From IMG/VR virus record IMGVR_UViG_3300005331_000001: DNA of 48,448 nt. One strand, written 5' to 3'. Both the position numbers and the translations under genes were made by a program. The stretch is from a virus. This document shows, in pieces, positions 1 through 48,448 of the stretch. Every line of letters starts with the position of its first letter. Within the stretch, counting starts at the first letter, position 1. Below the pieces are notes generated by a model. That model was not told the origin of the DNA and searched no databases. It was given only the letters and a program-made list of their open reading frames with translations.

Positions 1-5
1 GACAA

Positions 6-24
6 GTCACGCAAATGTCACGCA
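6..24. promoter_or_regulatory. Tandem GTCACGCA motifs, candidate recombinase (Int/Xis) binding sites
   Basis: The sequence GTCACGCAAATGTCACGCA recurs at 214..232 as GTCACGCAAAAGTCACGCA and at 48334..48352. Confidence 0.35.
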
Positions 25-28
25 CATG

Positions 29-57
29 AAAAAGGCCAATGCTGTGAGCGTTGGCCT
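29..57 (-). terminator. Rho-independent terminator of the tRNA gene
   Basis: The minus strand reads AGGCCAA-(11 nt loop)-TTGGCCT followed by TTTTT, 17 nt past the tRNA CCA end. Confidence 0.7.
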
Positions 58-73
58 AAGTCATTGAATAATA

Positions 74-120
74 TGGTCGGGACGGAGTGATTCGAACACT
101 CGACCCCTAGCACCCCATGC
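74..120 (-). tRNA. 3' fragment (47 nt) of tRNA-Pro(GGG); 5' half missing
   Basis: The reverse complement parses as GC / AUGGGGU (anticodon loop, GGG) / GCUAG / GGGUC / GAGUG-UUCGAAU-CACUC (T arm) / CGUCCCG / A / CCA. G72 plus A73 fits the bacterial tRNA-Pro C1:G72 pair. Bases beyond 120 (..CUGCGU) cannot pair with GCUAG, so this copy is truncated. Confidence 0.8.
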
Positions 121-202
121 ACGCAGTACCTCTGTAAGACCTTGTTAAGTAGCTGTTTTTATTGGCGCTCGCTGCAATCGACTGCCCACAAGAGCTTACA
201 AG

Positions 203-232
203 TGCGTGAGAGTGTCACGCAAAAGTCACGCA
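203..232. promoter_or_regulatory. Second cluster of TCACGCA motifs (one inverted, two direct), candidate arm-type recombinase sites
   Basis: TGCGTGAgagtGTCACGCAaaaGTCACGCA has the same architecture as 48317..48352 next to int. Confidence 0.35.
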
Positions 233-286
233 TCCTCCCCGGCGTCCTGCCGACGAACACCACTCCCAAAACCGCAACACCTCGAT

Positions 287-306
287 TACTGTATGCGCAT
301 ACAGTA
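287..306. promoter_or_regulatory. Perfect 20-bp LexA (SOS) box palindrome
   Basis: TACTGTATGCGCATACAGTA matches the gammaproteobacterial consensus TACTGTAT-N4-ATACAGTA (CTGT-N8-ACAG). It ends 16 nt upstream of the ATG at 323. Confidence 0.75.
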
Positions 307-322
307 TTTGAGTTGAACAACC

Positions 323-706
323 ATGAACGACATCGACGAAGACACCTCCGCGTGGCTTGGCTGCCCTACGCCCCTGGAAATGTATCAACACCAGTGCGCG
401 CTGCTCGAGGACGAGCTCATCCAGACAGAAGCGATGCTCAGAAAGGCCCGGGCCAACATAGCTGGCCTGGTGCAGATGAATGACCTGCTCGCCACCGGCA
501 AGGCATCCGCTGAGGCTGCGCTCACGCAAGCACTTGAGCGCATATCAGCCATGAAGGAACAGGCGCCTGACAATAAGAGCTTTCGACCCATCGATCTGAT
601 TACCGGTCAGCGGGATCACCTTCTCAGGGAGAATCAGCGGCTATTGATGGAGTTGAGGGCTATGAAAGATCCGCAACCGCCGCGCTTGGACGGTAGCGCC
701 AATTAG
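323..706 (+). CDS. Hypothetical coiled-coil protein (127 aa), probably SOS-regulated
   Basis: ATG-initiated ORF with the high-GC composition of the phage core, directly downstream of the LexA box. No protein family recognised. Confidence 0.6.
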   Translation: MNDIDEDTSAWLGCPTPLEMYQHQCALLEDELIQTEAMLRKARANIAGLVQMNDLLATGKASAEAALTQALERISAMKEQAPDNKSFRPIDLITGQRDHLLRENQRLLMELRAMKDPQPPRLDGSAN

Positions 707-1542
707 GTGATTTTATTCATTTTGCTCAAAACCGCTCGAACGGCGAATCTTAAAGACTTAAACCCAATCATTCTAAAACCAAGAAGCATAAACCTAAGCT
801 TCCAAGCCAAGGACCGCTTCTCAAACTCGCCGTCTACAGATACTCCACGGACAGACAAATCCATATCTAGTTTGTATTTTTCATTTTTTGGCTCGACGAC
901 ATCTGTAACCCATTTACCCCTGTATATCGCGCCGCCCTTTTCGCGATTATACTTATAGACATCATTAGCTGGCGAGGATGGCGCGTAGAATTTTTTGCCA
1001 TCACCGAACGTGCGGTAACTTCCGAACACCTCCCATGCCCAAGGAGTATCATCAGGCCCCGTGTAATTAATAAGATCTTTTACCCTCCAAAGAGCCGGGG
1101 CCGAATTAAGTCGATAGTCAATATAACTAAACAGCATTGACTGTCCGTGCTCGTTGATCGCGGCTAAAGTATTGAGGCCGATGTGGCTTAAATAGCAAAC
1201 TGCAACCCCTTCATCTCCATCCATAAAGCGAATCAAATTATCTATATCTTCATCGAAGAATACGTCTTCCATGATGAAGTCATCATAAACAACAACTACA
1301 TACTCTGACTCAATACTTTTGAGTGACTCTAAAAGCCTCAACCCCCATCTATCGCCATCACTAGATTCAGCGTTCTGCGTGCGCGCATTAGCCACCCATT
1401 CCGGAATTGATTTTGTTTCGGTATTAAGCACTGCAAGCATCTTACGACTAGGCCAGTAATCGTTTAAGGCACTAAAGAAAAGCGGCCAAACATCACTATA
1501 GCTATCACAAGAATTTACCAGGAGAGTCACACGCCCATTCAT
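703..1542 (-). CDS. Putative glycosyltransferase-like, surface-polysaccharide-modifying protein (279 aa)
   Basis: AT-rich ORF. It has the N-terminal motif LLVNSCDSYSDVWPLFF..YWP and an acidic VVVYDDF (DxD-like) motif, as in sugar transferases of LPS/capsule loci. The family assignment is from memory only. Confidence 0.55.
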   Translation of the reverse strand: MNGRVTLLVNSCDSYSDVWPLFFSALNDYWPSRKMLAVLNTETKSIPEWVANARTQNAESSDGDRWGLRLLESLKSIESEYVVVVYDDFIMEDVFFDEDIDNLIRFMDGDEGVAVCYLSHIGLNTLAAINEHGQSMLFSYIDYRLNSAPALWRVKDLINYTGPDDTPWAWEVFGSYRTFGDGKKFYAPSSPANDVYKYNREKGGAIYRGKWVTDVVEPKNEKYKLDMDLSVRGVSVDGEFEKRSLAWKLRFMLLGFRMIGFKSLRFAVRAVLSKMNKIT

Positions 1543-1796
1543 ATATTTTGTTCCCGACCTGCCATAGCCCTAGATTTCCCAGGATTTTAGCATCTATCGG
1601 CTGCCGATGGGCGAAGGGTGCTAGCCGTTGCTTGGCCAGCCACCAGGTCTCAGATACAGAAGCCAGGATAATCGCTACTGACATGTGTTCACATGTCCGC
1701 TTGATGGCAAGCATCTCGATCTACGAATTGCCAGTGGACGCAGCCCGAACCGTATAGCAAAATAACCGAATTTCCTAAGACTAGAATTGGTGTGCC

Positions 1797-2318
1797 ATGA
1801 TTTTAAAATCCAAAACAATTAGCATCAGGCTTATTACGGAAGACGACGCAGAATTTGTTGTAAGTCTAAGAACAGACGAAAAGTACAATAAATATCTTTC
1901 GCCGAGCACCGCTGATATTGAAGCGCAAAAAAAATGGATAAGAGATTACAAAGATGACGAGAGCAACGGAGTACAGTTTTATTTTATAATCGAGCGAAAT
2001 GATGGAACGCCTTGCGGAACGGTCAGGATATACGACCTGAAAGAAGATTCGTTTTGCTGGGGTAGCTGGATTTTAAACGAGGAAAAAACAAAGTACGCAG
2101 CACTCGAAAGCGCATTCTTGGTGTATGAGTTTGGCTTTAACCAACTAAAGTTTTCAAAATCGCATTTCGACGTAAGAAAAGGAAACGGCAAAGTTATTTC
2201 TTTTCATACAAAAATGGGAGCCATTAAAACCGGCGAAACAGATCTCGATGAGCTTTTTGAAATAACAAAAAATTCCGTTTTAAATACCAAAAACAGATTG
2301 TCTTCGAAATTATTATAA
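1797..2318 (+). CDS. GNAT-family N-acetyltransferase (RimJ/RimL or PseH-like, 173 aa)
   Basis: ISIRLITEDDAEFVVSLR..YL...W, the FYFIIE..DGTPCGTVRIYDL core and the FGFNQLKFSKSHFDVRKGN..ISFHTKMG tail form a typical Acetyltransf_3 pattern. The gene is AT-rich. Confidence 0.75.
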   Translation: MILKSKTISIRLITEDDAEFVVSLRTDEKYNKYLSPSTADIEAQKKWIRDYKDDESNGVQFYFIIERNDGTPCGTVRIYDLKEDSFCWGSWILNEEKTKYAALESAFLVYEFGFNQLKFSKSHFDVRKGNGKVISFHTKMGAIKTGETDLDELFEITKNSVLNTKNRLSSKLL

Positions 2319-2331
2319 GGCCTATGCCTCT

Positions 2332-2589
2332 ATGAGTAGAGATATAACTGGAAGCTTTCGCATCGCTAGCGATCCGGGTACTGACGCGAACTCACTGTAC
2401 GATCTTTCTCTTCATGAGTGCGAGGTCGTACGAGGCGCAGTCGCGTCAAACTCGTCCACCCCTGAAGTGGCGATAGCTAGACTTACCTATGACCGTAGCG
2501 AGCACGTGCGAGAATGTATTAGGTCTAGATCTGCATTCGAAAAGCTCTCCATTATCAGTACACCACGGACCTCAAAGACCTGGCATTAG
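2332..2589 (+). pseudogene. Short ORF with leucine-rich-repeat-variant (LRV/HEAT-like) motifs, probably a gene fragment
   Basis: ..AVASNSSTPEVAIARLTYDRSEHVRECI.. resembles LRV repeats. It is only 85 aa and has no clear ribosome-binding site. Confidence 0.3.
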
Positions 2590-2641
2590 TGATCATGAGT
2601 CGTCATCAGAGCTCACAGATTTAACACGCTTTCATCGGCCC

Positions 2642-3175
2642 TCAACCGAGCACGCTCCGCGCCTTATTCCAAAGCTGCAGTCGATCTTCCAACCCATTGA
2701 GACCACCGTTGATGCGCCGGGTTATCTTCACGAATTCGCCCTGATCCGACAGCGTATTTAGCCCTTTCGTCGACCAGAACCAAGCCGCCGACATTGCCGC
2801 GTGCTGTGGCAGCTCGAGCAACTCCGGTTTGCCGATCAGGTCCAGGCCAAGCCCTTCCCCGCACGCTGCATAGTTCGCCCGACCGGTGATCTGGATTAGG
2901 CCACGACCACGGTACTTGGAACCGTCTCCCTTGACGGTGTTGCCTAAGTCAGCGCGCCCCTCGTATCCGGCCTGCTGCGTCGTGGGGCCCCATATCTCGC
3001 GAAGCCAACGAAACTGGCCGGACTCATGTCCGACCTGGGCAATGAATGCGGCGATACGCAATCGCGTGACGATTCCGTACCTGCCCATGGCGGCATTCAG
3101 CACAGGAACAAAAACGCCGGCTTGGCGGCCGGCGTTCGGGAGGATTTGCAGCAACTGCTGAGCTGTGATCGGCAT
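2642..3175 (-). CDS. Endolysin, glycoside hydrolase family 19 (chitinase-like), 177 aa
   Basis: AAFIAQVGHESGQF...YEGRADLGN...GDGSKYRGRGLIQITGRANY...AAWFW...INGG is the GH19 lysin signature. The start is set at the internal ATG (3175), preceded by GGAGAGG, rather than at 3298 in the ORF track. Confidence 0.9.
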   Translation of the reverse strand: MPITAQQLLQILPNAGRQAGVFVPVLNAAMGRYGIVTRLRIAAFIAQVGHESGQFRWLREIWGPTTQQAGYEGRADLGNTVKGDGSKYRGRGLIQITGRANYAACGEGLGLDLIGKPELLELPQHAAMSAAWFWSTKGLNTLSDQGEFVKITRRINGGLNGLEDRLQLWNKARSVLG

Positions 3176-3221
3176 AGGCCTCTCCAGAAAAGAAAATGCC
3201 CTCAAGCAGCCCTTGCTGCTA

Positions 3222-3563
3222 TCAGGGTTGCGGGGTCGGAATTTGTAGGGCAGCCTCGATCGCGGCGAGACGAGTCGCCAAATTACCTGGAAGCGCATCC
3301 TCTGATATTTCGATCATGGTGTCGGCGTTCTTTAGTTTTCCCTCATGGAAGACAACATTGAATGGTGGATCTGGATAGATAACCCATTCCCATGCTCCGG
3401 TCGATCTCGCGAACCACGCGCCGAACCTTGTAGGACTCACGTAGCCGGGCGCCATATCTGGGCGGTCATTGTCCATTTGCACCCAGCCTTCTGGGTATGG
3501 CCAGGGCTGGTCATCCGGAACCGGGAATGACTCTGCCGTATCAATCTTTCCGTACCAGATCAT
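3222..3563 (-). CDS. Hypothetical protein, possible tail-fibre assembly or chaperone protein by position (113 aa)
   Basis: ORF downstream of the tail fibre gene in the late operon. No family recognised. Confidence 0.5.
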   Translation of the reverse strand: MIWYGKIDTAESFPVPDDQPWPYPEGWVQMDNDRPDMAPGYVSPTRFGAWFARSTGAWEWVIYPDPPFNVVFHEGKLKNADTMIEISEDALPGNLATRLAAIEAALQIPTPQP

Positions 3564-3575
3564 GGCGTACCCCTC

Positions 3576-3740
3576 TTAACTAGGATCAGACATATTTTCG
3601 GGTTTAGGTTCTGGGACCGGCATATCCGGCTCCGTCCCTGAATAAACCTCCCCATCAAGCAAATCGCCTGGATCATTGACGCCACGATAGGTCTTGATAT
3701 GAGATGTATCAGGCCAGTATTCAATTGCATATCCGCTCAT
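3576..3740 (-). CDS. Small hypothetical protein (54 aa), not in the ORF track
   Basis: Its ATG overlaps the tail-fibre stop codon (ATGA). Translation: MSGYAIEYWPDTSHIKTYRGVNDPGDLLDGEVYSGTEPDMPVPEPKPENMSDPS. Confidence 0.4.
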   Translation of the reverse strand: MSGYAIEYWPDTSHIKTYRGVNDPGDLLDGEVYSGTEPDMPVPEPKPENMSDPS

Positions 3741-5032
3741 ATATTCAGCTCCCCACCAATTGCCGTTAGACCTGAAGTCGTTGCATTAGAGGCGTAGTAG
3801 AAGTTTGCGCTCTCAGGAACAACTATTGAAGAGTAACTACCTCGAATACCAGAGGTGCCACCTAGATTAATATTGATCATTGGCTGATTCGCAGAGTTAA
3901 TAGCGCCATAATTATTATTTGGCGCAGCGATAAGGCTAACTGTGCCCTCTGCAAACGCCGACAAAATAATTGAGGCGGAGTTAGGTGGAAAGAACCCCGA
4001 CAGACCAACTGGGATAAAGGTGGGTGCGGTTGGTGAACCGTTTACACCAGAAATCATAATTGGGAGTTTTGCGACGTTACTCCCGGTACGAACGACGTAT
4101 TGCCACTTGCGACCTGACTGAATAATGCTCAGCGGATATTTGTTCGCAGTCGCGTCAGTCAGAACCATTGATACCAAAGCGGCGTGTGTATAGCCGGCAG
4201 GAAGCGTAGGAGCTGTTGTGCTTAGCGATAGCAACCCGGCCTTGGTGGTCCCATTCCATATAACCCATACGGCGTACCATGTTGACGCTGTCTGGCTATT
4301 GGCCGCCCCGACATCCAAACCGTTCACACCAGCGCTCCCAAAAGAAGGCGTAACGGCGACTGCGCGAAGCGTTTGATAGGTGTTGGAGGAGGATTCAACC
4401 ATAAGCTCGTCAGCGCTTACGGTGACTACTGCGCTGGTGCCGGTCGTGGAAGCTTTCAGTCCGCTAAAGCACCCGCGCACGCCAACCAGGTTGGAGTTTG
4501 CGACTGGAAGCGGATCGAGAAGAACGGCATCCGTACCGTCGTACTCAACATCAGAGAGCTGGTCTACCGCGAATACGGCAGCAACTTTAGCGCCGGATGC
4601 GTCGTACTGTTTGAGGTTCTTAGGTCCGACTCCTGAAATATTGATAGTGTCAGTGCCGGTGCTGGCACGATTGAACTTCACTCGAAACCGCTGACCAGCC
4701 GAATAGGCCGTAATCGCCGGGGACGGTGTGAGCACCATCGCGGCCGAGGGACCTGTAGTGGGGAACGCGGTACCGTACTGGTTTTGCTTCAGTTTTAGAA
4801 GGGCATCGAAAAACTGGGAAGCTCCTACCTTATCTACCGATCCATTGGGGGTGATCCCTGCCAACGAAAGGAGTGACTGAAAAAAACCTTCCTTGTCGTT
4901 TGCCCAATCCTGTTCCAAGTAAGAGCCATCTTTCGCGCCAGGTGCTGTTCTATTTTTGAACGAGCCCTGCGGGTAGTCGGCCGACGGATTGTTGTATCTG
5001 CCCGGGTAGCGTTCATTAAGCTTCAGTGACAT
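3737..5032 (-). CDS. Tail fibre protein (431 aa)
   Basis: The N-terminus YPQGSFKNRTAPGAKDGSYLEQDWANDKEGFFQSLLSLAGITPNGSVDKVGASQFFDAL is typical of phage tail-fibre N-terminal domains. The C-terminus is rich in Gly, Ser and Thr. Confidence 0.75.
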   Translation of the reverse strand: MSLKLNERYPGRYNNPSADYPQGSFKNRTAPGAKDGSYLEQDWANDKEGFFQSLLSLAGITPNGSVDKVGASQFFDALLKLKQNQYGTAFPTTGPSAAMVLTPSPAITAYSAGQRFRVKFNRASTGTDTINISGVGPKNLKQYDASGAKVAAVFAVDQLSDVEYDGTDAVLLDPLPVANSNLVGVRGCFSGLKASTTGTSAVVTVSADELMVESSSNTYQTLRAVAVTPSFGSAGVNGLDVGAANSQTASTWYAVWVIWNGTTKAGLLSLSTTAPTLPAGYTHAALVSMVLTDATANKYPLSIIQSGRKWQYVVRTGSNVAKLPIMISGVNGSPTAPTFIPVGLSGFFPPNSASIILSAFAEGTVSLIAAPNNNYGAINSANQPMININLGGTSGIRGSYSSIVVPESANFYYASNATTSGLTAIGGELNI

Positions 5033-5033
5033 G

Positions 5034-5675
5034 TTAAGCCCCTATATATCCTGCAAATTCTGCGTCTTCGTCACCAAATTCAGCGTCTACGTCGCCGAAC
5101 TCGACCATTTCGAACCCCTCAAGGAATCCGTTAAATTTCACTGCTTGCGGCTTGGGCACCAGCCCCGCATTGAGCAAAGCGAACCTTTCAAGGTTGGTGA
5201 TCTGCCCATAAAACTCGATGCTGAACGACATGTCCTCGCCGTCAGTGACGCGCAGGACATCCGCCTTGGGCAGGAGGAAGTTCATTCCGTCAAGGATGTT
5301 TTCTATGGTGGCGTCGCCATTGTTTTTGACGATCTTGGCCTTGATGACTAGGCGATAGAGCTCGTCTGAAAGTTGCCCATCCTGGTCGATCGTCAGCGCG
5401 CTAAACATCGCATCGTCGTCACCAAACTCATCGCCATCCGTGAGATCGAACAGGCCCGGGTTCATCGGGAATGAGCCAACGAAGCTGCGAGGGGCAACGA
5501 CGATCCGGCCGATAACGTTCAACTGCTCACCGAAGACGTTGTCGATGTCATAGCTCTTGCGAACGGCCTCGGCAGCATCCTCAATGCTTCCACCCAGCTT
5601 CCGGGCGATCGCGAACCAGTCCACGGCTTTCGGTTTGTCGCGGTATTGCGCGTAAATGCGGTCTGGGATGTTCAT
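5034..5675 (-). CDS. Baseplate/tail protein (DUF2612-like), 213 aa
   Basis: It lies between the baseplate J-like gene and the tail fibre. The start is set at the ATG that overlaps the upstream stop codon (track start 5711). Confidence 0.55.
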   Translation of the reverse strand: MNIPDRIYAQYRDKPKAVDWFAIARKLGGSIEDAAEAVRKSYDIDNVFGEQLNVIGRIVVAPRSFVGSFPMNPGLFDLTDGDEFGDDDAMFSALTIDQDGQLSDELYRLVIKAKIVKNNGDATIENILDGMNFLLPKADVLRVTDGEDMSFSIEFYGQITNLERFALLNAGLVPKPQAVKFNGFLEGFEMVEFGDVDAEFGDEDAEFAGYIGA

Positions 5676-6895
5676 CACGTGATCACTACGGTGATATTGC
5701 TCTCCGTCCACCGGGACATCTGGTTGTAAGCGATGGCGACGTTGGCGTGGCCGCCGTTGAGGCTGGATGATGGCAAGTCAACGTAGCTGTCACCGTAAGA
5801 ACCGATGACCTTATTGACCGGGGTGAAGATCGTGCTGAATGGCACCGTCTCGCCAATGTCGAAGCCGTCGATCTTGAAGCCCACATCCGCCGGAATCAGG
5901 TCGCCGGCGGCGTACTCCATCATCGCCTCCTTTATAAGTTGGTCGGCGTTCGGTGGAAGTGATCCGTCGTTTACCACATGGATCACGGCCAGCATGTCTA
6001 CGTAGATTGGGCGGCTGGCGCGAATCACCTTCTGGTTCGTCGGATACTTCGGCGACGTAACCAGAACCTCAAACGGCGTGCCAGCCTGATACAGCGTCGC
6101 GCCAGGGTTCTTCTTGAGGTAGATCGCCATGGCTACATCATCGTCGGTGCCGCCGTCGATGATTGGAGCAATGGAGTGCCGTGGGAGCCCGTACGGGTTG
6201 TCTGCCGAGACCGCGCTCAGGTTAGTGTCGTTCTCGTACACCTTTACCCTGCGCACGCCATCCACGCCGAACAGTTCGCCGATCATGGAGTCGATCTGAT
6301 TGTTGCCAGGCTTGCCCACTGCCGTCGCGCGGGTAACGCGCAGTTGCTCGTCGCGCTGGCCGTCTGTACCTGGAGTTGCTGGTGCTGCGTTTGTCACGCT
6401 GGCCAGGCCCGCCACCACGTCCACGATGCGCGTGATAGTGCCGGCATCAGCCTGGGTAGGCCCGACGACTGTGCACGTGGCGTTGACTGTTGCGGAGCCG
6501 AGCGAGTCAGCGGTCACTGCCTGGTCGGTCGCCCAGCGACTGCCGGTGGTTACCGACTCAAAGCGGTTTCCTGCCTGGATTGGCGTGCCCGGGGTGGCGG
6601 TGATTGTCAGTTGCACGCTGGATCGAGACCCGCCGGAACGGATGGTGCCGGTCAGCGAGCAAATGATGTCGAGATCGCTGCCCTTGGCCTTGTTAGGATC
6701 TTTCGAGTTGTAGGCCTGCTGCAGCGTCTCGTCGAGCGCGTAGAAGATCTCGGAGTCGTGCGCCATCTTCAAGCCGTCAGGCGTCGAAGGGTCCAGGTTC
6801 CACAGCGGATCAATATCCAGGTAGAACTGGCGCTCCTGGGCGAACCAGTCGTTTTGCGTCTGTAGCACGTAGCCGGTCGAAGTCAGGCTAGCCAT
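5675..6895 (-). CDS. Baseplate J-like protein (406 aa)
   Basis: Size and position follow the gp25-like gene, and the general Baseplate_J pattern is present. Confidence 0.65.
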   Translation of the reverse strand: MASLTSTGYVLQTQNDWFAQERQFYLDIDPLWNLDPSTPDGLKMAHDSEIFYALDETLQQAYNSKDPNKAKGSDLDIICSLTGTIRSGGSRSSVQLTITATPGTPIQAGNRFESVTTGSRWATDQAVTADSLGSATVNATCTVVGPTQADAGTITRIVDVVAGLASVTNAAPATPGTDGQRDEQLRVTRATAVGKPGNNQIDSMIGELFGVDGVRRVKVYENDTNLSAVSADNPYGLPRHSIAPIIDGGTDDDVAMAIYLKKNPGATLYQAGTPFEVLVTSPKYPTNQKVIRASRPIYVDMLAVIHVVNDGSLPPNADQLIKEAMMEYAAGDLIPADVGFKIDGFDIGETVPFSTIFTPVNKVIGSYGDSYVDLPSSSLNGGHANVAIAYNQMSRWTESNITVVIT

Positions 6896-7238
6896 TCAGT
6901 GTTACCTCTTCCAGGCCGAACTCGGTGAGAATCCCAGCGGTTACGCTGTATTTGCGGTTTTCGATGTTGAAGTCAGCAGAGAAGCTGGTGAGCCGGATCA
7001 CGCCTGGCGTGTTGGCGATTCGCGCCCTGAGCGCGGCCTCAGCGGTGGAGAGGCTGGTGAACTTTCCCAGGATTTGCTCGTACCAAGGCGTTCCGTCGGT
7101 GATGTCCCGGAAGTACTCGCCCAGGAACAGGCGCAACCGGGTAAGCACCGTCTGAGCGACCTCGGATTGCCCGGTAATGAACTGCTGCCCGCGCGTCACG
7201 ATGTCACCTGTTTCTTCGTCCAGTCTGCGTACGGTCAT
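6888..7238 (-). CDS. Baseplate wedge protein, GPW/gp25-like (116 aa)
   Basis: Its size, its position upstream of the J-like gene and the motif G..P......G fit. Weak sequence call. Confidence 0.5.
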   Translation of the reverse strand: MTVRRLDEETGDIVTRGQQFITGQSEVAQTVLTRLRLFLGEYFRDITDGTPWYEQILGKFTSLSTAEAALRARIANTPGVIRLTSFSADFNIENRKYSVTAGILTEFGLEEVTLNG

Positions 7239-7942
7239 ATAACTGGCGCTCCACTTGTTCCAGACCCAGGCGTAACACCGGACGTTCTGTGGTTTGTGAG
7301 AGATATGCCGGTAGCTGTGATCACATCACCGTCAGCCGTGATCTTCAGCCCGTTAATCAGGAACGAACCGTCTGCCAGCAACTGGAAGCTGCCGGCGCCG
7401 TTCTGCATCAGGGTTGTGCCATCGGCCAGAACGTTGAACCTGGCGACCCCGTTGTCCATGGAGATGCTGTTGTCGTTCTTCAGCCAAACGAACTGCGTGC
7501 CTGCCCGGTTGCGCATACGCACGCCGTTGTTCTGGAATCCCGGCAATACGTTTGGCTGTGATCTGAATCCCGGCAAGAACATGGCGTCCTGCATGTTGTG
7601 GAAGCGCCCGATCGGGTTGGCGGCCACCCCACCGCTCTGCACCCAGCCATCAATGCAGCGTTGGGAGAACAGGATGTCGCCCTCACAACCAGAATCGATC
7701 TGGTACTCGACGCAGTAGTCACCGCCGGGGAAGTAGACCGGCACCTCGATGATCGGGGGAATGGTGAACTCGGCGCCGTTGATGTCGACGCGTGCTATTC
7801 CGGGCTGCACCTGGGCGAGTTGCTTGACCGGGTCAAACGTCAAGACGTGGCCCGGCAGCGATGTGCAGACCCCCTTCAGGATCTCCCGGACAGAGTCGCG
7901 GATCAGCTTCGTCTGCTTTGCGCGGCCTTCTGACTCAAGCAT
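7235..7942 (-). CDS. Baseplate central spike/assembly protein (Mu gp45 / P2 V-like), 235 aa
   Basis: Its position in the baseplate module and its beta-rich repeats ending in a TSG..G.GTSG tail fit. Confidence 0.5.
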   Translation of the reverse strand: MLESEGRAKQTKLIRDSVREILKGVCTSLPGHVLTFDPVKQLAQVQPGIARVDINGAEFTIPPIIEVPVYFPGGDYCVEYQIDSGCEGDILFSQRCIDGWVQSGGVAANPIGRFHNMQDAMFLPGFRSQPNVLPGFQNNGVRMRNRAGTQFVWLKNDNSISMDNGVARFNVLADGTTLMQNGAGSFQLLADGSFLINGLKITADGDVITATGISLTNHRTSGVTPGSGTSGAPVI

Positions 7943-7989
7943 GCCTACCTCGGATTCGGTGAACCCGTGGGGCGGGCCTGGTTAAGTGG

Positions 7990-9408
7990 TCATCGCACGA
8001 ACTGCTGCCCGCGCATGTAGGAGGTGTTAACGGATGCGACGGCCTCGCCGCGGGTGATAACCCCGTTGCGGTTTACGTCCAGGCCAGAGTTGGCCGCGTA
8101 CTCGCGCTGGTATGGGCCGCTATCCCGCTCCCACATCACGTACGAATCCGGGCGCCCCACTGCCGCCGGCCAAAGCACTGCCAGGTAAGCGTCACCGAGG
8201 TTCCGGATACGCCCTGAGTAAGGCTTGTAGTACGCCTCCACATAGTCGAGCTGGCGGACTGCCGTCATCCGTGCAAGCTGGGCAGTGGATGTGCCGACGG
8301 CGCGCGCGGAGGCCTCCAGAAACTGGATGAGGCCAGTAGCGGTGCTGCCTGGGTTTCTTGCGGCAGGGCTAAACGTGTAGCCCGTCTCGAACCCCATAAC
8401 GGCCATGAGCCAGTTCGGGTCGAAGGAGAGCCGGTCACATATCTCGCGAACCTTGACGCGGAACGCCTGGTCAACCCTTGCGCCCCAGATCAACTTGCCG
8501 TTTTGCGGGGTTGCGGTCTCATTCGCCGCAGGAGTGGTGCCAGCGCGCAGGCCGTCGATTTCGGTTTTCCAATGTCCCTCCGGCCCAGAATCGCCAGAGT
8601 GCTTCATGGCGAAAATGTTGTACTCGCCGTTGGCGCTGGCGTCACCGCTCAGTTCGGACACGAAGAGGTTGCCGGTGTTGAAGGTCGCGAACTCGCTCTC
8701 TACGTTGATCTTGCCGTTGATACGCAGCGCTGGATTGAGCTGAACCGCAACAAACACGCCAAGGCCGTCAGGCCCGCGTGAGACCTCCGGGATGCCGATC
8801 ATTCCGCTGAACTGGTCCACCCTCACCATAGTTGTGGTGCGCGGCATATTCGGCTTCGTGACGACAATCCGCCCGCGGTCCTGCATCCATTCAAATTTGT
8901 AGGCGTATGCCAGGTCGGTCATGGCTTGCGGGATATCGCCGTCCACCACCAGGCCAGAAGATAGCGGCTTAGCGTCGGCAAACTGAGCGTTGTCGATATC
9001 GATCGGCAGAGGCCATGCGGCGGCCAGGGCGCGGATCACTTCCTCCACCCTGGTGCCAATGCCGAACGAAAGCTGGGCAGATGCTCGGTCAACCGCCGGC
9101 TGCCCTGATCGGCAGATCAGCCTGGTGATGATCTCCGGAGCGCCTGGCTCCCGCTCCCGCAAGGTGTTGGTGACAAAGCCAGTAAATATCGCGTCGACGT
9201 TGTCGTTGTAGCCAGCACGCAGCACGATACTTGACCGTTGCGCGATCGCTGAGCCCTTGTTCATGTTGTAGAGGCGGATGTCGGCGAACGACAGCGCATC
9301 ACCTGGCGAAATATCGATGTTGAACTGGATGCGGAACTGCCGGCGACCGGACTGGAGCCCAATGTAGGGCTGGCCGTTCACGTCAATCGACCAAACACGC
9401 TCTCTCAT
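7990..9408 (-). CDS. Tail/baseplate hub protein with a C-terminal transglycosylase-like domain (472 aa)
   Basis: The C-terminal part ..NWLMAVMGFETGYTFSP..STATGLIQFLEASA.. resembles SLT-type lytic transglycosylases. Confidence 0.55.
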   Translation of the reverse strand: MRERVWSIDVNGQPYIGLQSGRRQFRIQFNIDISPGDALSFADIRLYNMNKGSAIAQRSSIVLRAGYNDNVDAIFTGFVTNTLREREPGAPEIITRLICRSGQPAVDRASAQLSFGIGTRVEEVIRALAAAWPLPIDIDNAQFADAKPLSSGLVVDGDIPQAMTDLAYAYKFEWMQDRGRIVVTKPNMPRTTTMVRVDQFSGMIGIPEVSRGPDGLGVFVAVQLNPALRINGKINVESEFATFNTGNLFVSELSGDASANGEYNIFAMKHSGDSGPEGHWKTEIDGLRAGTTPAANETATPQNGKLIWGARVDQAFRVKVREICDRLSFDPNWLMAVMGFETGYTFSPAARNPGSTATGLIQFLEASARAVGTSTAQLARMTAVRQLDYVEAYYKPYSGRIRNLGDAYLAVLWPAAVGRPDSYVMWERDSGPYQREYAANSGLDVNRNGVITRGEAVASVNTSYMRGQQFVR

Positions 9409-9713
9409 GTTTCCACCAGTGGAGGTATCCAGACGAGGAAGTTATCGATGCCCAGGTTGTCCAGGGTCACGTCTTTGCCGGTGAAAACCATCTGACCTAT
9501 GCCGGATCTGTAGCTCTGGATGATGTCGCTGCCAGGCTCAAGCATTGCACCGGCCACGATGCGGCTGCCGTCACGTAGCAGGTTCATGGACCAGGCCGGC
9601 ACATCCAGGTAGGAAATGAAGTCAATTTCAAAGTCGATCAGGTTGTCACCGAGCTGTACACCAAAACGCTGGTGAGCGTTGGCGGCACCGGCGCGCAGCG
9701 GGATGGTGTACAT
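9405..9713 (-). CDS. Tail-module hypothetical protein (102 aa)
   Basis: ORF translationally coupled to its neighbours (overlapping start and stop codons) in the tail module. Confidence 0.5.
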   Translation of the reverse strand: MYTIPLRAGAANAHQRFGVQLGDNLIDFEIDFISYLDVPAWSMNLLRDGSRIVAGAMLEPGSDIIQSYRSGIGQMVFTGKDVTLDNLGIDNFLVWIPPLVET

Positions 9714-10369
9714 CAGACGACTCCGTCAAGGATTCCATTTACCGACTTCGAAACGCTGTCGGATGCTTCTTTGGCAATTGCCTGGCCGCGATTGATGGCG
9801 CGGGTCAGCGCCGACTTTGACGGGTCCCCGTCGCGCAGTTGATCCGGCGTGCACTGGTAGTCCCGCTGTATGCGGTCTAGCTCAATGACTTCCTGCATCT
9901 CCACGATGAACTCCAGGCCGCCCTCGTTACGTGGCTCCTTGGTCCTGGACAGGCGCGTGATAGCCATGTTCTTCAGCAGTATGTCGCCGGCGTCGATGTC
10001 GAACGGGTCGTACGACTTCATCAGCCAGATCAGGAAGTCGAGCGTGGTACTAGCACGCGTCTCATCGCTCCCGGCCAACCAGCCAGCAGATAAGCCAGCT
10101 ACCGTGGATACGATGGGGTTGTCGGTCAGGTTGGAAAGCGCGCCGCCAAGGAAGTCCGTCAGCTGAACCTTGACCGGGTTGTTGCTGATTGCGCCGGTCA
10201 TGGTCCACTTGAATGGGTTGAGGATTCGGTGATCCGCGATCCTTACGCCTGACTCAATGGGGAATGAGGTGATCGTCACCGTCGCTTCGAATGTGTCCTC
10301 CAGCACTGCGTCGAACGAGTACCCGGCAATTGTCGGGGCTTTGCGCGTGAAGATGTTGATGATGCTCAC
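9713..10369 (-). CDS. Tail-module hypothetical protein (218 aa)
   Basis: ORF directly downstream of the tape measure gene. Confidence 0.5.
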   Translation of the reverse strand: MSIINIFTRKAPTIAGYSFDAVLEDTFEATVTITSFPIESGVRIADHRILNPFKWTMTGAISNNPVKVQLTDFLGGALSNLTDNPIVSTVAGLSAGWLAGSDETRASTTLDFLIWLMKSYDPFDIDAGDILLKNMAITRLSRTKEPRNEGGLEFIVEMQEVIELDRIQRDYQCTPDQLRDGDPSKSALTRAINRGQAIAKEASDSVSKSVNGILDGVV

Positions 10370-10371
10370 GG

Positions 10372-11649
10372 CTATCGCTCCGTTGTGGTCTTCAGGTCAC
10401 CCAGCGTTTCGTAGTTTTGGCGCTCGTTGACCTGGTTAATCTTGGCTTCCAGGGCCTGGCCGTCGAGCTCAAGCGTGATGCCTAGCTGGTTTTTCACGTT
10501 GATCGGCGTACGGGCCAGCACGCCGGCGAGAGCCTCGGCCGAGGCCTGGCGATCCTCGTCCGGAGTGGTTCCGCTGGTAGGCGGCATGCTGTCTGATGCG
10601 GACCTATCCCTGTGGTCCAGGTAGTCGATATCCTCCTGAGATCGTTGAATTTTCCCGGAATAAACCTCCGGAGCGGCCCGATCCACGCCGAAGATCTTGT
10701 CGAACATCGGGTCAATGTAGGGCGTCATGAGGTCGGCAAGGCTGATTGCCATGCCGATCTGTCCGGCACCTTTCAGCGCCCCACCGATGCCGCTCAAGCC
10801 GATCTTGGAAAGCCCAGCCCCGGCGACCACTGAGGAAGCTCCAATCCCTACGCCTGCCGTGGCTTGTGGGTTTTCTGCCAGAGCGTCGATGCCCTTGCTG
10901 ATCTCAGGCCGGTACTGCTTGAGGAAGTTGTTCAGCCCTTCGGTAGCGCCCACCAGACTGGGAAGGAATTTCTCTGCCAGTTCGTTCTTGACACCTTCGA
11001 TTATCAGTCCGAGCTGGGCCGTGTTGTCTGCAAGCTTGCGACTGTTATCGACAAGCTGATCAACGCTGCCAGTCAGCGCGCTGGCCCGCTTCATAGTTGC
11101 GTCGAGCTGATCTACTCCACCGGCGAGCGAGCGGAAAACACCGTCCGACAGGCCGAGTGAGTTTTGAACTACGGACCGCTGCCCCTCATTCAGCTTTGGA
11201 ATCATGCCCGACAGCGCGCGCATGAATTCTTCGCCGGTGTTCGTTTCGTATAGAGAACTTACATCGATGCCAGCCATTGCCAAATCGTTGATCGGGCCAG
11301 CTTCGCCCTTGAGTCGCAGGTTGTTCTGGATCTCCTCGAATCCTTTTATGGTATCCAGAGCCTCTGATGCTTCGCCGCCCATCAGCTTTACAGCGCTACC
11401 GAAGCTGTACACCGCATTCATTGAGGTGCGCAGGTTCTGCGTGGACATGGCTAACTTGTCGACGCGATCTGATACGCCGATGATCGCGCTTGCAGAAAAG
11501 CCAAAAGCACCAACCAATGCGGCAGAAATACTGAGCGCCCCAGACTTTATGTTGCCAAGGCTGGTGTTGATCTTCTTGTCGCCCGCCTCCAGGGCTTTGG
11601 TGTCCCAACCTATGCCGATCAGGAATGACTTTAGAACCTTACTGGCCAT
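10372..11649 (-). CDS. Tail tape measure protein (425 aa)
   Basis: Ala- and Gly-rich helical and hydrophobic segments, positioned after the chaperone pair. Confidence 0.6.
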   Translation of the reverse strand: MASKVLKSFLIGIGWDTKALEAGDKKINTSLGNIKSGALSISAALVGAFGFSASAIIGVSDRVDKLAMSTQNLRTSMNAVYSFGSAVKLMGGEASEALDTIKGFEEIQNNLRLKGEAGPINDLAMAGIDVSSLYETNTGEEFMRALSGMIPKLNEGQRSVVQNSLGLSDGVFRSLAGGVDQLDATMKRASALTGSVDQLVDNSRKLADNTAQLGLIIEGVKNELAEKFLPSLVGATEGLNNFLKQYRPEISKGIDALAENPQATAGVGIGASSVVAGAGLSKIGLSGIGGALKGAGQIGMAISLADLMTPYIDPMFDKIFGVDRAAPEVYSGKIQRSQEDIDYLDHRDRSASDSMPPTSGTTPDEDRQASAEALAGVLARTPINVKNQLGITLELDGQALEAKINQVNERQNYETLGDLKTTTER

Positions 11650-11875
11650 TCGTGATTGCCTCTTTTTGTTCCCACAGTTCGTCCATGGCTTGGTTAAAGC
11701 GCTCGACGCTGGCTAGGGAGTGGGTTCCGTCTTCAAGTTGCGCCCAGGTGCACAGCGGCGGGCACACGCCAACAATCCCGACACAGGGGCGCATCAGGAA
11801 CCAATTTACTGCGCTGCGCTTTCCGCGCCCGGCTGCCCTGGGCTTTTTGCGCCGCTTGGCAGCCAGTCGAAAAAA
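11639..11875 (-). other. Putative programmed -1 frameshift extension of the tail assembly chaperone (slippery T_TTT_TTC at 11869..11875)
   Basis: The minus strand reads gaT TTT TTC in the zero frame. The -1 frame stays open from there to a TAA at 11639..11641, just inside the tape-measure start. Confidence 0.45.
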
Positions 11876-12207
11876 TCGGAGAGGTTCCAGCGCAGCAGCT
11901 CGGCCAGCAGTTGGTTGTACTGCACCATCTTGCCGCCGAAGTCGGCCACGGTGACCGCGCGCTCGGTGCCGTTGATGAATACCCGGGTCATGAGGATCTG
12001 CACGACCTGAGCCTTCACGTCCTGGCGCATCGACATGAACATCGAACAGAGCACCTGGTCATCGACCTCAATACCCGCCTGCGCGGCCGTGGCGAACCGC
12101 TCCAACACGGCGCCGGACAATAGGGACATCAGGCGGTCCTGATCAACAGCGCTGGCCATGGCGGCGTTGTACTGCACACCGCCAATGGTGAATGGTTTCA
12201 CGCTCAT
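11806..12207 (-). CDS. Tail assembly chaperone (133 aa)
   Basis: It lies between the tube gene and the tape measure gene, and a frameshift-compatible downstream frame follows it. Confidence 0.6.
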   Translation of the reverse strand: MSVKPFTIGGVQYNAAMASAVDQDRLMSLLSGAVLERFATAAQAGIEVDDQVLCSMFMSMRQDVKAQVVQILMTRVFINGTERAVTVADFGGKMVQYNQLLAELLRWNLSDFFDWLPSGAKSPGQPGAESAAQ

Positions 12208-12210
12208 CTA

Positions 12211-12618
12211 TCAGCCCCTTGTTGCTTCCCAGATATTGAATTGCATCGTGAACTGGTCGTCCGTGATGGTTGAGCCGGCCCGCCCGCGCTGGCCGTCGTT
12301 CACGATCACGCCTTCAGAGCCCAGTGCCGTTTCCAGCGTACCGATCTGGGTGAAGGTCAGCGTGATGTTCGCGTTCGAGTTCAGCAAGCCCTGCACGTAT
12401 GCCGAGTCGGACGAGCCCGGGTTGAGGTAGACGTTCACCTCGCGGCCAGGGTTTTGACGATCGAGGCGGACGGCGTTACCACCCTGCCCCCGGCGCAACT
12501 GGCTGCGAGGGTCGATCGGCGCATCCGTGTACGGGGTAGCGGTTTCGCCCCAGTCCTGGATCTGCCGGCCATTGATGGTGACGACTGTCAGGTCATTTGA
12601 GAAATTATTCAGGGACAT
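12211..12618 (-). CDS. Tail tube protein (DUF3277-like, 135 aa)
   Basis: Its size and its position immediately after the sheath-like gene fit. Confidence 0.55.
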   Translation of the reverse strand: MSLNNFSNDLTVVTINGRQIQDWGETATPYTDAPIDPRSQLRRGQGGNAVRLDRQNPGREVNVYLNPGSSDSAYVQGLLNSNANITLTFTQIGTLETALGSEGVIVNDGQRGRAGSTITDDQFTMQFNIWEATRG

Positions 12619-12630
12619 TCAGATCACCTA

Positions 12631-13773
12631 TTAATAAACGTCAAGATCAACGTCAACCACATGGATTGCGCCGGCGCGGAACAGGCGGATGCGAAGCGGT
12701 GCGGCCTTTCGTGCGTTACGGTCAGCGTCCGACAAGTCGAGGATATCCTCGGGCTTGGTCAGAATCTCGAAACCGATGGTGTACTTCTCGAGCCCGTCGT
12801 CCGGATCGATGTAGTTGCGCGGGCCGAGATATCCATTGCCGATGTAACCCTGCGAGAACGCTCTTGCAGCCCCGATCAAAACAGCCTCGCCAGGTGGTGT
12901 TTGTCGCAACTTGGTAGGCTGATTAGCATTGGCGTTGTAGAGGGCCGTGGTTAAGCCATTGATATACGCATCCAGGTTCACCACATCGTCGATAAATTCG
13001 CCGTAGGTGCTGTGCGTCATGGTGTTCAGCCAGCGGCCAGAGTCAACAGAGCCCTGGTTGTCTACCACGGTGTAAAAAACAGCCTTTTTCGTAGCGCTTT
13101 GCATTGCAGAATACGCGGTACCAGTCAGTGATTCGGCAGGCACGCCAGGCGACTTTTTGAACTCACCGGTGATGGTCGAGTTGTCGGCACTGTAGTTAAC
13201 AGCGGCGAAATGCTTTGCCAGGGCCGAGCCTGCGTAGGCGTCAGTCGCGTGAGCAGCGGTGTAGACATGGCGGAAGCCTGCTGTGGTCAACTGAGTGGCG
13301 ATATCATCGACATCAGCAGGGTCACGAATCTCTGTAGCCGATGCGCCTGTCTGGTTGTCGATGAACATGCTGGCGTTGTCTTCGCACCACTGGGCGATAG
13401 CCAGTACATCAGCCTTCACCGCCAGGATCGGCGCAGTCCACATGGTCCAGTACCACCAGAGCAAGTTCCGGGCCTTATTCAGCGTCGCCGCCCGGGTCGC
13501 ATCGTCGGTGGCTACGCCATACACCTTAAGTTCGCGAGTGGCTGGCGTGCCGCCAAGCCAGCGCTGGGCCGCCTTGTAGGTCTCAGTGGTGTCGGCGAAG
13601 TCCTCAGACAGCGCGACCAGCGTGAAATACGTCCGGTACGTGTCCGGCGCGAAGCCCACCGGCAGCTCAAGCTGCGGAGCGAACAGCATGGCGCTGGCAA
13701 AGTTCGCATTGCCCAGGCCTGCCGGGCTGATCCGGGCATTAATCCGGATGATGTTGGTAGCTGGATAGCTCAC
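12631..13773 (-). CDS. Tail sheath-like protein (DUF3383-like, 380 aa)
   Basis: Its size and its position ahead of the tube and chaperone genes fit. Family recalled from memory. Confidence 0.55.
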   Translation of the reverse strand: MSYPATNIIRINARISPAGLGNANFASAMLFAPQLELPVGFAPDTYRTYFTLVALSEDFADTTETYKAAQRWLGGTPATRELKVYGVATDDATRAATLNKARNLLWWYWTMWTAPILAVKADVLAIAQWCEDNASMFIDNQTGASATEIRDPADVDDIATQLTTAGFRHVYTAAHATDAYAGSALAKHFAAVNYSADNSTITGEFKKSPGVPAESLTGTAYSAMQSATKKAVFYTVVDNQGSVDSGRWLNTMTHSTYGEFIDDVVNLDAYINGLTTALYNANANQPTKLRQTPPGEAVLIGAARAFSQGYIGNGYLGPRNYIDPDDGLEKYTIGFEILTKPEDILDLSDADRNARKAAPLRIRLFRAGAIHVVDVDLDVY

Positions 13774-13791
13774 TGTGCTAGCTCCAATGGG

Positions 13792-14337
13792 TTATGTGGG
13801 GTCGAATTCCACGGTGAAGGTGTCAAGCACCCTGGCCTTCTCGTTCTGAAGCGCCACTTCGACGCTCAGGATGTTGTTCACCACCGGCAAGCTGCTGGTT
13901 TCGTACATCAGGCGGATGGTGATCTGTGCCCGCTGCTCGAAGTTGGCCGACTGCAGACTGGTTAGGTTGTTCACGGCGTCCGTGCTGTTCCAGCCAATCT
14001 TTGACTTGAACAACATCATGCTGATGTCCGGCCGCTTGTTGGCCTGCTTCAGGCGCTCGGCGTACATGATTGCCTCGCCTCGGTAGAAGTCGACGCTGCA
14101 GGAACACATGATCTGCGCCCGGACATCGACTTCAACCTGGTTGCCAGGTATGTCGCGAGAGACGATGTTTGCCTGGCCGCGCTCGCTGATGGACTGCCGT
14201 GGCGTGATCGTTGCGTACGCGCCCGTAGGCGCAGGCATGCTTCCGGGGCCTGCCTGATCTGCTAGCAGGCATTCAGGCACGCCGGTTGCTAGCATCACTA
14301 TCGGTCGAAGCTTCTTGAACAGTTCTTCGTTGGTCAT
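13792..14337 (-). CDS. Head-tail joining/tail completion protein (181 aa)
   Basis: Position only. Confidence 0.45.
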   Translation of the reverse strand: MTNEELFKKLRPIVMLATGVPECLLADQAGPGSMPAPTGAYATITPRQSISERGQANIVSRDIPGNQVEVDVRAQIMCSCSVDFYRGEAIMYAERLKQANKRPDISMMLFKSKIGWNSTDAVNNLTSLQSANFEQRAQITIRLMYETSSLPVVNNILSVEVALQNEKARVLDTFTVEFDPT

Positions 14338-14705
14338 GCTGGGCCACCTGACTGGTTGTCGATGCGCATGACGAGGACTTTGCAGTAGTTGCGCCAGTAC
14401 CGGTTATCGCACTTGACGGCCTTCCACTGTTGCCCCAAGAACGCCCAGGTACCGGTCTGGTCGATCAGCTGCATCTCGCCCTGGTTGATGTATATCCGTC
14501 GGACGTCGGTGATTCTCTCGCCGCCTTGGCGGATGAAGTCGACCTCTCGATCACTGGCTGGCTGGATATTTACGACGTACGGGCTCGTCTGTGGCGCGCC
14601 CGGCGTCCAGATGCCGTCTACCCACTGACCACCTACGTCGACCGTTCGACTGGCCTCGACACTGACAAACACCAGGTCGATCTGGCCCTCCATGTTCAGG
14701 CTCAT
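14334..14705 (-). CDS. Head-tail joining protein (123 aa)
   Basis: Position only. Start and stop codons overlap those of the neighbouring genes. Confidence 0.45.
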   Translation of the reverse strand: MSLNMEGQIDLVFVSVEASRTVDVGGQWVDGIWTPGAPQTSPYVVNIQPASDREVDFIRQGGERITDVRRIYINQGEMQLIDQTGTWAFLGQQWKAVKCDNRYWRNYCKVLVMRIDNQSGGPA

Positions 14706-15301
14706 TCAAGACCCTCCGATGCAGGACCGATAGACACTTTGTGCGTGATCGACTGGCGCAGCGCGCCGGTATCAATGAGGGGGTTAGAACTCTTCTTCTT
14801 GCGAATGGTTGATGCGGCGTTCGGTGGCGTTTTCAGCTCGGTCATGTAGACCTTCACCGCACCCGCCGCTACGAGGCCGACCATCTCCAGGATCTGATCC
14901 ATAGATAGCCCGGCCTCCATGCCGTCCTGTATGGTTAGCAACACCTCGGGCGTGGCTTTCGCAACACCTGGCTCGAGCCATGGGCGTGCTGGAATCTTGA
15001 TATCATGGGCCGGCGTCTTGCCCAGCTCCATGTAGCCCTTCCCTGTCTTCAGGAATCGGACCTCATCACGGTCGGCTGCAGCCTTGCTGGCATAGCCGTA
15101 GGATGTTCCGCCCGGGTGCTTGATGTTGGCGCCGAACTCGTTGATCGCACCGAGGCTGGCCATTGTCAGATCATCCGACTCGACGTTGCCGGCCTCTTCG
15201 TGGATGCCGATCAGGACAACCTTGTTCGACTTTAGAGCGCTGAGTTCCTTTGCCAACTCGTCCTGCAGTTCCTGAAAGCCAATCAGCGTTAAATCGATCA
15301 T
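14702..15301 (-). CDS. HK97 gp10-like tail component (199 aa)
   Basis: The C-terminal ..TPPNAASTIRKKKSSNPLIDTGALRQSI.. motif is typical of the HK97 gp10 family. Confidence 0.6.
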   Translation of the reverse strand: MIDLTLIGFQELQDELAKELSALKSNKVVLIGIHEEAGNVESDDLTMASLGAINEFGANIKHPGGTSYGYASKAAADRDEVRFLKTGKGYMELGKTPAHDIKIPARPWLEPGVAKATPEVLLTIQDGMEAGLSMDQILEMVGLVAAGAVKVYMTELKTPPNAASTIRKKKSSNPLIDTGALRQSITHKVSIGPASEGLE

Positions 15302-15721
15302 TCAGACCGCCTTGGCGCCCATCCCGGCGCGCTTCTTGAGCCTGTAGAACTGCTGGCCGTAGTTGGTGTAGGTCAGCCAGTCGGTGCCGGCGTCCATCAT
15401 CTGCGGCACGCGGTAGGCGATCGATTCATCACCGACTGACTTCTGGGCCACGTTGAGGCGTGCCTCTGAGTTTGGCGTGCCGCCGGCGCCGAGCGTGGCA
15501 AAGTTTGTCGCCAGCCAATGCGCCGCGAAGTACTGCATGCCGCGCCACTTGAAGTTGTCGCAGGTCAGCTCGAGGGCGCCCCAACGGCTTGAGCCAGTCT
15601 CGGTGCCGGCCTCGCAAAGGGCCTCAACGATGTATTCGTCGGGCCACTTCACCGGGTCGGCGAACGCCTTAAACACAGGATTGCTGCGGAAAGCCGCGAT
15701 CATCTCAGGGGTGATAACCAC
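15302..15721 (-). CDS. Head-tail connector (DUF4054-like, 139 aa)
   Basis: Position after the capsid genes. GTG start. Confidence 0.5.
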   Translation of the reverse strand: MVITPEMIAAFRSNPVFKAFADPVKWPDEYIVEALCEAGTETGSSRWGALELTCDNFKWRGMQYFAAHWLATNFATLGAGGTPNSEARLNVAQKSVGDESIAYRVPQMMDAGTDWLTYTNYGQQFYRLKKRAGMGAKAV

Positions 15722-15722
15722 G

Positions 15723-15890
15723 TTATTCCCCTCGGCGACTGGTCAGCAGTTTGCATACAACTTTCGCCGCGCGAATTGAGGGGATCTTCCCTCGCTGCGT
15801 GAAGCTTTGGAGGTCGCCGACCTTTTTGAACTCAAAGCCGGGGCCAGTGATAACTGCCACGTCACCGTCAACAGCTGCTTTTATGCTCAT
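15723..15890 (-). CDS. Small hypothetical protein (55 aa), not in the ORF track
   Basis: An ATG at 15890 gives MSIKAAVDGDVAVITGPGFEFKKVGDLQSFTQRGKIPSIRAAKVVCKLLTSRRGE. Its stop codon is 1 nt from the next gene's start. Confidence 0.35.
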   Translation of the reverse strand: MSIKAAVDGDVAVITGPGFEFKKVGDLQSFTQRGKIPSIRAAKVVCKLLTSRRGE

Positions 15891-15935
15891 GTCGTCGACC
15901 TCGTTATGAATAAGTGGGCGCCTGGCGCCCGGGTG

Positions 15936-16262
15936 TCACTCGGCCTTCGAGGCCTTGGCGATTTCTTCCAGCAAGCGAGCCTTGCCCCAGGTCTTGTTGA
16001 CCTTTACGCCAGCTCGGCCAGCCTGTTCACGCAGAGCTTCGATGTCGTCGCCTTCGTCATCGTCGTCGCCTTCCAACTCATCAGCGCCAACGCGGCGCAG
16101 GTCGCCGTTCTTGAGCAGAGCCTTGACGAAATCGATCTTTGCGACCGCATCCGGCACTTCGACCGCCGGGTTTTCGCCAGGCAGGATCGGGTAGCTGGTT
16201 TCTTTGTCGTCCACCAGGTGGTTGATGGTGATCAGTCGTGCTGCTTCGTTCTTCAGGAACAT
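15936..16262 (-). CDS. Hypothetical head protein with an acidic linker and a Rho-N/SAP-like C-terminus (108 aa)
   Basis: An internal ATG preceded by GAGGAT, the acidic stretch ELEGDDDDEGDDIEALRE, then KTWGKARLLEEIAKA. Confidence 0.55.
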   Translation of the reverse strand: MFLKNEAARLITINHLVDDKETSYPILPGENPAVEVPDAVAKIDFVKALLKNGDLRRVGADELEGDDDDEGDDIEALREQAGRAGVKVNKTWGKARLLEEIAKASKAE

Positions 16263-16330
16263 GTCGAATCCTCGCCCGGAGTCATTGGCCGCCGCCCCGG
16301 GCATAGCGGAGGCGGCCGTGGAACGGCTGG

Positions 16331-17359
16331 TTAGAACTGGTCGCGGTAAGCGCCAGAGAACGGGTAGCGGAATTCCACGCCAGACAACTTGTATTCGCAC
16401 GGCACGCTGACCGTGAGGTTGTGGAACTGCGGAGCCAGGGAGCGCCACGGGATCGGCACCTGCATACCCAGGTTCTCGTCGTTCAGCTCGTAAGCGACGA
16501 TGCGGTCCTTGTTGCCGTTTGACACGCCGGCGGCGGCCAGCTGGGCAGCGGACAGTTGCAGGCGGCTGAAGATGTTGATCGGGCGACCGGTCAGCGCGGT
16601 GAACTGGTTGTTGGTGCGGAAGTACTCGAGGATCGTCTTGTCGGTGATGGTGCCCATCCGCTTGTTCGAGATGAACGCGAAACGGGCAGCATCAAGGATC
16701 ACGGTATCGAACAGGTGAACGGTCGCCGAGTTGATGTAGCCATCAACCAGGATCTTGTTCAGGTCCGCGACGATCTGGTCACCGGTGGTGGCAGCGTTGT
16801 ACCAGTCCAGCGTCGAGTTCGAGAGCGCCAAGTTCGGGTTGTTGAACAGGCCAGTCATGCCGCGAGCAGCATCGCCGAAGTACGCCACGCGCTGGGTGTG
16901 CTCTTGGGCACCACGGAAGGCCAGGCGCGCCTTGGTGGTGTCCAGAGGAATGCGCAGTTGTTGCGATTTGCGCAGTTCGTCCAGGCTGTAGCTGTACTTG
17001 TTACCAGCGTAGCCGATTGGCACGCTGGATTTGTTCGCGTTGATGGTTACATCAGGCAGGTCGTCAGCGCTGGCGCCGATGAATTTTCCGATGGTCACGC
17101 CGTCGTAGCTGATGTAATTCCACTCGTCTACCCATTCAGGAAGCGAGGTGTCAACAGGGATCAACTCCATGTAGTTGATCGCGGCATACTTGGCCTCGTA
17201 GATACGAGATTCCAGGTTTGCCAACTGGCTGATATAGAACGCCAGGCCATCGTCGAGAGTCGGAAGGCCGTCAATAAAGGTCACTTGGTGAGCGTCACGG
17301 CCGATCTGTTGCGCGATAGCAGCATCGATGGCTACGACGATTTTCTTAAGCTGAGTCAT
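16331..17359 (-). CDS. Major capsid protein (DUF2184-like, 342 aa)
   Basis: Its size, its position after the scaffold and decoration genes, and the N-terminal LANLESRIYEAKY motif fit. Confidence 0.7.
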   Translation of the reverse strand: MTQLKKIVVAIDAAIAQQIGRDAHQVTFIDGLPTLDDGLAFYISQLANLESRIYEAKYAAINYMELIPVDTSLPEWVDEWNYISYDGVTIGKFIGASADDLPDVTINANKSSVPIGYAGNKYSYSLDELRKSQQLRIPLDTTKARLAFRGAQEHTQRVAYFGDAARGMTGLFNNPNLALSNSTLDWYNAATTGDQIVADLNKILVDGYINSATVHLFDTVILDAARFAFISNKRMGTITDKTILEYFRTNNQFTALTGRPINIFSRLQLSAAQLAAAGVSNGNKDRIVAYELNDENLGMQVPIPWRSLAPQFHNLTVSVPCEYKLSGVEFRYPFSGAYRDQF

Positions 17360-17364
17360 GTCGA

Positions 17365-17859
17365 TTAGCCCCCGACCTTCAGAGAAATTTTAGCCAGTGC
17401 GCCGGCGCCGGCCGTGCTGACCCATTTGGCGTTCGGGATCAGGACTGCCAGAGTGGCGGCAGCGCCGACCACGTTGGAGAACTGGCCCTGGTTGGTTCCG
17501 GTGCCGTCGCCGACAACCCAGTACACCGGATCATCCTTGGCAACAGCCACGCGGGCGGTAACCCAGATAGGCGCCATGGTCTCGACGGTCATGTCGCGCT
17601 TGGCCACCGCACCGAATACGTCGGTAGTGGTGTAGGCACGATTCAATTCGCGACGAACCACGCCGATGAAGTTGGCAGCAGTGGAAGCTGACGTTGGCAG
17701 CTTGGCACCGTCGTCACCATCACTAGCAACACCCAGGCCGTAGGCGATGTTCGCAGCGCCCTTGTTGAGTTTGGAGACGCCGTTGGACACTTCGCCATCA
17801 GCGACCATGCCCGCGTATGCGACGCCGTGGTTGATTGCGTTACCACCTTGAACTGGCAT
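17365..17859 (-). CDS. Capsid decoration/cement-like protein (DUF2190-like, 164 aa)
   Basis: A Gly- and Ala-rich beta protein immediately upstream of the capsid gene. Confidence 0.5.
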   Translation of the reverse strand: MPVQGGNAINHGVAYAGMVADGEVSNGVSKLNKGAANIAYGLGVASDGDDGAKLPTSASTAANFIGVVRRELNRAYTTTDVFGAVAKRDMTVETMAPIWVTARVAVAKDDPVYWVVGDGTGTNQGQFSNVVGAAATLAVLIPNAKWVSTAGAGALAKISLKVGG

Positions 17860-17861
17860 GG

Positions 17862-19022
17862 TTAGGCTCCTTTCTGTTTGTGGGCGCCGGACAAGCTTTT
17901 CTTGTGGGCCTGGTAAGGGGTCGGTGCGGCGTCGGCAGTCGTGGTGTTTTTTGCACCGTCCTGCGCCAGCTGCACGAACTGAGCGAAGAGCGCCGCGGTG
18001 TCACCGGTTGGCGACTTGACCTTCTTCTTGCCGCTCTCGTCCTTGTCGTCGTCTTCGTCCTCATCCTTGTCGGACTCGGCGTCGAAGGCGCACTCAACGT
18101 AGCCGGCGGACTTGTCCGACCAGTCACGCTTCGGCAGGGCCACGGCCAGGGCGGCGCGCTTTATCTCGATCACGTCGAGGCTGTCGCAGGTGAACCCGTC
18201 GCCTGCGACCTTGCGCGCCAGGGCCTGGGTATTGCCGATCAGTACGACGCGAGCATTGATCGCCTCGTCGCTCGAAGCCGTGCGGGCCTCGGCCAGGTCT
18301 TCTGCAGCCTTGTCAGCGGTCGCCTGGGCCTTATCAGCCTTGGATTCCGCATCGGTGGCACGCTTCAGCAATCGGTCGAACGAGTCGGCGACCACTTGGG
18401 CGTTCGCAGGATCAGCAACATCAACGCTGCGCCCGCTATCGGTGGTGATAAGTACAGGCATTGTGTTGCCTCCTGGGTTGTGGTCAAAAAAGCGGGCGTT
18501 AGCGCCAGCCCTTGCTCGGTCTACAACGGCAACGTGGTTGATCCTGATGTCACGCTGGATGTAGTGGTATTCCTGGCCGTCGTCGGTCACCCCTGGAGTG
18601 TCGTCGTAGACGGCGGTGTATCCGGCCGATAGCTCGCACTTGCCGGACGTGATGTCGTCGATGGTCGCCTTGTCCTTGACGATCAGGTCGCAGACCACGA
18701 AGTCGCCATCGCGCCGCCCTGAGCCGCGCACAACACCGACCGTCAGGCCTTTGTAGTTCGCCGCAGTGACAAGTCCGTGCGGATGGTTGTTGGTGACCGC
18801 CGAGGCGTCGTAGGTGCTCAGCGACGCGTCGGCGAACACCTCTTCCTCGGGGCGATACACGCGAACAACCCTCATTGGGTCGCCATCGAGGCCAAGCTCG
18901 CGAGCCAGGTACTCCTGAATCCCGGTGCGGGCTACCCGGCCCGGCACCTTGAGGAACCCCTCGTCGGTGTACTCTCGCTGGGTGATGCGATACCCAGCCC
19001 GGTCGAAAACCGTGCACTTCAT
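17862..19022 (-). CDS. Scaffold/prohead protease-like protein (DUF2213-like, 386 aa)
   Basis: The N-terminus ..REYTDEGFLKVPGRVARTGIQEY.. is followed by an acidic helical C-terminus. Confidence 0.6.
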   Translation of the reverse strand: MKCTVFDRAGYRITQREYTDEGFLKVPGRVARTGIQEYLARELGLDGDPMRVVRVYRPEEEVFADASLSTYDASAVTNNHPHGLVTAANYKGLTVGVVRGSGRRDGDFVVCDLIVKDKATIDDITSGKCELSAGYTAVYDDTPGVTDDGQEYHYIQRDIRINHVAVVDRARAGANARFFDHNPGGNTMPVLITTDSGRSVDVADPANAQVVADSFDRLLKRATDAESKADKAQATADKAAEDLAEARTASSDEAINARVVLIGNTQALARKVAGDGFTCDSLDVIEIKRAALAVALPKRDWSDKSAGYVECAFDAESDKDEDEDDDKDESGKKKVKSPTGDTAALFAQFVQLAQDGAKNTTTADAAPTPYQAHKKSLSGAHKQKGA

Positions 19023-19047
19023 GTTGCGGCCTCGCGGATTGGATGAA

Positions 19048-19863
19048 TTATCGGTAGACGCCCGGCGCTGTGCGACCTGCGTCCTGGTTGGCCTTGACCT
19101 CGCGTGCGCTCACTGGGCGCGCGATGCAGCGGCACTGATAGTCGGATCCCGGCTTGATCGGAACGCCCTTGTCGCTCAACGGGAGGTTGTCCCAGCGGTA
19201 GATGCCCTTCCCGTATGCGGTGACCTTCTCGTCGATGGCGCGGTGCCTGGTGCGGACGCGCTCATCATCGGCATCAACCCACTGGAAGTACTCAAAGCCG
19301 GCGGTCGTCTGCTGCTTCTCTGCCAGCTCGCCTTGGATCTTTGAGGTTTGGTCGCGGGCGATCATCTTGGCTCGGCGCTGCGTCACGCCGTACTGCTCTT
19401 GCAACGCCTTCTCGATGTAGCTGGGCCGCATGCCGGCGCGCATGTTCGCCATCACCTGCGTCTGCACCTCTTCCAGGTACTTGCCAGGGATGGACTTGAT
19501 CAGCTGGACGTTCTGTTGCGCAGAGGCCTTCAGATAGTCCTGAAGCACCTTGCTGCCACTGAATACGTCGATGCCGACCGAGCGCTTCATGTCCCGCTCG
19601 GACTTCTTCAGGGCGGCCTGCACGAAGTCTGCGGCGATACGCCCGGCGCCCGAGCCGAAATGCTCCGACTGCCACCTTTGGATGAGGCGGCCCATCGTGC
19701 TTAGGATCAGATCGGACCAAGCATCAGTCGTTACCACCGCGTCCTGGGTGTACTCCGGCGCCAACTGGCGAACGAGCGGCATGATCTCCTTGCTGATCGA
19801 CGCCTTGACCTGCTTCACCAGACGCTGCAGCTTGGCGTTGTACTGGATGCCGATCATGTCCAT
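19048..19863 (-). CDS. Head morphogenesis protein (Mu F / SPP1 gp7 family, 271 aa)
   Basis: The C-terminal motif DERVRTRHRAIDEKV...PGSDYQCRCIARPV is present. Confidence 0.8.
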   Translation of the reverse strand: MDMIGIQYNAKLQRLVKQVKASISKEIMPLVRQLAPEYTQDAVVTTDAWSDLILSTMGRLIQRWQSEHFGSGAGRIAADFVQAALKKSERDMKRSVGIDVFSGSKVLQDYLKASAQQNVQLIKSIPGKYLEEVQTQVMANMRAGMRPSYIEKALQEQYGVTQRRAKMIARDQTSKIQGELAEKQQTTAGFEYFQWVDADDERVRTRHRAIDEKVTAYGKGIYRWDNLPLSDKGVPIKPGSDYQCRCIARPVSAREVKANQDAGRTAPGVYR

Positions 19864-19989
19864 GGATCAGCCTCTCGGTACGGTGGGGGCGCCCTGGGCG
19901 CGATCGGTGGCCGCCTTGGCGGATCAATACCGTGAGCGCGCATCTGCTCGAACGTCGGGTTGTGATTGAACGGCAGGCCCAACTTACGT

Positions 19990-21369
19990 TTAAGCTGGCT
20001 TATCGTCATCGTCATCCACCGGGTCATTGAACATCGTCAGGTCCTCGTCATCCTCCAGCGCTTCGATCTTCTCGTCGTCGAACTGGTAGAGCTCTTCGGC
20101 CTGCAGGCGGCGCTGGATTTGGCTGGTGGTGACGATCCCGCCGTCTTTGTAGAGGATGTCGGTCTCGGCCTTGGCCTTGTTCGCCTGGGCGATCTGAACA
20201 GCATCCGGTTGCTGGAATGGGTTCCATACGTAGTTGAAATCGTCATTCCACTTGCCAGTGGCTGAACGCACCAGTACTTCGTCGATCTGGCGAAGGCCTG
20301 GGTCAATCTGAACCAGGCGCTTCGAAGACAGGGAGTTGTGGTAGTTGTTCATGTCCCCTTCGCCGCCATTGCTGAGGCCTTTTGCAGCCTCACCAAACAG
20401 ACGGGTGCCAGGGATATCAGCCGCACCGCTGAGCCAGGTCATCAGCAGGTCGAGCACCGGCGCAACCCCGGACAGGTCCAGGGTCTTGCGGTCATAGGTC
20501 TCTTCACCATCCAGCAGCGCCAGATTGATCGAGGACTTCATCATGCTGAACAGGGCGTACCGCGCCGTAATGGCGTCGTCCTGATCGCTTGCCAGCTCAT
20601 CCGAGAGGCCTTCGCGCTTGATGATGTCGACGTTCGCTTCCTGCATCAGCTCGGCAATGCCGTCCTTGCTGGCAACGATGTCCATCACGTCGTCGAGGCA
20701 CTTGCGCAGCTCTGAGTCGCCCCAGCCCTGCGTCTGCGCGCGCTGGCGCCGTGGCAGCTTGGCACCGGCGAACCGGGCGAAGTGCGTCCAGTGGATCATC
20801 TGGGCGCCGGCGGCGATGGTGTAGAACTCCGGCTGCAAGTAGTTCGCAGCCAGGATGTTGGTTTGGTTCAGGTCCATTGCCGTCATGTCGAAGCGGTCAA
20901 TGACCAACAGGCGGTAGAGGTCGCCCTTCTTGATCTTCTCCGGCTTGAGCGGCTTGGTCAGGTCCTGATTGGTCAGCATGAGGATGCCGGCGCCACCGTA
21001 CAGTCGCGCCCAGCTTGTTGCCTCGCTCACCATTGCAGGCAGGTTCAAGCGGTCTTCCTCGGCCCGGATCACGTCCGCGTCGTCGCACTTGAGGGTGCGC
21101 CACTCGCGGGTCATGTCCTCGGCCGGGTAGTCCACGATCGCCCGGGCAAGCCAGCTGGTCTGGTATGCAGCATCCAGCTGCTGGAAGTCGTTCAGGAACC
21201 CGTACTGGAACTGGTTGTGTGAGCGCTTGGCCTTCTGGGTGCCCAGGCCCGAAACGACGTTCACCAAGCCATCACTCGACGACTTGATCTGCGCCTCGTA
21301 CTTCTGAGCGGCCCGCACAAGGGCCTTGCCCAGCTTTTTGTCTGCTGGCACTAAGCCCTTCTTGCTCAT
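19990..21369 (-). CDS. Portal protein (DUF1073-like, 459 aa)
   Basis: It lies directly downstream of the large terminase gene, has an acidic C-terminal tail and is the right size. Confidence 0.75.
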   Translation of the reverse strand: MSKKGLVPADKKLGKALVRAAQKYEAQIKSSSDGLVNVVSGLGTQKAKRSHNQFQYGFLNDFQQLDAAYQTSWLARAIVDYPAEDMTREWRTLKCDDADVIRAEEDRLNLPAMVSEATSWARLYGGAGILMLTNQDLTKPLKPEKIKKGDLYRLLVIDRFDMTAMDLNQTNILAANYLQPEFYTIAAGAQMIHWTHFARFAGAKLPRRQRAQTQGWGDSELRKCLDDVMDIVASKDGIAELMQEANVDIIKREGLSDELASDQDDAITARYALFSMMKSSINLALLDGEETYDRKTLDLSGVAPVLDLLMTWLSGAADIPGTRLFGEAAKGLSNGGEGDMNNYHNSLSSKRLVQIDPGLRQIDEVLVRSATGKWNDDFNYVWNPFQQPDAVQIAQANKAKAETDILYKDGGIVTTSQIQRRLQAEELYQFDDEKIEALEDDEDLTMFNDPVDDDDDKPA

Positions 21370-21385
21370 GGGGTCACCGATTGGG

Positions 21386-22729
21386 TTATAGGAGGTCGCG
21401 GATTGGTCTCGAATTGGCTACCAGGTGCGGACATGCGCCCATCACGAACGCATCAGCCAAGTTGGGGGACGCGACACTGCGCCGGGCCAGTTCATCCTTG
21501 GTCTCAACCATATCCAGCCCGCGCTTGCTGTAGCGCTTGCGTGGAGTGGACAGCTCGAGCTTGAGTTGCTCGATCTTCCGCAGGTCGCCGGAAATGCTGA
21601 TCAGGTCGGACGCCTTGAACTTGTGTCCCTTCGTGACCGCGTTGAACGTGTTGCGCATGCGGTCGGCCACGTCCTGCCAGGCCTGGGCCTTCAGGTTCTC
21701 GAACTTGTCCTTGTTCTTGATCTTGGGCGCGTATTCCTTTTCAGGATTGACGATGGCGCCGGCGGCGTTGAACTTGAAGTACCCGCCATGAATGCGTGCT
21801 GCCTTCAGGGTGGAACCCACGTGAGCGCCGTTGCCGATGCTGTCGTAGATCAGTCGCCCGCCGCGCACGTGAGACCACGCACGCATAGCCGACTCGTTCA
21901 GCTCGTCTTCACCGGCCTTCCAGTCATCCATGTCAAAGCAGATCGCTCCGTCAAACATGGCGCAGGCATTGCTGTCGTCACCGCTGTCCGCCACGTCGTA
22001 GCCAACCGCCTTGGCGCCGGACAAGCTCATTCCCAGCTTCAGGTGCGCGTTGACGCACGCCTCCACCCAGGAGAACTTGATGACCGCCGCGTCGTCGTTG
22101 GTCCTGGGCTGCCCCAGGTAGATGTGGTTGTAGGACTCTTCGTCCGCCTCCTTCAACCGCTCAGCCTTGGAGCGAGCGGTATCGGAAAGGAAGGGGTTGT
22201 CGGCGTAGTTGATGTGCTTGATGACGCAATCGTCGCCCAGCAGCTTTGGTAGCTTTGCCTGGACAAAGTCGGTCATCAGGTCCGGGTTCCACAGAATCCA
22301 GATCTCCGAACCCTGCTTACGGATTGTCGGGTCGATGACTTTCCACTGGTCTTCGGTGAGGCCTTCGCCCTCCTCGATCCAGCAGATGTCGACGCCCTCA
22401 GTACCCTTGATGTCGTTCAGGTTCCGCGCGATACCGTAGAACAGGAACTCCGAGCCGGTCTTGCGGTGCTTGATCGACGACACGCCGATATCAAACTCGT
22501 CCGTCCATCCGGCCTGGCTGATCTTTTCCTTGATGACCGTGTACACCGAGTCGGCGATGCGGTTCTGGAACTGGCGAATGCAGAGGAACTTCACCGTGTA
22601 GTTGCGAGCCAGGAAGGCAGCCATGCCGCCCGCGTCTTGGGTCTTCGACGAGAATCGCCCACCCTTCAGAAGCTTGTACGGCTTCCTGATCCGCCAAAAC
22701 TCACGAAGGTTCGGGTTAAGCTGGTACAT
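21386..22729 (-). CDS. terL: Terminase large subunit (PBSX/Terminase_3-like, 447 aa)
   Basis: Walker A-like KGGRFSSKT, then CWIEEGE (Walker B), with a nuclease-type C-terminus. Confidence 0.88.
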   Translation of the reverse strand: MYQLNPNLREFWRIRKPYKLLKGGRFSSKTQDAGGMAAFLARNYTVKFLCIRQFQNRIADSVYTVIKEKISQAGWTDEFDIGVSSIKHRKTGSEFLFYGIARNLNDIKGTEGVDICWIEEGEGLTEDQWKVIDPTIRKQGSEIWILWNPDLMTDFVQAKLPKLLGDDCVIKHINYADNPFLSDTARSKAERLKEADEESYNHIYLGQPRTNDDAAVIKFSWVEACVNAHLKLGMSLSGAKAVGYDVADSGDDSNACAMFDGAICFDMDDWKAGEDELNESAMRAWSHVRGGRLIYDSIGNGAHVGSTLKAARIHGGYFKFNAAGAIVNPEKEYAPKIKNKDKFENLKAQAWQDVADRMRNTFNAVTKGHKFKASDLISISGDLRKIEQLKLELSTPRKRYSKRGLDMVETKDELARRSVASPNLADAFVMGACPHLVANSRPIRDLL

Positions 22730-23294
22730 CGCCAGTGTAGAAGTCGTCCAGCGACTTCCCTTTGGGGCTCATGCTGCCATCGCTGCTGGTGTGGTCGTGC
22801 TTCTGCGCCGACTCCCAACCCTGCATCCGGGCGAGCTGCTGAATTGCGCCCAGGCGGTCGTACATCTCGATCTTCGGCCCGAACTTGGTCATGGTCACCG
22901 ACTTGATGGTTGCCGCTGCCACGTCAGGGATCTCGACACTGTCCTTCATACGCCAGATGGTTTCAGTGACAGGCCCCTCAGGCCCGTCAATCTCGCGCTG
23001 GTCGAACTCAAGGATGTCGGTAATGGATGTCTCGGCAATCAGGCTGAGGCGCTCCAGGGCGCGCTGACGGGTCATTACCGAGTCGGTAACAGCTGATTGG
23101 TTGAGCTGTTCAAGCCTCACCCCAATCTCACCCTTCTTGAGCAAATCGCTGGCCTTGTTGTTGATCGTCTCAGGCTTCATGTTGGCAGCGCTATATGCCT
23201 GCCTGTAGGCCTCACTGGCGTTACCCGTCTTCAGGTAGGCCAAGCAGAAGGCCTCCTGCTTTGGGGTCAGTGCCATGTCAGTTATCCGCGCCAC
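22716..23294 (-). CDS. terS: Terminase small subunit (Terminase_2-like, 192 aa)
   Basis: LTPKQEAFCLAYLKTGNASEAYRQAYSA is the family's HTH signature. Confidence 0.85.
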   Translation of the reverse strand: MARITDMALTPKQEAFCLAYLKTGNASEAYRQAYSAANMKPETINNKASDLLKKGEIGVRLEQLNQSAVTDSVMTRQRALERLSLIAETSITDILEFDQREIDGPEGPVTETIWRMKDSVEIPDVAAATIKSVTMTKFGPKIEMYDRLGAIQQLARMQGWESAQKHDHTSSDGSMSPKGKSLDDFYTGDVPA

Positions 23295-23324
23295 GTTTTC
23301 GAATGCGCCAAATCGTGGCGCGGC

Positions 23325-23825
23325 TTATCTGTTCTTCTGCGCAGCGGCGTATGCTGCCTCACACGCGAATCCGGCTACTCTGCTTCGGTCAAGCGCTTCT
23401 GCCAGGCTTCCCGCCGTTTCGTCAGCGCTTCTACGCAGGTCGGCAAGCAAAACGGTAAGATCGGCTCTTGCCTTGCTTCCGCTGGCAACCTCGGCAGTGC
23501 AGGTGCGTCGGCTGGCAAGGAGATCGGTGATTTGTTGCTGCAGGCTGCGAGCGCGACCGTCAGCGACAACAACAGCAGCCTGGATGCTTTTGTTTTGAGT
23601 CTTGGCATTGTCGGCAGCTCGGTTGATGTCGTCGATGACCTGGCGCTGTAGTGCCAGGGTCTTGCTGAGCGAGTTTGCTTTGGCGGTCGCGGTATCGCGC
23701 TCACCGGTCACTTCAGCCAGATCTGACTTGGCTCGCTGGAGCTGGATGTCCATGATGCCGAATGCGACGGCAACCCCCAGGGCAATCCACACCCAGGTCG
23801 GTACCAACTTCAGCAGGGCGATCAC
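23325..23825 (-). CDS. Rz: i-spanin (Rz-like, 166 aa)
   Basis: An N-terminal transmembrane helix (VPTWVWIALGVAVAFGI) is followed by a long coiled coil. A lipoprotein ORF is embedded in the +1 frame. Confidence 0.75.
   Translation of the reverse strand: MIALLKLVPTWVWIALGVAVAFGIMDIQLQRAKSDLAEVTGERDTATAKANSLSKTLALQRQVIDDINRAADNAKTQNKSIQAAVVVADGRARSLQQQITDLLASRRTCTAEVASGSKARADLTVLLADLRRSADETAGSLAEALDRSRVAGFACEAAYAAAQKNR
23375..23608 (-). CDS. Rz1: o-spanin (Rz1-like lipoprotein embedded in Rz, 77 aa)
   Basis: MPRLKTKASRLLLLSLTVALAAC carries an LAAC lipobox, and the mature part is Pro-rich. The gene lies entirely inside 23325..23825 in another frame. Confidence 0.7.
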   Translation of the reverse strand: MPRLKTKASRLLLLSLTVALAACSNKSPISLPADAPALPRLPAEARQEPILPFCLPTCVEALTKRREAWQKRLTEAE

Positions 23826-24097
23826 TTCGGCTCACCGTCGCGCAGCTTGGGCTGCTGGATCACTCTGACGACCGCAACCCCGATACCGAGGATCATGTTC
23901 ACCGAGGCGAAGATCAGTGGGTCTACTGCGCCTTGGAAGGCAGACCAGCCAGCGGCGGCCGCGTTGAGGGCAACGCCGATGATTGCCAGTTGAACACTGG
24001 TCATGCGCCAGAACTTTCGCCATTCAGGGATTAGGGTCATTTGGTGTCTTCGCTGCTGGGAGTTTTTCCAGTCTTTCGGCGTATCGCTTCCACTCAT
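23822..24097 (-). CDS. Holin-like protein with two transmembrane helices (up to 91 aa; start uncertain: 24097, 24040 or 24004)
   Basis: The two hydrophobic helices are SVQLAIIGVALNAAAAGW and LIFASVNMILGIGVAVVRVI, with a charged C-terminus. It sits in the lysis cluster. Confidence 0.55.
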   Translation of the reverse strand: MSGSDTPKDWKNSQQRRHQMTLIPEWRKFWRMTSVQLAIIGVALNAAAAGWSAFQGAVDPLIFASVNMILGIGVAVVRVIQQPKLRDGEPK

Positions 24098-24257
24098 CGC
24101 GACTCTTCAGGGCCTCTCGCAGTTGTCGAGCCAGTCGGTCGGACGGGGCGCAGTTGGAGGCAGTGAGGCCGGATACCGTGTAGGTGATCTGGGGTGGCGG
24201 AACATGCTTGGTCGTGCACCCGGCAATCAGGAATATCACGATCAGCAAAATTCTCAT
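24024..24257 (-). CDS. Small lipoprotein (77 aa), a second o-spanin-like or exclusion-type lipoprotein
   Basis: MRILLIVIFLIAGC carries an LIAGC lipobox. Its start overlaps the stop codon of the upstream gene (ATGA). Confidence 0.6.
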   Translation of the reverse strand: MRILLIVIFLIAGCTTKHVPPPQITYTVSGLTASNCAPSDRLARQLREALKSRDEWKRYAERLEKLPAAKTPNDPNP

Positions 24258-24571
24258 TTTGGGCGTCCGTTCTTCACCAGGTCGCGCAGGCTGTCACCTA
24301 CCTGCTGGATTTGAAACTCTTGCCGTTGCGAGTTGATGCGGAGGGAATCGACGAACTTGTCGGTCGACTCCCTCGATCGCTCCAACGATTCCACCCTCTG
24401 GCCGATAAGGGCCTGATTGGTTTGGTAGGCGGCCAGCTGCACCTGGAGCGAACCAAGCGAGCTGACCACATATGCAAAGGCGCCTATCGCCGCAGCAGAC
24501 AGAACTGTTTGCAGTATCGGCACGGCGACCTTGAACGCGGTGCTGTCTGCAATGCGCGACACTTCTGTCAT
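24254..24571 (-). CDS. Single-pass membrane coiled-coil protein (105 aa), i-spanin-like; first gene of the late operon
   Basis: A transmembrane helix (VAVPILQTVLSAAAIGAFAYVV) is followed by a coiled coil. The ATG at 24571 is preferred over the TTG at 24631 in the ORF track. Confidence 0.55.
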   Translation of the reverse strand: MTEVSRIADSTAFKVAVPILQTVLSAAAIGAFAYVVSSLGSLQVQLAAYQTNQALIGQRVESLERSRESTDKFVDSLRINSQRQEFQIQQVGDSLRDLVKNGRPK

Positions 24572-24936
24572 AGGGGGCACCAGGAATAAAAGGGCCGGTG
24601 TGGTCGGCCAAACGCTGGGGAGCAGCGGCAAATTGAATCAGCCCCGGCGGCACTCCCAGCTCGGGGCAATGGGTGTGGCGGGGCCGAAAACGAAAAGGCA
24701 CCGATCAATGTCGAGGCCCTGAATAGGTGCGCGCGTCTTTCCGCGCTGTCTGCCGAAGACGACCCAGGTGTCGACGCCCCAATGCATCGATCGCGCCCTT
24801 CCTGTCTCGCGCCACTCCACAAGCATGTGAGGTCAGAGTGCGCGGGCTGCCGGTGTTGATTCCGTACGCCGCACTATCCGGCTATCGACGTCCAGGCCTT
24901 CCCGAGGGCTGTCCTGGCTACAGGTGAAACTCAGGC

Positions 24937-24963
24937 AATAAAAAACCCGGCGCGATGGCCGGG
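24937..24963 (-). terminator. Rho-independent terminator downstream of the Q-like gene (tR'-like)
   Basis: The minus strand reads CCCGGC-CATCGC-GCCGGG followed by TTTTTTATT. Confidence 0.75.
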
Positions 24964-25264
24964 CTCGGAATAAGTGCAGATGGCCGGTGCTGATCTCCGG
25001 CTTACCAGGTTGCCTCTATCGTCCCCTGGAAATCTCATTTAACCCAATCAGCCTTGGGATTCACCTGCAATTTGCCCCCTCCCCCTAAGGGTGTTGGCGA
25101 TACGCACTATAGCGGATGCGAGTCGGGCGATTTTTTTGGCGGAGCCACTCCATTACCTGGTTGCTGCTGTTGGCCCAAGCTGCCTCAACCGCCTAAGTTG
25201 CCGAAGGCAAAACTCTAACAGTGGCGAAATCATGACATGAGCCGCACGGGAACGCAATAGGCCC

Positions 25265-25846
25265 TCATACGGCCTCGCGCATTTCATAAATCACCGCTGC
25301 AACGGGACTCAATGCCCGGCGGTCCAGATCCTCGCAGCACTCGAAGATCAGCTGCAGAACGCCACCCCAGTCCCGCTCCCAATTGCACGACTCCAGGCGC
25401 ACGCCGTAGAACTGCCACATCCAGGCCCGGAACTTCTCAGCGTTGGCGCACGGGTCTTCGTTGGCCGACTGTCCGCCCTGGTGCATGTGCCGGTATCGGC
25501 GCATCACCCCCTTCACCACAAACTCCAGTTTCTCGCGCTTAGCCGCCGTCATCCTTGGTGATCGATTCTGCACCACTAGGAAAACGACTTCTTCCGCCGC
25601 TTCTCGGATGTCGTCGCTCTGCTCGGCGGCGTACATGAAGTCACCGAACACGCGGATCTGCGGATGTAGCCGGGCGATTGCAGACTGGATATGCCCGGCC
25701 AGTGCCCCGTGCACCGCGTGGTTTGCAGTGGGCCCTCGCTCGGTGCTCTGCACCACCACACCCAACTGCACTACGTCTGAGGTCTGGCCAGGGGCCGGGT
25801 TGTATTTGCAGTCATGCCACGCCTGGCGCGCTGAATTGATCTTCAT
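25265..25846 (-). CDS. Putative late-gene antiterminator (Q-like, 193 aa)
   Basis: It is the last gene of the early-right operon, after NinG. Its ATG overlaps the ninG stop codon (ATGA), and a strong terminator and the late genes follow. The sequence family is only weakly recalled. Confidence 0.5.
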   Translation of the reverse strand: MKINSARQAWHDCKYNPAPGQTSDVVQLGVVVQSTERGPTANHAVHGALAGHIQSAIARLHPQIRVFGDFMYAAEQSDDIREAAEEVVFLVVQNRSPRMTAAKREKLEFVVKGVMRRYRHMHQGGQSANEDPCANAEKFRAWMWQFYGVRLESCNWERDWGGVLQLIFECCEDLDRRALSPVAAVIYEMREAV

Positions 25847-26448
25847 GCTGCCTGCCCCTTTTTCAGTTCTCTGGTCATTGCCCGGTATTTGGCCTTGATG
25901 GCCTTGATCTCTTCCACGGTGTACTTGCAGGCCGGGTGCAGGCCCTCCAGCCAGGCTACCTTCTCGGCGCCGATGCGCTGGACCAGGCGAATGCGGTATT
26001 CCACGGCATTGCCGGATAGGTTGCGGTTGCACTTCACACACTGGCGATGGATGTTCAGCGGCTCGAAGCGCAGCTCCGGACAGGCACCCACGGATCGGTA
26101 ATGCCCAGCGTCCCAGCGGCTTCCGGTCATGAGGTCGTTGTCGTTCGGCGTGGAGTCGCAGCTGATGCAAGGCATGTGCGCATCACGCAGGCGAACGTAT
26201 TCGTTCACCGCAGCCTGGGCCTCCCGTAGGTGATCCGCCCTGCTCTTCAGCTTCTCCTTGCGGACCTTGATATCGGCGCGCTCGATCTGATCCAGAGCCT
26301 TGCGGGCCTTCGGCGCATGACGCTGCCCATCGATCAGAGCGCACGCTGGACTGCAAACAGCCTGCGCCATGCGCGAAGGGATAAATGAGGCCCTGCACGC
26401 AGCAACGCGGCACTTCTTCGGCTTAGCCGGCTTCCGTTCGATGGTCAT
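25843..26448 (-). CDS. ninG: NinG/Rap-family recombination endonuclease (201 aa)
   Basis: An N-terminal Cys cluster (CRVAAC..CSPAC) and the C-terminal CISC...WDAGHYRSVGACPELRFEPLNIHRQCVKCNRNLSGNAVEYRIRL are the NinG signature. Confidence 0.88.
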   Translation of the reverse strand: MTIERKPAKPKKCRVAACRASFIPSRMAQAVCSPACALIDGQRHAPKARKALDQIERADIKVRKEKLKSRADHLREAQAAVNEYVRLRDAHMPCISCDSTPNDNDLMTGSRWDAGHYRSVGACPELRFEPLNIHRQCVKCNRNLSGNAVEYRIRLVQRIGAEKVAWLEGLHPACKYTVEEIKAIKAKYRAMTRELKKGQAA

Positions 26449-26825
26449 ACAAGGAACTCCCGAGTCTCACACTGCTTCCCAGTCCTGCGGATGAATTCCT
26501 TGCGCTTGGAAACGGCCATCAGATAGCACTGCTGGCATGAGGCATCCGTCGCAGCTTGCCAAATAGCCTTCGACCGGCGGACAACGTAGTTCCCGCACTG
26601 GCAACGGCACGACCACCGACCCTTACCCTGTCCAATCCATCCAGACACAACCAATCGACCGAATTTTCTACCGACGAGGTTTTCCATGCCTTCGGGCAAT
26701 TCCTTTATGGGGATAGGCAGGGATGAGCAAACCTCAGTCTCAAGCCCTCGATATTCGAATGACTCACCACGCGAAACCACTCTTGCCGCCAAGGAGTTCA
26801 CTGGGCGCTCATGTCCACTTTTCAT
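26445..26825 (-). CDS. Zn-ribbon protein with a GRKFGRLVV...CRCQCGN motif (126 aa)
   Basis: It shares an N-terminal motif with 42005..42625 (FGRLTV...CICSCG). Function unknown. Confidence 0.5.
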   Translation of the reverse strand: MKSGHERPVNSLAARVVSRGESFEYRGLETEVCSSLPIPIKELPEGMENLVGRKFGRLVVSGWIGQGKGRWSCRCQCGNYVVRRSKAIWQAATDASCQQCYLMAVSKRKEFIRRTGKQCETREFLV

Positions 26826-27292
26826 GCTGCCTCCTGGCTAAGCAGGTCAGAGAAGTACACGCCCTGCGGAGCAAAGCGCGCGACGATGCGGTCGGTGTAG
26901 GCGATTCCCTGGGCCCGATTGAACAGGCTGGTCACCGGAAAGCCGTCAGGCCCGAACAGGTGGCACTCGCCCATCATGTCCAGCTTCGTTTCGTATGGCA
27001 GGTGACGCATTACCCGGTACCACTCGGCCTGGAAGCCGGCGTCCTCGTTCAGCAGTATCTGCACGCCGATGTGCAGCTTGCAGTACTTGCGAGCCTCGGC
27101 CGGGTCGCCCAGCTGGGTCATCTCGGCGATACGCTTGTACATCGCGAACCACAGGCGGTTCTGGTCCAGGGTGCGGTCTTTGCCCGGGCGAAGGCTCACC
27201 ACCACGAAGTGCTTGTCCTCGAACATCTTGGACATGCGGGTGATGGCCTCGGTGAGCATGGAACGGCAGTTGACGCTGATCTTGTCGGTCAT
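26822..27292 (-). CDS. ninB: NinB/Orf-family recombination mediator (156 aa)
   Basis: RTLDQNRLWFAMY is comparable to lambda NinB RSLDQNRKLWA. It lies upstream of ninG. Confidence 0.7.
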   Translation of the reverse strand: MTDKISVNCRSMLTEAITRMSKMFEDKHFVVVSLRPGKDRTLDQNRLWFAMYKRIAEMTQLGDPAEARKYCKLHIGVQILLNEDAGFQAEWYRVMRHLPYETKLDMMGECHLFGPDGFPVTSLFNRAQGIAYTDRIVARFAPQGVYFSDLLSQEAA

Positions 27293-27690
27293 GGCTGCTC
27301 TCCACTGCCTGCCACGCGCTGGGAAATCACTTCGTCAAAGGTGCGGAATCCAATCACGCTCACATCCCAGTAAGGCGAGTGAATAACGCGCCCGTAATCA
27401 TCGGTTTCGCCGCTGTCGTAGGTCACCGCCAGCAGGTAGTCGCCTTCGCCTTTGGTCATGAGGTGCTGCTCACCGATTTCCTCGTCGGCCTTCAACTGGC
27501 TCTCGATGCTCTGGAGCTGCTCGATACCGACCTTTCCGCGAACGCCGTAGATTCCGTTTTCCTCCCAGCCCAAGCCGAACACGGTGTACTCGACAACGAG
27601 TCGTGGCTCATCGCTTGGCCAAACAGATGTCTCTTCAAGGACAAATGCCGCCCACTGCCGCTTGGATTCTTCGTAGCGAATATCGGTCAT
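27289..27690 (-). CDS. Hypothetical protein (133 aa)
   Basis: A coupled ORF in the nin-like region. Confidence 0.5.
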   Translation of the reverse strand: MTDIRYEESKRQWAAFVLEETSVWPSDEPRLVVEYTVFGLGWEENGIYGVRGKVGIEQLQSIESQLKADEEIGEQHLMTKGEGDYLLAVTYDSGETDDYGRVIHSPYWDVSVIGFRTFDEVISQRVAGSGEQP

Positions 27691-28223
27691 GACTGGTCTC
27701 CCTTGCCCAGGGCTGCGCGATACCCGTACAACTCCGCCACATCTCGGTCATATTCCCGGCGCATCACAGGGTGCATATCTTCCGGCAGTTGTCCGCCGAA
27801 CTTCTGGAGCATTTCCCCTTTCAAGGAGTTGATGCACTCGGCCAAGGCATTGCGCAGCGCCTCGTTCTCGGCCTTGAGGCGGTCAACCTCGACCAAAGCT
27901 GCGGACCAGCTATCGAACCCGTGCGTCTCGCGAAGCTCAACCATGTGCTCTTTGAACTTGGTCATTTCGCGAAGATCGGATTTGAACCGATCGTTTTCAG
28001 CGATCAGTTCAAGCACAACGGTCGGGGTCATTGCGCCGAGGAATTTCGCCTTTACCTCGCGATCCGAATCAGGACCAGGCTGTTTTGCGCTCTTCACGCG
28101 CATTGTCGCGATGTAGCCGTGATCGTCACGGATGGCGTACTCGGTCCAATTCTCTTGCAGGAAACGCCAATTCAGGTTGCCGCAGGCCTCGGCTAGCCTC
28201 TTCAGTTCGGTGCGGTCAGCCAT
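27687..28223 (-). CDS. Ead/Ea22-like protein (178 aa from the ATG at 28223)
   Basis: DRTELKRLAEACGNLNW... followed by a coiled coil (KAENEALRNALAECI). Confidence 0.55.
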   Translation of the reverse strand: MADRTELKRLAEACGNLNWRFLQENWTEYAIRDDHGYIATMRVKSAKQPGPDSDREVKAKFLGAMTPTVVLELIAENDRFKSDLREMTKFKEHMVELRETHGFDSWSAALVEVDRLKAENEALRNALAECINSLKGEMLQKFGGQLPEDMHPVMRREYDRDVAELYGYRAALGKGDQS

Positions 28224-28452
28224 GGAAAGTGTCCTCTTGCTCAAAGTCGGCAAGGTGGTCAAGGAACTCTTCTTGCTCCTTGACTTGCTTTTTCAGCAGC
28301 GCCGCGTGGGAGGCCTTCCAAGCCCACCATGCGAAATGGAGGGTGCTGGTGCTGTAGGTGTCGTCACGTCGGCTCAGGTACACCGCCAGCACGGGCTCTT
28401 TAGCCTCCAAAGCAACAGCGGTCTCAAACTCTTCACGCATCTTGTCGGTCAT
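28216..28452 (-). CDS. Hypothetical protein (78 aa)
   Basis: A coupled ORF. Confidence 0.45.
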   Translation of the reverse strand: MTDKMREEFETAVALEAKEPVLAVYLSRRDDTYSTSTLHFAWWAWKASHAALLKKQVKEQEEFLDHLADFEQEDTFHG

Positions 28453-28721
28453 GTCCGTTGCTCCGCTGCTTCTGCGATCAACGCCATGCGCTCCAACTTA
28501 CGCGCCTGGAGCCACGCCTCAGACGTGCGATCTCGCTCGCTGCCCTTGTCAACCCACTCCCATACCGGGCGGCCGTTGCTGACCATGTAGGCGCGGTACA
28601 TTTTGCTGTACTGCTGTTGGCGGATTTGCTGGACGCCTCGCCCCTTCAGGAAGCGCTCGTCCCCGGCCTGCGGCTTTGGCTTGGCCTGGGCGGTGCTGTA
28701 TCGAATGCTGGTAACTGCCAT
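28449..28721 (-). CDS. Hypothetical protein (90 aa from the ATG at 28721)
   Basis: ORF immediately after the stop codon of the DnaC-like gene. Confidence 0.45.
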   Translation of the reverse strand: MAVTSIRYSTAQAKPKPQAGDERFLKGRGVQQIRQQQYSKMYRAYMVSNGRPVWEWVDKGSERDRTSEAWLQARKLERMALIAEAAEQRT

Positions 28722-28722
28722 G

Positions 28723-29547
28723 TCAAAAACCCTCCTTTCCGCGCTGCGATTCCCACTCAAACGGGATTACGATCACGCCGCCCTCCCGAAGCCGATCAAT
28801 GCAGCGGTCGCCAATGGCATCCGGCAGCGCCTTGGCTTCCAGGTTGGAAACGATCACCGTGGGGCGCATCTGCTCGTATCGGCCGTTGATGATTGCGAAC
28901 AGAGTGGTCAGCTCGAAGTCGCTGGGCTTTTCCTTGCTGACGCCTATCTCGTCCAGAATGAGCAGCGAGGGGCTGATCAGGCTGGCGAGAATCTGGCTTT
29001 CGCTCTGGTCGCTGCTGCGGTCGTACGTGGCTCGGATCGCTTGCAGCACGGACCCGATGGTGCGGTACACCGCCGTGGCGCTCGACCTGGCCATGATCTC
29101 GTTGGCGATGGCGACCGACAGATGCGTCTTGCCGGTGCCGGGCTTGCCCAGCAGCAGCAGGCAGCGACCGGCCTCGGCGATCTCCTTGAACTCAGCGGCG
29201 TACCGGCGGCAGGTGTTCAGCGCTTTACGCTGCTCTGACGTGGCGGCGACGTACCCATCCAGAGTTTTGCCCGCAAATCGCTTGGGGATCAGCGCGGCGC
29301 CGAGCTTGCGCTCCATCGCCATGCGAATCTCCATTGCCTTGCTGGCCTGCTCGGCGGCCTCGGTCTTCTCGCGAGTGATCCGGCTGCACTCAGGGCAGGC
29401 GCTCTTCAGCTCCTTGCCCAGGACAGGGAATACCTTCTGCTCGAAGTCGCCGTGGGCCTCACAGGTGGCAGGCTGAATTCGAGTGCCTGGCGGGAACTCG
29501 GGCGACGTCTGTTCTGCTGGCTCAGATCGCATAGGAACCGTCCTCAC
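28723..29547 (-). CDS. DnaC/IstB-like AAA+ helicase loader (274 aa)
   Basis: Walker A LLLLGKPGTGKTHLSVAIANE, Walker B LLILDEIG and an N-terminal Cys4 element (C..H...C..C). Confidence 0.85.
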   Translation of the reverse strand: MRTVPMRSEPAEQTSPEFPPGTRIQPATCEAHGDFEQKVFPVLGKELKSACPECSRITREKTEAAEQASKAMEIRMAMERKLGAALIPKRFAGKTLDGYVAATSEQRKALNTCRRYAAEFKEIAEAGRCLLLLGKPGTGKTHLSVAIANEIMARSSATAVYRTIGSVLQAIRATYDRSSDQSESQILASLISPSLLILDEIGVSKEKPSDFELTTLFAIINGRYEQMRPTVIVSNLEAKALPDAIGDRCIDRLREGGVIVIPFEWESQRGKEGF

Positions 29548-30301
29548 GCTGAATCAGCCCTGCGGTGTAGTCGCGCTCTGCGAAACCGGTGTGGCGCGAT
29601 TGTGGGAACTGGTGGACGTTGCTAGAGAGTTTGTCCGGGAAAATTCCTGTCCAGCCGTTGCTGATCGAGGTCGCCAACACCTGATCGGGGGCGGAATGGC
29701 CCGCCAGCGCCTTGGCCTGCTGCTCACAGCTCTTGGCGGTCAGCGGCTTACGGATCTCCTTGCGGTGCTGGCACCAGTCGGCCCAGGCCTTGTCGGACAC
29801 GTTCACCGGCTTGGCAGTGAGAGGATCGAATTTGCCAGCCTTCGCCGGTGCGCCAGCACCTTGCTTTTGATCTTGCTCTTTCTTCTCTTCTCTTCTCTTC
29901 TCTTCTCTGGTCCGCAAACTGTCCGCATCAGAAGCGGACAAATTTCGGACAGGGTTTTTCCGGTCGTTGCGCTTGCGCTCAGCATCGTTGGCGCGGCGCT
30001 TGGCGCTAGCTCCGTTATGCTCGTCAAAGCGAGGCATTACGAGGCTTCCGCCGTCATTAACTGAAGCCCACTCCACGTCGATCATCGCCTGCGTGAAACC
30101 TGGCCAGCCCACTACAGCATCCATCGCATCCACGGTGTAACCAACCAGCACTCCGTCACTGGAATGGGTATCGAAGATGCTCCACGCAACATGCAGTCCG
30201 CCGATAATCCGCAATCTGTCCGCTTGCAATGCGGACACCATGCGGAACACTTTCGGGTGTGTCTGAAGGTCTATTCGCATTTTGATCCAATCCCCGGCCA
30301 T
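29522..30301 (-). CDS. Putative replication initiator (O-like, 259 aa)
   Basis: It lies directly upstream of the loader gene, has a basic/acidic linker (EEKRREEKKEQDQK), and carries two iteron-like clusters inside its own coding sequence. Confidence 0.55.
   Translation of the reverse strand: MAGDWIKMRIDLQTHPKVFRMVSALQADRLRIIGGLHVAWSIFDTHSSDGVLVGYTVDAMDAVVGWPGFTQAMIDVEWASVNDGGSLVMPRFDEHNGASAKRRANDAERKRNDRKNPVRNLSASDADSLRTREEKRREEKKEQDQKQGAGAPAKAGKFDPLTAKPVNVSDKAWADWCQHRKEIRKPLTAKSCEQQAKALAGHSAPDQVLATSISNGWTGIFPDKLSSNVHQFPQSRHTGFAERDYTAGLIQREDGSYAI
29881..29908. repeat. (TCTTC)x5 + TCT polypyrimidine pentanucleotide repeat
   Basis: tcttc tcttc tcttc tcttc tcttc tct was read directly. It lies inside the initiator coding sequence and abuts iteron cluster 1. 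Confidence 0.9.
29909..29952. promoter_or_regulatory. Iteron-like cluster 1 (candidate ori)
   Basis: GTCCGC at 29910 and 29921, facing GCGGAC at 29934 and TCGGAC at 29945. Spacing within each arm is 11 bp, and the arms have dyad symmetry. Confidence 0.5.
30195..30248. promoter_or_regulatory. Iteron-like cluster 2 (candidate ori or initiator autoregulation site)
   Basis: GTCCGC at 30196, ATCCGC at 30207 and GTCCGC at 30218, facing GCGGAC at 30231 and GCGGAA at 30242. Phasing is 11 bp. Confidence 0.5.
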
Positions 30302-31122
30302 TACGCGGCCCTCAGTGCTTTGTCGTGGGTGTACAGGCCGTCCCAGGTCTTCTTCATGGGCAGATCGCCGGCCAGGTACAGGTCGTACAGGCGTGCGGCG
30401 CCCTTCTTCAGCAGGATCGGCGTGTAGGAGATGAATGGGTCTTTGCCGTGCGGGGTGACTTCCACCTGGTGCTCGGTCATGTACTTGTCGCGGGCGTACG
30501 AGCCCACACGGTGACGGGTGCCGGACTTGCTCTCGTTGTAGAGCCAGTTGCGGCCTTCCAGGTAATTCCCCACCTGCATGACGTTGACCCCATTGAGGCC
30601 CTTGCAGAACTGGGTGTGGGTCATCCCTTCCTTGAACAGGTTCTCCAGGGAGTGAATCTTCGTGGCTTGGGCCTGAACCTCGACAGAGAGCTGTAGCCTG
30701 GCCTGTTCAGCCGCCTGCTTCTGCTCTACCTCGTCCGCCCACGCGCGGGCAGCCGCTGCCGGATTTGAGAAGTCAGGGAGGGTTGCAATGACACGGCCAC
30801 CTTCCAGTTCTCGCCAGCGCTTGATAACGGCCATGCGCATTGCCGCGCTGTAGCCGGTGAGAAGGCAGTCAGTGTGTTCCCGGTCTAGCAGATATTCGGT
30901 TTGCTGCCGGTTCATTCCGTCCACATAGATACCCTGAAAAGTCAGGACATCTTCTTTGAGGTCGGCAAGCATGTTGCGAATGTCTGCCTTGACGTTGTCG
31001 TGCCGCTTGCCGGTCAGATCGGCGATTTCTCGCGACGACATTGTCCGCGCCACGTTTTCAGAAATAGAAAAACGTGGCGCGGGATTATTCAGGGCCTGTA
31101 CATCGGTGTTAGAGGTATGCAT
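30301..31122 (-). CDS. Rha-family regulator / KilAC-domain antirepressor-like protein (273 aa)
   Basis: The N-terminus MSSREIADLTGKRHDNVKADIRNM (Phage_pRha) is followed by a KilAC-like C-terminus. The ATG at 31122 is preceded by GAGG. Confidence 0.7.
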   Translation of the reverse strand: MHTSNTDVQALNNPAPRFSISENVARTMSSREIADLTGKRHDNVKADIRNMLADLKEDVLTFQGIYVDGMNRQQTEYLLDREHTDCLLTGYSAAMRMAVIKRWRELEGGRVIATLPDFSNPAAAARAWADEVEQKQAAEQARLQLSVEVQAQATKIHSLENLFKEGMTHTQFCKGLNGVNVMQVGNYLEGRNWLYNESKSGTRHRVGSYARDKYMTEHQVEVTPHGKDPFISYTPILLKKGAARLYDLYLAGDLPMKKTWDGLYTHDKALRAA

Positions 31123-31162
31123 AATCGGCCTCACAGATGATTTTGCTGTATGCAGTTAAAGA

Positions 31163-31188
31163 AGCCAGGCCGCGAACCTGGCTTTTTT
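31163..31188. terminator. Hairpin terminator between the RHH gene and the rha-like gene (strong on +, weaker on -)
   Basis: AGCCAGG-CCGCGAA-CCTGGCT followed by TTTTTT on the plus strand. On the minus strand the same hairpin is followed by TCTTTAA. Confidence 0.5.
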
Positions 31189-31205
31189 GTGCCTGCGATT
31201 TGGGT

Positions 31206-31451
31206 TTATGGATTCGGGTCTTCATCAGTCCCTCCTTTTTCAGGCCCTAATACGGCCTTCGGCGGGTCACGCCGTGTCGTTGGTAGATGCCGGATTTTTC
31301 CGGCCCCTCTTGGCCTGGTCTTCTCGAAAAAGCGTTCTGCTCCAAGCTTTGCGGCGTACTCGTCAGGCGTCATGCCTTCCGCTGCTGCCAACCGTTCAAG
31401 CTTTTCGTAGAGGCGCCCATCGATCCCGTGGCAGATCGTGGTTTCAGGCAC
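31206..31451 (-). CDS. Putative ribbon-helix-helix protein (81 aa)
   Basis: ICHGIDGRLYEKLERLAAAEGMTPDEYAAKL fits an RHH pattern. Confidence 0.4.
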   Translation of the reverse strand: MPETTICHGIDGRLYEKLERLAAAEGMTPDEYAAKLGAERFFEKTRPRGAGKIRHLPTTRRDPPKAVLGPEKGGTDEDPNP

Positions 31452-31471
31452 GTAAGCCTCCTTCAGGGCCT

Positions 31472-31666
31472 TCAGGCCTGCATGTGTTTACCGGTAGCAT
31501 TCGGTTCAACGATGCTTTCCAACTTCTCCTCGACGCACATGCGCACGAACACGGCCAGCTGCAGCTTGTGCAGGCGGGCCACGGCCTTTAACGCTTCGTA
31601 GGTTTCATCGTCATAACGGGACTTGATCTCCCGGTCTTTCAGGTGGCGTGTGTCGTCGTATGCCAT
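31472..31666 (-). CDS. Putative ribbon-helix-helix protein (64 aa)
   Basis: IKSRYDDETYEALKAVARLHKLQLAVFVRMCVEEKL fits an RHH pattern. Confidence 0.4.
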   Translation of the reverse strand: MAYDDTRHLKDREIKSRYDDETYEALKAVARLHKLQLAVFVRMCVEEKLESIVEPNATGKHMQA

Positions 31667-31695
31667 TGGTGAGGCTCCTTGGTTGTTCGAAAGGG

Positions 31696-31902
31696 TTATG
31701 CAGCCGATTTCTTGGCGATCGACTGGCTTGGGAATGGGCGTACTTCTTCGGCGGTGTAGGTGCCGTCGTCCTGCTTGGTTACGTAAACGTCGCGACCCAC
31801 ACGGATGGCCTTACTGAGGCCGCCCTGGGTCATGCCGAGCAGGATCGCCGCTTCGGTCTGGCCGAGCTGATTTGCGAATTCCTTGATGTGAACGCGATTC
31901 AT
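31696..31902 (-). CDS. cro: Cro-like HTH repressor (68 aa from the ATG at 31902)
   Basis: HTH QTEAAILLGMTQGGLSKAI. The gene is divergent from cI. GGGAGAAG precedes the ATG at 31902. The upstream ATG at 31926 coincides with the predicted transcription start. Confidence 0.75.
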   Translation of the reverse strand: MNRVHIKEFANQLGQTEAAILLGMTQGGLSKAIRVGRDVYVTKQDDGTYTAEEVRPFPSQSIAKKSAA

Positions 31903-31932
31903 GGTCTTCTCCCATGGGTTACTCATGGCGAG

Positions 31933-31975
31933 ATATTACCTATGGCATTTGCCAAAGTAAATGCCATTGGCATTT
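31933..31975. promoter_or_regulatory. Early-right promoter with overlapping operators in the cI/cro intergenic region
   Basis: On the minus strand the -35 is TTTACT (31956..31961), followed by a 17-nt spacer and the -10 TAATAT (31933..31938). The palindromes are TGGCATTTGCCA (31943..31954) and AAATGCCATTGGCATTT (31959..31975). Confidence 0.6.
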
Positions 31976-32008
31976 GGATAGTATTACTGGCGGGAATAAG
32001 ATTCGCGA

Positions 32009-32836
32009 ATGACCAAGAAAGCCCTAGACCCAGAAAGAAAAGCCGAGTCGGATAAGCTCAAGGCGATATTCAATTCGAAGAAGCGCGACCTGGGTCTGAC
32101 CCAGGAAAAGCTCGCGCACGCTCTCGATATGAATCAAAGCTCTGTGAGCCACTACCTGAACGGCGTAAACCCGCTCAACGCACCGGTGGCTGCGGAGTTC
32201 TCGAAAATATTGGATGTGCCGGTGGAGGATTTCAGCCCCCGCCTCGCCCGGCAGATATCCGATATGGTTGGGTTCGCTACTGACCTGCGAGCGCGGGCAT
32301 CCGTGAAAAGGCTCATCGACGACGATTTTCGAGACTCCACATCCAATGCTTCTGAGCTCACCGATATAGATGAGTGGGATGAGCAAACTCCGCTTCGAGA
32401 CGATGAGGTAGAGGTCCCATTTTTGCGGGAGGTTGAGTTGGCTGCTGGTTCCGGCCGCTTTGTGATTCAAGAGGATATTGGGGAAACCCTTCGATTCAAG
32501 AAGAAAAATCTTCGAGAAAACAACGTCCAGTTTGGTCACGCAAAATGCGTAACCGTACGAGGCAACAGCATGCTGCCGGTGCTTCGAGATGGCGCCACGG
32601 TTGGCGTCGACCTTGGCAAAACGGCCCTGGGCGATGTTATTGACGGCGACCTTTACGCTATCAACCACAGTGGCCAGCTCCGCGTAAAACAGCTTTTTAG
32701 GCTGCCTCAAGGGATTCGACTACGCAGCTTCAATCGTGACGATCACCCTGATGAGGAATACAGCTTCAGCCAGATGCAAGACGAGCAGATAGCGATTCTT
32801 GGGCACGTCTTCTGGTGGGGCATGTACGCCAGATAA
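32009..32836 (+). CDS. cI: CI-type repressor: HTH plus LexA-like S24 autopeptidase domain (275 aa)
   Basis: HTH LTQEKLAHALDMNQSSVSHYLNG, a candidate Ala-Gly cleavage site (LAAGSG), catalytic GNSMLP and a downstream Lys (RVKQLF). Confidence 0.9.
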   Translation: MTKKALDPERKAESDKLKAIFNSKKRDLGLTQEKLAHALDMNQSSVSHYLNGVNPLNAPVAAEFSKILDVPVEDFSPRLARQISDMVGFATDLRARASVKRLIDDDFRDSTSNASELTDIDEWDEQTPLRDDEVEVPFLREVELAAGSGRFVIQEDIGETLRFKKKNLRENNVQFGHAKCVTVRGNSMLPVLRDGATVGVDLGKTALGDVIDGDLYAINHSGQLRVKQLFRLPQGIRLRSFNRDDHPDEEYSFSQMQDEQIAILGHVFWWGMYAR

Positions 32837-32856
32837 CGCAGGAATGTGAAAAATTA

Positions 32857-32879
32857 ACCCGCCCTGCGCGGGTTTTTTA
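32857..32879 (+). terminator. Rho-independent terminator of cI
   Basis: CCCGC-CCTGC-GCGGG followed by TTTTTTATT. Confidence 0.75.
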
Positions 32880-32897
32880 TTGCCTTCGGAAAATATT

Positions 32898-32939
32898 ATT
32901 GCCATCGGTATTGACTGATAATAATGCCATCGGTATTGT
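32898..32939 (+). promoter_or_regulatory. Early-left promoter with two operator copies
   Basis: ATTGCCATCGGTATTG (32898..32913) and AATGCCATCGGTATTG (32923..32938) are 25 bp apart. The -35 is TTGACT (32911..32916), followed by a 17-nt spacer and the -10 TATTGT (32934..32939). The motif is related to AAATGCCATTGGCATTT at the cI/cro site. Confidence 0.6.
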
Positions 32940-33041
32940 TCACTCCATCGAGTCACCTAACAGGGACTCGCCAGGGCCCCAGGGCCCGACGCTCTTTAAC
33001 AGCTCAGGACCTTCGCAGATCGATCCCCGGCAACGGGCACA

Positions 33042-33272
33042 GTGCGAACAATAAATTCGATCTCCACGCCAGCTCTGGAACTGGCCGTGCTCACCAGATG
33101 TGAGTACGCGAAACCACGCAAGCCAGCCAGGAAGAACACCGGACACGAAATGTGTGACCTGGCCAAAGATATGAATCGGGCGATGCGCGTGGTGGAGACA
33201 ACAGATTTCCTCGATGACCTTGGAGACAGGGTCATCCGGAAAATCAAACGAACAACGGAGTACGCGACATGA
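33042..33272 (+). CDS. Hypothetical first ORF of the early-left operon (76 aa, GTG start; start uncertain)
   Basis: It has a basic stretch (KPRKPARKN). No clear ribosome-binding site. Confidence 0.35.
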   Translation: MRTINSISTPALELAVLTRCEYAKPRKPARKNTGHEMCDLAKDMNRAMRVVETTDFLDDLGDRVIRKIKRTTEYAT

Positions 33273-33595
33273 ACAAGCATTTCACTGAATGGATGCAAGA
33301 AGGCCGCGATCCAGCGTGGAAGAAAATCACCACACGGCTTCTGCTGGGCGACGGGAGCAGCCTGTCAGTACAAGCATCAACAAATCACTACTGCGCACCA
33401 CGCTGCGACTTCGATGACTACGACCAGTACTACGAATTCGAAGTTGGTTTTCCATCGGCCCAGATGGATGAGTTAGCGCCATACCAAGATGGCCAAGGCG
33501 ACCAAACATCTGCGGTTTTTGGATATGTCCCTAAAGAGATCATCGAATCTCTGATTGAGGCCCGAGGCGGCGTAAAAGGGCTCGATAAGCCATGA
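33269..33595 (+). CDS. Hypothetical protein (108 aa)
   Basis: The ATG is preceded by GGAG. Confidence 0.55.
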   Translation: MNKHFTEWMQEGRDPAWKKITTRLLLGDGSSLSVQASTNHYCAPRCDFDDYDQYYEFEVGFPSAQMDELAPYQDGQGDQTSAVFGYVPKEIIESLIEARGGVKGLDKP

Positions 33596-33606
33596 AGCAT
33601 CACTGA

Positions 33607-33630
33607 AGCGCCTTCGACGAGGGCGCTTTG
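33607..33630 (+). terminator. Possible weak terminator hairpin
   Basis: AGCGCC-TTCGACGAG-GGCGCT followed by TTGGG. The U-tract is poor. Confidence 0.3.
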
Positions 33631-33881
33631 GGATGTGGACGAAGCAACACTCCTCGCAACGAGGCCACCTGCATCAAGTCGGCCATGTCGGGCAGCGCTT
33701 AGGCGCAAGGCAGCCATGGCACCGGACGCGTAACCGGAACCTTAACGAACCACCCCGGCCTGACGCCAGTAGCGTGACCGGGTACAGATGGCTCCCTGCT
33801 GATTCAGGTAGCCATCTGGTTTCACAAATGCCTCTAGACCCCCTGGAGGTATTTGGAAGCCCTAAATTGGAGCAGGCAGAA

Positions 33882-34100
33882 ATGCAGATCGAACAACTTG
33901 AAAAAATAATTGAGTCGGCGAATAAAGCTCTGTCTGCCCGCAAAGGGCTTGCGCAGCTTCACCAGAAACATGCGGCCCGATCCAGCGAACTTGGCTTCAG
34001 CAGAAGCCGAACTACTACCTACAACGCAGCCGCTAGCGACAAGGTTGAAACAGCACAGTTTCATGAAGCCGAGCTGGCGAAGCTGATCACTAGCAAATGA
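33882..34100 (+). CDS. Hypothetical coiled-coil protein (72 aa from the ATG at 33882)
   Basis: GGAGCAGG lies upstream of this ATG. The part of the 33633 track ORF upstream of it is Arg-, His- and Gly-rich and does not look coding. Confidence 0.45.
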   Translation: MQIEQLEKIIESANKALSARKGLAQLHQKHAARSSELGFSRSRTTTYNAAASDKVETAQFHEAELAKLITSK

Positions 34101-34112
34101 ATGGAGACGGTG

Positions 34113-34382
34113 ATGAATAAGCACACGCCTGGCCCTTGGCATGTTGGTGGCGGACAGCAAGCCCAAATCGTTTACGACAAAGACGGATGGGGAATCGCTA
34201 ATGCGGTGGTTTTTCATCGGAAGCATAAGCAGGGATCAACTTTAGCCAATGCCAAGCTGATCGCCGCTGCGCCTGACCTGCTTGCACTTGCCGAGTACAT
34301 GAAAAGCCTGATGGATGAAGACAGTGTCGAGGACATGCCTTACGGGATGATCATTGCGGCCATCGCCAAGGCTACGGCCTAA
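34113..34382 (+). CDS. Hypothetical protein with an N-terminal TPGPW motif (89 aa)
   Basis: A GGAGA ribosome-binding site precedes the start. KHTPGPWHVGG..AKLIAAAPDLLALAE is a motif common in small phage proteins. Confidence 0.55.
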   Translation: MNKHTPGPWHVGGGQQAQIVYDKDGWGIANAVVFHRKHKQGSTLANAKLIAAAPDLLALAEYMKSLMDEDSVEDMPYGMIIAAIAKATA

Positions 34383-34746
34383 CCCTCTCCTTGCACGTCA
34401 GCCAGACGAAAATTGGCCCGATCCTTTCCTTGGGGAGACTCGTATAGGGAGAGGCTGTATCGGAGTGTGATCTGAATGCCCAGGCTGATGGGCAATAACT
34501 GACTGGCACCCATACCGGCATTGCTTTCAGCCGGACAGGAGCGTGGCGATCACGGCTCAGGCTCTGATCAAGGTCAGGACAATCGAAAGCCGGAGACCAG
34601 CACCGGCCAGATCACACCCCGATGCAGGCGAGCAACACTTTGAAAGCCGATGCATTCAATCAGCGCGGAGGATTTGCAGCCATGTAACAGATATCCAGCC
34701 GCCCGACGCCACATGCGCCCGGCAGGCTTGTACGTAGAGAGGGAAA

Positions 34747-34771
34747 AGCCCGGTTTCGACTGGGCTTTTTT
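34747..34771 (+). terminator. Rho-independent terminator ending an ORF-free stretch
   Basis: AGCCCGG-TTTCGA-CTGGGCT (one G:U pair) followed by TTTTTT. Confidence 0.7.
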
Positions 34772-34872
34772 ACGCGCCTCTATTACGTCAGCACTCAACC
34801 CGCGCCCATCGGCAACCAGCGGGAGGAAGGAGTGTTGAACGAATACAGGTGAACCAACGAATGGAGAGAGTC

Positions 34873-35112
34873 ATGAGTGATCCAGACGGCGGTACCGCAT
34901 TCCCTATCGTCCATCCAGACGGAGGCGGCGTTCAGTATTTCGGTATGAGCCTGCGCGACTACTTCGCGGCCCAAGCGCTACAAGGCCAGATGCAGCGCGA
35001 AAAGGACTTCGGCAAGACCGTTCGCGAGCAGGGTTTCGCCAAATACGCAGCGCATATCGCTGAGACCTCATATCAGCTTGCCGACGCCATGCTCGCCGCC
35101 CGTTCCGCCTAA
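34873..35112 (+). CDS. Hypothetical protein (79 aa)
   Basis: A GGAGAGAG ribosome-binding site precedes the start. The sequence contains GMSLRDYFAAQALQG. Confidence 0.55.
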   Translation: MSDPDGGTAFPIVHPDGGGVQYFGMSLRDYFAAQALQGQMQREKDFGKTVREQGFAKYAAHIAETSYQLADAMLAARSA

Positions 35113-35133
35113 CCCCAAACACTGGAGGTCGCC

Positions 35134-35412
35134 ATGCACCACTGTACCGATACCCAAGCAGTCTGCCGTGGTTGCGGCCTCAAGTTGCGGGGCTCGCCAT
35201 CTTGGAAAGGTGGCCTCGCCTATCACCCTGAGCCGAAAGGTGAGGTCTACCAGTGCCACTACGGCGGCTGGGTCTGCTCGCGCCGTTGCGACATCCGCGC
35301 CTGCGTAGAGCTGGAAGGAACGATGCCAGGCTGCGGTGGCGTGAACGGCTACGAGCGGCTTTCCACCTACGCAAAAGAGAGCATTGAGCGCCACTGGCCG
35401 GAGGCAGCATGA
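35134..35412 (+). CDS. Cys-rich hypothetical protein (92 aa)
   Basis: A GGAGG ribosome-binding site precedes the start. The protein has several CxxC-like pairs. Confidence 0.55.
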   Translation: MHHCTDTQAVCRGCGLKLRGSPSWKGGLAYHPEPKGEVYQCHYGGWVCSRRCDIRACVELEGTMPGCGGVNGYERLSTYAKESIERHWPEAA

Positions 35413-35846
35413 ACGCAGCATTGAAGATATGCCAGGAGCGTTACGACGCTCAGTTGCCTCCAGAGATCAGCGAGGCGGACCCGGAGCAAGAGTGGCTGGA
35501 GCACTCGGCCGAGCAATTGGTGTGCGGCATGGACATCAAGTGGAAGCGCCGCTACGGCCAGCCGCAGGTGGTGACATTCGATCGGTTCTGCACGTACCTG
35601 CAAGGCCACCTGAACCAGCGCCAGATCGACGGCCTGGATGAGCGCGACTCGCTTGCCCGGCTGTTCCTGTCTTCGATCCTGGGCAGCCAGGCCGACTCGC
35701 GCGGCCACGCTGCTGACTTAATCGGCCAGCCCCGCCCCATCGAAGCCGCAGAGCGCATCGCTATGGACCTGCTTAGGCCCTATGCCGCCGACGCAGTAGC
35801 AGCGGAGCGGGAAGCGGCAGAAGACGACGTGGATGCCGATCTATGA
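35409..35846 (+). CDS. Hypothetical protein (145 aa)
   Basis: ATGA start/stop overlap with its neighbour. Confidence 0.55.
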   Translation: MNAALKICQERYDAQLPPEISEADPEQEWLEHSAEQLVCGMDIKWKRRYGQPQVVTFDRFCTYLQGHLNQRQIDGLDERDSLARLFLSSILGSQADSRGHAADLIGQPRPIEAAERIAMDLLRPYAADAVAAEREAAEDDVDADL

Positions 35847-36034
35847 GCCCTCACATCCTGATCGATGAGGCGCTCGAGGCCCTGGAGCACCCAGCCAGCG
35901 AGCCCGGCGCCCAGCGCGTCGTCCTGAACATGATCACCAACATGCTCACCGGCAGCGCAATCACCACCGAAGAGTTCAACCACTACTGCCAGCGCCTCCT
36001 GAAAATCACCAGGCAGCGCAAGGAGGCCGCATGA
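35843..36034 (+). CDS. Hypothetical protein (63 aa)
   Basis: ATGA overlaps at both ends. Confidence 0.5.
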   Translation: MSPHILIDEALEALEHPASEPGAQRVVLNMITNMLTGSAITTEEFNHYCQRLLKITRQRKEAA

Positions 36035-36180
36035 ACAGCATGACCTTGGCTTTCACCCACAAGTCCTGGCTTGGCGCCCTGTCGCTGGCCTACGACGCCG
36101 GTATCGAGAACGTCCACGCCTGGAGCCGCCGGGCCTGTCTGTGCGGTGAGTGGACTGTCGCCTACGAAGTAAAGGTGTGA
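36031..36180 (+). CDS. Small hypothetical protein (49 aa), not in the ORF track
   Basis: ATGA overlap with the upstream gene. Translation: MNSMTLAFTHKSWLGALSLAYDAGIENVHAWSRRACLCGEWTVAYEVKV. Confidence 0.4.
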   Translation: MNSMTLAFTHKSWLGALSLAYDAGIENVHAWSRRACLCGEWTVAYEVKV

Positions 36181-36296
36181 CCACCTACCAGCGGCACCGG
36201 CGCCGCGCCATCCGCGCTCTGTCGGCCATCGTTGGCCTGACCTTCCTCACGATCGTTTTCTTGGGCCCCGCCATCGGCGGCCTGATCACCCAATAA
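36177..36296 (+). CDS. Possible small single-pass membrane peptide (39 aa, GTG start), not in the ORF track
   Basis: VTTYQRHRRRAIRALSAIVGLTFLTIVFLGPAIGGLITQ has a basic N-terminus and one hydrophobic helix. Confidence 0.3.
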   Translation: MTTYQRHRRRAIRALSAIVGLTFLTIVFLGPAIGGLITQ

Positions 36297-36339
36297 CCAA
36301 CACCTTCAATCGCTGCGAGCATCGCGGCAGGGAGTCACC

Positions 36340-37497
36340 GTGTCCGCACAACAGCAAATCATCACTATCGACGACATCAGCGCCGACAACGCGCCGGCCA
36401 TCTACGTTGCCGGTGGCCTGGGCCAGTTCTTCGACGCGGTGAAGGCCGAAGTCACTGCCGAGGTTCCGGACCTGACGACCGTGAAAGGTCGCGCTCGAAT
36501 TGCATCCCTGGCTGCAACGGTGAGCAAGTCCAAAAAGGCAGTAGAAACACCCGGCCGCGATTACCTGAAGCGCCTCAAGGAAATGCCCAAGGTGGTCGAG
36601 GCTGAACTGCGCGAGTTCGTCACCAAGATGGACAACCTGCGCGATTCCACCCGCCAGCCCCTGACGGATTGGGAAAACGCTGACCAGGCGCGCAAAGATA
36701 AGCACGTTGATGGTATCGACAGCATGAAGGACATGGCGCTGTTCGGCGCAACACCTCCTGCGTCCGTAGTTGCCCGGGTAATCGCCGACCTCGAAGCCAT
36801 TGAAATCAACGATTCTTGGGAAGAGTTCCTAGCTGAAGCGGCCCAGGTGAAGGACCAGACCCTGGCGAAGTTGCGCACCCTGCACGCCGAGCGCACCCAG
36901 TACGAGGCCGAACAGGCCGAACTGACCCGCCTCCGTGCCGAGGCAGAAGCTCAGGCCCAGCGCGACCGTGACGCAGAGATTGCCCGGGTAGCCGCAGAAC
37001 AGGCCAGGCTCCAAGCTGAGCAGAAGGCCCAGGCCGAACGCGATGCCGCAACGCGCCGTGAACAGGAACTGCTGGACCAGGCCGCCGCCACTCAGCGCGC
37101 CGCCGCACAGGCCGCACTGGATGCCGAGGCCGCCGCCGAACGCCAGCGCCTGCAACTGGAGCTGCAAACCGAACAGTCCCGCGCTGCAGCGGCACAGGCT
37201 GAAGCCAATCGCATCGCCGCCGAGCAGCGCGCTGAGCAAGAACGCATCGCTGCGGTGCGACGCGCTGAAGAGGCTGCCGAATTGGCCCGCCAAGATGAGC
37301 GCCGACGAGCTGATGCGGCCGCCGCCGAAATTGTCCGTCAGCAAGAGATGCGCGAACGCGACGAGGCGCATCGCCGCGCCATTAATCGCACTGCCCTGGA
37401 AGCCTTCATCGCAGGCGGCATGCCAGAGGAATGCGCCAAGCAGGCAGTCAAGTTGATTGCTCAGCGCAAGATCCCAGCTATCACCATTTCCTATTGA
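36340..37497 (+). CDS. Hypothetical protein with a long Ala/Glu/Gln/Arg-rich (TolA-like) coiled coil (385 aa)
   Basis: GTG start after GGGAG. The central part is AEAEAQAQRDRDAEIARVAAEQARLQAEQKAQAERD... The gene precedes the ERF gene. Confidence 0.6.
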   Translation: MSAQQQIITIDDISADNAPAIYVAGGLGQFFDAVKAEVTAEVPDLTTVKGRARIASLAATVSKSKKAVETPGRDYLKRLKEMPKVVEAELREFVTKMDNLRDSTRQPLTDWENADQARKDKHVDGIDSMKDMALFGATPPASVVARVIADLEAIEINDSWEEFLAEAAQVKDQTLAKLRTLHAERTQYEAEQAELTRLRAEAEAQAQRDRDAEIARVAAEQARLQAEQKAQAERDAATRREQELLDQAAATQRAAAQAALDAEAAAERQRLQLELQTEQSRAAAAQAEANRIAAEQRAEQERIAAVRRAEEAAELARQDERRRADAAAAEIVRQQEMRERDEAHRRAINRTALEAFIAGGMPEECAKQAVKLIAQRKIPAITISY

Positions 37498-37504
37498 GGT
37501 CGCC

Positions 37505-38281
37505 ATGACTAACGCAGCCTTGGCTGAGCGCACAGAAACTCAGCAGGTCGCCAGCCCGGCGACCACCAATGAATCAACCGCGATGCTGACAATGATCCAG
37601 CGCGCCGCGACAGACCCAGCATTCGATGCAGACAAAATGCAGAAGATGATGGAGATGTACGAGCGCCACACGGACCGTACGGCAGCAGCTGCCTTCAACG
37701 CCGCGATGGTTAGGGCCCAAGCAGAAATCGGCCCGGTGTTCCGTGACAAGTTCAACGCCCAAACGAGCAGCGCCTATGCGGCTCTTGAGTCGATTGATCG
37801 CAAGATTTCACCGGTCTACACGCTGCACGGGTTTTCGCTGTCGTTTGGCACTGGCGATAGCCCTCTGGTCGGTTACATCCGCACTGTCTGCGATTGCATG
37901 CATGAGGCCGGGCACACAAAGACCTATCACGTCGATCTTCCTATCGACTCTGCAGGCATCAAAGGCAGCGTGAACAAGACCGGCGTTCATGCAGCAGGAT
38001 CTACCTTCAGTTACGCCCGTCGCTACCTGACAATGATGATTTTCAACGTCGTCCTGACCAATGAGGACGACGATGGAAATGGTGCGGGTCCTGAGCCGGC
38101 TCCTGAACCTGTCATCACACACGGACAGGCGGCACAGCTCGACGCACTGCTGCAGAAGTGCAGTCAGGTACTCCAGGACAACTTCAAAGCCAAGTACGGC
38201 TGTGCCGCCAACGTCTTCAAGTCCGAATTCGATGCCGTCTCGGCTCGTATCAGCAAGGCCGCCAGCAGGCCGCAGGAGTAA
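37505..38281 (+). CDS. erf: ERF-family single-strand annealing protein (258 aa)
   Basis: ..YAALESIDRKISPVYTLHGFSL...KGSVNKTGVHAAGSTFSYARRYL.. is the ERF pattern. Confidence 0.72.
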   Translation: MTNAALAERTETQQVASPATTNESTAMLTMIQRAATDPAFDADKMQKMMEMYERHTDRTAAAAFNAAMVRAQAEIGPVFRDKFNAQTSSAYAALESIDRKISPVYTLHGFSLSFGTGDSPLVGYIRTVCDCMHEAGHTKTYHVDLPIDSAGIKGSVNKTGVHAAGSTFSYARRYLTMMIFNVVLTNEDDDGNGAGPEPAPEPVITHGQAAQLDALLQKCSQVLQDNFKAKYGCAANVFKSEFDAVSARISKAASRPQE

Positions 38282-38284
38282 GTC

Positions 38285-38902
38285 ATGCAGATCATCACAG
38301 AAGTTGAGCAGGGCTCGCCTGAGTGGCTTGCGTTGCGCCTGGGCATTGTCACCTGCTCTGAGCTGGAATGCCTGCTGGTTAACGGCAAGGGCGAGGCAGG
38401 TTTCGGCGCTGGTGCCTTCACCTACATGAACACGCTGATCGGCGAGCGCATCACCGGTGAAGCGGCCGACCCGTTCATGGGCAACCGACACACCGAGCGC
38501 GGTCATGAGCTGGAAGGTGTCGCCCGCAAGCTCTACGAGCAGCGCGAGGAAGTCGAAACCAACCAGGTGGCGATCATCCTCAACCACGGCGCCGGTTATT
38601 CGCCTGACTCACTGGTAGGCCCCACGGGCTTGACGGAAATCAAAACCAAGCTGCCGAAGTTTCAGGTCGAGGTGATCCTGTCTGGCGAGATTCCAAAAGA
38701 ACACGTCGCACAGTGCCAGGGTGGCCTGTGGATATCGGAACGCGAGTGGATCGACTTTGTTTGCTACTGGCCCGGCATGCCCCTGTTCATCAAGCGCGCA
38801 TACCGGGACGAAGCGTTGATCCGCAAGCTCTCGGAGCGCGTGAAGACCTTCTACGAAATCCTTGAAGACCGCATGAACCAAGTATTGGGGATCGCAGCAT
38901 GA
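38285..38902 (+). CDS. YqaJ-type viral recombinase exonuclease (PD-(D/E)XK, 205 aa)
   Basis: QGSPEWLALRLGIVTCSE...GHELE...SPDSLV...LTEIKT is the YqaJ/lambda-Exo-like pattern. Confidence 0.82.
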   Translation: MQIITEVEQGSPEWLALRLGIVTCSELECLLVNGKGEAGFGAGAFTYMNTLIGERITGEAADPFMGNRHTERGHELEGVARKLYEQREEVETNQVAIILNHGAGYSPDSLVGPTGLTEIKTKLPKFQVEVILSGEIPKEHVAQCQGGLWISEREWIDFVCYWPGMPLFIKRAYRDEALIRKLSERVKTFYEILEDRMNQVLGIAA

Positions 38903-39147
38903 CCTACGTCAGCAACAATCTCAGCCTGGTCGAGCAGCACCACCAGGACGCTTACTCGATATCGGAGCGCACGGCGGAGTTCTTGGCAGCAGGCGGGACA
39001 GTCGCGCAGTTGCCAAGCCCGCCACGCAAACCGCTGCCACCACCCCGCTCCACCAAGATCGATCCCGAAACCATCCTCAAGCGCCGCAAGCCGTCTATCA
39101 CAGCGGCAGAACGTAAGGCGCTGCGCAAACTCGCGGAGGCATTATGA
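38899..39147 (+). CDS. Hypothetical protein (82 aa)
   Basis: ATGA overlap with its neighbour. Confidence 0.5.
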   Translation: MTYVSNNLSLVEQHHQDAYSISERTAEFLAAGGTVAQLPSPPRKPLPPPRSTKIDPETILKRRKPSITAAERKALRKLAEAL

Positions 39148-39614
39148 GCAAGCGCAAGCCGCATAACCTCCAGGCTCGCATTGCCCGGTCGTGCCGCTCG
39201 CTTCTGGCATCCAACCATGTCGCAGTGGTGAACATCGACCCCAGCGGTCGCCAGGGCATGATCAACTACAAATCGCTGAAGAACATCGCACCGGGAAAGA
39301 TTGGCCAGGCTGTCTGCGGCATTCCCCACCGGTGGACGATATACCTCAGCACCCTATGCATAGACGCCCGCGGCGACCGCTACAGCAAATCGGTGGAGGT
39401 GGCGCCCGATGGCGTTTACCTCTCCGACCACCTGGAAGACGTGATCGAGCATTGCTACAAGAAGCTGCGCGACGAGGCCAACCAAAGCCAGATGGTGGCC
39501 TCGGGCTGGATCGCCATCCCGGAAGCGATTTCGCTGGATGAGGCGCACGCCGCGCGGATCTTCGAAGCTGTCGGCGCCTGGCGTCAGGTGAAGGTCGATT
39601 CATGCGCCGCATAG
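39144..39614 (+). CDS. Hypothetical protein (156 aa)
   Basis: ATGA overlap with its neighbour. Confidence 0.5.
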   Translation: MSKRKPHNLQARIARSCRSLLASNHVAVVNIDPSGRQGMINYKSLKNIAPGKIGQAVCGIPHRWTIYLSTLCIDARGDRYSKSVEVAPDGVYLSDHLEDVIEHCYKKLRDEANQSQMVASGWIAIPEAISLDEAHAARIFEAVGAWRQVKVDSCAA

Positions 39615-39683
39615 CCCGCATCAAGCAACGCAAACGTCAAACCTGGCTCGCACTGCCGGCCAGCGGAATAGAAGAGGTAGGCC

Positions 39684-39995
39684 ATGGCTGCCGCGCAGAA
39701 AGAACGATCAGCAAAGACTGCGGCGAGGCGAAAGACTCGCGGCGAGGAAGAGTTACGACTCCACACCATGGCTGGCACACGCCAGGCCTTGGCTGACCTA
39801 ATGGCCTGGCACGGTATCGAGGAACAGGGCGAGGCCATGACGCTGATGATTCACCACCTGCACGGCCTCGGCCCAGCAGGGTCAGCGCAGTTCCTCTCAC
39901 CGCCGCGACACGAATACGTGATACCCGAAAACGTGTCGGCAAAATTACTGCTCGCCTATAACCGCGAAGCTCTTCGCATCTGCCACGACGAATAA
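39684..39995 (+). CDS. Hypothetical protein (103 aa)
   Basis: A GAGG ribosome-binding site lies upstream. Confidence 0.5.
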   Translation: MAAAQKERSAKTAARRKTRGEEELRLHTMAGTRQALADLMAWHGIEEQGEAMTLMIHHLHGLGPAGSAQFLSPPRHEYVIPENVSAKLLLAYNREALRICHDE

Positions 39996-40052
39996 CGCAC
40001 CCTACTCGCTGCATCCGGTAACCGGAGGGCGGCGCCTATCTGAGGTAACCGC

Positions 40053-40664
40053 ATGAAAACCGAAATGATCACCCTGAAGCACGGCGACGTGTCTATCAAG
40101 ATGCCATCCAGTGCTCTGGCAAAACTGGCGATCGCCAGCGTGTTCGCCCAGGTGCTTCCGCCGGCGGCGAATGTGCAGCCAGTAGCGCCTTCCACTATCC
40201 CGGAGATCGGCCAACCGTGGCCGGGCCAGGGTGGGCTCAATGGCGGTTTGGTTCACGCTCGCGGTGACGTGCCAGCGCACTACCTGATCATCGCTGCAAC
40301 GGACGTTGGTAGTCTTGAGTGGGGCGGCCGCGGAGTCGAAGTGAAGGGCCTCAGCAAGACCGACGGCTACACCAACACCCAGGTGCTGATCGGTAACGAT
40401 GACGAGCGCGAGTATCCAGCCGCCGACGCGTGCGCCGAGTACCAGGCTGATGGTCACCACGACTTCTATCTGCCGGCTGCTGCCGAGCTGTACCAGGGCT
40501 GGCTTAACTGTCCCGAGGTGTTCGCACAGGACTGCTACTACTGGTCCTCTTCGCAGCGCTCAGCCTACTACGCTTTCCTCATGACCTTCGGTGATGGCAT
40601 TCAGCTCAACGGCGCCAAGGGCGGCGAGCTCCGTGTCCGCCCCGTCCGCAGATTCTTTATTTAA
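40053..40664 (+). CDS. DUF1566 (Lcl C-terminal / C-type-lectin-like) domain protein, paralog A (203 aa)
   Basis: ..DFYLPAAAELYQ...YYWSSSQRSAYYAFLMTFGDGIQLNGAKGGELRVRPVR is the DUF1566 C-terminal pattern. GAGG ribosome-binding site. Confidence 0.7.
   Translation: MKTEMITLKHGDVSIKMPSSALAKLAIASVFAQVLPPAANVQPVAPSTIPEIGQPWPGQGGLNGGLVHARGDVPAHYLIIAATDVGSLEWGGRGVEVKGLSKTDGYTNTQVLIGNDDEREYPAADACAEYQADGHHDFYLPAAAELYQGWLNCPEVFAQDCYYWSSSQRSAYYAFLMTFGDGIQLNGAKGGELRVRPVRRFFI
40539..40651 (+). repeat. VR-like 3' segment of paralog A
   Basis: It pairs with 41236..41348. Runs of 23 nt and 29 nt are identical and flank a 49-nt patch that differs almost only at the 1st and 2nd positions of nine codons. Confidence 0.6.
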
Positions 40665-40699
40665 TCCTTCATTCATTCGTTCTTGATCCGGCATACCAG

Positions 40700-40718
40700 G
40701 GCGCACAGCGCCTTTTTT
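40700..40718 (+). terminator. Terminator-like hairpin after paralog A
   Basis: GGCGC-ACA-GCGCC followed by TTTTTT. Confidence 0.6.
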
Positions 40719-40743
40719 GTTGCCTTCGAAAAGAGGAATCATC

Positions 40744-41364
40744 ATGTCCGCAGTTGAGAAAGCAGCACCAGCAATAGCCATCCCGGCCATCGGCCAGGCC
40801 TACGGCGGCGGTTTCGTCACCGGCATTACCCGCGACCCAGCCAACGGTAAGCGCTCCCTGCATATCACCGCCGGTGCTGAGCACGAGCTGGTCGGTGAAT
40901 GGGGCAAGTACGGCGAGAAGGTCGAAGGGGCCGACAGCTTTACCAACAGCCTGTCGAACACCCATGCTATGGCGGCGGCCGGTAGCGAACTGGCGATCAA
41001 GGTTCTGGCGCTGACCATTGGCGGGCACGCTGACTGGGCGATTCCGGCGCGAGATGTCCAGGAACTGCAATACCGTCACTTCAAGCCCACCACCGAAGAG
41101 AACTGGGCGAACTCACGCAATGGCGATAACCCGCACAGTGAACCTGTAGGCCAGCTGTACAGCGAGGAAGACCCTCTGCAAACCGTGCACGAAGCCTTCC
41201 AAGAAGGCGGCGCCGAAGCGTTTCGCGACACATGGTACTGGTCGAGTTCGCAGCGCTCAGCCTACTACGCATTCTTCATGTACTTCGTTGTTGGCCATCA
41301 GTTCTACGGCGGCAAGTTCGGCGAGCTCCGTGTCCGCCCCGTCCGCAGCGAACTTATTGATTAA
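40744..41364 (+). CDS. DUF1566 domain protein, paralog B (206 aa)
   Basis: ..WYWSSSQRSAYYAFFMYFVVGHQFYGGKFGELRVRPVR. AGAGGAA ribosome-binding site. The N-terminal two-thirds are strongly diverged from paralog A. Confidence 0.7.
   Translation: MSAVEKAAPAIAIPAIGQAYGGGFVTGITRDPANGKRSLHITAGAEHELVGEWGKYGEKVEGADSFTNSLSNTHAMAAAGSELAIKVLALTIGGHADWAIPARDVQELQYRHFKPTTEENWANSRNGDNPHSEPVGQLYSEEDPLQTVHEAFQEGGAEAFRDTWYWSSSQRSAYYAFFMYFVVGHQFYGGKFGELRVRPVRSELID
41236..41348 (+). repeat. VR-like 3' segment of paralog B
   Basis: See 40539..40651. Confidence 0.6.
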
Positions 41365-41378
41365 TTCGCTTATTTAAT

Positions 41379-41396
41379 CCGGCCGCTTGCGGCCGG
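41379..41396 (+). other. GC hairpin with a 7-bp stem and a 4-nt loop downstream of paralog B
   Basis: CCGGCCG-CTTG-CGGCCGG begins 31 bp after the VR-like segment. It could be a terminator or a DGR-type target-recognition hairpin. Confidence 0.5.
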
Positions 41397-41418
41397 TTGC
41401 TCTTGGAGAGCGAGCCAC

Positions 41419-41775
41419 ATGGCAATGCATACGGAACTTGCGATCTATAAGGCTTCGATGGGCCTGCTGCATATGGCCACAACGATGACCCGGAACATCC
41501 CCCGCGACCTGAAGCAGTCACTCGGCAAGCGAATGATCGACGAATGCATCGAAGTGCTGATGCTGATTGCACGTGCCAACGCAACCCAGGATAAACGGCC
41601 ACACCTGACCCTGCTGGTCGAGAAGGTGCAGGTAGTCGAGTTCCTGATGCGGCTCTTCAAATACAACCGCTTTATCAGCATCCCGCAACACGCCCAGGCA
41701 ATTGAGGTAACGGCTTCAATCGGCAAGCAAGCAAACGCCTGGAAACGCTCAACCCCAACCGCGCCCGCTACCTGA
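41419..41775 (+). CDS. Four-helix-bundle protein (23S rRNA intervening-sequence / Avd-like family, 118 aa)
   Basis: LAIYKASMGLLHMATTMTRNIPRDLKQSLGKRMIDECIEVLMLIARAN....L..L...VEFLMRL......IS..Q.......ASIGKQANAW matches the family's spacing pattern (recalled from memory). Confidence 0.55.
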   Translation: MAMHTELAIYKASMGLLHMATTMTRNIPRDLKQSLGKRMIDECIEVLMLIARANATQDKRPHLTLLVEKVQVVEFLMRLFKYNRFISIPQHAQAIEVTASIGKQANAWKRSTPTAPAT

Positions 41776-41944
41776 AGGTTACGGCTTTCTGGTCTGTGCG
41801 AATTGAATCTGGTCGTGCCGCTGACCTGATAGGTCACCGCCATGCGCATCAAAGATACCGCCGGTCTAAAGCGTCCGGGCAGGTCTCGCGCAGTTTCCTT
41901 GCTGATCGGCACTGCCTTCGGTTTGGCGATGTAGATAGCTCGAC

Positions 41945-41986
41945 AGGTCGCAGCGCTCCGACAACAACGCATATATTCAGAATTTC
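41945..41986 (+). other. A-rich relic resembling the 5' part of the VR segments (possible decayed template repeat)
   Basis: In my hand alignment 41948..41986 matches 41248..41286 at 27 of 39 positions. Seven of the 12 mismatches have A in this copy (TCGCAGCGCTCcGaCaACaACGCATaTaT..). Confidence 0.3.
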
Positions 41987-42004
41987 CACCGAGGATCTGC
42001 ACCA

Positions 42005-42625
42005 ATGGCAAAGTTTGAACCGGGCGAAACATTCGGGCGGCTCACCGTTACCCGCTGGGATAGCGCCTCATCCGTTCAGTGCATCTGCTCATGCGGAACA
42101 GCGTTCGTAGGGGTGGCGGGGAATATGCGTTCCGGCGCAACGCAAAGCTGCGGCTGTATCCGGAAAGAGAAAAACAATCACGTAACCCACGGGCATACCG
42201 GAAGCCTGACGCACAAGAGATGGCGGTCAATGCGTGCCAGGTGCCTGAATAAGAACGCCAGCAACTACCCGCAGTATGGCGGGTCCGGAATCGGCATCTG
42301 CGCAGAGTGGGATGACTTTGAGCGCTTCCTTTCGGACATGGGCGAATGCCCAGGGGAAGGCTTCACGCTGGACCGTGAGGATGGAAACAAAGGCTATTCG
42401 CCCGGCAACTGCCGCTGGGCAACAAGGGTTCAACAGGCCCGCAATCAGTCCACCAATAAGCTGATTACCTTCCGCGGCGAAACGCTCGGCCTGAGTGAGT
42501 GGGCCGAAAAGCTTGGAATCAAATCACAGACCATACAAAACCGGCTCCGGAAGGGCTGGTCGATTGATGAGGCGCTTGGCACGACCGGTGACGCCAGAGC
42601 TTTCCGAAAGAGTCGCGCCGAATAA
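42005..42625 (+). CDS. Zn-ribbon / AP2-like DNA-binding protein of a homing-endonuclease-associated type (206 aa)
   Basis: N-terminal FGRLTV...CICSCG...SCGC, then ..WRSMRARC...YGG.GI..C.EW..F..F..DMG and a C-terminal HTH-like LSEWAEKLGIKSQTIQNRLRKGWS. Confidence 0.5.
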   Translation: MAKFEPGETFGRLTVTRWDSASSVQCICSCGTAFVGVAGNMRSGATQSCGCIRKEKNNHVTHGHTGSLTHKRWRSMRARCLNKNASNYPQYGGSGIGICAEWDDFERFLSDMGECPGEGFTLDREDGNKGYSPGNCRWATRVQQARNQSTNKLITFRGETLGLSEWAEKLGIKSQTIQNRLRKGWSIDEALGTTGDARAFRKSRAE

Positions 42626-42807
42626 TCCCGCCAACAGCTACTTCGGTCTGCTCAGCCAGGCCAGCCATAGCGAGAAAGACCGGGCGGCACTCGCCCGCGT
42701 CGTGCTGAAGCGCGGCAACAGCGTCAACGCGGCGATGACCAAGACCTTTCAGAAGAAGTAATCCCACCCCCATATCAACGAATCACGCCAGCCGGCGAGG
42801 ATCCCCT

Positions 42808-43758
42808 ATGCCTATTCACAACATCGTCAGCATGAGCGGCGGTAAAGACAGCACTGCTACGCTGCTGGTCGCCCGCGAGCTGGAGGTGCCGAACCTCAGC
42901 GCTGTAGTGGCTGACACCGGGCATGAGCATCCAGAGACGTACGACTACATCCACTACCTGGCTGAAGCCACCGGCGTTCCCATTCGCTGGGTGAAGGCCG
43001 ACTTCTCCAGGCAGATCGCCGGCAAGCGCAAATTCATCGAGACCAAGTGGCGCGAAAAAGGTGTGCCGGAATCGGTGGTTCTGGGTGCTTTAGAAGTCCT
43101 GAACCCAACCGGCAACCCGTTTCTGGACTTGTGCCTTTGGAAAGGTCGATTCCCCAGCACCAAAGCCCGCTTCTGCACCGACGAGCTCAAGCGCAATCCG
43201 ATCATCGAGCAGGTTTACCTGCCGCTCATGGACGGCGAGAACATGCTGCTTTCTTGGCAAGGCGTTCGGGCTGATGAGTCGCCGGCCCGCAAGTACCTAC
43301 CAGAGTGCGATGAGGTTGGAGGCGGCCTGTTCAACTACCGACCAATTTTGAAATGGACGGTTGATTCGGTATTCGAGGCTCACCGGGCCGCCGGCATCAA
43401 GCCGAACCCGCTGTACTTGCAAGGCTGCAATCGCGTTGGCTGCATGCCCTGCATTATGTGCGCGAAAGACGAGCTCCGGCAGATCGCAGCCAGATGGCCA
43501 GAGGAAGTAGACCGGGTGCGCGAATGGGAGCGGCTGGTGAGCATCGCCAGCAAGCGCGGTGCGGCCACGTTCTTTGCCACCGTGACCGACCCCACCGTCC
43601 GTTCAGATGACAAGGTGAGCGCCGTCACGCACGGAATTGACAGGATTGTCGACTGGAGCAACACCGCGCGCGGCGGCCGCCAGTTCGACATGGTCGACCT
43701 CATCGCCCGCACCGACAGCCAGAACAGCTGCTCTTCAGCCTACGGGCTTTGCGAATAA
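42808..43758 (+). CDS. PAPS-reductase-family (PP-loop ATPase) protein, IbrA/DndC-like (316 aa)
   Basis: PP-loop SMSGGKDST, plus a C-terminal Cys cluster (GCNRVGCMPCIMC). Confidence 0.75.
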   Translation: MPIHNIVSMSGGKDSTATLLVARELEVPNLSAVVADTGHEHPETYDYIHYLAEATGVPIRWVKADFSRQIAGKRKFIETKWREKGVPESVVLGALEVLNPTGNPFLDLCLWKGRFPSTKARFCTDELKRNPIIEQVYLPLMDGENMLLSWQGVRADESPARKYLPECDEVGGGLFNYRPILKWTVDSVFEAHRAAGIKPNPLYLQGCNRVGCMPCIMCAKDELRQIAARWPEEVDRVREWERLVSIASKRGAATFFATVTDPTVRSDDKVSAVTHGIDRIVDWSNTARGGRQFDMVDLIARTDSQNSCSSAYGLCE

Positions 43759-43802
43759 CTCCCCCACTCCACCGCCCGGGCATGGCCCGGCAGGAACTCG
43801 TA

Positions 43803-44702
43803 ATGTCCATATCTCAGGCAAAGCTGAAAGAGCTGCTGCATTACAACCCGGTAACCGGCGTGTTCACCTGGGTTATTGGCCGCAGCCGAACTGCCGCCGG
43901 TACCGCGGCGAACACCAAAGACCGGAAGGGCTATTTGAAAGTGGTAATCGACAAGAAGCCCTACTACCTACATCGACTCGCGTTCCTGTTTATGGTCGGC
44001 GAGTTTCCTCCTGACCTGGTTGATCACATAAACGGCGATCGCGCGGACAACAGGTGGAGCAACCTCAGGCCTGCCACTTACTTGGAAAACGCCAGGAACC
44101 AAAAACTCAATAGCGGGAACCTGACCGGTGTTCGCGGCGTTTCCTGGGATGAGCGTTCAAGCTGGAAGGCATACGCCTATCAAAACAACAGGCAGATTTT
44201 CCTCGGAAGGTTCGAGTCTCTGTTTGAGGCCGCAGCGGCGCGGAAATCGTTCGAGTTGCAGCACAAGTACCACGGCAACCACGGCCGCAACCCGGTGACC
44301 ATGCGCAGCAAAATCCCTGTCGTGTATGTGGCCGGCCCATACCGGGCATCCAGTCGGGAAAAGATTGCTGACAACATCCTGGCAGCTCGGGCTGTAGCCG
44401 TTGCCACGGCACGACTTGGTTGGTTTCCGCTCTGCCCACACACCAACACTGCGCACTTCGATGACGACCTACCCGATCAAGACCAATTCTTCCTTGAGGG
44501 CACCCTGGCGCTGATGGAGCGATGCGACGCAGTCGTCCTAATTGATGGTTGGCGGTACAGCGCCGGAACGCTGGGCGAGGTGCATCGGGCGCGCGAACTG
44601 GGGATGCCGATCTTCGCCTGCCTGGAGGATTTGCCCACAGCCGAAGAGTTCTCCGGCATGACGATGAATCCTGAAAATCCCGAAGCGAGGAATGCATCGT
44701 GA
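43803..44702 (+). CDS. Single ORF fusing HNH endonuclease, an AP2 domain and a DUF4406 (nucleoside 2-deoxyribosyltransferase-like) domain (299 aa)
   Basis: The HNH_3 part is GYLKVVIDKKPYYLHRLAFL..VDHINGDRADNRWSNLR. The AP2 part is GVRGVSWDERSSWKAYAYQNNRQIFLGRFES. From the in-frame ATG at 44301 the DUF4406 part is IPVVYVAGPY...CDAVVLIDGWRYSAGTLGEVHRARELGMPIF. Confidence 0.65.
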   Translation: MSISQAKLKELLHYNPVTGVFTWVIGRSRTAAGTAANTKDRKGYLKVVIDKKPYYLHRLAFLFMVGEFPPDLVDHINGDRADNRWSNLRPATYLENARNQKLNSGNLTGVRGVSWDERSSWKAYAYQNNRQIFLGRFESLFEAAAARKSFELQHKYHGNHGRNPVTMRSKIPVVYVAGPYRASSREKIADNILAARAVAVATARLGWFPLCPHTNTAHFDDDLPDQDQFFLEGTLALMERCDAVVLIDGWRYSAGTLGEVHRARELGMPIFACLEDLPTAEEFSGMTMNPENPEARNAS

Positions 44703-45229
44703 GAAACGTCAAAACGCGTGAGGGCATGGAGTACTGGGACAAGATCTGTTCGCTCAAGCACTACGGGTTCCTGCATTCGCCGGACGGCAAGCGCGTTGTG
44801 AAGACCGAAGGCATCGGCAACTGGATCGACAAGTTCGAAGCGCAGGAGATCGTTGACCAGGCGCAGGATGAGATCAACCAATACCGCGCCGAGCGTGATG
44901 CTCTGCAGGTGCAGCTCACCGCTGCGGATGAGCGGAACGACACCGCGAAATCTTTGATCCAGCGCATCGTCGCCAACTTCGATACCGAGATTGAGTGTAA
45001 CGAGGACGTCGAGCCGAACGACTTGGAGCATGACCAGGTGCTGACTGAGATGCGCGAGTTTCTGAGCCCCAAGGATACTGAATGGCGCATGAACCCATGC
45101 AAGAACGGTCATCGAGATGTCGGTGCCGCTGGCGGCGTAGCGCACTGCTACACCTGCGACGAGAAGATCACGGCGGCCAGCACTCAAGAAGCTTTCGAGC
45201 AATGGAACGCAACACATCCAGCCACTTGA
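44699..45229 (+). CDS. Hypothetical protein (176 aa, GTG start)
   Basis: GTGA overlap with the upstream gene. The middle is a coiled coil. Confidence 0.5.
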   Translation: MRNVKTREGMEYWDKICSLKHYGFLHSPDGKRVVKTEGIGNWIDKFEAQEIVDQAQDEINQYRAERDALQVQLTAADERNDTAKSLIQRIVANFDTEIECNEDVEPNDLEHDQVLTEMREFLSPKDTEWRMNPCKNGHRDVGAAGGVAHCYTCDEKITAASTQEAFEQWNATHPAT

Positions 45230-45326
45230 ACGCCAAATCTCGATAGGAGTACATCCGTACTCCACCCGCAAAACCTGTAACCCCTCCCCCTTCAAAGTCA
45301 GCCGCTATAGCGGCAAGGACGAAGTT

Positions 45327-45752
45327 ATGCCTGAACAAAAGATTACGTTCGTCAACAGCGAACCCGCCAAGTGCGGCTGCAAGATGGAATTCAGCTCTGG
45401 CGGCGGGCATTACTCCGACGTGGTTTACGTCACTCCCTGTGAGGCGCACAGCGGCAGCAAGCCGATCGGGCCGGTCGAGGTGAAGCGCGATGCAGGCGGC
45501 TGGTGGTATCACCCGAACATTCCGAGCTTTGGCGAAGGCGAAGACCCGACGCCCTACATTGCCTGGGTCAAGGAACAAGGTCTGGAACTGAAAGGCTGGC
45601 ACTCTGGCGACGAACTCGAGGATCTTCCTGACGAGGATGCTGCGTGCACCGCCTGGAATCCCGAATCGCCAGGCCCTGAGTGGTTCCTGATGGGGATCTT
45701 CGATACGGATGACGGCCCCTATGTGCAGTGGGCGCGCCGGGCGACGCCATGA
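45327..45752 (+). CDS. Hypothetical protein (141 aa)
   Basis: An AAGGA ribosome-binding site lies upstream. Confidence 0.5.
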   Translation: MPEQKITFVNSEPAKCGCKMEFSSGGGHYSDVVYVTPCEAHSGSKPIGPVEVKRDAGGWWYHPNIPSFGEGEDPTPYIAWVKEQGLELKGWHSGDELEDLPDEDAACTAWNPESPGPEWFLMGIFDTDDGPYVQWARRATP

Positions 45753-45801
45753 TCGCCACCCTCTGGTTCGCCTACTTCTTCATCTACCGAGGGCCCAGGC
45801 C

Positions 45802-46068
45802 ATGAGCGATTCCCCGAAGAGCATTGGCTTCATGGATCACGGCAAGACAAATTGCGGCCTTCTCGTGATGAGCCGGTGGGATGAGCCTGATCGCGCCGGT
45901 AACGCAAAAGACCTGCGGCTCTTTGTAACAGACGTTAAGCGCACCGGCCTAAGCCACTCACGCATTGAGCGCTTCGAGGGCGACCAATTCCCTGAATGGG
46001 TTGGTGAGCTGCACTGCGACGATGCGCAATGTCAGTGCCGACGCTACCTCCGCACTAAACAAGCCTAA
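45802..46068 (+). CDS. Hypothetical protein (88 aa from the ATG at 45802)
   Basis: The internal ATG is chosen. An 18-codon hydrophobic mini-ORF (45749..45805) bridges the gap to the upstream gene. Confidence 0.45.
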   Translation: MSDSPKSIGFMDHGKTNCGLLVMSRWDEPDRAGNAKDLRLFVTDVKRTGLSHSRIERFEGDQFPEWVGELHCDDAQCQCRRYLRTKQA

Positions 46069-46117
46069 CCCTAATCCCCCTACATGCCTGCCGGTGAGCG
46101 GCGGGCGAGGTATTCGT

Positions 46118-46612
46118 ATGCCTGCAAAGTGTGATTACAGCATGGAAAAAAGTGATGCCTCGAACCTGGCGGGCATGGCGCAACTGGATCTGGCAGGGCG
46201 GCGATCTGCGCTGGAGGTGTACCTGAAGATCCACGGGCAACGCCGTTTGGTTGAGTTCACGGCGCAGCTGATCGGCATGGCCAACTCGGTCGCGGAGAAC
46301 TGCGCGGAGATGAGTGACCAGGTGCTGATCGAGGAATGCGGGGTCCACCCCGACAAGTTCACCAGCGTGAACCTGCCAACACTCATCGGCGCCTGCCAGG
46401 GCGTGATGATCGCCAGCAAGTGCGATCCGGCCGGCGCCTGTCACGGGTGCGCATATCGGCTGGGCTCGATTGCTAATCAGTCGCCCATCACCACTTGCGA
46501 TGCGGAGTTCATGGCTCACGACCGAAAGGGGTTTATGTGCCATGCCCACCTGGACGCAGAAGGCGAGCCCACCAAGGTGTGCGTCGGCCACGCAAAAGCA
46601 GCAAAACCCTAA
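46118..46612 (+). CDS. Cys-rich hypothetical protein (164 aa)
   Basis: ATG at 46118. The protein has several Cys and His residues (CHGCAY, CHAH, CVGH). Confidence 0.5.
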   Translation: MPAKCDYSMEKSDASNLAGMAQLDLAGRRSALEVYLKIHGQRRLVEFTAQLIGMANSVAENCAEMSDQVLIEECGVHPDKFTSVNLPTLIGACQGVMIASKCDPAGACHGCAYRLGSIANQSPITTCDAEFMAHDRKGFMCHAHLDAEGEPTKVCVGHAKAAKP

Positions 46613-46648
46613 CCAACCTTCTGCCGCCCAGCGCGGCAAGGACACCAC

Positions 46649-46804
46649 ATGACCATCACCAAAATCATCAAAGGCCCACACCGCTTTGGCGGTTATTGGT
46701 GGGTTATCGCGGACTGCAGCGGCACCAAGCAGCACATGTCTTTCCGCACAGAACATCAGGCACGCCAGATCGCCGTAGGGCACGACAGCGTGACCATCCA
46801 CTGA
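46649..46804 (+). CDS. Small hypothetical protein (51 aa), not in the ORF track
   Basis: An AAGGA ribosome-binding site precedes the start. Translation: MTITKIIKGPHRFGGYWWVIADCSGTKQHMSFRTEHQARQIAVGHDSVTIH. Confidence 0.4.
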   Translation: MTITKIIKGPHRFGGYWWVIADCSGTKQHMSFRTEHQARQIAVGHDSVTIH

Positions 46805-46886
46805 ACATTCTGCCGCCGCACGAAGAGTAAATCTTCACCACGAATATCATTAAGACGCTGCCCAGCATGGGCGGCAGGAGGAAGGT

Positions 46887-47273
46887 ATGGGTGCTCAACA
46901 GCTGATCCCGCGCTTCATTCGAGCCAAAGAGGCTCCGGGTTATCTGGGCATGTGCCGGGCAATCTTCGACGAGACCGTCAGACCCTTCGTCAGCGAGTTC
47001 CCAATCGGAGGGCGTGGCGTCGGGTTCGATCGGCAAGAACTGGACGACTGGGCCACGGCATACGTCGAGGCCAAGGCGATTGATAAAAAAGGCGCAACGG
47101 AGCAACAATCGCCCCGCAGCGAGCGCCAGAAAGGAGATAAATCATGGCGCGAAAATCGATCACAGGCCTCTCCCAAAGGAAAGGTATCTGGCATATCGAC
47201 AAGAAAATCAACGGAGAACGACTTTACGAAAGCACTGGAACTGGTGACCGGGAAGAAGCGGAGCGCTACCTGA
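46887..47273 (+). CDS. xis: Excisionase / AlpA-like HTH protein (128 aa; overlaps int by 130 nt)
   Basis: AGGAGGAAGG ribosome-binding site. FIRAKEAPGYLGMCRAIFDETVRPFVSEFPIGGRGVGFDRQELDDWA fits the excisionase pattern. The gene is immediately upstream of int. Confidence 0.65.
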   Translation: MGAQQLIPRFIRAKEAPGYLGMCRAIFDETVRPFVSEFPIGGRGVGFDRQELDDWATAYVEAKAIDKKGATEQQSPRSERQKGDKSWRENRSQASPKGKVSGISTRKSTENDFTKALELVTGKKRSAT

Positions 47274-48322
47274 TCTACAGGCTGGAGCAGATCCGGCAAC
47301 AGAAGGTGTATGGAGTAAAGAAGGTGAGGATCTGGCGGGAGGCGGCAACTCGTTTCCTGCTGGAGTTCAAAGACCAGCCGTCAATCAAGCTATCTGCCCA
47401 CCACCTTTCACAGCTGGACCCATTCATTGGCGACATGCCGCTGACCCACATTGATGACCAGGCCTTGGTGCCATTCATCAAAGACAGGTTGGCGACTAAG
47501 AAGCTGGAAGATGGGAAGGTGAAGAAGGGTGTCAGCAACAGAACGGTGAATATCTCGATCGAGCGCGTGGTTCGGGTTTTGTCGTTGTGTGCCAGGAAAT
47601 GGCGAGACGATGAGCGCAGGCCGTGGCTGGATAGCGTGCCGATGCTCACAAAGCTGGAAGAGAAGAAATCGAGCCGCAAGCCGTACCCGATGTCATGGCC
47701 GGAGCAGTCGATTCTTTTCGGAGAGTTGCCGGCTCACCTGCAAACCATGGCGCTGTTCAAAGTGAACACCGGCACGCGGGAGCAGGAGGTCTGCAAGCTG
47801 AGATGGGATTGGGAGATTGCGGTGCCCGAACTGGGCACCAGCGTATTTCTGATACCGGCCGACTTTGGCGGTCGGCATGATCGCTCAGGCGTGAAGAACG
47901 GTGACGAGCGACTGGTGGTGCTGAACAGTGTGGCCAGGTCGATCATCGAGAAGCAGCGCGGCATCAGCAAGGAATGGGTTTTCCCATACAACGGCACCGC
48001 GATGCACCGCATGAACGACTCAGCTTGGAAGAAGGCGCGGGTGAGAGCGGCGAAACTCTGGCAGGAGGAAAACCTTCGCCCCGCTCACCCTGGGTATGCA
48101 TCCATCAGGATCCATGACCTTAAACACACGTTTGGCCGCCGGCTGCGTGCAGCTGGCGTAACTGAAGAAGACCGCAAGGCCCTTCTGGGGCACAAGAACG
48201 GCAGCATCACCAGTCACTACTCAGGCGCCGAGCTCGGGCATCTGATCGAAGCTGCGAACATGGTATCAGCAACCGATTCTCGCGGACCGGTCCTGACAAT
48301 TTTGAAGAGGAAGCAGGCGTGA
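47144..48322 (+). CDS. int: Tyrosine integrase (392 aa)
   Basis: The N-terminal arm-binding-type motif GLSQRKGIWHIDKKINGERLYESTGT is present. The catalytic region includes ..TGTREQE.., HDLKHTFGRRLRAAGV and LLGHKNGSITSHY. Confidence 0.92.
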   Translation: MARKSITGLSQRKGIWHIDKKINGERLYESTGTGDREEAERYLIYRLEQIRQQKVYGVKKVRIWREAATRFLLEFKDQPSIKLSAHHLSQLDPFIGDMPLTHIDDQALVPFIKDRLATKKLEDGKVKKGVSNRTVNISIERVVRVLSLCARKWRDDERRPWLDSVPMLTKLEEKKSSRKPYPMSWPEQSILFGELPAHLQTMALFKVNTGTREQEVCKLRWDWEIAVPELGTSVFLIPADFGGRHDRSGVKNGDERLVVLNSVARSIIEKQRGISKEWVFPYNGTAMHRMNDSAWKKARVRAAKLWQEENLRPAHPGYASIRIHDLKHTFGRRLRAAGVTEEDRKALLGHKNGSITSHYSGAELGHLIEAANMVSATDSRGPVLTILKRKQA

Positions 48323-48352
48323 GAAAACGACAAGTCACGCAAATGTCACGCA
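48317..48352. promoter_or_regulatory. Third cluster of TCACGCA motifs, adjacent to the int stop codon
   Basis: GCGTGAgaaaacgacaaGTCACGCAaatGTCACGCA. Confidence 0.35.
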
Positions 48353-48356
48353 CATG

Positions 48357-48385
48357 AAAAAGGCCAATGCTGTGAGCGTTGGCCT
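48357..48385 (-). terminator. Second copy of the tRNA terminator (inside the repeat)
   Basis: Same sequence as 29..57. Confidence 0.7.
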
Positions 48386-48401
48386 AAGTCATTGAATAAT
48401 A

Positions 48402-48448
48402 TGGTCGGGACGGAGTGATTCGAACACTCGACCCCTAGCACCCCATGC
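48402..48448 (-). tRNA. 3' 47 nt of tRNA-Pro(GGG), truncated by the window edge (probably the intact gene)
   Basis: Same sequence as 74..120. The 5' half would lie beyond position 48448. Having int next to this copy is the usual tRNA-int arrangement. Confidence 0.7.

Follow-up and report, generated by a model that had tools for sequence, protein, structure and literature searches.

How can two adjacent prophage genes carry 3' ends that look as if they had been copied from a template, when no reverse transcriptase (RT) is encoded beside them? This question was raised by the region 40053..42761 of IMGVR_UViG_3300005331_000001, the whole 48,448-nt stretch of which is called the window here. The initial annotation, all sequence numbers of which were reproduced in our analysis, offered three explanations: a diversity-generating retroelement (DGR) decapitated by a homing-endonuclease-type gene, an orphan target set served in trans, or an unrecognised templated mechanism. 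We consider it probable, at about 85% and on the strength of sequence comparison, that the region is a Pseudomonas prophage DGR in which the RT and nearly the whole template repeat (TR) were swapped for a mobile HNH-nuclease gene cassette. The system is of a known kind, seen shortly after its inactivation, and is no new diversification mechanism; it is part of a large DGR family that temperate phages of Pseudomonas carry in their early region.

In an intact DGR, as established for that of the Bordetella phage BPP-1, cDNA is made from the TR RNA by the RT acting with Avd, with errors at template adenines. This cDNA takes the place of the variable repeat (VR) at the 3' end of the target gene, a step guided by the G+C-rich end of the VR and a hairpin downstream of it. 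The part of the window in which the products of such a process would be expected contains the following features.

40053..40664, plus strand: target gene A, coding for a 203-aa DUF1566/Lcl_C-type variable protein
40744..41364, plus strand: target gene B, coding for a 206-aa DUF1566/Lcl_C-type variable protein
40551..40655, plus strand: VR_A, ending in the G+C-rich segment common to the TR
41248..41348, plus strand: VR_B, within target gene B

The two genes had been described as DUF1566 paralogs, and this holds: both match PHROG 4245 at roughly 1e-28 to 1e-30 (2.6e-30 for target A and 1.3e-27 for target B), with Pfam Lcl_C scores below the cut-off of 34.9 (24.8 bits, E 2.9e-5, and 27.9 bits, E 3e-6, respectively). 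Target A has 925 homologues, named in NCBI as DUF1566 or Lcl domain proteins of Pseudomonas, and many close homologues of the targets carry precomputed PF07603 matches as well as DUF1566 names. A profile search of the PDB with the targets gave 8q4e_A as its sole match (E 0.012), and the AlphaFold model of target A, built on a 32-sequence alignment, had a pLDDT of 42, too low for use in a fold search. No signal peptide or lipobox was evident by eye in either window target.

The 3' ends of both genes contain the identical runs reported earlier, of 23 nt (40551..40573 = 41248..41270) and of 29 nt (40623..40651 = 41320..41348); in the intervening 49 nt the genes show 13 differences, 12 of them at codon position 1 or 2. 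What had been taken for a footprint of adenine mutagenesis proved to be one when the VRs were compared with the TR of a relative, Pseudomonas phage SC_8_H2H8_2017. All 17 mismatches of VR_A fall on template adenines (hypergeometric p 5.8e-11), as do all 18 in the first 98 nt of VR_B (41248..41345; p 1.0e-11), and mismatches at other template bases number zero. Across the family, 1,980 of 2,073 VR/TR mismatches lie at template adenines. In the window targets, substitutions in the VRs affect the first two bases of AAC-type codons. A TR matching these VRs would end in ...GAGCTCCGTGTCCGCCCCGTCCGC. Both window VRs carry the product of adenine-mutagenic copying of a TR. One could propose instead that the 3' segments belong to ordinary paralogues under gene conversion, with the codon pattern produced by selection and no retroelement in their history; the two genes are indeed adjacent paralogues with a conserved 3' end in common. 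However, the 35 VR differences all fall on the 31 adenines among 98 positions of the relative's TR, the locus is syntenic with complete DGRs, and avd, a DGR RNA, a TR stub and an RT remnant (all described below) have been retained, which makes gene conversion scarcely credible.

Elements that accompany the targets in a DGR are also in place.

40698..40714, plus strand: terminator-like hairpin with T run downstream of VR_A (7 pairs, 5 of them G-C, 3-nt loop, then TTTTTGTT)
41379..41396, plus strand: G+C-rich hairpin of the target-recognition type downstream of VR_B (CCGGCCG-CTTG-CGGCCGG)
41419..41775, plus strand: avd, the DGR accessory variability determinant, 118 aa, reading frame intact
41759..41950, plus strand: RT-15 RNA (Rfam RF03018), between avd and the TR; score 174.3 bits (gathering score 82)

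Hairpins after both segments had been noted and were confirmed. The one past VR_B has 7 G-C pairs and a 4-nt loop and lies 30 nt beyond the repeat; a perfect hairpin of at least 6 bp about 31-35 nt past the repeat occurs at 95 of 199 unique VRs of the family, compared with 2 of 62 TRs, and the stem variants found among family VRs are compensatory. Assignment of the 118-aa protein to the Avd family is confirmed by Pfam bAvd (47.4 bits, cut-off 40) and by PHROG 3206, 'Avd protein of DGR' (5.5e-30), although the score against NCBIfam DivGenRetAVD, 49 bits, is below the cut-off of 80. Neither the RT-15 RNA nor the RT remnant presented below had appeared in the initial annotation.

What an undamaged locus of this type looks like can be seen in SC_8_H2H8_2017 and in another Pseudomonas phage, Cruim01, where the order is target A, target B, avd, RT-15 RNA, TR and RT, with the reading frame of the RT beginning inside the TR. 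The SC_8_H2H8_2017 RT scores 61.6 bits against Pfam RVT_1, and more than 6,000 RT homologues were found at E ≤ 1e-40. Among the 67 evaluable loci (IMG/VR and genome loci, numbered here with the prefix L), 57 are intact. In the window, the segment following the RNA reads differently.

41948..41971, plus strand: TR stub, the first 24 nt of a template repeat, 22/24 identical to intact TRs
41972..42629, plus strand: HNH-family endonuclease gene cassette, 658 nt, comprising a leader with a ribosome-binding site and an ORF at 42005..42625 (206 aa)
42630..42761, plus strand: 3' remnant of the DGR RT, codons 344-386 and stop

Collinearity with SC_8_H2H8_2017 ends at 41972, and the 658-nt cassette stands in place of 1,045 nt of its TR and RT. 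Against L002, window 39992..41972 aligns with 3001..4975 and window 42630..42765 with 6020..6156, the latter at 91% (blastn). The remnant shows 93% identity to residues 344-386 of the SC_8_H2H8_2017 RT (tblastn, E 3e-18 / 1e-19). A tblastn search of the window that used the family RT as query and allowed E values up to 10 revealed no RT similarity beyond this 43-codon stretch (42630..42758), in agreement with the earlier statement that the window has no RT-like ORF; of a TR, the window retains just the 24-nt stub. The relic previously placed at 41948..41986 does match VR_B at 27 of 39 positions, but only its first 24 nt (41948..41971) are TR, the rest being the leader of the cassette. This leader, beginning at 41972 (TATATTCAGAATTTCCACCGAGG...), recurs in L140, where it adjoins avd instead of a TR. 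We also considered positions 26-40 of the relic as a TR of the Cruim01 type; this was ruled out, as L140 places the stretch within the HNH cassette.

The gene in the cassette had been called 'HNH/AP2-type'. The HNH part of this description stands through PHROG families alone (374, 3377 and 2081, all 'HNH endonuclease', at 1e-33 to 1e-62, with PHROG 374 at 8.6e-62), and there is no Pfam HNH or AP2 match; sequence searches of Pfam, NCBIfam and the PDB with the HNH protein gave no match, and PDB sequence searches with this protein and with Avd provided nothing useful. Entries of 158 aa listed as members of protein cluster P0121 were considered as HNH proteins and rejected, being DUF1566 target proteins. 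The same entries led to an intact DGR of a second subfamily.

With syntenic intact relatives, adenine-only VR mismatches, a clean replacement of the TR and RT, and a leftover RT 3' end, the first of the three original explanations, decapitation of a DGR by a homing-endonuclease-type gene, is borne out. The locus has the VRs, Avd, target-recognition elements and synteny of a DGR; it lacks the RT and a full TR. Because the cassette replaced the TR and most of the RT, the locus can no longer diversify by itself, and the loss looks recent, since avd has stayed intact, as have the RNA, the VR ends and the hairpins. Both VRs would accordingly be expected to stay frozen in the state in which they were last written. 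Absence of an RT from the window was also the sole ground for postulating an unrecognised templated diversification working without an RT, for instance by means of the HNH protein, and nothing specific speaks for it. A visible replacement, flanked by remnants on either side, accounts for that absence; moreover, the VRs show the adenine-specific pattern that is standard among RT-bearing family members, and 57 active-looking loci do without the HNH cassette. We regard such a mechanism as highly improbable.

The left border of the replacement indicates where the cassette may have come from. Segment-wise identities show that the RT-15 RNA of the window is a chimera of two DGR subfamilies: 41419..41870 is of the subfamily-1 type, whereas 41901..41947 is of the subfamily-2 type, with identities of 47/47 to L138 and 46/47 to L157 as against 40-41/47 to SC_8_H2H8_2017 and L118. 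The same identities define one further feature.

41871..41910, no strand assigned: zone of the recombination crossover, where the tract that came in with the HNH cassette has its left end

A long-range helix of RT-15 at the crossover has U.U in the window, U-A in subfamily 1 and A-U in subfamily 2. The possibility that L138 was instead the recipient of a window-like left flank was ruled out, the intact subfamily-2 loci L157 and L167 showing that it is the window which carries a subfamily-2 flank. The most plausible history would therefore involve entry of the 658-nt cassette by recombination from a DGR of another subfamily, carrying some 70 nt of flank on its left side (a 3' portion of the RT-15 RNA plus the 24-nt TR stub) and displacing RT codons 1-343 together with everything beyond the first 24 nt of the resident TR. 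A stub imported in this way would come from the other subfamily and would therefore not be a remnant of the TR that wrote the window VRs.

The same cassette is present at the same site in 8 distinct loci, between avd or a TR stub and RT codon 344, with an identical right junction in all copies, and it is missing from the 57 intact loci. Near-identical copies sit between far more diverged flanks. Between the window and L118, the HNH gene differs at 1 of 618 nt (1 of 658 nt of the cassette; dS 0.007), whereas dS is 0.088 for avd and 0.69 for the RT remnant, in which 13 of 129 nt differ, all synonymously (a noisy value, from 129 nt only). L149 and L150 have HNH genes without a single difference in 618 nt (dS 0.000), next to a dS of 0.26 for avd and 0.57 for the remnant (again 129 nt and noisy). 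Identical blocks stop about 40-60 nt to the left and about 10-25 nt to the right of the cassette, and the HNH gene of L138 is 98% identical, yet the Avd of its DGR only 51%. These comparisons argue that the cassette is mobile, and the RT remnants suggest that the window and L118 loci received it separately. A junction scan of metagenome and viral contigs yielded one extra copy only and was uninformative. The HNH gene appears to be under selection, with dN/dS of about 0.05 and dS between copies of up to 0.9. For the RT remnant, 28 pairs gave dN/dS values of 0.00-0.34, most of them 0.1-0.3, which is near the 0.13 obtained for the same 43 codons in 46 intact RTs; the remnants have kept the signature of working RTs. 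Such low values could also reflect a function of the remnant itself, which lies within a called 64-aa ORF. Taken together, the cassette seems to behave like a free-standing homing-endonuclease gene, with a predicted nuclease, which repeatedly turns intact DGR alleles into dead ones.

Loss by this route is recurrent in the family. About 15% of evaluable loci are without TR and RT, mostly through a nuclease-gene cassette, and the TR-RT segment has given way to HNH genes of three kinds, two of which are unrelated in sequence. A second HNH type occupies this slot in L016 and L094, and an unrelated NUMOD4+HNH_3 gene does so in Aurca01 and five others; an RT 3' remnant was left in both cases. No description of a nuclease gene replacing a DGR RT was found in the literature, nor any DGR description for Cruim01, and in the phage records examined, including MT121966 (SC_8_H2H8_2017) and PP179333 (Cruim01), the DGRs of this family are not annotated as such. 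At the speculative and rather doubtful end of our proposals, the HNH cassettes, of which there are at least three kinds, may be selfish elements whose homing is directed at the TR-RT module of the family and which spread by killing DGRs in co-infection, after which the RT-less sets of VRs, Avd and RNA could be rewritten in trans and persist as satellite target loci.

A separate problem is whether the window set might itself still be diversified in trans, by the RT and TR of a related DGR residing in another prophage or brought in by a superinfecting phage. The window has intact VR ends, hairpins, avd and RT-15 RNA, and eight family DGRs serve a third target located 2-6.5 kb from the core (L005, L010, L066, L076, L085, L087, L113 and L116). 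Two family DGRs can occur in one genome, as in P. palmensis BBB001 (L125 and L136) and in Pseudomonas sp. GXZC, with two RT clusters on one contig of 7,059,625 bp. P. gorinensis combines an intact DGR, at about 2.03 Mb, with a target cluster at about 2.67 Mb that lacks RT and Avd and whose two VRs differ from the TR at adenines only, with one exception. For BPP-1, rewriting of targets in trans by plasmid donors was demonstrated (PMC3240598), which also counts in favour of this possibility. In addition, the window and L118 share a near-identical target A scaffold (1 of 498 nt differs) and HNH gene, yet their VR_A copies differ at 21 sites, 20 of which are template adenines. The latter pattern, however, is explained equally well by a single recombination tract that begins at VR_A and takes in target B. 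The spacer between the genes is conserved family-wide, target B shows 63 differences in 500 nt, and the RT remnants, as noted, point to separate acquisition of the cassette by the two loci. No RT or TR for the host of the window was seen, the genome scan for the VR end having covered genomes other than that host. An L118-type phage is identical over 10.6 kb, VRs included, in two deposits (ENA and JGI), and over 7 kb the Logan assembly of run SRR5451578 is identical to the window, the independence of the samples being uncertain in both comparisons. Continued diversification in trans thus seems quite unlikely to us. The identical copies in other deposits are weak evidence for frozen VRs.

With inactivation of a DGR by the HNH cassette as the preferred reading, the apparent 'templated variation without an RT' is explained without any new mechanism. 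The family to which the locus belongs is very large, is unannotated in the records examined, and has as its targets two small early-region DUF1566 proteins, not tail fibres; its study also allows Rfam RT-15, an orphan RNA, to be assigned to a DGR, at a position 5' of the TR. The recurrent route of DGR death proposed here would mean that a selfish element destroys a second element from which the carrier benefits. Programs which require an RT for detection of DGRs will overlook frozen target sets of this sort.

The closest known systems are those of SC_8_H2H8_2017 and Cruim01, which resemble the window in gene order, in the two DUF1566 targets and the RT-15 RNA, in VR/TR sequence with its G+C-rich end, in the hairpin after VR_B, and in their place in the early region between recombination genes and the integrase. 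Amino acid identity of their Avd to that of the window is 93% for SC_8_H2H8_2017 and 69% for Cruim01. Both retain a full TR of about 105 nt and a 386-aa RT where the window has the HNH cassette.

The prototype, BPP-1 (mtd-avd-TR-brt), shares with the window family adenine-specific transfer from TR to VR, Avd, and a VR with a G+C-rich end at the 3' end of the target. Its hairpin downstream of the VR is G+C-rich, with 7-10 bp and a 4-nt loop, as in the window, although the loop is GRNA in BPP-1 and CTTG in the window (PMC3240598). BPP-1 differs in having a single tail-fibre target with the Mtd-type lectin fold, in contrast to the two small early-region DUF1566-type targets of the window family, and its structured RNA (RT-10, spacer) lies 3' of the TR, whereas RT-15 lies 5' of it. 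In the window family, unlike in BPP-1, the RT reading frame starts within the TR, and BPP-1 has the RT that the window is without. With respect to the targets, those of the window belong to the DUF1566 class, as do those of the Legionella pneumophila DGR and the ones that Wu et al. 2018 placed in 'category d' (DUF1566/CLec2); roughly every second member of this class is a short protein in which no other domain is present (PMC5758913). Legionella LdtA, however, is a surface lipoprotein, whereas by eye the window targets show no evident signal peptide or lipobox.

As for the cassette, its nearest counterparts are genes of the T4 segB type, segB being an example of a phage free-standing homing endonuclease gene (PMC2330249). 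Like the HNH cassette, these genes occupy a fixed site in some phages but are missing from it in relatives, spread together with short stretches of flank, have phylogenies discordant with those of their neighbours, and are under purifying selection. Unlike at segB-type sites, the allele bearing the predicted nuclease lacks about 1 kb of the alternative allele, namely the TR and RT, and its spread would thus destroy a functional element.

Megablast against phage records retrieved two intact relatives of the locus, Pseudomonas phages SC_8_H2H8_2017 (SC_8, L002) and Cruim01 (L001), each with targets A and B followed by avd, then a structured RNA, a repeat and a reverse transcriptase (RT) of 386 aa. 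The repeat, a classical template repeat (TR), begins at the final bases of the RT-15 RNA and runs into the 5' end of the RT reading frame. In both phages all mismatches between variable repeats (VRs) and TR within the repeat fall on template adenines. TR and RT stand without an intervening spacer, and the annotated RT frame opens at an ATG within the TR, so that the initial ~20 RT codons are TR sequence.

Features of the window and of its intact relatives
Window 40053..40664, target A, with VR_A
Window 40744..41364, target B, with VR_B
Window 41419..41775, avd
Window 41759..41950, RT-15 RNA (Rfam RF03018), 174 bits
Window 41972..42629, HNH cassette (ORF 42005..42625)
L001 5212..5404, RT-15 RNA, 188 bits
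L001 5402..5506, TR
L001 5442..6602, RT
L002 4762..4953, RT-15 RNA, 178 bits
L002 4951..5055, TR
L002 4991..6151, RT

Collinearity of the window with SC_8 extends over 39992..41972 and resumes at 42630..42765, the final 137 nt of the SC_8 RT gene; thus, about 658 nt with the HNH gene replace 1,045 nt of TR and RT. These syntenic relatives bear out the first explanation offered by the initial annotation, a diversity-generating retroelement (DGR) decapitated by an endonuclease-type gene. The reported lack of an RT agrees with tblastn searches using the RT (E up to 10), except that residues 344-386 remain (93% identity). Of the HNH/AP2-type assignment of the inserted gene, HNH is backed by PHROG families ('HNH endonuclease', up to 8.6e-62), and no Pfam family matched. 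The presumed TR relic at 41948..41986 does match VR_B at 27/39 positions, but its remainder, TATATTCAGAATTTCCACCGAGG..., is part of the cassette, as seen in a junction alignment of all HNH-bearing loci; at L140, one of these, it adjoins a truncated avd with no TR there. This leaves 41948..41971 (24 nt) as the actual TR stub. All copies share one right junction, located at RT codon 344. Gene callers place a 64-aa ORF at 42567..42761, overlapping the HNH 3' end and consisting mostly of RT remnant; its low dN/dS (the selection signature) is most simply read as RT inheritance, and a function of its own is possible.

All figures given in the initial annotation could be reproduced. Both targets gave strong hits to PHROG 4245 and hits below threshold to Pfam Lcl_C (DUF1566); avd is assigned by Pfam bAvd (47.4 bits, cut-off 40) and PHROG 3206 ('Avd protein of DGR', 5.5e-30). 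The identical runs of 23 and 29 nt common to both 3' segments, the 13 differences in the 49 nt separating them (12 at codon position 1 or 2) and both reported hairpins were found again. When compared with the SC_8 TR, VR_A differs at template adenines in 17/17 mismatches, 67 other positions being unchanged (hypergeometric p 5.8e-11), and VR_B in 18/18 (p 1.0e-11). Such adenine-only mismatches mean that the window VRs were written by a DGR whose TR matched that of SC_8 at all non-adenine positions. Across the family, template adenines account for 1,980 of the 2,073 mismatches between 139 VRs and their own TR, and VRs of the RT-less HNH loci have zero non-adenine mismatches to the best family TR.

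The stub itself does not descend from the TR that produced these VRs. Window 41419..41870 is of the subfamily 1 type (SC_8, L118), its final 45 nt agreeing with L118 at 45/45, and 41901..41947 agrees at 47/47 with L138 and 46/47 with L157, against 40-41/47 with SC_8 and L118. L138 belongs to subfamily 2, of which L157 and L167 are intact representatives. The crossover falls within the RT-15 RNA, where the long-range helix of the window sets U opposite U; at this place the pair is U-A in subfamily 1 and A-U in subfamily 2, a compensatory change that supports the helix. This chimeric flank argues for a subfamily 2 donor, from which the cassette carried over ~70 nt of the sequence to its left, including the TR stub. 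The stub reads CCTACTAC in L118 and L137 and CCAACAAC elsewhere; TACTAC occurs in two intact TRs of the survey as well. At those positions the VRs of L118 have A or G and hence were not written from its stub.

The comparison of window-type HNH genes took in eight distinct copies (window, L118, L149 (= L041), L150, L155, L138, L140 and L153). A dN/dS of ~0.05 and synonymous divergence (dS) up to 0.9 between copies mark HNH as an old gene kept under selection, and the segments neighbouring it have a different history. Window and L118 differ at 1/618 nt of HNH (dS 0.007), with dS of 0.088 in avd and 13/129 differences, all synonymous (dS 0.69), in the RT remnant; for L149 and L150 the values are 0/618 nt in HNH, dS 0.26 in avd and 0.57 in the remnant. 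Counted from the HNH start codon, the identical blocks span -38 to +635 and -60 to +650, the cassette and a few tens of bases. L138 has an HNH 98% identical, yet Avd is only 51% and the targets 31-41% identical. Over 28 pairs of HNH loci, dN/dS of the remnant ranges from 0.00 to 0.34, with most values at 0.1-0.3, and so comes near that of intact RTs (0.13 for these 43 codons in 46 RTs); the remnants hence diverged inside functional RTs, and the cassette entered each locus in a separate event. By these sequence comparisons the HNH cassette is mobile.

Scanning for the VR end yielded >119 stretches in IMG/VR and 13, from 9 Pseudomonas species, in a one-genome-per-species set. Among 67 loci with sufficient sequence 3' of target B, 57 have avd and a full RT, 5 avd, HNH and an RT remnant, 2 a truncated avd and no RT, and 3 another gene in place. 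This other gene, a NUMOD4 + HNH_3 gene unrelated to the window HNH, replaces avd, RNA, TR and RT at L003 (phage Aurca01), L112, L023, L026, L052 and L106, where an RT 3' remnant also persists. The 'RecB' annotation of the Aurca01 copy (4843..5334) was rejected on its domains, which point to a typical phage homing-type endonuclease. A third replacing gene, a shorter relative of the window HNH, occupies the same slot at L016 and L094. All nuclease-replaced variants keep ~30-50 final RT codons. At L130 (P. gregormendelii contig 10) ~3 kb separate avd from TR, although the DGR is intact in other respects, which suggests that DNA was inserted between RNA and TR region.

Two further genes lie 3' of the window locus. 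A PAPS-reductase-like gene (42808..43758) is missing from this position in SC_8 and is therefore another mosaic insertion; the next one (43749..44702), HNH_3/AP2 fused to a nucleoside 2-deoxyribosyltransferase-like domain (DUF7768), is a second endonuclease-type gene within 2 kb.

A separate problem is whether the window VRs are rewritten in trans by the RT and TR of a related DGR, which we consider improbable. Family DGRs do act on third targets several kb off, and one genome can hold two of them (P. palmensis; Pseudomonas sp. GXZC). In P. gorinensis, which has an intact DGR, a target cluster ~630 kb away from it has neither RT nor Avd, and the VRs of this cluster fit the TR of that DGR. Moreover, the target A scaffolds of window and L118 differ at 1/498 nt, yet VR_A differs at 21 positions, 20 of them template adenines. 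However, a single recombination tract spanning VR_A to target B accounts for this pattern, the cassette reached the two loci independently, and VRs are identical between duplicate deposits. Third DUF1566 targets, 40-55% identical to target A and with the same VR end, were seen 2-6.5 kb from the DGR core at L005, L010, L066, L076, L085, L087, L113, L116, L125 and L131/L135.

The point of note is that nuclease genes have replaced TR and RT repeatedly, in a homing-like manner. Our literature search found no description of a DGR RT replaced by nuclease genes, and the Cruim01 paper leaves its DGR unmentioned.

Published with no role attached to it (PMC5737381), the RT-15 motif sits between avd and TR in each intact DGR examined (noted for the window, L001, L002 and 13 further loci), was present in 13/13 scanned loci with whole avd and absent from both scanned loci with truncated avd. 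Since its 5' end covers the avd stop and its 3' end the initial TR bases, the structured RNA of the Pseudomonas family is 5' of TR, whereas the spacer RNA of BPP-1 (RT-10) is 3' of it. Another RNA, Proteo-phage-1 (RF03044; 76.8 bits, gathering score 42), maps to 24845..24923 on the minus strand of the window. A perfect G+C-rich hairpin ~32 nt 3' of the repeat, with compensatory stem variants, follows 95/199 unique VRs and only 2/62 TRs of the family; it agrees with the BPP-1 target hairpin (PMC3240598), the loop here being CTTG. The window system belongs to the DUF1566 ('category d') target class (PMC5758913). Having lost two defining features of a DGR, RT and TR, the locus is best filed as a recently inactivated DGR, an element of known type observed after its inactivation.
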